Assembly: GCA_964012805.1 (NCBI GenBank)
Contig: CAXGUD010000048.1
Span: 1 to 26,008 of the forward strand
Length of the DNA: 26,008 nt
Origin: an uncultured Bacteriovoracaceae bacterium
GTDB taxonomy: Bacteria; Bdellovibrionota; Bacteriovoracia; Bacteriovoracales; Bacteriovoracaceae
Direction of reading: 5' to 3'
Positions 1-26,008 of the stretch are shown piece after piece. The translations under genes were made by a program, and so were the position numbers. How positions within the stretch are numbered: the stretch's first letter is position 1; every line of letters starts with the position of its first letter. A model generated the notes under the pieces. It saw nothing but the letters and a program-made list of their open reading frames with translations. It made no database searches and was not told where the DNA came from.

Positions 1-190
1 GAACTGGCAGATTTTGGAGCCTCAGGATTACGACGAACTTCCATTTTACTATGGACGTAAGTTTTAGTGGAATCTAAACGAAAGGTTAAATAAATAGAAT
101 CAATAAGAAACTCAGGTTTCTTGTATTCCTTCAAATAAACTGGTGCTGGTGTATTATCCTTCATTTTTATCTCCAAATATTTTAATAAAA

Positions 191-1012
191 TTAAATATCA
201 ATCTCGACAACATAACTAGTAAACTTTCTTATGTTGAGTACTCCCTGAGGAAAAAAAAGGTACTGTCCTTTAATGCCAAGAAGTTCTCCCTCAATTACGC
301 TTGTTTTGTCAAAACTAAGGGAAGCCACTTTTTTAGGGTACTCCAAAACAGGGTAACTGATAGAGGTTGTAAGCTCGTTTTCTAAAAAAGTTACATTTTC
401 CTCACCAAACTCGGACTCTAACTCATCGAGCTCTTCTCCGCAGCTGTCAAAAAGGGTATCTCTTTGATGCGACAGATCCAGATCGTTCGGTGTTCCTTTT
501 AGCATTTCACGCCAATTGGTCTTATCACTTACTAACTCGCTGATAACCTTCTCAACCCTCCCCGAAATATAACGGGTTTGGACTTCCAAGATAGGAAGTC
601 CCTGGGTTGCCCCTTGATCAATCCACCTTGTTATGAGCTGTTTTTGCCTTGTAATTCCCACTTTTACAGCTGAAGTGTTAGATAAATAGACATAATGGGG
701 GATCATACAATTTTTTTCACCCCAATCAGGCTCACGGCACGTTCCTTTTGAAAAATGGCACATCTCTGGCTTTACAATACAGATATCGCAGCAAGCTAAT
801 TTTTGAGAACAAGGAAAACAGAAACCTCCGGAGTAAGACTTCTTAGTTTTTTTCTGGCAACTGGGACAAATAATTTCGCCAGTGAAAGAAAATTTTATTT
901 TATTTCCTAACAGCTGATTCAGCTCTGTCTCAAAATGGTCTAGTTTTAGCTTATAGAGTGCCTTTCCTTCGTCAAGTTTAACTGGCATCTTCCAAAGACG
1001 ACCTTTATTCAT
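191..1012 (-). CDS. DUF2797-family Cys-rich protein
   Basis: 273-aa ORF with CPSC..KTKKSYSGGFCFPC, ACCDICIVKPEMCHF..GTCREP.WG, KVGITR, RWIDQGA and GIKGQYL, as remembered for DUF2797 proteins. Confidence 0.8.
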   Translation of the reverse strand: MNKGRLWKMPVKLDEGKALYKLKLDHFETELNQLLGNKIKFSFTGEIICPSCQKKTKKSYSGGFCFPCSQKLACCDICIVKPEMCHFSKGTCREPDWGEKNCMIPHYVYLSNTSAVKVGITRQKQLITRWIDQGATQGLPILEVQTRYISGRVEKVISELVSDKTNWREMLKGTPNDLDLSHQRDTLFDSCGEELDELESEFGEENVTFLENELTTSISYPVLEYPKKVASLSFDKTSVIEGELLGIKGQYLFFPQGVLNIRKFTSYVVEIDI

Positions 1013-1166
1013 AGGGATGTAAACCTTTTGGTTAAAGTTTTTATAGCGGAATTAGGTTTTACAAGAATGTCCACCTCCTGAAAAGCATTAACGCAATAAG
1101 TCTAGTCAAGAAAAAATGCTAGGTTAGAATAAGTATGACTAATCATATAAAGAAAGGAATCGGTTT

Positions 1167-2375
1167 ATGATGAAGTCCTTTTCGGAGTCAAAACTCGTAC
1201 AGAAGGCAAAACTGCTTAAGAGCAAAAACCTCTATCCGTTTTTCAGGTCTATTAAAGACTCTGAAGGAACTCGAGTTAATATTAATGGCCGCGAACAAAT
1301 TATGATAGGCTCTAATAACTACTTAGGCCTCACCCACAGAAAGGAAGTTCAAGAAGCTGCTATTGATGCAATCAGAAAATTTGGAACAGGTTGTACTGGC
1401 TCTAGATTCCTTAATGGAAACCTTGAAATCCATGAAGAACTGGAAGACAAATTGGCCCGCTATGTAGGCCATGAAAGGGTACTTGTCTTTTCAACGGGAA
1501 TGCAGACAAATCTTGGTACCCTCCCCACAATATGCGGTCCCAAAGACTGCATGCTCTTTGATGGAGAAAATCACGCCTCAACAATTGATGCTTCTCGCTT
1601 GTCTTTTGGAACCACCTTCAAGTTCAAGCACAATGATATGGAAAGTCTTGAAGAACAGCTTCAATCGACCAAGGCAAGGTTCAATAGGGTTACCATCGTT
1701 ACAGATGGAGTGTTCTCCATGACTGGGGCGTTGACTAAATTAGATAAAGTCACTGAATTGGCCAACAAATATGGTGCTCTAATCTACCTTGACGATGCTC
1801 ATGGAGCAGGAGTGATGGGACCTCAGGGTAGAGGCACAATGAGTCACTTTGGAGTAACAAAAAGTATTGACTTAAATATGGGAACTTTTTCCAAAAGCTT
1901 CGCTTCCATTGGAGGCTTTGTCTCTGGAAATAAAGAAATTATTAATCACGTCAAACATTGCGCAAGGTCCTTCATGTTTTCGGCTTCTATGCCTCCTTCG
2001 GCGGTGGCCACAGTTTCGAAATGTGTCGATCTTCTTGAGCAAGAACCGGAAATCTTAAAAACCTTATGGGATAACGTCGCTTTTATGAGAAAGGGTTTTA
2101 AAGAGATTGGACTTTACACCTACAATTCACAAACTCCTATTATTCCAGTTTTTGTAGGAGACGATTTGAGGGCAATGGAACTGACAAATTACCTTCAAGA
2201 AAATGGGATTTTTGCTACACCCGTTATTAGCCCAGCAGTGCCTCAAGGAGAAGCACTTATTAGAACGAGCTATATGTCCACTCATAAAAAAGCCGACCTG
2301 GAAAGAGTCTTAGAGGTTTTTCAAAAAGCAAAAAAAGAGTGTAACCTACCCTCTGAACACTTTTGCCGACAATAA
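1167..2375 (+). CDS. spt: Serine palmitoyltransferase (PLP-dependent alpha-oxoamine synthase family)
   Basis: YPFFR N-terminus, GSNNYLGL, GTGCTGSRFLNG, NHAS, DDAHG and PLP-lysine motif GTFSKSFASIGG typical of bacterial SPT; followed by bCerS-like and reductase genes; RBS-like AAAGGA upstream. Confidence 0.82.
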   Translation: MMKSFSESKLVQKAKLLKSKNLYPFFRSIKDSEGTRVNINGREQIMIGSNNYLGLTHRKEVQEAAIDAIRKFGTGCTGSRFLNGNLEIHEELEDKLARYVGHERVLVFSTGMQTNLGTLPTICGPKDCMLFDGENHASTIDASRLSFGTTFKFKHNDMESLEEQLQSTKARFNRVTIVTDGVFSMTGALTKLDKVTELANKYGALIYLDDAHGAGVMGPQGRGTMSHFGVTKSIDLNMGTFSKSFASIGGFVSGNKEIINHVKHCARSFMFSASMPPSAVATVSKCVDLLEQEPEILKTLWDNVAFMRKGFKEIGLYTYNSQTPIIPVFVGDDLRAMELTNYLQENGIFATPVISPAVPQGEALIRTSYMSTHKKADLERVLEVFQKAKKECNLPSEHFCRQ

Positions 2376-2415
2376 ATCTAAAAAATAAAATTATTCATTT
2401 TAAGAAGGAATTTTC

Positions 2416-3534
2416 ATGACTGTGTTACTAACTGAAGTACATTTGGGAAAACCAATTAATAATCTTATTAATGTTCCTTGGGAGCTCTACAAGGAAGACC
2501 CTAATTGGGTTCCACCACTAAAAATTGCTGTTAAAGACCTCTTTAATCCCAAACACCCTTTTTTTGAAACTTCAGTTATAAAATGCTGGGTAGCTGAGAA
2601 AGAATCTAAAACTATAGGAAGAATCGTGGCCATTATTAACAGGGCCCATATTGAATATTCTGGTGAAAAATGCGGTTTTTTTGGATTTTTTGATTGTCCA
2701 AATGACCCTGAAGTAGCTAAGGCACTCATCAAAAAAGCTGAAGATTACCTTCGTAGCCATGGAATGAAAAAAGTTCAAGGACCAGTCAATCCTTCTATAA
2801 ATTACGAATGTGGAACACTTATAGATGGATTCAATGATCCTCCTCAAATCATGATGACTTATAATCCTCCTTATCATAAAGAGTTACTTGAAAATGAAGG
2901 GTATAAAAAGGCAAAGGATCTTTTGGCCTATCAGTTAAGAACGGATATAGACTTCCCCGAAATTATGTTTAAAGCAGCCAAAAGAGTTGAAAAATCTCTT
3001 AAAGTTACCTATCGAAAACTCGACAAAAGAAAATGGGATCAGGAAGTACTCACTATGTGGAAAATATATAATTCTGCATGGGAAAAAAACTGGGGCTTCA
3101 TCCCCATGACGAAAAAAGAGTTTCTTCATACAACTAAAGATCTTAAAACCGCTGTTAATCCAAACCTTGTTCATTTTGTTGACGTTGAAAACGAGCCGGC
3201 GGGCTTTTTCGTTGCTCTTCCTGATTACAATCAAGTCTTAAAAAAAATACCTTCTGGAAAACTCCTCCCCTTTGGAATTTTTAAATTTATGAGGTCTTCT
3301 AAATATATAAATAGGGCAAGGGTTATTACACTTGGGATTGTTGAAAAATATCGAAATACCGGACTCGCAAGCCTTCTCTACTATAAGATGCAAGAAGACC
3401 TTCTAAAAGCAGACATAAAAGAAATTGAAATGAGTTGGATTTTAGAGGACAACTTCAAAATGAGGAGACCTCTGGAACGCCTCGGTGCAAAGGCATATAA
3501 AACGTATCGAATATTTGAAAAAGAGCTCGTCTAA
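2416..3534 (+). CDS. GNAT-fold N-acyltransferase, bacterial ceramide synthase (bCerS)-like
   Basis: P.LY..DPNWVPPL, GRI.A, GFFGFFDC, MMTYNPPY, AW..NWGF.P, LPDYNQ, EMSWILEDN and YKTYRIFEK motifs of the YghO/bCerS family; directly after spt. Confidence 0.75.
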   Translation: MTVLLTEVHLGKPINNLINVPWELYKEDPNWVPPLKIAVKDLFNPKHPFFETSVIKCWVAEKESKTIGRIVAIINRAHIEYSGEKCGFFGFFDCPNDPEVAKALIKKAEDYLRSHGMKKVQGPVNPSINYECGTLIDGFNDPPQIMMTYNPPYHKELLENEGYKKAKDLLAYQLRTDIDFPEIMFKAAKRVEKSLKVTYRKLDKRKWDQEVLTMWKIYNSAWEKNWGFIPMTKKEFLHTTKDLKTAVNPNLVHFVDVENEPAGFFVALPDYNQVLKKIPSGKLLPFGIFKFMRSSKYINRARVITLGIVEKYRNTGLASLLYYKMQEDLLKADIKEIEMSWILEDNFKMRRPLERLGAKAYKTYRIFEKELV

Positions 3535-4526
3535 TGAAAATTTTGATTACAGGTTCTACAGGTTTTTTAGGATCTCATCTATGCGAACTCTTGGCCCAGT
3601 CTGGATATGAGGTCTACGCTCAAGCCAGGAATAAAAAAAAATTCCAACAGTTTAAAGTGCAGGGTCACTTTATTCAGGGTAATCTTGAAACAGAGAAATC
3701 AAACCAATGGGTTTCAAAACTCCCCCATGATTTAGACGTAGTTGTTCATGCAGCTGGAATTGTCCATTCATTTAAAGAAGGGGCTTTTTATAAAATTAAT
3801 ACTGAAGGGACTAAGCGGTTAGTTGAAGATTTAAAAGTAAAATACCCTAAACTCCACTTTATTTTCCTTTCATCACTCTCTGCTGCAGGACCGTCATTAA
3901 AAAAACCCGTTGATGAAAATACAATTGAGGAACCCGTCAGCCATTATGGCCGATCTAAACTTATGGCCGAAAAGACAATATTAAATGAGGCACCTAAAGA
4001 ATGGTCACTAAGTATTGTAAGGCCTCCCATGATCATTGGACCAAGAGATGAAGGTGTTTTAGATATTTTTAAAATGGTAAAAGGTGGAGTTGCTCTTAAA
4101 GCAGGAATGAAAATAAAAACCAAGATGTATAGTTTTATTTGTATTTTTGATGTAACTAAATTCATACTTAAATTAATTCAAAAAGAAACTATTCACCGGG
4201 AAACGTACTTTATTTCACACAATGAAGTGGTCTCTTTTGAAGAACTTGTTCACGGTATAAAAGAAGCAAGAAAGCAAAAACGACTCTGGACCTTACCCAT
4301 TCCACTTATTTTACTCAAATCCCTGGCCCAGCTGTTAAGATATGGAAATCAACTCTTCTCACTTAATTTCCGTTTAACTCCCGACAAAGTCTCCGAACTC
4401 ATTCCTTATGAATGGACATGCTCACCACAAAAAGCATTTAGAGAATACCATTTTGCCGTAGATTGGAACTTGAAAAAAACCATACAAGTCACTCTTGATG
4501 ACTATGAAGAGAGAAATTGGCTTTAA
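3534..4526 (+). CDS. Extended SDR NAD(P)-dependent epimerase/dehydratase-family reductase, candidate oxidised-ceramide or 3-keto-sphinganine reductase
   Basis: Rossmann TGSTGFLG, HAAG, SSLSAAGP, catalytic YGRSK; start overlaps upstream stop (TAATG at 3532-3536). Confidence 0.7.
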   Translation: MKILITGSTGFLGSHLCELLAQSGYEVYAQARNKKKFQQFKVQGHFIQGNLETEKSNQWVSKLPHDLDVVVHAAGIVHSFKEGAFYKINTEGTKRLVEDLKVKYPKLHFIFLSSLSAAGPSLKKPVDENTIEEPVSHYGRSKLMAEKTILNEAPKEWSLSIVRPPMIIGPRDEGVLDIFKMVKGGVALKAGMKIKTKMYSFICIFDVTKFILKLIQKETIHRETYFISHNEVVSFEELVHGIKEARKQKRLWTLPIPLILLKSLAQLLRYGNQLFSLNFRLTPDKVSELIPYEWTCSPQKAFREYHFAVDWNLKKTIQVTLDDYEERNWL

Positions 4527-4536
4527 AAAAACCTCT

Positions 4537-4923
4537 TTAAGCAGCTTGTGATGTTTTTCTGGACTCCACAACCGCAAAGACAGCTTGAACAAGCTTTTTT
4601 TCGTAATTGATATCTTCCACATAATGAGAAGAATAATTTTTCCATTCGGGTGCTATATCTTGTTTCTTCTCGCTCCCAATCAAGATGACAGGATAGCTGT
4701 AAGCATTGTTCTCAATAAAGCTCATGAATGGAGAATTCACTTCTCCACCAACTTTAACTAAAATTACGTCGATATTGGCTATTCCCAAGTGACCTTTGGC
4801 CTCAGATTCGCTGTAAGCCGTTGTGACATCAAGTCCGCCACGAGAGAGATAATAGGCGATAGTAGAGACTTCATCTGCCTTATCGTCTAGAAGTAAAACC
4901 CGAGGTTTGTATAAGCTCACCAT
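4537..4923 (-). CDS. Stand-alone response-regulator receiver-like protein (atypical)
   Basis: RVLLLDD beta1 motif, IDVILV beta3 and YPVILI beta4; GGAG RBS upstream; phospho-acceptor position is K. Confidence 0.65.
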   Translation of the reverse strand: MVSLYKPRVLLLDDKADEVSTIAYYLSRGGLDVTTAYSESEAKGHLGIANIDVILVKVGGEVNSPFMSFIENNAYSYPVILIGSEKKQDIAPEWKNYSSHYVEDINYEKKLVQAVFAVVESRKTSQAA

Positions 4924-5114
4924 AGCGTGGTCTCCTTGGGCTCATTATAAACTAAGGACTGAAATTTCCAAAAAAAGATTTTAAGGAAACTAAGCTTTCA
5001 AAAAATTCAATTTAGTCTTTATAGCTGAAAAAAAAAGAATTCAAAGACTTAAGGCCTTTCAAGCTCAAGTCAAAAAAAGGTGTTTAAATCAACGAAAGGC
5101 CAATCTTTATGTCA

Positions 5115-5618
5115 TTACTTAACGATTCTATCCCGCCAAGCCACGACTTCTGGATCTAGGTAATCATACTTCATGTGATCGATCGTATAAGAAGCATACT
5201 CATGGTCTGTAGTATGAGTTAGGCTTTCTGTTGGGCAAACTGTTGTACAAAGCCCACAGTAGCAGCAAAGAGATGTATCAATGGTGTACTGAGTAAGCTC
5301 TCTTCTGATGGGTGTCCCATTAGAAGTTTTTATTTTTTCAGCATCTTTTGGTCTTGGTTTAGAGGCAATATAAATACAGTCTACTGGACAAGCGACAGCA
5401 CATTGGTCGCAAGAAATACAGTTTTGGACATCATTAAAGAGGCGCGATCGACTCCCCTCTGGTATAACTTCTCGGACTTCCGGGTACTCAATAGTAACTG
5501 GCTTTACGTCATAGACATGCTTAATCGTAATGCTTAACCCTTTAATCGTGGTTCGTATACCATTCCAGATATTTTGGAAATACTTCTTAAGGGTCAATTC
5601 TTCATGATGTGTATTCAT
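5115..5618 (-). CDS. nuoI: NADH-quinone oxidoreductase subunit I
   Basis: VTIEYPE and two 4Fe-4S motifs CISCDQCAVACP and CCYCGLCTTVCP; downstream of nuoD. Confidence 0.9.
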   Translation of the reverse strand: MNTHHEELTLKKYFQNIWNGIRTTIKGLSITIKHVYDVKPVTIEYPEVREVIPEGSRSRLFNDVQNCISCDQCAVACPVDCIYIASKPRPKDAEKIKTSNGTPIRRELTQYTIDTSLCCYCGLCTTVCPTESLTHTTDHEYASYTIDHMKYDYLDPEVVAWRDRIVK

Positions 5619-5660
5619 TTAAACCTCAGTCCTTCTTTGTTCTTATCCTTGTCCCAACTC

Positions 5661-6830
5661 TTATCTATCTACTTCGCCAAGTACGATATCAATACTTCCA
5701 ATGACCGCAACAAAGTCTGCAATGAGTAACCCTGGTGCGACCTCAGGCAACATAGAAGTATGAGTAAAGCTAGATGACTTTGCCTTTACTCTATAAGGAA
5801 CTTTTCCTCCATCAGAAACTATATGGTACCCTAGCTCCCCTCTAGCACACTCTGTCCTCATATAAATCTCACCCTTAGGAAGCTTCAAAACCTTGGGAAC
5901 TTTGCCCATTATCGGTCCTTCTTCAATTCCATCCAGGCACTGCTTAATTATTTTAAGTGACTCTCTCATTTCTTGTTGGCGAACAGCAAATCTATCCCAG
6001 CAATCACCAAGCGTACCTTTTTCCCCTGTTCCGACAGGAACATCAAAATCAAGCTCCTCATAAATACTATAGGGTCTTTTCTTACGAAGATCCCAATCCA
6101 CGCCAGCACCCCTTAAAACAGGTCCTGTAGCACCATAATTATAACACATCTCAGCGTTCATAATTCCAATGTTGGCCGTCCTCTCAACGAATATCTTATT
6201 TTGTCCAACTAAATTCATATATTTATCAAGTTCGGCTGGGAAGCTCTCACAAAACTCTTTAATTCTAGCTAGTTGGCCGTCTTTAATATCATTCCAGACG
6301 CCTCCGATCCAAATGTAATTGTACAAGAGCCTTGCTCCAGAAATTTCCTCAAATAGCCTGAGAATCTTTTCTCTTTGGTCAAAACAATAAAGGAATGGAG
6401 TAAAGGCACCTAAATCAATGGCATAGACCCCAGTAAAGAGCAAATGACTCGCAATTCTTTGCAATTCAGTAATAATCACTCTTATATATTCAGCTCTTCT
6501 AGGAATTTCTGTGCCTATCATTTTTTCAATGGCAAGACAGTAACCTAGCTCCATATGCATAGCTGCCAAATAATCCATTCGATCACAAAAAGGTAAATTT
6601 CCTCTGTAATCTATATTTTCACAATGCTTTTCAAAACACCTGTGAAGGTAGCCAATATGGGGAATAGCTTCGGACACGACTTCCGAATCAGTTTTAATTT
6701 CAACCCTTAAAACACCGTGGGTAGCAGGGTGTTGAGGGCCCATATTAACTGTAAGAAGCTCTGATTTAAGCTTTTCGCCTCCATACTTATTTTGTCCGTT
6801 TCCGTTACCTGAATTTTCTGTAGAATCCAT
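5661..6830 (-). CDS. nuoD: NADH-quinone oxidoreductase subunit D
   Basis: NMGPQHPATHGVLR, IGYLHRCFEK, RAEYIRVI..EL.RI.SH, C-terminal GSIDIVLGEVDR. Confidence 0.95.
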   Translation of the reverse strand: MDSTENSGNGNGQNKYGGEKLKSELLTVNMGPQHPATHGVLRVEIKTDSEVVSEAIPHIGYLHRCFEKHCENIDYRGNLPFCDRMDYLAAMHMELGYCLAIEKMIGTEIPRRAEYIRVIITELQRIASHLLFTGVYAIDLGAFTPFLYCFDQREKILRLFEEISGARLLYNYIWIGGVWNDIKDGQLARIKEFCESFPAELDKYMNLVGQNKIFVERTANIGIMNAEMCYNYGATGPVLRGAGVDWDLRKKRPYSIYEELDFDVPVGTGEKGTLGDCWDRFAVRQQEMRESLKIIKQCLDGIEEGPIMGKVPKVLKLPKGEIYMRTECARGELGYHIVSDGGKVPYRVKAKSSSFTHTSMLPEVAPGLLIADFVAVIGSIDIVLGEVDR

Positions 6831-6909
6831 GTTTTTCCCTTAGCGGTCTTTAAGTTAGTGTTCCCAAAAAAATGCTCAAAGCCTATCAATTCAAAAAGAA
6901 AGGTAAAGT

Positions 6910-7530
6910 TTAATTATCTTTTTTAGCTTCTTCTCTAGCCTTTTTTGCTGCAGCTTTAGCTTCATCATTAAGCTTATTTTGCTCAACGATAAAATCTTGT
7001 TCAGGAATATTTTGTTTGTCTTCAGGATAGACAGTCATCCCTTGATAAACCTCTTGGGCTTTATAATCTTTTCTCAACGGATGCCCTTTCCAGTCATAAG
7101 GATTTAAAATTCTCCTATGGTCCGGGTGGTTCACAAACTCTACCCCAACGAGGTCATAGCACTCTCTTTCTTGCCAATCTGCTGCTGTCCAAACGCTACA
7201 AACAGAATCAACTTTCGGGAGATTCTCATCATCTCCTCTAGGAACTCTTACTTTAAGTATTATTTCTGTGTTTTTTGTAAAGCTTGCAATCATGTAGTTA
7301 ACTTCGATCACAGGCGTCTTATCTTCTCCAACGCCTTCAGGGTAATCGACACCTGAAATCGTTTGAAGAACATTGTACTGATGCTCATCACTATCCTTTA
7401 AGGCCTGACAAACCTTAAGAATATGCTCAGAAGCTACCAGAACTGAAGAGTCTCCAACCTCTGCCTCTAAGGCCTTAGCTTCAGCGCCAGACACAACACT
7501 GTTTAAATAATCTGCAATTTCTTTATGCAT
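6910..7530 (-). CDS. nuoC: NADH-quinone oxidoreductase subunit C
   Basis: [40 protein letters not shown]. Confidence 0.93.
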
Positions 7531-8005
7531 TTTTCACCCACTTATCACGAAGCAATCTTTCATTGGCCACTTTTTTCTGGAGTGTCATAACCCCCTCAAT
7601 CAAAGCCTCAGGACGAGGTGGACAACCTGGAACGTAAACATCCACCGGAATAACCTCATCGACGCCTTTAAGAACGTGATAGCCATGTTGCCAATAAGGT
7701 CCTCCCTTATTCGCACAAGAACCCATGGAAAGGACGTACTTTGGCTCAGCCATCTGCTCATAGAGTGTTTTGATCCTAGGAGCCATCTTAAGAGTGACTG
7801 TTCCAGCGACAATCATGAAATCGGCCCTACGGGGAGTCGCCATGAAAGCACCACAACCAAACCTTTCCAAGTCATACTTGGCAGCACCAGTTGCCATCAT
7901 TTCGATAGCACAACAAGCCAAACCAAAGGTCATAGGCCAGAGAGAGTTTTTCCTCCCCCAATTTAGGAAATCATCCATCTTTAACAGAACAACGCTGTCT
8001 TGCAT
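7523..8005 (-). CDS. nuoB: NADH-quinone oxidoreductase subunit B
   Basis: [39 protein letters not shown]; overlaps nuoC start by 8 nt. Confidence 0.95.
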
Positions 8006-8055
8006 TTTTTAGCTCCCAGAATTATAATACCCCCACACCACCATATTATGCCATA

Positions 8056-8084
8056 TTTTTACCTACGAGGCTATTTTAAGTCAA
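8056..8084 (-). promoter_or_regulatory. Candidate sigma70 promoter for nuoBCDI
   Basis: Minus strand reads TTGACT-N17-TAAAAA, about 50 nt upstream of the nuoB start. Confidence 0.4.
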
Positions 8085-8137
8085 TGAGGACAAAGCAAAA
8101 AGTGTAATGTCTAATACCTTTAGACGGTGATTTTGTC

Positions 8138-9085
8138 TCATAATTTCTTTTGACATCGTGAGCGAATCAATTTCCTTATAGATAGATATTTTTTATTTTC
8201 ATTAAATTTATTTATCATCACCTTTGTCCTAAACTTTTTTTCTAATAAATGGAGTCTTTTCAAATCATTTCTACAAACTCTCTTAATAATTGAAGAGTAT
8301 TCTTTAATCGCTGCTAAGGGATAAGGGAGCCCATAGGATGATGAGATAAAGAAAGAGGGTTTAGAGCTTATTTGCGGGAAGTCACGTACTCCCAATTCAA
8401 AAGAGTTCAGTGCATTCCTAAACTCATCAATATACCTTCCAACCTGATAAAACTTTACAATACTCTTCTTTCGGGAAAAGTAATCTAGCTCGTTATTATA
8501 AACTTGACTGCAACTTGAACTTCTATCAAAAAGCTTAGGAAATAATTCTTTATACACTCTGCATTCAATAAGATAAGCTTCAACTTCTCCACCTCGGCCT
8601 TCAATCATTTCCTTAACAAATTTTTTCAATTGAAAAGTCTTTTTGTAAGGGTTGAATTGATCTCTTAATGCATAGTGAGTTAACTCATGGGAAAGATCTA
8701 AAAGAATGTCCAAAACCTTTAGGTTTCTATCTAAATAAATTCTAGACCTAGTTGATAAGTAAATCTTTTCTGGACTTGAAGGTGAAAATTTCCTCACGAG
8801 AGTAGTATCTGTGAGTGAGACTCTTCCTCCCTCAATTAAATCAATTAGCCTTTTGCCATTTTTAGCGGCTTTCCTTTGGGCCAAGGATATGATTCTTTTA
8901 CCAGTTGAGGACTTTTTTAGTACACTTAAAAGTTTTTTAATTGCCTCTTTTTCAGTAGGGTAAAGCCTCGTCCATTTTTCTTTGTAATCTATTGGGTTTT
9001 CAAATAAATAATCATCCCTACTCTCCGCAATAAGAGAGTAGAAAGCAAAAGTAAAAGTTATGGACAATTTTAAAAAGGTCTCCAC
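8138..9085 (-). CDS. Putative secreted HExxH zinc-metallopeptidase-like hypothetical protein
   Basis: GTG start, hydrophobic N-terminus, SHELTHY plus downstream GEVEAY candidate third ligand. Confidence 0.5.
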   Translation of the reverse strand: METFLKLSITFTFAFYSLIAESRDDYLFENPIDYKEKWTRLYPTEKEAIKKLLSVLKKSSTGKRIISLAQRKAAKNGKRLIDLIEGGRVSLTDTTLVRKFSPSSPEKIYLSTRSRIYLDRNLKVLDILLDLSHELTHYALRDQFNPYKKTFQLKKFVKEMIEGRGGEVEAYLIECRVYKELFPKLFDRSSSCSQVYNNELDYFSRKKSIVKFYQVGRYIDEFRNALNSFELGVRDFPQISSKPSFFISSSYGLPYPLAAIKEYSSIIKRVCRNDLKRLHLLEKKFRTKVMINKFNENKKYLSIRKLIRSRCQKKL

Positions 9086-9092
9086 AAGAAGA

Positions 9093-9119
9093 CCTTCGGT
9101 TAAAGAAGGTTAACCTTTA
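9093..9119 (-). promoter_or_regulatory. Candidate sigma28 (FliA) promoter
   Basis: Minus strand TAAA-N15-ACCGAAGG, resembling consensus TAAA-N15-GCCGATAA, directly upstream of the GTG at 9085. Confidence 0.45.
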
Positions 9120-9178
9120 AGCGAAAAGTACTTGAGATTTTAGTTTATTGATTTTATGAAACTCAATGCCGCTTTCTT

Positions 9179-9802
9179 TTACCAACCCAATTTACTTTGC
9201 GTTGAAAACTTTGAGACCTTTGCCCTAGCTCTAAAAACCTCAACACCCCTTTCGATGTCTGTCATCCTCAAATTGATAGAATATTGCTTTATGGTTTTCC
9301 CATCCCTACTCTCAGGCTTCATATAAACATTCCCAAATATAATAAGATCGGCACCCGTTTGTTTTCCAACAAGTTTAGCTGTACTTGGATCGACCATGCC
9401 ATCATTTTGGTAAGTTATTTCATCTAAGATCGTTTTCCTAGCAGCTGCATCAACCAGAATGAACTCACCGGTTTCAGAAATTTTATTTAAAAATTCATCG
9501 TTTAAATCACTTATTGGGAAATAGGCGTCTGAGGTTAAGTTCTGAACCTCCCCAATAAAGACGACTGGAGTTTTACCTAAATTTCTCAAGTATCTTTGGA
9601 AGCCTTTGTGTTTATTCATCCGTTTTAATAGTTTTGAAATAACAATTTGAGTGTCTTTAGATAACCATTTATCTGTTATTCCAAGGGCCCTTTCATCTGA
9701 TTCTTCTTCTCCAACCCTTTTGGCCTGAAAGCTTGAACACCCAACTAGGGTAAGAAATAGGAAGGTATAGACTAAAAAGGGTTTCCATATTGATTTCCAC
9801 AT
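9179..9802 (-). CDS. LpoB/CsgG-like lipoprotein (penicillin-binding protein activator LpoB family)
   Basis: Lipobox LVGC; NLTS, EITYQNDGMVDPSTA..VGKQTGAD..I.G, Y...LRMTDIE.G; AAGGAG RBS. Confidence 0.72.
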   Translation of the reverse strand: MWKSIWKPFLVYTFLFLTLVGCSSFQAKRVGEEESDERALGITDKWLSKDTQIVISKLLKRMNKHKGFQRYLRNLGKTPVVFIGEVQNLTSDAYFPISDLNDEFLNKISETGEFILVDAAARKTILDEITYQNDGMVDPSTAKLVGKQTGADLIIFGNVYMKPESRDGKTIKQYSINLRMTDIERGVEVFRARAKVSKFSTQSKLGW

Positions 9803-9853
9803 ATACCAACTCCTTAAAGGAACTTTCTTTTTATAAAAGCTAAACCAAAAAAA

Positions 9854-10300
9854 TTAGGGAAGGCATACCCAACACAAATCCCAATTATTTCCATTTTTTT
9901 TAAAGCAAGCTGCATTTCCTGGAGAAAAACTTACAACTTCACCATTATTCATAAGATGGGCAGATAAAGCTGTCATAAAAGGATTATGGCCCACTAGCAT
10001 AATACCCTCTGATTCATAATCATTATCTAACTTTTCTTTCCAAACATTAGGAAAATCATCTGGAAGGAGACCGGTTGTTTTTTCAAGAGGAATATCACCG
10101 CTGAGTTTTTCTTTCAATATCATAGAGGTCTCTAAAGCTCTTTGGAGACCGCTATGAAATATCTTGTTAATTTTGGGACTCTTTCCTTCTATTTGACCGG
10201 CAATTCTTGAAACCTGCTCTTTTCCATGTTCGGTAAGTTTTCTATCTCTATCTTTAGCGGCCTGACCGGCTTCACCATGTCTAACTAAATAAACCATCAT
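9854..10300 (-). CDS. sixA: Phosphohistidine phosphatase SixA
   Basis: YLVRHGEA, DRDRKLT..G, HS...RA.ET, L.P, MLVGHNPF. Confidence 0.85.
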   Translation of the reverse strand: MMVYLVRHGEAGQAAKDRDRKLTEHGKEQVSRIAGQIEGKSPKINKIFHSGLQRALETSMILKEKLSGDIPLEKTTGLLPDDFPNVWKEKLDNDYESEGIMLVGHNPFMTALSAHLMNNGEVVSFSPGNAACFKKNGNNWDLCWVCLP

Positions 10301-10527
10301 TTAAGTAAACCTTTTCTTTAAAACCACACCTCACAGAATACCAAGAGAAATCGAAAAAACCAGAAAAACCAAGAACTTCAAGAAGATAAGAACTTGAAAA
10401 AATTTTATAAAAAAAAAGAAAGGGGAAATGAAAGACCAACTCTTTTCGCCATGTTCCAAAACATTAAAATAAGTCAACAAGATCTTAACTTTTTATTGTC
10501 AGCTATCTAATCAGAGGTATGTAATCT

Positions 10528-12522
10528 ATGATGACAAACAAAATATTCCTCAATTTCTTAATGCTCTTTCTTTTTTTCTTTCAATCAAATAATTCTTTTT
10601 CATCAAGAACAAAAGTTCGCAAAATTCCTCTGGAAGACATTTTAACAGAGTTGAAAGTTTTAGAACAAAACCTACAAATCCAATACAAATCAACATACGA
10701 TAAAAAGTTCACACCTAAACCAATAGAAATTTATCAAAAAGTTATTTTAAAAGATTGCCATCTAACCCTAAAAACATACACCAAGGAAGGGCTTATTTTT
10801 AGAGATTTTTATGACCTTCTTAAAGCGCGGGCCTTTAAAAAAATAAAAATGCTTCACAAAACTTATACCATAGGATTCGGAAGATCTTCTTTAATGAAAA
10901 GAAGAATGGGCCTCCATTTTAATTCGAAAGAAAAACGGGATGCTTTTTACCCACAATTTAAAAAGCTTTCGTCTTTTTGTAGAGATAAAAGAGTAAGAAG
11001 CTTATTTAGTCAAAAAAGAAACAGGCAAAACAAAGAAGGAGAGAAGACTGTTTTTAATGGAAGAGTTCCAGTAAATCATGCAGAAACTGCAGGTCGAGTT
11101 TTCGATGATAATCAAGACGTAAAAATCGCACACCTTTCTGGGGAGATGTCTTTTCTAGAGAGGCATGATTCAATAATTAACGCTAAAAAGTCCATACTTA
11201 TTCAATCACTACTCTTCCGAGGGGACGAAGTAGGAAAACTTCTTGGTGCAAAACTCATTCAAAGGAGACAAGAAGGGCTCGATATAAGAATAATGGTGGA
11301 TGGACTTGCCAGCCAAATATTTGATAATCCAGTAGTCAGAAGTCACAAAAAAAATACTAGGATATTGCTTCATAATTTAATGGCCGCGGGAATAAGAGTT
11401 TATGGTTTTTCTTGCAATTTCTCTCCATTTAAAAATGAGATGAGGGGTGTAGACTTAGGAAAACTTACCCACAGAAATCACGACAAAATTTGGTTGGTAG
11501 ACTCAGAAATACCTGGAGAAGAAACCTCTGTAGGTATTATGGGTGGTATAAACTTTGCCGCAGAGTATTTTCGTTTAGAGGCAAGGCAAGAATTTAATTG
11601 GAGGGATCATGATGTTGCAATAAAAGGACCCATCCTAAAAGAAATGAGGGAATCATTTTTTCGATTTTTCACAGAAAAATCAATTCGCTATAGAACATCG
11701 AAATATGATAAAAAATGCTTCAACCCTTATGATCCAATCAAAGAACCAAATAAATACCATTATTTCAAAAATACAAAATCAAAACCTTATAAAGAAGCTT
11801 CTTTAAAGGATAAAATTTTAGTCAATTTATCGGAAATAAGGATTAAAAAACTTATCAAAGACCGTATATCTATTTACGATGACCCACATGACTATAAAGT
11901 GCCTTTCCCTAATTACCACAACATTCAACGCTCCAGGTATATACATGCGAGACCAGATGAGGGAGAGGACTACATTATCAAATCTTATTACCAATTAATT
12001 GAGTCGGCCAAAGAAGAAATTCTTATAGCTAACTCTTATTTTTTACCAAGTCCGCGTTTAAGATCTCTTCTTCGCAATGCAATGAGAAGAGGAGTCAATG
12101 TCACTATTTTAAGTAACCACGCTAATGCTCATAAAATGAATATGATTAACCTTGTTGGAAGAAGCTATTATTATAATCTCAAGAAAGATTTTCCAAACAA
12201 CCTAAGGGTTTTAGAATGGGTTGGAAAAAAGCCAAATGAAAAATTGCCTTCCCATACAACTATGCATTCAAAATACATGGTCATAGATGGTGAAGTTGCC
12301 ATTCTTGGTTCACATAATCTGGATTATTCCAGTCTTTATAACTCTGAAACGGCAGTAATTTTTGAGTCTGAATCAGCAGCTATGGAATTAAAAGAGTATT
12401 TTAGTAAAATGGAAAAATATAGCCTTGAACCCTCTATGGATACCCTCGCATATTATAAAAAACCTAAAGGTGGTGATTTGATTATTTTTAAAATCCTAAA
12501 GTTAATTGAACACCGATTATAA
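10528..12522 (+). CDS. Secreted phospholipase D family protein (cardiolipin-synthase-like, two HKD motifs)
   Basis: Signal-peptide-like N-terminus; RNHDKIWLVD and MHSKYMVID HxKxxxxD motifs, GGIN, WRD, YFLP, GS.NLD. Confidence 0.85.
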   Translation: MMTNKIFLNFLMLFLFFFQSNNSFSSRTKVRKIPLEDILTELKVLEQNLQIQYKSTYDKKFTPKPIEIYQKVILKDCHLTLKTYTKEGLIFRDFYDLLKARAFKKIKMLHKTYTIGFGRSSLMKRRMGLHFNSKEKRDAFYPQFKKLSSFCRDKRVRSLFSQKRNRQNKEGEKTVFNGRVPVNHAETAGRVFDDNQDVKIAHLSGEMSFLERHDSIINAKKSILIQSLLFRGDEVGKLLGAKLIQRRQEGLDIRIMVDGLASQIFDNPVVRSHKKNTRILLHNLMAAGIRVYGFSCNFSPFKNEMRGVDLGKLTHRNHDKIWLVDSEIPGEETSVGIMGGINFAAEYFRLEARQEFNWRDHDVAIKGPILKEMRESFFRFFTEKSIRYRTSKYDKKCFNPYDPIKEPNKYHYFKNTKSKPYKEASLKDKILVNLSEIRIKKLIKDRISIYDDPHDYKVPFPNYHNIQRSRYIHARPDEGEDYIIKSYYQLIESAKEEILIANSYFLPSPRLRSLLRNAMRRGVNVTILSNHANAHKMNMINLVGRSYYYNLKKDFPNNLRVLEWVGKKPNEKLPSHTTMHSKYMVIDGEVAILGSHNLDYSSLYNSETAVIFESESAAMELKEYFSKMEKYSLEPSMDTLAYYKKPKGGDLIIFKILKLIEHRL

Positions 12523-12613
12523 ATAAAGCTTAAAAGAAACAGGTTTAACAAAAAATAAAGAGGATAAAATAAGAAATTAGTATAAAATAGTTGAGAATTA
12601 GGGATTACTTTTC

Positions 12614-13249
12614 ATGAAACGATTATTTTTAAATGTATTGATAATACTTTTCTTCTCTACTTTTTTTGCTTCCATTTCATTTTCGTCAAATGGGAATACA
12701 TGGAAAAAGGTGAATGAAGAGAGCGACATCGAGGTCTTTCTAAAACCATCACCCAACAAAATGCTGGATATTATGAAAGGTGTGGGACTTGTCGATGGTT
12801 CACCAGAGAAAATTGCTTTCATTCTTCTTGACAGCACTCAAAAAAAAAATTGGGACGGTTTGCAAAAAGAAAAAGTTTTGGAACAAAAAAGTCACCTAAA
12901 CAAGGTTTTTTACCAAGCTTATGAAGTTCCATTTCCATTTAGTAACCGAGATATTGTTTTTCGCATTACCTGTGAAAAAACTCAAGATGGCTTTCTAATA
13001 AAGTACAATTCAGAAAAACATTCAAAAGCTCCCAAAACAATTGGCGAGAGAGCAACAATTCATGCAAATTACTTTCTAAAGAGGGTTAAAGGTGGCAAAA
13101 CTTTGGCCAGTGTAGAAGTTATCTTTGACCTTAAAGGAGATGTCCCGGCTTTTATATCAAATATAATTTCCAGAAAATGGCCTATAAGCGTAATAAAGCA
13201 TGTCCGTAGAAAAATAAAGCAAAGTTGGGTGAAAGAAATAAAATTCTAA
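12614..13249 (+). CDS. Secreted START-domain lipid-binding protein
   Basis: Signal peptide, W.......I.V, PFPFSNRD.V, D.KG.VPAFI.N...KWP, typical of START domains. Confidence 0.75.
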   Translation: MKRLFLNVLIILFFSTFFASISFSSNGNTWKKVNEESDIEVFLKPSPNKMLDIMKGVGLVDGSPEKIAFILLDSTQKKNWDGLQKEKVLEQKSHLNKVFYQAYEVPFPFSNRDIVFRITCEKTQDGFLIKYNSEKHSKAPKTIGERATIHANYFLKRVKGGKTLASVEVIFDLKGDVPAFISNIISRKWPISVIKHVRRKIKQSWVKEIKF

Positions 13250-13365
13250 AAGAGATAAATTTTTTTTATCAGTGTTTTTTTGACACCCAATTGATTCTAA
13301 AAAAACCTTCCAAGTTTCCTTTTGACAACACTTACTTAATTTAGGTCCTTTTTTTTGATTTAAAT

Positions 13366-13382
13366 TTGGCATAAAAATTGCT
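13366..13382 (+). promoter_or_regulatory. sigma54 (RpoN) -24/-12 promoter
   Basis: TTGGCATAAAAATTGCT matches TGGCA-N6-TTGC with exact GG-N10-GC spacing, about 45 nt upstream of the ATG at 13425 (RBS AAGGAGG). Confidence 0.75.
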
Positions 13383-13424
13383 TCAATAAAAGTCAGAAGA
13401 ACTCTTTTATCCAAGGAGGAAAAA

Positions 13425-14033
13425 ATGAATTCTAAATTTAAATTGTCTGTTTTTATCACAACCTGCTTAACTCTCTTATCCTTATCCTCTTTAGCTCAAG
13501 ACGATATTGAGCTTGGCCAACCCGGCTATGGTGGAAGTGGTTGTCCATCTGGAAGTGCGAGCGCAACCTTAAGTCCTGATAAAAAATCCCTTAGCTTAAT
13601 TTTTGACGAGTTTATAGTTGAGGCAGGAGGAGAAACACGAAGGAGAATTGCAAGAAAAAGCTGTAATTTGGCAATTCCCGTCCGTATACCCCAAGGCCTT
13701 AGTATTTCAGTTATCCAAGTAGATTACAGAGGATACAATTATTTACCAAGAGGAGGCTCAGCTAAGTTTAACGCGGAATACTTTTTTGCTGGAAGCCAAG
13801 GACCAAAATATACGAAAACCTTTAGAGGCAGCCTTGATGACGAGTATATTATTGAAAATGCTCTTCCCATTGAAGCTATGGTTTGGTCTCCATGTGGTGA
13901 AGACGTTAACCTTCGCGTAAATACAAGTATGACAGTAAGAACTAACAGTCGAAGAAGTGAAGCCCTCTCAACCGTTGATTCAGCTGACTTCAGGTCTGGA
14001 ATTATTTATCAACTTTCTTGGAGAGAATGTTAA
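13425..14033 (+). CDS. Secreted DUF4360-family protein
   Basis: Signal peptide; YGGSGCPSGS, LIFDEF, RKSCNL, VDYRG, WSPCG, C-terminal WREC. Confidence 0.85.
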   Translation: MNSKFKLSVFITTCLTLLSLSSLAQDDIELGQPGYGGSGCPSGSASATLSPDKKSLSLIFDEFIVEAGGETRRRIARKSCNLAIPVRIPQGLSISVIQVDYRGYNYLPRGGSAKFNAEYFFAGSQGPKYTKTFRGSLDDEYIIENALPIEAMVWSPCGEDVNLRVNTSMTVRTNSRRSEALSTVDSADFRSGIIYQLSWREC

Positions 14034-14078
14034 ATATAAAAATGAGCTCCAAGCATTAATTTTACAAGCATACATTTC

Positions 14079-14115
14079 AAGCCCATGGACACCTTTCCAT
14101 GGGCTTATTTTTTTT
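14079..14115 (+). terminator. Rho-independent terminator
   Basis: 11-bp stem AAGCCCATGGA / TCCATGGGCTT with 6-nt loop, followed by a T-run, downstream of the DUF4360 gene. Confidence 0.85.
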
Positions 14116-14172
14116 ATCCTGTTGAAGAAGTTTAATTTTTTTATTATAAGTCTTTATTTAAAAAGGTCATTT

Positions 14173-15360
14173 ATGAAAAAATTAAATTGGATTCCAAAAT
14201 CTTTAATTGTTTTTGCATTTATTTTCCCTTTTCTATCCTTTTCAGAGACTTTGAATAGTGGTTCCTTTGAAGTTCTTCCTTACCTTATAAAAAAAAATAA
14301 AGATCAAGTTCATTTGCGTTTTCAACAAAAAAATTCGCAAAAACTTTTCTTTAAAAATAACTCTTCAAACCTTATCGAAGTCAAAACAAAGAAAAAGGAA
14401 CTTACAACTTTATCTCCTTTCTATCAAAAATGTGGTCATCCATTAAAAATATCCCTGAGTGACGATAGAGAAAATCCTGTATATAAAAGAACACTAAAAG
14501 CTTTTCCCTGTGACCCAGAGAAGGCTTTTTCTTTTGTTTTTATAAGCGATACTCAAAAACACCATGAAAAACATAACAAAATGGCGAAACTTCTCCTAGA
14601 CCGGATAAAAGACCGTCCAATAAACTTTATTATTAATGGAGGTGATATTGTTCAGGATGGGTCTGTAGAAAAGAATTGGACAAGCTTTTTAAGTGCTTCA
14701 GTTCCCTACTCTCAGATGTTTCCGATAGTACCAATAATAGGAAATCACGATTATTGGGGGAATGTATACGATGATCCCATAGATGATGCTAACGCTGTTT
14801 TTACACCAAAACTTTTTAACAAATACTTAGGTTTAGAAGAAGACAATGAATACGGTTACTACTCTCTCGACTATCCACAATTTAAACTTATTGTACTCAA
14901 CTCAAACTTTCCAAAACTTCCGGCAAAAGTTATAAACCAACAAATGGAGTGGACAAAAAAAGAACTTCAAAAAAGTAAGGAAAAAAAACAACCGGTTATT
15001 ATATCTTTTCACCATGCACCTTTTACATCTAATATCTTTTACTATGGTCCTGTTGCCATTTCTTTTAGAAATAAATGGATTCCTCTATTTGAAGAGAGTG
15101 GCGTAGTCAAATTGATCCTAAATGGTCACTCTCATTTGTATGAGAGGAGCTTAAAAGATGGTATCATGTACGTTGTCGCTGGCCCTTTCGGTGGATCAAA
15201 AAATTGGTTACCAAAAATGAACAATCACTACAGACTGGCCATACACGCTGAAAAGGATACTTTTAGCCTTTTCAAGGTAACAAATACGACTATCGAAATG
15301 GAAACTTTCGATCAAACCAACCAATTAATTGATTCCTTTTCCATTGATCTTGAAATTTAG
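14173..15360 (+). CDS. Secreted metallophosphoesterase (purple acid phosphatase-like)
   Basis: SDTQ, GGDIV, GNHDY, FHH.P and GHSHLYER motifs; ATG at 14173 gives a signal peptide (MKKLNW...) and lies after the terminator, so it is preferred over the ORF-track start at 13957. Confidence 0.85.
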   Translation: MKKLNWIPKSLIVFAFIFPFLSFSETLNSGSFEVLPYLIKKNKDQVHLRFQQKNSQKLFFKNNSSNLIEVKTKKKELTTLSPFYQKCGHPLKISLSDDRENPVYKRTLKAFPCDPEKAFSFVFISDTQKHHEKHNKMAKLLLDRIKDRPINFIINGGDIVQDGSVEKNWTSFLSASVPYSQMFPIVPIIGNHDYWGNVYDDPIDDANAVFTPKLFNKYLGLEEDNEYGYYSLDYPQFKLIVLNSNFPKLPAKVINQQMEWTKKELQKSKEKKQPVIISFHHAPFTSNIFYYGPVAISFRNKWIPLFEESGVVKLILNGHSHLYERSLKDGIMYVVAGPFGGSKNWLPKMNNHYRLAIHAEKDTFSLFKVTNTTIEMETFDQTNQLIDSFSIDLEI

Positions 15361-15454
15361 CCAATAACTTAAATTCTTTGAGGAAAGGTTTTCCTTATTA
15401 AAAAGGAGGTTTTTGCCCTTTTCATAAGCCTCTATCATCTAGACAAAAAAAGTT

Positions 15455-15462
15455 GCCGAATG
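15455..15462 (+). promoter_or_regulatory. Possible sigma28 -10 element upstream of flagellin
   Basis: GCCGAATG about 110 nt upstream of the flagellin ATG; no convincing TAAA -35 at 15-nt spacing. Confidence 0.3.
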
Positions 15463-15569
15463 GTCCTTTAAGAAAAATCTAAATCGTTCTAGCAGTATGC
15501 TTTTTAAATTCTAAAAATAAGAATTTAATTTCCAGAAAGGATAAAAGATCTCTGATATGGAGGTTTTTT

Positions 15570-16562
15570 ATGGGCTTTCGAATAAATACCAATGTTCCCT
15601 CGATAGCAGCACAAAGAAGTTTAAACCAAAATACAAATCAACAAACAAGTACATTTGCCAAACTTGCTTCAGGTACCAGGATTAATAAAGCTGCAGATGA
15701 TGCTGCAGGATTAGCAATGAGTGAAAAGTTAAAGGCCAGGATTAGAGGGACAAAACAAGCAGAAAGGAATGCAAATGATGGCATTTCTCTAATTCAAACA
15801 GCTGAAGGTGCACTTAGCGAAATTTCAAACATATTGATTAGATTAAGAGAACTTTCTGTGCAAGCATCATCAGATACAATTGGTGATAACGAACGTAAAT
15901 TTTCAAATCTAGAATACCAAAACTTAAAAGAAGAAATAGAAAGGATTTCTCAGGTAACAGAGTTTAACAATAAAAAGTTACTAAATGGAGAAGGGGATAA
16001 ATACGACTTTCAAATCGGGCTTTATAATGATGATTTTGAAGATAGAATAAAATACGATGCAATGTTTTTAAATTCAACTTTATCAAGCTTATTTGGTGGA
16101 GAAGATGCAATAAAAAAACAGATAGACTTAAGAAGTCAGCTAAGAGAAATAGAATATAGTGATGATTTTGATAATGAAATCGAAAGAGTTAAAGCAAGAG
16201 AAGCACTCCAAGCAAGTTATGTAAAGAGTCTTACTGAAGGGAATAACAACCGTGTCGCTGGATTAAATGTTATCACTAAGGAATCTGCCCAGCTCAGTTT
16301 AAAAAATCTCGATTCGGCAATACAAAAAGTTTCAGGACAGAGGGCAGAATTAGGTGCCCTTCAAAATAGACTCACTTCTGTCATTAATAACCTCCAGGTT
16401 AGTCACGAAAACTTAAGCGCCACAAATTCGAGAATAAGAGATACAGATTATGCAAATGAAGCTGCTAATGGAACGAGGCTTACCATTCTTCAAAACATGG
16501 GTACTTCTGTATTAAGTCAGGCGAACTCTAATCCTCAGCTAGCTTTAAAACTTATAGGTTAA
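15570..16562 (+). CDS. fliC: Flagellin
   Basis: MGFRINTNV, KLASGTRINKAADDAAGLA, NANDGISLIQTAEGAL, RAELGALQNRL, SRIRDTDYA, VLSQAN..PQ.AL.L; GGAGG RBS. Confidence 0.96.
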   Translation: MGFRINTNVPSIAAQRSLNQNTNQQTSTFAKLASGTRINKAADDAAGLAMSEKLKARIRGTKQAERNANDGISLIQTAEGALSEISNILIRLRELSVQASSDTIGDNERKFSNLEYQNLKEEIERISQVTEFNNKKLLNGEGDKYDFQIGLYNDDFEDRIKYDAMFLNSTLSSLFGGEDAIKKQIDLRSQLREIEYSDDFDNEIERVKAREALQASYVKSLTEGNNNRVAGLNVITKESAQLSLKNLDSAIQKVSGQRAELGALQNRLTSVINNLQVSHENLSATNSRIRDTDYANEAANGTRLTILQNMGTSVLSQANSNPQLALKLIG

Positions 16563-16573
16563 TAAGGAAATAA

Positions 16574-19500
16574 ATGAGCTTATTATCCAAGATAGTAAAA
16601 AAAGAGGTTGATCTTGAGGATTACAGAAGTTCCCCTCAAGGTCAAAGCATATTTAAAAAACTTGAGTCTAAAGTAAACTTAAGAGAACAGTTTTTAAAGA
16701 TAGATCCGTCCATTGAAATAAAAAAAGTTATAGACAGTGAAAAGATTTCTTATTTTGTGATGAGGAACAAAGATTATCACTTTTTAAAATTAGGTCCTAA
16801 AGAAAAGTTCATAGTCGATTTTTTGATGGAAGGAGCTACAATTGAAGACATCTCTTATGAATTCTTTATGGAGTATTCACAATTAGCTGACCAATACATA
16901 GAGCATTTTGTAAATGTTCTTTATAAAAATAATTTTCTAATAAAACCCTATAAAAATATATATGGGGACCTTAATTTGGCCATAAGAAGAGATAGAAAGG
17001 TTTCTTTATTTTCAAAGGTAATGCTGTTCCTAAGAAGAAAAGTATTAAAAAATATGGTTTATATAAGTTCGCTTCACAAATATATAGACTCTATTTATAA
17101 AAATGGTGGTAAATTCGTTTGTTCTAAAGGAGCAACCCTATTTTTTAATTTTTCCATTCTTTTATCTTTTTACGTTTTTTCGACATCTGTGAATTTTGGA
17201 AATATAGATATATTTAGAGTCAATGGCTCTATAACACTAGGTTTAATGGTATTATTCTTAATAAGGGCCATTCATACTTCTCTTCATGAGTTAGGTCACG
17301 CACTAAGTGTTGTTCATTTTAGAAGAAAGGTCATTAAAGGTGGATTAATTTCATTTTTTGGTATTCCATCATTTTTTGTAGACACAAATGATATCTGGAT
17401 GAGACCAAAAAAAGAACGAATAATGGTTTCTTTTGCAGGTCCATACGTCAACCTCATTTTAAATGCTTTTGCTATATTTTTACTTTCAATGAATGACAAC
17501 CCAATAATAGAAGGGTTTCTCTTAAGATTTATTGCTATTGGTGCTCTTAGCGTGTTTATTAATTTCAACCCTCTACTTACATTTGATGGTTACTTCATGC
17601 TAATAGATTATATTGGTTATCCAATGTTAAGAGATAAAGCTATTTCTTTTATAAAAAATTTTTTTACAAGAAAAGGCCATAAAAAAATAAAATCGATGCC
17701 AAGAAAAGAAATGCTCCTTTTATCAACCTATGGTTTCTCCTCTATTTTTTGGCTAATATTTTTTTTAGCATTTGTCTTAAACGTAATGGGATTAAGGGCA
17801 AAAGAGCTTTTGAATGAGTTAATGAACAGCCAATCTTATTTAATAAAAGGTTTTTCTTTTATTTTTATTTCTCTTTTTGTCCTCCCAATAATTATTTCAA
17901 TTCTTGCACTTATATATTTTAAATTAAGAGATATTTTTATTGATTTAAAAGAGAGGTATTGGAATCATTCAATTCGAAATAAAAGTATTATCCTTTCATC
18001 CTTAAATTTAATAATTAATATCCTAACATTTTTTAATTTTAATAATTTAAATTTTTCTATTATTTGCTTCTTATCGGGTTTTTTATTTTTTAAAATTCAG
18101 TATTTAAAAGAAAACAGTCATTTTTTCATCTTTCACTTTATTTATATTTTCTTACTTTCTTCCGCTTTAATCTTGGCTAAATCCATGATCCCAATTAATT
18201 TGATTTTTCTTCCTTACCTATTTATTTTATTCTTATTTGTTTACAAACAGAAAGATTATCCAATTTTTTTCTCTTATTTCTTTGTTTTAACACTATCATT
18301 TAATCTCTTTTTTATTCTTGACCATGGACTTAAACCCAAATTACTTGGTGGTTTATTTTTTTCAACCATTACATTTTATTACTTATGTTCATTTTTTTTA
18401 AAAATGTTGGACTTTAATTCGAAGTTCATGAAAGATGGTCATATAAAAGCCTCTGATTCACAAAAAGTAAAAATTGTGTTCGAAAATCATCTCCATATAG
18501 TTTATAAAATGATGGAGGAAAACTATGGTAAATTTCATGCTAAAAGCTTTATAAAAAGTTTAGATAAGAAATCTCCAGAAATAAGAATTTATTTTGAACC
18601 TTTAAGTGTTAAATATAGTGAGAAACTAAAAAGTATTCATAGTCTTTCTTCCAGTTTGAAAGAAACATTCTTACTTCTTAAAGAAATAAGCCATTACTAT
18701 TTTGGGCAAACTTTTTCTCAAAAAATATTTTTAAAAATTTTGGATGAGGAAAAATGGGTTTTTAGAGAAGTTTTTGAAGAATATGTCCTATCCAGAAACA
18801 AAAAGGGAGTTTTCGATTTCTCATTATTTGTAGAGAACCATATCCAGTTCTTATCAAAATTAGATTTATTCTCCACTTTTAATGAAAAAGACCTCAAGCT
18901 AATATTAACAAATTTAAAAAGTTACCAATTTAAAAATGGAGAGACTCTTACTAAAGAAAATGAAGATGGAGACCAAATGTTTATCCTTCTTGGAGGAAAT
19001 GTTTCTGTTTACAAATTTAGTGAAATAACAAAAAAAGACGAGAAGGTAGCCATACTGGGGCCAGGTGATATATTTGGAGAGAGAACTTTATTTCTTGGAG
19101 AGCCTAGAAGTGCAACAATAATAACTGAAGGAGAAGGTAATCTTCTCATCATGGCAAAAGATGAATTTAAAAAGCTCTTAAAAGTCTCCAGTCCATTTAA
19201 GGAAAAAATCCAAAAAATGGTCGATGAAAGCTTTAAGTTTTTTGACCTTCTTAAATCGGTCCCTTTATTTAAAGACGTTTCCGAAGAAAACCTAAAATTA
19301 TTGGCACCCAAGATTAAATTTGAAACCTTTGAAGTAAATGATTTTATTTTTAAAGAAGGAAATATAGGAAATTCATTTTATATCCTTAAAGAAGGTAAAG
19401 TAGAAATATTTACTGGAACTGATGACAATCAAACAAAAAATATTTTGGCAAATCTAGGTCCGGGGGAGTTTTTTGGTGAAATCGCCTTGTTTAGAGAAAT

Positions 19501-19660
19501 AAAGAGAACTGCTTCAGTGAAAGCCCTTAAAAAAAGCATCAGCCTAAGCATTGCAAAAGAAGATTTTAAGAGCGTTTTTTCGGAAAAAAAGGCTTTAGAA
19601 AGGGTTAGTTCAAGACGATTAAAAGAAATGAATTACTCGGTTAACAAAAAGGATAATTAA
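16574..19660 (+). CDS. M50 (site-2) intramembrane metalloprotease with N-terminal PqqD/RRE-like domain, extra TM segments and two C-terminal cNMP-binding domains
   Basis: HELGH at aa 238, AGPYVN, NFNPLLTFDGY at aa 330; many hydrophobic segments; phosphate-binding cassettes FGERTLFLGEPRSAT (aa 834) and FGEIALFREIKRTAS (aa 967). Confidence 0.85.
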   Translation: MSLLSKIVKKEVDLEDYRSSPQGQSIFKKLESKVNLREQFLKIDPSIEIKKVIDSEKISYFVMRNKDYHFLKLGPKEKFIVDFLMEGATIEDISYEFFMEYSQLADQYIEHFVNVLYKNNFLIKPYKNIYGDLNLAIRRDRKVSLFSKVMLFLRRKVLKNMVYISSLHKYIDSIYKNGGKFVCSKGATLFFNFSILLSFYVFSTSVNFGNIDIFRVNGSITLGLMVLFLIRAIHTSLHELGHALSVVHFRRKVIKGGLISFFGIPSFFVDTNDIWMRPKKERIMVSFAGPYVNLILNAFAIFLLSMNDNPIIEGFLLRFIAIGALSVFINFNPLLTFDGYFMLIDYIGYPMLRDKAISFIKNFFTRKGHKKIKSMPRKEMLLLSTYGFSSIFWLIFFLAFVLNVMGLRAKELLNELMNSQSYLIKGFSFIFISLFVLPIIISILALIYFKLRDIFIDLKERYWNHSIRNKSIILSSLNLIINILTFFNFNNLNFSIICFLSGFLFFKIQYLKENSHFFIFHFIYIFLLSSALILAKSMIPINLIFLPYLFILFLFVYKQKDYPIFFSYFFVLTLSFNLFFILDHGLKPKLLGGLFFSTITFYYLCSFFLKMLDFNSKFMKDGHIKASDSQKVKIVFENHLHIVYKMMEENYGKFHAKSFIKSLDKKSPEIRIYFEPLSVKYSEKLKSIHSLSSSLKETFLLLKEISHYYFGQTFSQKIFLKILDEEKWVFREVFEEYVLSRNKKGVFDFSLFVENHIQFLSKLDLFSTFNEKDLKLILTNLKSYQFKNGETLTKENEDGDQMFILLGGNVSVYKFSEITKKDEKVAILGPGDIFGERTLFLGEPRSATIITEGEGNLLIMAKDEFKKLLKVSSPFKEKIQKMVDESFKFFDLLKSVPLFKDVSEENLKLLAPKIKFETFEVNDFIFKEGNIGNSFYILKEGKVEIFTGTDDNQTKNILANLGPGEFFGEIALFREIKRTASVKALKKSISLSIAKEDFKSVFSEKKALERVSSRRLKEMNYSVNKKDN

Positions 19661-19669
19661 GGAAAAAAA

Positions 19670-19891
19670 ATGAATTGTGTTGAATGTGATAGACCTGCTC
19701 ACGGAACATGTAGGTTTTGTGGACGGGGATTATGTAAAGACCACTTTAATTCAGCAAATTTTATTGTCACCATAAGTAACAATCAAAGTAAGAATGAAGA
19801 AGGGCCAGAAGTTTTGGTTGTTAAAAATGTGCTAAAATGTAGTCATTGTGAACCTCTTGGAGAGCTAATTAGTTTAAATAAAAAGGATTAA
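19670..19891 (+). CDS. Small Cys/His zinc-finger protein (DUF2180-like)
   Basis: CxxC-x7-CxxC-x4-CxxH ... CxxC pattern; AAGGA RBS; 9 nt after the upstream stop. Confidence 0.65.
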   Translation: MNCVECDRPAHGTCRFCGRGLCKDHFNSANFIVTISNNQSKNEEGPEVLVVKNVLKCSHCEPLGELISLNKKD

Positions 19892-19901
19892 GGAGAAAAA
19901 A

Positions 19902-20150
19902 ATGGCCATGAAGGATGTAAAACTCATTTTGGATAAAGCCCACAAAGATGATGAGTTTAGGAAACTATTATTATCTAACCCAGATGAAGCACTTAAGGAC
20001 TTTGCCTTATCAGACAGAGAAAAAGAGAAGTTTCACGGAATGGGTCAGGAGCAATTGATGGCATTTAAAAGCCAGCTAGACAAGAGGTTTTCTAAAGATG
20101 GAAGCTCCGGCAGTGACGATGACTGGTGGGTAGAGTCTGTAACAGACTGA
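19902..20150 (+). CDS. NHLP-clan (Os1348/Franean1_4349-like) RiPP precursor-like peptide
   Basis: ILDKAHKDDEFRKLLLSNPDEALKDFALSDRE matches the nitrile-hydratase-like leader pattern (A..D..FR..LL..P..AL....L...E); LDKRFSK leader-end motif; AAGGAG RBS. Confidence 0.75.
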   Translation: MAMKDVKLILDKAHKDDEFRKLLLSNPDEALKDFALSDREKEKFHGMGQEQLMAFKSQLDKRFSKDGSSGSDDDWWVESVTD

Positions 20151-20173
20151 CAAGAAATCTCTTAGTTTGTAAT

Positions 20174-21211
20174 TTACCAACTAAAACTAGGAATTAGATA
20201 GTAGTTTCGTTCTTCGGTTGAGTCATTCCCTTGCAATTTATATACTTCCCAACGCATGCCACCTTCTATTTTTAAACTTTTAAATTTCATTCCAAAAAGT
20301 TTAAAATTAGTAAAATTTCTACCAAGAGTAAATTCTTGGAAAGTAGTTATTTTTCTTGGCCCCCTTAAACTTTCTTTATTGTTAGTTGGAATAATAGATC
20401 TATATTCCATAATTAGGTTTGCCATTAATGAAGAATCATTTTTTGAAGCCCAATCTCTTTTCAGATAGAGTGAGAGCCCATCATAAAAGACCTCATTTTT
20501 ATTTTTTAAATAGCCTAATTCGAGCGTCCAGCTTTTTTTCGTTTCCTTAGTTCTATTGTTTCCTTTAAATTTATAACTCACATTAAACCATTTATTCGTA
20601 TACTGATCCAATTTGACCAGGCGATCAGTGGCAAAGGAGAGGACAAGACCACTTAGAGAACTCCCTGATTGGGAGGGTCTCTTCCTTTTTCCTTTCTTTT
20701 TTTTCTTTGATTTGTTAACAACCTTAGAATCAGAAACGTAATAAGGCTCTAAATTTCCAAGAAAAAAAGAAAATTGATAAGGAACTTTATACTTTGTTCC
20801 TATAATCTCTACCATGTTCCAAACTTTATCTTTATCTATGTCAAACCTACTATAAATTCCATGTTCCCTTTTTTTCAGGTAGATTCCAAGGTTGGTGAAA
20901 GGATAGTAATCAGCTTGAAAAAGAAGAAATTTTGGACTAAAACTTTTCTTAAATTGTTCATAGTAAAAGTCCAACTCCTTTTTAAAATCATATTTTTTTT
21001 CTAATGACCGTTTTTTAGGTTTAACTTTTGAAAAATTCAAACTGGCGTTAAAATAAGTTTTGCCCACACTTGCACCGACAGTATACCTTAACTTTTTACT
21101 ACCAATTTTTGAACTCCATCCTTTCCTGTATAAATAAGCATTACTATTCAAAGCAAAAAATAGAGTAAATGCTATAAATTTAAGTTTAAAAATGAAATTC
21201 ATAATTTTCAT
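20174..21211 (-). CDS. Secreted hypothetical protein, possible outer-membrane beta-barrel
   Basis: Start MKIMNF (21211, AGGAGA upstream) gives a signal peptide ending NSNA; aromatic-rich alternating strands; C-terminal YYLIPSFSW resembles a beta-signal. Confidence 0.5.
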   Translation of the reverse strand: MKIMNFIFKLKFIAFTLFFALNSNAYLYRKGWSSKIGSKKLRYTVGASVGKTYFNASLNFSKVKPKKRSLEKKYDFKKELDFYYEQFKKSFSPKFLLFQADYYPFTNLGIYLKKREHGIYSRFDIDKDKVWNMVEIIGTKYKVPYQFSFFLGNLEPYYVSDSKVVNKSKKKKKGKRKRPSQSGSSLSGLVLSFATDRLVKLDQYTNKWFNVSYKFKGNNRTKETKKSWTLELGYLKNKNEVFYDGLSLYLKRDWASKNDSSLMANLIMEYRSIIPTNNKESLRGPRKITTFQEFTLGRNFTNFKLFGMKFKSLKIEGGMRWEVYKLQGNDSTEERNYYLIPSFSW

Positions 21212-21293
21212 ATTTTTTTTATAATCTCCTTCTCTCTTTATCGTTTTTTTTATTATAATTCTAAACAAGAATTCCTAAAAAAAGGTTTTATAA

Positions 21294-22193
21294 ATGCCAA
21301 AAAAGAAATTTCTAATTCTAAATAATAAGAAGAGTGGTAAATCTCCTGAAAAAAAAGAGCAATTAACGACAAAAATAATAAGTCTTTTTGATTCAAATGA
21401 TATAGATACAGAGTTATTTGACAGTGAATACCCAAGACACATGGAAGATTTTGTTTCCAAACAATCCTTTGAAAACTTTGACGCCGTAATTGGACTGGGA
21501 GGAGATGGAACCTCCAATGAAATTATTTCTGGCATCCACAGAAGAGAAAATACTAATGTGCCTCCAGTCGGATTTATCCCCCTAGGAACTGGAAATGATT
21601 TTTTGAGAAGCTTAGGCAGTCTTAATCCTATGAACTGGGCCGATAAGATTGTAAGAGGTGAAACGAAAAAAGTTGATATAATTGAGATTAGTACAAAAGA
21701 AAAAACTTATTTTTCTCAGCTATTAACGGGTTGGGGAGTTTTTTATGATGGTGCTGTTGCTGCAGAAAAATATAGGTTTTTGGGACCCTTAAAATATACC
21801 GCAGGTGCCATAGAGTCGCTTTTAAAAAGTAAAAAAAGAAAAGCTAAAATTAAAGTTAATGATGAGGTATATGAGGATGATTTTTGGGGGGCGATGATTT
21901 GTAATACACAATTCATTGGTGGAGGTCTTCTTATGGCCAGAGATGCAAAGATTGATGATGGTATTTTTGAATTTTTTCTAGTCAAAAATGTTTCCAGAAT
22001 AAAATTAATATTTCTTTTCATACAATTGGCCCTTAAAATTCCTTTGTCCCCAAGTCTTGTTCACACTTTCAAAACAGCCAATGTAGAAATCATTCCTGAA
22101 GAATGTGAACCTATAAATATTGATGGAGACTTCATGGGTACTACACCTTTAAAGGCAAGTATTAAAACCAAATCTTATGATTTGATCTGCTAA
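21294..22193 (+). CDS. Diacylglycerol-kinase-family lipid kinase (sphingosine/ceramide kinase-like)
   Basis: N..SGK, GGDGT..E, IPLGTGNDF, VDI, NT..IGGG, A.IDDG, NIDGD. Confidence 0.88.
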   Translation: MPKKKFLILNNKKSGKSPEKKEQLTTKIISLFDSNDIDTELFDSEYPRHMEDFVSKQSFENFDAVIGLGGDGTSNEIISGIHRRENTNVPPVGFIPLGTGNDFLRSLGSLNPMNWADKIVRGETKKVDIIEISTKEKTYFSQLLTGWGVFYDGAVAAEKYRFLGPLKYTAGAIESLLKSKKRKAKIKVNDEVYEDDFWGAMICNTQFIGGGLLMARDAKIDDGIFEFFLVKNVSRIKLIFLFIQLALKIPLSPSLVHTFKTANVEIIPEECEPINIDGDFMGTTPLKASIKTKSYDLIC

Positions 22194-22400
22194 ACAAGTT
22201 AATTATAAATTAATATAAATTTGCTTAGTTTTATCGTATAAATAGATAGATACGGTAGGTTGAATATCTAATTCGGTATGGTTTCATTTCAAAATTCTCA
22301 TGGATAATGAAAAACTACGTAATTTAAGTGGGGAATTTTCTTAAGAAGCCGATAATAATTGAGAGAAATAAGGTATAACAAAGAAAAAAAGGCTCCTTTT

Positions 22401-23198
22401 ATGAAAAAAACAATTCATGGAAATGCAGAAAAGAAAGCCATCGCTATAGATATGCTTGAAAGATACACAGGTCACCAGTTAAAGAAGTTTGAAAAACAAA
22501 TTATCATAACCAACTTCTCATTTTACTTAGAAAGGTTTAATGCAACTTTTGAAGATCATTACTTTACTCAAGGATCAGCCTTTAAGGCATCATCATCAAA
22601 AAAAGCTCATGTCACCATTATTGAATTTGGTATCGGATCTCCAATGGCGGCCCTTATTGGTGAGATACTTGCCGTGGCCAACCCGAAGGCCGTTTTATTC
22701 CTTGGACTTTGCGGAGCCGTCCATCCTTCTTTAAAAGTTGGAGATTTTATCCTCCCTATGGCCGCTATTAGGGCAGAGGGTGTCTCTAAAAACTTTTTAC
22801 CTCCACAGGTACCGGCCCTCCCAACTTTTAAAGTACAAAAGTTCATAAGTCAGGTTCTTGTTGAAAATGGGTACGACTATAGAACGGGCACGATTCATTC
22901 TACAGATTTCCGTTTTTGGGAATTTGACCAAAGGTTTAAAGATAATTTAATTGAAGAAAGGGTGCTAGCGGTTGAAATGGAAACAGCGGCCCTCTTTACA
23001 GCTTGCTTTGTAAGTAAGGTGAATATTGGAGCACTCCTCCTCGTCTCAGATTGTCCTATGAAAAGGGGCGGGATTAAGACAAAATCATCAGCTCGAAGTG
23101 TTTTTAGAAAGTTTACCGATGTCCATATAGACCTCGGTATTAAGGCAATGAGGGATATTAAGAAAAAAGGTGAAAAAATCAGGCATTATAGGTGGTAA
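22401..23198 (+). CDS. amn: AMP nucleosidase (short, PNP/UDP superfamily type)
   Basis: DMLERYTG, ITNF..Y, FGIGSP.AA, LFLG.CG, GDFILP.AAIR.EG.S, RFWE.D, EMETA.LF, GALLLVSD.P, G.KT; ATG at 22401 preferred over TTG at 22359. Confidence 0.82.
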   Translation: MKKTIHGNAEKKAIAIDMLERYTGHQLKKFEKQIIITNFSFYLERFNATFEDHYFTQGSAFKASSSKKAHVTIIEFGIGSPMAALIGEILAVANPKAVLFLGLCGAVHPSLKVGDFILPMAAIRAEGVSKNFLPPQVPALPTFKVQKFISQVLVENGYDYRTGTIHSTDFRFWEFDQRFKDNLIEERVLAVEMETAALFTACFVSKVNIGALLLVSDCPMKRGGIKTKSSARSVFRKFTDVHIDLGIKAMRDIKKKGEKIRHYRW

Positions 23199-23348
23199 AA
23201 ATCAAAAGCTTGAGTTCATGACTAACGGTCATATTAAAAACCTTTTAAAAATGAGCACTTCTTCTTAAAAATGACCCCTGGTCAACTTTATTTCAAAAAA
23301 AAGACCTCTATTTTAGTTTTTTACAATTTAAGTGGTTTTAATAACTTA

Positions 23349-24071
23349 CTAGCTAGAGAGTTCTTCTAAAGGGTTAAAGTTCCAGGGTCTTATAGCAAAC
23401 ATAACACCAGTGCTTTTTCTTTTTTCTTTTGTGTACTTTCCCATTTGATGTTCAAGCTCTATGAGATTTTCAACTTTTTTCATCTCTTGAATAATTTTCG
23501 GGAAAGCACTTTTTGGAATATCCTCAACAAAGAAAGAATAAAACTCAGACTCTCCCTTAAAACGACTCCCAAGAAATTGCCTTTCATTTATTTCTAAGAA
23601 TTTTTCCCTTAACTTACCATTTTCATTCCAAGATACTGATTCAATCAATACCTTAACCTTATTTCCAGGTCCCCATTCAATCAGTTTAAGAGCGTCTAAT
23701 TTTTTTAAATATTTAACTTCCTGATTTTTAGTTATTTTATATTTTTGTGATAAAAAAGTGGGTGATCTTCCAGAAAGTAATTGGTCAAAATAGGCCCAAT
23801 AATTAATATTTTTAGCAAAAAAGGCTTCCTGTTCATCAGTGAGTACATGAGTTTTAGGTTGGGATACCTCAATAGATTGCGAGAGGTCCTTAAGAGAAGT
23901 GTTTGTTATTTCACAAATGGATAAAAAACGAGATAAACTAAGATTTTTTAAGGCAAAGTCTCTTTTGACAGTAGAGAGGCTAATATCTAAGGCCTTGGCA
24001 ATCTGGTTATATGTAATACCTTTGGCCTTCATTTGCTTTTTTAATTGGTCGATGAGAATTTTTTCTTTCAT
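23349..24071 (-). CDS. XRE/Cro-C1 HTH transcriptional regulator with C-terminal wHTH/sensor region
   Basis: LKKQMKAKGITYNQIAKALDISLSTVKR HTH; L..LD.L.LIE..PGN and C-terminal AIRPW motif. Confidence 0.8.
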   Translation of the reverse strand: MKEKILIDQLKKQMKAKGITYNQIAKALDISLSTVKRDFALKNLSLSRFLSICEITNTSLKDLSQSIEVSQPKTHVLTDEQEAFFAKNINYWAYFDQLLSGRSPTFLSQKYKITKNQEVKYLKKLDALKLIEWGPGNKVKVLIESVSWNENGKLREKFLEINERQFLGSRFKGESEFYSFFVEDIPKSAFPKIIQEMKKVENLIELEHQMGKYTKEKRKSTGVMFAIRPWNFNPLEELSS

Positions 24072-24102
24072 AGTATAAAATTATACACCATATAGGCTTA
24101 AA

Positions 24103-24128
24103 AAATAGTACTTTTTTAAAAACTATTT
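24103..24128. promoter_or_regulatory. Inverted repeat, candidate operator of the XRE regulator
   Basis: AAATAGT-N12-ACTATTT in the intergenic region between the divergent regulator and secreted-protein genes. Confidence 0.4.
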
Positions 24129-24261
24129 CGCGAAGCAAAAAACCTGTGTAAAGTCTTTTTAAGAACATAATAACTCTTGTTCAAAACTACTTTAGAAATG
24201 ATCATAAGTTTCCCCCTAATTTAAGTTCATTTCTAAAGGACACCCAACCTGCGAGGACGAA

Positions 24262-25713
24262 ATGAAAAAAACTTTACTACCCATTTTAGCAATTGGACTA
24301 ATGAATCTTACCCCTGGTCAAAAAGCTCATGCTTTTTACGGAAAACAAGCTGAAAAAACCATTTTAAAATTTGATGGAGAACTTGTTGTCCCAAAAGGAC
24401 TAACTAAATCAGAGATTGAAAAGAAAATTCTAGAACAAACAGGGCATTTACTTGGAACTTTTCATTCAAAGAGCTTTATAAAGGAATTTGGGTCGGAAGG
24501 CGTTGTAGGAGAAGATAAAACGGTTTCTAATATTAAAGTTTATGCATCAAAAGATGACAAAAAGAAGGACTTTGTTACCTACACCTTTGAAAGTGAGGCC
24601 CTCTTTAATAAGAAGGCCTTCGGCAGAAAAAAAACAATCCAAGTTCCTATCAAACTCCCTTATTCTCCAGAAGAGATTTATGACTTTGGAATTGTAGGAA
24701 ATAAAAATGTATGTACAGACAACCACTATAATGGACCTGAAGACTTTTTTTACTTTTGGGATCCAGATAAAAAAGGATGTCCTTTAAAGGGAAATCAATA
24801 TGAGGTTTACAGGACAAAAGGAACTTTAAAGAAATTACCTAAAACAAAAAGAACCTTACCAAACTATACAAAACTTTTTGGTGATAATGGTAACGGTGAT
24901 ACAACAAGGATTGATCTTCTTTTCGGATTTGTAGATGATAAATCCCCAAAAAATCTTTCTCACTATCTAAAACAGACTATTAAATATTTAGATCCAGATT
25001 CTACATTAAAAGGAGTTGACGACACTATAAGTGGAGCTTATGAAATCTTTGATCATCTTGAACTAAAAGGGTTTGAGCTTGAGGAAAGAATTCTCTATGG
25101 AAGCATGAAAGATAAAGAAATTAAATCTTTTGAGCGTAAAGATATCAATATTGGAGATTTAATTTCTAGTGACAAAGGTGAAATTCCTGGTGAAAAAAGA
25201 ACCTACAGCAAAATGTTTCCTTCAGGAAAAGTAGTTCAAATTAATATTTTAATTGCAGATACAGATGCTGATGCTCATAAAAAAAATAAGAGTAACCTTT
25301 TCAAAGATGCTCTTAAAGACTCTTTGATGAATGCAGATATCATTGAATATGAAGGGCACTCAGGGTTAGGCGAGAATCTTAATCTGAAAGCGATGTACGG
25401 TAATGAAGAAATTTTTGATCCAAATAAATCACAAGTTATTTTTATTAACGGATGTCACTCTTACTCTTACTATAAAAATATGTTTTTTGAAAAAAAGGGT
25501 AATGAAGAAAACTTAGACCTCATTCTATCAGGATTAACAACAATAAGTTCAGATGGGCCCAATAACGTGAAAGCTTTTTTGAAGTATTTTTTGAATCCTG
25601 ATACGAAAAGGGAAGTTTCTTTCCAGGCGATTCTCAATAATATTGAAGATTCAAATGAGAAAGAAAATGGAAGTTACTTAACATCAGTTTATGGTGATAT
25701 ATTAACAAGATAA
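24262..25713 (+). CDS. Secreted hypothetical protein with C-terminal His/Cys dyad (clan CD peptidase-like)
   Basis: Signal peptide ending AHA; IIEYEGHSGLG (His366) and VIFINGCHSY (Cys398); GAGGA RBS. Confidence 0.55.
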   Translation: MKKTLLPILAIGLMNLTPGQKAHAFYGKQAEKTILKFDGELVVPKGLTKSEIEKKILEQTGHLLGTFHSKSFIKEFGSEGVVGEDKTVSNIKVYASKDDKKKDFVTYTFESEALFNKKAFGRKKTIQVPIKLPYSPEEIYDFGIVGNKNVCTDNHYNGPEDFFYFWDPDKKGCPLKGNQYEVYRTKGTLKKLPKTKRTLPNYTKLFGDNGNGDTTRIDLLFGFVDDKSPKNLSHYLKQTIKYLDPDSTLKGVDDTISGAYEIFDHLELKGFELEERILYGSMKDKEIKSFERKDINIGDLISSDKGEIPGEKRTYSKMFPSGKVVQINILIADTDADAHKKNKSNLFKDALKDSLMNADIIEYEGHSGLGENLNLKAMYGNEEIFDPNKSQVIFINGCHSYSYYKNMFFEKKGNEENLDLILSGLTTISSDGPNNVKAFLKYFLNPDTKREVSFQAILNNIEDSNEKENGSYLTSVYGDILTR

Positions 25714-25756
25714 TTTTTCAGTAAATAAAATTATCTTTTAATTTACAGTAAAATCT

Positions 25757-25790
25757 AAGAAAAACACCCCCAAATGGGTGTTTTTCTTTT
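25757..25790. terminator. Bidirectional Rho-independent terminator
   Basis: 13-bp stem AAGAAAAACACCC / GGGTGTTTTTCTT with 6-nt loop, between convergent genes. Confidence 0.8.
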
Positions 25791-25931
25791 TAGAGACTTT
25801 TAATCATTTCAGAAATAAGATTTACTTCGTAAGTCCATAGTCCACCATGGGATACTTTGGAAGATAAAAAGGTAAAGGAAAGATTTAACAAAGAGTTACT
25901 TTAATTAGCGTCCCTTCTCTAAAAAACTGAA

Positions 25932-26008
25932 CTAAAATAATAACTTTCTTAGAATTCTTCTTAAAGGCTCAGCTGCCCCCCAAAGAAGTTGGTCGCCGAG
26001 TGTAAAAG
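25932..26008 (-). CDS. asd: Aspartate-semialdehyde dehydrogenase, 3' end (truncated by window edge)
   Basis: Not in the ORF track. Minus-strand translation is FTLGDQLLWGAAEPLRRILRKLLF*, containing the GDQLLWGAAEPLRR C-terminal signature of Asd. Confidence 0.85.
   Translation of the reverse strand, partial: FTLGDQLLWGAAEPLRRILRKLLF

What the first reader, a model, noticed from the sequence alone, without database searches (positions are those of the whole stretch)
15570..20150. Flagellin coupled to a cNMP-sensing site-2 protease, Zn-finger and NHLP-peptide module: candidate undescribed peptide-processing or signalling system
Seen: four same-strand genes separated by only 11, 9 and 10 nt, each downstream gene with a TAAGGA RBS and no visible terminator between them. 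They encode flagellin, an RRE-like/M50/2x cNMP protease, a 73-aa Zn finger and an 82-aa NHLP-like peptide. The last three are visibly more AT-rich in parts than the housekeeping genes. Established: NHLP leaders and RRE domains are RiPP recognition parts, M50 proteases cut substrates at the membrane, and cNMP domains gate activity. Inference: the protease binds the NHLP leader and releases the C-terminal peptide under cyclic-nucleotide control, co-expressed with a flagellin, possibly tying motility or predatory phase to peptide signalling. I recall such M50/NHLP-clan modules mainly from Chloroflexota/Actinomycetota and know of no link to flagellin.
Basis: partly seen in the sequence, partly recalled or inferred. 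Interest (0 to 1): 0.88.

Follow-up and report, generated by a model that had tools for sequence, protein, structure and literature searches.

The report
Peptide-protease signalling cassette behind a flagellin
A marine bacterium of a predatory family carries a three-gene cassette, patchy among its relatives and common in unrelated bacteria, in which a membrane protease likely docks and cuts a small peptide under predicted cyclic-nucleotide control; the flagellin gene in front is a neighbour found in this genus only, likely lending its promoter rather than acting as part of the system.

Summary
The four genes, the 11/9/10-nt gaps and the TAAGGA sites are confirmed. The real unit is three genes: an RRE–M50–2×cNMP membrane protease with intact catalytic and nucleotide-binding motifs, a 73-aa two-zinc finger, and an Os1348/Frankia-type NHLP peptide. 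Finger and peptide occur in the same 4 of 238 genomes of the class, next to the protease.

The flagellin is not part of the system. It precedes the protease in 2 genomes of one genus, not in the other genus that has the cassette, and in 0 of 79 metagenome loci. Elsewhere the cassette mostly sits among signalling genes (Crp, a cyclase, FHA proteins, ECF sigma factors) and seldom among peptide-modifying enzymes. Eight peptide genes there carry Crp boxes; this locus has none.

This flagellin lacks the terminator that its closest paralogues have, so read-through from its promoter is likely, but RNA data were uninformative. Binding and cleavage are untested; the complex predictor was unavailable. 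My literature searches found no description of the module, but this scan noted it before in at least eight reports on other DNA. What is new here is only its placement behind a flagellin, and a conserved acidic Trp-Trp tail encoded twice.

The parts
15455..15462 (+). sigma-28/FliA-like -10 element (GCCGAATG); the -35-like element lies 2 nt closer than in the paralogues, so the promoter call is uncertain
   Evidence: CCGA core at -114 in both the window and L001; similar cores upstream of 6 of the 7 other flagellins. Consensus recalled.
15570..16562 (+). Flagellin, 330 aa; one of 8 paralogues and one of 3 long forms with a roughly 55-aa central insertion; no HExxH; no terminator behind it. Neighbour and probable promoter donor, not a core part
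16563..16568 (+). TAAGGA ribosome-binding site of the protease gene
   Evidence: a 10-nt junction with AAGG is kept in L001
16574..19660 (+). RRE - M50 intramembrane zinc protease - extra membrane helices - helical linker - two cNMP-binding domains, 1028 aa
16694..16942 (+). RRE/PqqD-type domain (about residues 41-123), three strands then three helices; the most conserved part of the protein (96% to L001)
17285..17299 (+). HELGH zinc-binding/catalytic motif (H238, E239, H242 invariant in 58 of 58)
17561..17590 (+). NFNPLLTFDG motif with the third zinc ligand D338 (invariant in 58 of 58)
18827..19225 (+). cNMP-binding domain A, phosphate-binding cassette GE...R845-S-A intact
19238..19654 (+). 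cNMP-binding domain B, phosphate-binding cassette GE...R978-T-A intact
19670..19891 (+). 73-aa zinc finger, C-x2-C-x7-C-x2-C-x4-C-x2-H ... C-x2-C (predicted two zincs, cross-brace) with a beta hairpin; no family above cut-off
19902..20150 (+). 82-aa Os1348/Frankia_peptide NHLP-clan protein: conserved helical leader to ...LDKRFSK (residues 1-65, to 20096), then a 17-aa acidic tail ending DDDWWVESVTD
20174..21268 (-). Convergent gene of unknown function; flanks the cassette in all 4 cassette genomes but also occurs without it, so a synteny marker, not a part

Best explanation
This is a three-gene cassette, likely acquired horizontally, in which a membrane zinc protease is predicted to dock the helical leader of the small NHLP protein through its RRE domain and cut off the tail, likely switched by cAMP/cGMP binding to its two cNMP domains; the flagellin in front is a genus-specific neighbour whose promoter probably reads through into the cassette. 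Shown: domain anatomy, intact motifs, co-occurrence of the three genes, the conserved-leader/variable-tail layout, the signalling-type neighbourhoods elsewhere, the narrow range of the flagellin link and the missing terminator. Inferred: RRE-leader binding; cleavage just after the R-x-S-K motif, releasing an unmodified 17-residue acidic Trp-Trp peptide or removing the precursor; nucleotide gating; the finger as an adaptor; co-transcription. In the wider family the leader looks like a portable docking tag, since it is also fused behind putative anti-sigma and HTH domains. Several related loci have the peptide gene behind Crp boxes; this one has none, so the flagellin promoter is the likely driver here. 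A second, unlinked peptide gene (G000:C28:19437-19685) likely encodes a substrate in trans.
For: Finger and peptide are found in the same 4 of 238 class genomes, adjacent, in the order protease-finger-peptide. Among 79 metagenome loci of protease relatives, 33 have the finger, 30 an NHLP gene and 15 both; among the 34 with at least 1 kb on both sides, 19, 18 and 12. H238, E239, H242, N330 and D338 are invariant in 58 of 58 full-length relatives, and the cNMP arginines are kept in 53 and 54 of 58. 42 of 61 N-terminal domains match PqqD at E<=0.1, best 1.3e-07; their profile hits TbiB1, PaaA, PqqD and TfuB1 weakly, E 0.018-0.34. The leader has invariant L36 and R62, while tails run from 2 to about 600 residues. 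Among 48 hand-picked neighbours: Crp/Fnr, an adenylate/guanylate cyclase, cNMP-SpoIIE, tandem FHA, a Ser/Thr kinase, ECF sigma factors beside NHLP fusions, an HTH-NHLP fusion, MinD/ParA, a hybrid His kinase with Hpt, and M16 peptidases. Crp-like boxes (8-10 of 10) lie upstream of 9 peptide genes, 8 of them convincing, and none upstream of the window's flagellin. The genome has 11 class III cyclases and 1 Crp-type HTH. Flagellin adjacency: G000 and G226 only; in G115 the upstream gene is divergent; 0 of 79 loci, 57 of them with at least 1100 nt upstream. The first 70 nt after this flagellin fold at -8.4 kcal/mol, against -19.8 to -27.6 with U-tracts for 4 of 7 paralogues, including the two closest. 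daptide MpaP is the precedent for an RRE-S2P leader peptidase (bioRxiv 10.1101/2023.03.08.531785, passages).
Against: There are no binding, cleavage or transcript data. The cNMP domains are absent in G115 (755 aa) and in complete homologues such as L029 and L073; only 41 of 79 loci show the fusion, many of the rest being truncated. 9 of 34 well-flanked loci have neither finger nor peptide nearby. The tail is hydrophilic and acidic, unlike the membrane segments that site-2 proteases usually cut (established knowledge). The window's own RRE matches no Pfam family on its own. The FliA-like promoter has a 12-nt rather than 14-nt spacer. Three of seven paralogous flagellins also lack a strong hairpin within 70 nt. 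The finger and NHLP profiles were iterated on the same loci that were then counted. The neighbours were picked by eye. A minority of loci do carry candidate modifying enzymes (rSAM/SPASM in L074, ApyD-like rSAM and 2OG-Fe in L070, asparagine synthase in L053). No donor lineage was tested.
Confidence: 0.55

Rival explanations
1. One reading: the position behind the flagellin is selected. The cassette has been rewired from Crp to FliA control, so that the swimming attack-phase cell makes protease and peptide, and a cyclic-nucleotide rise then releases a signal tied to motility or predation.
For: The 10-11 nt junction with its RBS is kept between G000 and G226, although synonymous sites are near saturation (dS 1.3-1.4). 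There is no terminator and no Crp box. FliA is reported as the attack-phase master regulator in Bdellovibrio (PMC5430801, passages). The genome has 11 cyclases.
Against: Two genomes of one genus are one event. Neighbouring housekeeping genes keep their order over the same distance. G115 has the cassette without the flagellin, and 0 of 79 other loci have one. The peptide paralogue sits behind a betaine-aldehyde dehydrogenase instead, which suggests opportunistic placement. The promoter spacer is atypical.
Confidence: 0.18
2. The peptide is not the substrate but a regulator: it occupies the RRE and inhibits or activates the protease, whose real substrate is a membrane protein encoded elsewhere, as in classical regulated intramembrane proteolysis.
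For: Several homologues have almost no tail (2-5 residues). The leader is fused to putative anti-sigma and HTH domains. The window's tail is hydrophilic. Os1348 itself is a folded dimer (PMC7726476, abstract). Some protease loci lack a peptide gene.
Against: The conserved R-x-S-K motif at the leader/tail boundary, with hypervariable tails behind it, is the layout of a precursor. The tail end WWxESV(T/S)D is conserved in both paralogues and across two genera.
Confidence: 0.15
3. A minimal RiPP/bacteriocin pathway: the protease removes the leader and the tail is exported as a weapon or pheromone, possibly modified by enzymes encoded elsewhere.
For: NHLP-clan precursor above cut-off; best NCBIfam hits for the protease domain are the daptide and epipeptide peptidases; Os1348 contributes to antibiotic activity in Pseudomonas (PMC7726476, abstract and Discussion); a few related loci carry rSAM or other enzymes.
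Against: No modifying enzyme, transporter or immunity gene lies in the locus. The genome's one YcaO looks like an OsmC-type fusion (read from its N-terminal sequence) with no precursor seen nearby, and its one SPASM protein lies among sugar-pathway-like genes. No PqqD match in the genome at E<=0.001. The tail is acidic with no Cys.
Confidence: 0.12

Closest known systems
Daptide RRE-peptidase MpaP/DapP (NCBIfam NF041824; Ren et al., bioRxiv 10.1101/2023.03.08.531785, passages read)
   Same: RRE fused N-terminally to an intramembrane site-2 protease with HExxH and NxxPxxxxDG, encoded beside a short leader-core precursor; the paper states that it removes the leader.
   Different: 99.6 bits versus a cut-off of 300. 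It has extra membrane helices and two cNMP domains. The precursor is NHLP-clan and ends in Asp, not the invariant Thr with an ELExMEAP leader. No dehydrogenase, aminotransferase, methyltransferase or ABC transporter; a zinc-finger gene is present.
Os1348 / Frankia_peptide NHLP-clan precursors (NF038399, PF14407, PDB 6lk7; PMC7726476 abstract and Discussion read)
   Same: Same three-helix LigA-like leader (profile hit to 6lk7 at E 4.5e-11).
   Different: The Os17 cluster has a gluzincin peptidase, a SagB-type dehydrogenase and efflux genes. Here there is only an M50 protease and a finger, and the tail is short and acidic.
YydH/LiaK (EpeP) epipeptide maturation protease (NF058609)
   Same: M50-type membrane protease acting on a ribosomal peptide (family name).
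   Different: 48 bits versus a cut-off of 225; no radical-SAM epimerase or ABC exporter here.
Tandem cNMP domains of PKA-R/PKG
   Same: Two consecutive CNB domains with intact phosphate-binding cassettes; top PDB hits by sequence and fold.
   Different: Attached to a membrane protease instead of a kinase; the ligand is not determined.
Flagellinolysins (NF033876; PMC5595980 and PMC7643111, search listing only)
   Same: The known link between a flagellin and a zinc protease.
   Different: There the protease is a domain inside the flagellin. Here the flagellin has no HExxH, and the protease is a separate, out-of-frame, polytopic membrane protein.

Membership tests
M50 / site-2 protease | HExxH in a membrane helix | tested here: met
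   HELGH 238-242 in helix 220-248, invariant in 58 of 58
M50 / site-2 protease | NxxPxxxxDG with the third zinc ligand | tested here: met
   NFNPLLTFDG 330-339; N330, D338 and G339 invariant
M50 / site-2 protease | PF02163 score above gathering cut-off | tested here: not met
   23.3 bits versus 27.2, E 4.6e-05; a divergent member by motifs
M50 / site-2 protease | Proteolytic activity | not testable with these tools
   needs an assay
RRE (PqqD-like) | Three strands plus three helices, with PqqD-family similarity | tested here: met
   AF2 model, pLDDT 85-96 over residues 41-120; 42 of 61 homologous domains match PF05402 at E<=0.1, the window's own copy does not; weak profile hits to TbiB1, PqqD and TfuB1
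RRE (PqqD-like) | Binds the leader of the cognate precursor | not tested
cNMP-binding domain | Phosphate-binding cassette G-E...R-(S/T/A)-A | tested here: met
   G835-E836...R845 and G968-E969...R978; PF00027 141 bits
cNMP-binding domain | Ligand identity and gating of the protease | not testable with these tools
   needs an assay; the domains are absent in G115
Os1348 NHLP clan (NF038399) | HMM score above cut-off | tested here: met
   47.6 versus 40 bits; the paralogue scores 45.3
Daptide gene cluster | NF041824 above cut-off | tested here: not met
   99.6 versus 300 bits
Daptide gene cluster | Precursor with invariant C-terminal Thr, plus dehydrogenase, aminotransferase and methyltransferase genes | tested here: not met
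   the peptide ends in Asp and no such genes flank it
RiPP biosynthetic cluster | A modifying enzyme encoded with the precursor | tested here: not met
   none in the locus; the genome's YcaO and SPASM hits lie in unrelated contexts; other enzyme classes were not searched genome-wide
Flagellinolysin | HExxH metallopeptidase domain within the flagellin | tested here: not met
   no HExxH; NF033876 28 versus 205 bits
DUF2180 / FYVE-like cross-brace finger | Family score or clear fold match | tested here: inconclusive
   PF09947 20.4 versus 22.2 bits; best Z 3.8, rmsd 3.6, 56 aligned, to a FYVE domain
FliA (sigma-28) regulon | TAAAG-N14-GCCGATAA-like promoter (consensus recalled) | tested here: inconclusive
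   -10-like GCCGAATG conserved at -114, but the spacer is 12 nt

The most novel reading that the evidence does not exclude
A RiPP recognition pair (RRE plus NHLP leader) has been co-opted as a cyclic-nucleotide-gated proteolytic signalling switch, and in this marine predatory genus it has been rewired from Crp control to the flagellin/FliA attack-phase promoter, giving an AND gate: swimming phase makes the parts, and a cAMP/cGMP rise releases an unmodified acidic Trp-Trp peptide that steers the predatory cycle.
Probability: 0.17. Interest if true: 0.8.

Novelty: new variant of a known kind. Interest (0 to 1): 0.5.

Why it matters
If the module works as inferred, it would be a site-2 protease gated directly by cAMP or cGMP, using RiPP-type leader recognition for signalling rather than natural-product synthesis. 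The leader-tagged anti-sigma-like and HTH fusions suggest a portable proteolysis tag. This copy is a compact test case: three genes, no modifying enzymes, a natural variant without cNMP domains (G115) and two peptide paralogues with differing putative cleavage sites. The flagellin link, the part that made the finding look striking, is a lineage-specific placement. It matters only if attack-phase expression is shown.

Tried and rejected
RNA evidence: no RNA holder was listed. Laying 4 of the 5 listed same-sample metatranscriptome runs gave only short pieces, mostly other organisms' flagellins, and nothing across the junction; this is no evidence either way.

Iyer et al. 2009, which defined Frankia_peptide (per PMC8939145, passages), is not held. 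I recall the Pfam text linking this family to cyclases in Chloroflexi, so part of the cNMP link may be in print there or in its supplements.

Literature searches that returned no description of the module: (judged from listings). PMC2887384, PMC2938197, PMC7159879, PMC7470986 and PMC12353581 were checked by passages only, without a match to this module; bioRxiv supplements were closed.

Flagellin-protease fusion was rejected: two in-frame stops and different frames. The finger was not found in plasmids (one distant homologue as query) or viral contigs.

The convergent downstream gene was rejected as a part: G116 and G117 have it without the cassette. Other class-level M50 hits were rejected as a different type, with a membrane-fusion-like tail and TolC-like neighbours: 6 of the 8 such hits were examined. 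Compositional evidence of recent transfer was rejected.

The upstream metallophosphoesterase as a cAMP phosphodiesterase partner is unlikely: 32 versus 225 bits and an apparent signal peptide. G227 could not test the flagellin link: its contig starts inside the protease gene, and neither the orthologous flagellin nor the upstream gene was found in that 68%-complete assembly.
Full report
Observation. The four ORFs, their lengths, the 11/9/10-nt gaps and the TAAGGA sites are as described. The host is a 4.47-Mb, 35% GC assembly. Its nearest relative found is titled Halobacteriovoraceae bacterium, is 84% identical in the protease and has the same gene order. All four genes are under purifying selection against that relative (dN/dS 0.02-0.08). 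The AT-richness holds only for the protease and mostly reflects its membrane segment; four-fold-site GC equals that of the flagellin. Gaps of 15 nt or less occur in 462 of 1896 same-strand pairs, so tight spacing alone is unremarkable.

Protease. The AF2 model (mean pLDDT 82, pTM 0.63) shows an N-terminal three-strand/three-helix domain, an M50 core, further helices, a helical linker and two cNMP domains. 42 of 61 homologous N-terminal domains match PqqD, although the window's copy does not on its own. Their profile weakly hits TbiB1, PaaA, PqqD and TfuB1, below spurious hits to designed beta-trefoils. HELGH and NFNPLLTFDG are intact, with the zinc ligands invariant in 58 of 58 full-length relatives, and both phosphate-binding cassettes keep G-E and R. 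The closest curated family is the daptide peptidase, far below cut-off. Identity to the relative is 96% in the RRE, 91% in the M50 core, 88-89% in the cNMP domains and 67% in the extra helices.

Finger and peptide. The finger has seven invariant Cys/His and an eighth nearly invariant in 34 sequences, 891 relatives among 948 candidates, and only a weak FYVE-like fold match (Z 3.8). The peptide passes NF038399 and its family profile hits the Os1348 structure 6lk7. Across loci the leader is conserved up to L-D-x-R-x-S-K and the tails vary from 2 to about 600 residues. Within the class the tail end WWxESV(T/S)D is conserved. A second peptide gene lies behind a betaine-aldehyde dehydrogenase on contig C28, and likewise in G226 and G227.

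Co-occurrence. In the class, finger and peptide are each found in 4 of 238 genomes, the same four, adjacent to the protease. In an even sample of the phylum the finger was found in 1 of 401 genomes, the window's own; G242 has a cNMP-first protease with a leader-only peptide. The metagenome scan kept the best 80 of 542 confirmed stretches. I dropped L028, which is identical to the window. Of the remaining 79 loci (51 clusters at 70%), 33 have the finger, 30 an NHLP gene, 15 both and 48 either. Of 34 loci with at least 1 kb on each side, 25 have either and 9 neither. The profiles were iterated on these loci, and a subset was confirmed with Pfam and NCBIfam. Named relatives are Anaerolineae, Thermoflexales, other Chloroflexi, Edwardsbacteria and Ca. 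Ancaeobacter, and Atlas clusters are mostly Chloroflexota. In a FastTree tree of 200 sequences (from 261; 217 passed a length filter, then thinned at 92%), rooted on six membrane-fusion-type proteases, the window, G115, P0003 and P0052 form a clade (0.987) nested among cNMP-bearing proteins. This suggests one acquisition and a later loss of the cNMP domains in G115. I did not test a donor.

Flagellin. It is one of eight paralogues. It precedes the cassette in G000 and G226 only. In G115 the cassette has the same downstream neighbour but a divergent upstream gene, and that genome's five flagellin matches lie on other contigs. None of the 79 metagenome loci has a flagellin, 57 of them with at least 1100 nt upstream. 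G227 is uninformative. The junction is therefore a single lineage-specific event. It probably has a transcriptional consequence. This flagellin has no hairpin after its stop (-8.4 kcal/mol over 70 nt), whereas four of seven paralogues, including the two closest, have strong hairpins with U-tracts. The junction length and RBS are kept in the relative. A FliA-like -10 element is conserved at -114 but with a 12-nt spacer. FliA drives flagellin promoters and most attack-phase genes in Bdellovibrio (PMC5430801, passages). RNA runs were uninformative.

Signalling or RiPP. Among 48 neighbours that I picked by eye, signalling genes dominate: Crp/Fnr, a class III cyclase, cNMP-SpoIIE, tandem FHA, a Ser/Thr kinase, His kinase/Hpt/receiver, MinD/ParA and M16 peptidases. 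A Crp-sized cNMP gene lies upstream in 8 of 59 loci with more than 1 kb upstream. In L052 and L073 an ECF sigma gene is followed by a protein whose C-terminal half is the NHLP leader; I read the N-terminal half as anti-sigma-like from its position, not from a family hit. In L076 the leader is fused behind an HTH domain. Following a lead from an earlier scan note, I found Crp-like boxes upstream of nine peptide genes, often in tandem, and none upstream of the window's flagellin, the L001 flagellin or the C28 dehydrogenase; G115 has one 7-of-10 match. A few loci carry candidate modifying enzymes (L053, L070, L074). The window has none, and the genome's single YcaO and SPASM hits are in unrelated contexts. 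It does have 11 class III cyclases.

Mechanism. Most likely (0.55) the RRE captures the leader, the M50 site cuts near the R-x-S-K boundary, cyclic nucleotide tunes the activity, the finger is an accessory factor, and the flagellin merely supplies transcription. All four mechanistic steps are inferred. Rivals: selected attack-phase coupling (0.18), the peptide as regulator with another substrate (0.15), a minimal RiPP or bacteriocin (0.12). Against gating as a defining feature, G115 and several complete homologues lack the cNMP domains.

Known and novel. It works like the daptide RRE-peptidase but fails membership of the daptide, Os1348-cluster, epipeptide and flagellinolysin systems. Seven literature searches gave no description of the module. 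Iyer et al. 2009 could not be read and may already link this peptide family to cyclases (recalled). This scan has reported the same or a closely related module eight times on other DNA; those are unchecked AI notes and not independent support. Verdict: a real, uncharacterised variant of a known kind, here in an unusual host and position. The flagellin coupling is local and unproven. Interest 0.5.

Noticed in passing
G000:C28:19437-19685 (L027); L025, L026: Second NHLP gene (57% identical) 30 nt behind a betaine-aldehyde dehydrogenase, conserved in three genomes of the genus; same WWxESVTD tail but RYSL/RFSM in place of RFSK.
   Followed up: partly
L013:8065-10819 (G115:C77): Orthologous cassette whose protease ends at 755 aa without either cNMP domain, its stop overlapping the finger's start; a natural control for gating.
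   Followed up: partly
L052:3868-4881, L073:6728-7949, L075:2117-2545, L076:7407-7886, L085:888-1328: NHLP leader fused as a C-terminal domain to putative anti-sigma proteins (behind ECF sigma genes in L052 and L073) or to an HTH domain, near the protease and often an M16 peptidase.
   Followed up: partly
window 15570-16562; G000:C4:25750-26748; G000:C13:5386-6396: Three of eight flagellins share a charged central insertion of about 55 aa that the 276-282-aa paralogues lack; above E 1e-100 only this genus matched among 21 genomes.
   Followed up: partly
window 15520-15569: The flagellin 5' region has GGA motifs like those of several paralogues, resembling CsrA-binding sites (recalled); CsrA could also affect read-through.
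   Followed up: no
window 20174-21268: Convergent gene without a Pfam or NCBIfam match, with an apparent signal peptide and a C-terminal Trp, suggesting an outer-membrane protein; found in 6 of 238 class genomes.
   Followed up: partly
L015-L020: A different RRE-M50 type (about 700-740 aa, membrane-fusion-like tail) in several Bacteriovoracia, with TolC-like and HlyD-like genes and a large acidic repeat protein; possibly a protease-coupled export system.
   Followed up: no
L109:1429-2993 (G242:C6): Another Bdellovibrionota arrangement: a leader-only 66-aa peptide followed by a cNMP-RRE-M50 protein with the cNMP domain first.
   Followed up: partly
L104:4835-5886: Four tandem NHLP genes with 5-7-residue variable tails directly behind a protease without cNMP domains.
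   Followed up: no
window 10528-15360 and 21294-22193: Upstream run of apparently secreted proteins (phospholipase-D-like, START, DUF4360, metallophosphoesterase) and a downstream DAGK/YegS lipid kinase; the upstream order is conserved in L001.
   Followed up: no

Follow-up and report, generated by a model that had tools for sequence, protein, structure and literature searches.

An Os1348-family precursor-like gene with a conserved acidic di-Trp tail beside an M50 protease bearing RRE-like and cNMP-binding domains in an uncultured Bacteriovoracaceae bacterium

The 82-aa protein encoded at positions 19902..20150 (+ strand) of the window, the whole stretch of 26,008 nucleotides analyzed here, belongs by its sequence to the Os1348 NHLP clan, and it ends in a short acidic tail carrying two adjacent Trp residues. 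The reading that we favor, at a probability of roughly 0.45, is that an M50 protease gated by cyclic nucleotides (cNMP) releases from the Os1348-family leader an unmodified acidic di-Trp signal of 11–17 residues. This reading draws on family membership, selection on the tail, the layout of the operon, intact zinc ligands, cNMP domains, and cyclases; the individual steps of release are modeled on gene and protein anatomy together with the MpaP and EpeP systems. Among the options listed in a first-pass annotation of this DNA, release of an unmodified peptide by the M50 protease is the best supported. The new part is a fixed 11-mer shared across lineages, with zinc-finger and barrel partners, and the whole is real and under selection.

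An AGGAG ribosome-binding site at 19891-19895 precedes the start of the 82-aa open reading frame. The protein scores 47.6 bits against NF038399 (Os1348 family, NHLP clan; cut-off 40), with residues 4-64 aligned to the full profile (1-63), and the same model matches all 21 alignment members (E <= 0.01). Three further models stay below threshold: TIGR03793 (classical NHLP/proteusin) at 20.6 bits (cut-off 50.9), PF14407 (Frankia_peptide / Franean1_4349) at 20.9 bits (gathering threshold 48), and TIGR04509; a precomputed PF14407 label is present on many relatives. Of the two NHLP-clan models proposed as a check in the first-pass annotation, the Os1348 model is therefore over its cut-off and Franean1_4349 below. 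The best PDB sequence match is Os1348 itself (6lk7, E 2.3e-5); among named genomes, Halobacteriovoraceae/Bacteriovoracales MAGs are the closest. A structure model built with 21 homologues is all-helical (mean pLDDT 77.9), with residues 68-70 low and floppy; it aligns with 6lk7 at Z 4.8 and rmsd 3.3 over 57 residues, where 6lk7 is merely tied near the top of the structural matches.

The leader (residues 1-65; 19902..20096, + strand) has five helices predicted from the alignment and structure model, with L[DE]xRxxK at its end. Here the motif is LDKRFSK at residues 59-65, which confirms the leader boundary first described. R62 is invariant in all 21 alignment rows, and a leader end of the form R-x-[STVNA]-[KRM] is common to 103 of 142 profile matches. 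Neither GG nor Cys is present anywhere in the protein. The missing GG is normal for this family: PflA and PosA, type members of the family, likewise lack it according to the accessible text of PMC12636437.

The Os1348-like helical fold is not always a leader: in Spirochaetes it also forms the end of response regulators and of a dehydrogenase subunit. Within Spirochaetota, 15 of 301 genomes have a profile match. At three loci that we read (L113:1908-3734, - strand; L113:8603-9268, - strand; L115:5197-5814, + strand), an Os1348/LigA-like helical domain closes response regulators and a formate-dehydrogenase-like subunit, with a conserved terminus of the W-L-x-x-R-L-x-x-E-x-W type behind it. ECOD places Frankia_peptide, Nif11, ComX, and LigA in a single fold family, as stated in the available part of PMC12353581.

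Residues 66-82 (20097-20147) form the 17-aa acidic C-terminus DGSSGSDDDWWVESVTD, whose calculated unmodified mass is 1855.70 Da; our translation agrees with the Cys-free WW tail reported earlier. The conserved unit is 11 residues, however, not 17. It consists of a C-terminal 11-mer, DDDWWVESVTD (20115..20147, + strand), the probable active core to judge from relatives and codon comparison, preceded by a variable Gly/Ser/Asp spacer (20097..20114, + strand) of 6 residues here and 0-19 in relatives, delimited by tail lengths and the low pLDDT at residues 68-70. A profile search of 1.84 billion representatives returned the 142 matches mentioned above, 19 of which form a WW subfamily ending [WF]W[VITA]xS[VIL]x[DG]; the remaining 123 have unrelated tails. 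The last 11 residues, [DE]xx[WF]W[VIT]xS[VIL]xD-end, define the subfamily. Among 25 WW members the stretch after RxxK spans 11-30 residues and is exactly 11 in six. Because this length varies and the last 11 residues are fixed, we regard those 11 as the conserved unit, carried on an acidic Gly/Ser spacer.

These last 11 residues are identical in all eight full-length relatives from the initial homologue search. Over five orthologues (10 non-independent pairs, with L024 and L059 found via the tail pattern), their codons show 54 synonymous and 0 non-synonymous pairwise differences, compared with 244 and 77 for the leader. When only the window, L006, and L007 are compared, none of them found by the tail pattern, the tail has 15 synonymous and 0 non-synonymous differences, and the leader has 28 non-synonymous ones. 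Paralogue pairs differ non-synonymously at 23-32 of 65 leader codons vs. 2-3 of 11 tail codons. Asp is the final residue in 20 of the 21 alignment rows, and W76 and S79 are invariant in all 21; since these rows were selected by tail, conservation in the tail columns is circular and was not used as proof. The tail is non-random and conserved under selection. Aligning homologous tails for the WW pair, as proposed in the first-pass annotation, thus finds the last 11 residues conserved with only synonymous change among orthologues, and the two findings that would have counted against its proposal, a missing NHLP match and an unconserved tail, are both contradicted.

Upstream lies a single-copy gene for an intramembrane M50-type metalloprotease of 1028 aa (16574..19660, + strand), identified by family matches and motifs. 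In this protein, HELGH occupies residues 238-242 and NPLLTFDG residues 332-339; there are some nine hydrophobic segments, and the C-terminus carries a pair of cNMP-binding domains (PF00027 x2). Its match to PF02163 is weak. Scores are 99.6 against NF041824 (cut-off 300) and 48 against NF058609 (cut-off 225). HELGH and D338 are invariant or intact across nine aligned homologues, and the zinc ligands are intact at the sequence level. Eleven class III cyclase matches occur in the genome, and these enzymes are a plausible cNMP input to the protease.

The RRE-like N-terminus of the M50 protein had been overlooked in the first-pass annotation. In a single-sequence model (pLDDT 68.5), residues about 48-118 (16715..16927, + strand) form three strands followed by helices. 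The top fold match is the lasso-peptide RRE B1 (6jx3), a middling one (Z 5.1, rmsd 3.3, 74 aligned), and the CteB and TbiB1 RREs are at ranks 5-6, among response-regulator winged helices. PqqD matches two of nine aligned homologues and not the M50 protein itself, whose RRE-like domain has no support from Pfam. Pairwise BLAST between two RRE regions gave no significance, and one tblastn segment covers part of the RRE plus the protease. We assign the modeled N-terminal domain as an RRE with moderate confidence. Complex predictions for M50 residues 28-425 with the peptide and zinc gave ipSAE values of 0.22, 0.41, and 0.26 against a mark of 0.32 and are used neither way.

Pairing of a leader with an M50 protease is not unique to the genus: G005, which belongs to a different family of the phylum, has a cNMP-RRE-M50 gene with an intact HEMAH, preceded by two Os1348-like genes that encode a leader only (L082:4705-6269 and 7931-8131, - strand). 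The two leader-only genes are near-identical, encode 66 aa, and have 2-residue tails. Contig C4 of G005 also carries a divergent polyprenyl-synthase-family gene (E 1e-10) that may act in trans.

Four genes, for flagellin (15570..16562, + strand), the M50 protease, a 73-aa Cys/His zinc-finger protein (19670..19891, + strand; DUF2180/C5HCH-like below cut-offs), and the peptide, follow one another with gaps of 9-11 bp, the flagellin gene lying 11 bp upstream of the M50 gene. Gene order in the run from flagellin is the same in L006 and L025. There is no terminator-like site at the flagellin/M50 junction, and no terminator-like fold after the peptide gene exceeds shuffles. From gaps and family matches, flagellin is likely the first gene of the peptide-gene transcript. 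At 15431-15460 of the window, upstream of flagellin, CCGA stands 15-16 bases after TCATC; the element, which we take to be sigma-28-like, is kept in the window and L006 with a drifting spacer, and the strict sigma-28 consensus pattern has no match. Convergent on the peptide gene is a 345-aa protein (20174..21211, - strand) with a signal-peptide-like N-terminus and a C-terminal Trp. Language-model features assign it to unnamed clusters at 0.94 and to porin families at 0.93, and we treat its prediction as an outer-membrane beta-barrel as a lead. The window also encodes, at 24262-25713(+), a secreted-looking 483-aa protein without a Pfam or NCBIfam match.

The term “orphan” in the first-pass annotation overstated the isolation of the peptide gene: the M50 protease itself has an RRE-like domain, the genome holds a second copy of the peptide gene, and the tail is accompanied by a zinc finger and a barrel-like gene at other loci too. 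The second copy (C28:19440-19685), 57% identical to the 82-aa protein, is located directly behind an aldehyde dehydrogenase gene and convergent on an amino-acid permease, far from the M50 protease; both copies are present in the same settings in all three genomes of the genus. The second copy and the aldehyde dehydrogenase form a two-gene unit in all three (L003:9938-11692(-)), for which no functional link was found. Outside the genus, no WW-tail members were detected by tail profile in 400 other genomes of the phylum, nor among the matches read from 301 Spirochaetota genomes; L008 was a false match. In metagenome contigs, the tail pattern gave 47 matches, comprising 6 family members (L017, L024, L025, L039 [partial], L046, and L059) and 41 chance or other-frame matches. 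Six matches were found in viral contigs, none with a leader; on one phage contig (L119:8001-8030(-)), a frame without a leader ends DWWVESITD-stop, probably a chance pattern match.

Three WW loci lie outside the genus, L017 and L039 (52% GC) and L046 (30% GC), and the patchy spread of WW members suggests lateral transfer. The order in L017 is zinc finger, WW peptide, barrel homologue, with the zinc-finger homologue (38% identity, E 2e-11) immediately before the peptide and the barrel-gene homologue (E 3e-15) immediately after the tail. L039 has lost the leader and kept the tail with a barrel-gene homologue directly behind it (E 2e-8). L017 and L039 are close relatives, both look decayed, and neither has an M50 homologue in the roughly 10 kb to either side of the WW locus. 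L046 has a different gene downstream of the WW peptide. The zinc finger was not found in the searched viral contigs, plasmids, 250 other genomes of the phylum, and 301 Spirochaetota genomes. RNA-library contigs (161-303 bases), which rank no expression level and show no strand, cover the peptide gene in four of eight marine runs from three studies; this evidence is weak because the runs were picked with the region and DNA carry-over is possible.

In the favored reading, the RRE of the adjacent M50 protease would bind the folded leader, as for daptide MpaP, and binding of cAMP or cGMP would license the protease. Cleavage would fall at the RxxK that closes the leader or immediately behind it, a site suggested by the end of family conservation and by the shortest members. 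The unmodified acidic WW peptide (11-17 residues) would pass through the inner membrane as it is cut, on the model put forward for EpeP, and then act as a signal, with exit or reception through the barrel-like neighbor. The second copy would use the same protease in trans, and co-transcription with flagellin would place expression in motile cells. In the accessible portions of the respective reports, MpaP, an RRE-fused site-2 protease, removes the daptide leader (bioRxiv 10.1101/2023.03.08.531785), and EpeP is proposed both to cut its peptide and to export it (PMC10885120). Against release, the M50 link for WW-tail peptides comes from one genus (three genomes and three metagenome contigs, not independent), no M50 gene is near the distant long-flank loci L017 and L039, the second copy is far from the protease, and no receptor gene was identified. 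A very acidic, hydrophilic tail is also an unusual substrate for an intramembrane protease. Furthermore, Os1348 has been detected full-length in cells and forms a stable dimer, as described in the available text of PMC7726476. The occurrence of the leader fold as a terminal domain in unrelated Spirochaete proteins counts against release as well.

No YcaO, lanthipeptide synthetase, radical SAM, or C39 gene is present in the window, judging from the ORF list, with 10 ORFs family-scanned and the rest assessed by eye; this agrees with the first-pass annotation. We extended the maturase search to the genome, which is 100% complete by markers (130 contigs). Its one YcaO, presumably an OsmC-like fusion, lies outside any peptide cluster. 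C39 (PF03412) has no match in the genome, and 7 of 14 control genomes were positive. The PqqD model, which also misses the M50 protein’s own RRE, has none either. LanC, LanB, and MvdD models likewise gave no genome match, and these are weak negatives because the models matched in no control genome; PF21068 (MvdC/D-type ATP-grasp ligase) matched in none of three genomes and in no control. The best RimK match stands alone, with no peptide gene beside it. Radical SAM proteins gave 19 genome matches, none of them on C48 (the window contig) or C28 (the second-copy contig): 14 have housekeeping-type families as best match and five have no match at E 1e-25, one of the five being a small SPASM/Twitch-like protein (C57). 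Elsewhere in the genome, a Rieske-like gene and a tandem pair of B12-binding-type radical SAM genes (G000:C2:33941-37722(-)) have no precursor nearby. PF00348 has just two genome matches, both strong and canonical-looking polyprenyl synthases, and a ComQ-like query from G077 has no match. In G077 itself, a divergent PF00348 gene, ComQ-like by our own reading, overlaps the start of an 82-aa Frankia_peptide-like gene (L085:7199-8469(+)); that genome has no RRE-M50 match. No maturase adjoins L017 or L039. We found no dedicated tailoring enzyme for the peptide in the genome, and the sequence searches lend little support to the distant maturases considered in the first-pass annotation.

These results bear directly on whether the peptide is instead a true RiPP whose tail is modified before M50 release by an enzyme encoded elsewhere, through Trp prenylation as in ComX/StheX, a radical SAM Trp cross-link, or ATP-grasp Ser/Thr-Asp esters. 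Precedents exist: StheX, a 69-aa protein whose WW lies close to the C-terminal end, undergoes Trp prenylation by StheQ (bioRxiv 10.64898/2026.08.29.745113, accessible part), and PosA and PflA of the same family are modified (PMC12636437, accessible part). The invariant W76 and S79 would suit such a role, as would C57 and the four other radical SAMs without family assignment. However, the polyprenyl synthases look canonical and the ComQ-like query went unmatched, the sole YcaO is outside the peptide clusters, 14 of 19 radical SAMs are housekeeping-type, and the MvdD, LanB, LanC, PqqD, and C39 models found nothing in the genome, three of them having matched no control. The lack of a maturase beside L017 or L039 and the position of the Trp pair, 7-8 residues from the end rather than 2-3, also argue against modification, which we consider quite unlikely.

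A somewhat doubtful alternative, close to the docking/inhibitor option of the first-pass annotation, is that the protein stays inside the cell, whole or clipped, as a regulatory subunit or tether, its helical part docked on the M50 protease or its RRE and the WW 11-mer, at the end of a flexible linker, docking onto the cNMP domains, the zinc finger, or some other partner. A constant end motif behind a spacer whose length varies suits tethered docking as well as it suits a released peptide, and the leader-only homologues of G005, with 1-2-residue tails, are paired with an intact M50. What is available of PMC7726476 and PMC12353581 also fits, the former describing Os1348 as a folded dimer seen full-length and the latter including regulatory subunits among LigA-like domains. 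Retention of the catalytic motifs by the protease speaks for cleavage instead, as does the retention, in all three genomes, of an unlinked second copy ending in the same tail, an arrangement common for substrates. The arrangement at L017 and L039, with a barrel-like gene after the tail in both, a zinc finger before it in L017, and no M50 nearby, raises another reading: the conserved unit would be zinc finger, WW peptide, and outer-membrane barrel, the tail would act on the barrel or zinc finger as a plug, a gate, or a signal for assembly, and the M50 protease would be a genus-specific neighbor. We find this quite improbable, since it draws on two distant loci only, mutually close and both damaged, since the downstream gene differs in L046, and since in the window the barrel gene runs on the other strand. 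The precursor would moreover need an exporter, because it has no signal peptide, and the M50 protease is the sole exporter candidate seen. 

Protease-mediated release of an unmodified signal could also be part of something broader, namely cNMP-gated signaling across lineages of diderms, built from enzyme-free RiPP parts (NHLP-clan leader, RRE, site-2 protease) with a shared 11-residue WW signal and a dedicated outer-membrane barrel, and coupled to flagellin in this genus. In that case, which we rate as unlikely, the signal would be coupled in the genus to flagellin expression and therefore to the motile hunting stage. Little is known of peptide signals in Gram-negative predators. Cassettes made of a leader and an RRE-protease without tailoring enzymes are skipped because RiPP genome mining keys on tailoring enzymes. 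The system is testable: the 11-residue core can be synthesized, the catalytic residues of the protease are clear, and a switch is to be expected from the cNMP domains. Should the tail prove to be a docking motif, NHLP-clan proteins would be shown to act as regulatory subunits.

In the literature searched, mostly open papers, we found no description of the WW tail or the cassette. The closest leaders are those of Os1348/PosA and PflA from Pseudomonas (NF038399, 6lk7), which share the leader family, an all-helical fold (here as modeled), the lack of a double-glycine site, and a conserved short C-terminal motif (available parts of PMC7726476 and PMC12636437). Their tail is QQQQARMD, in contrast to the acidic WW tail found here, and their clusters contain HEXXH oxygenase, MNIO-nitroreductase, and GNAT enzymes and no protease in the accessible text of PMC12636437, whereas the present gene has a protease beside it and no tailoring enzyme. 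Classical NHLP precursors (proteusin/TOMM, TIGR03793) are alike in distant homology of the first helices to nitrile hydratase alpha; the present protein is below their cut-off and has no GG, C39 exporter, Cys, or YcaO/LanM partner. ComX/ComQ and StheX/StheQ share a helical LigA-like leader, a Trp-bearing C-terminal tail, and a proposed signaling role, but here the window and genome contain no ComQ-like prenyltransferase and the WW is 7-8 residues from the end.

For the protease, the nearest relatives in design are daptide MpaP (NF041824) and epipeptide EpeP/YydH (NF058609), in which an RRE-like domain is likewise fused to an intramembrane HExxH/NPxxxxDG site-2 protease beside a short precursor gene. 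The present protein is far below both cut-offs, has two cNMP domains in addition, and is accompanied by a folded 65-aa leader; no oxidase, aminotransferase, methyltransferase, or epimerase is found here. Daptides have an invariant C-terminal Thr, in contrast to the C-terminal Asp of 20 of our 21 rows, and no MpaB/C/D/M enzymes are next to the peptide gene. The epipeptide cluster (EpeXEP) includes a radical SAM epimerase, whereas the peptide contigs here have none. The proposed processing step is like that of the daptide and epipeptide RRE-M50 proteases, but the system is a member of neither class.
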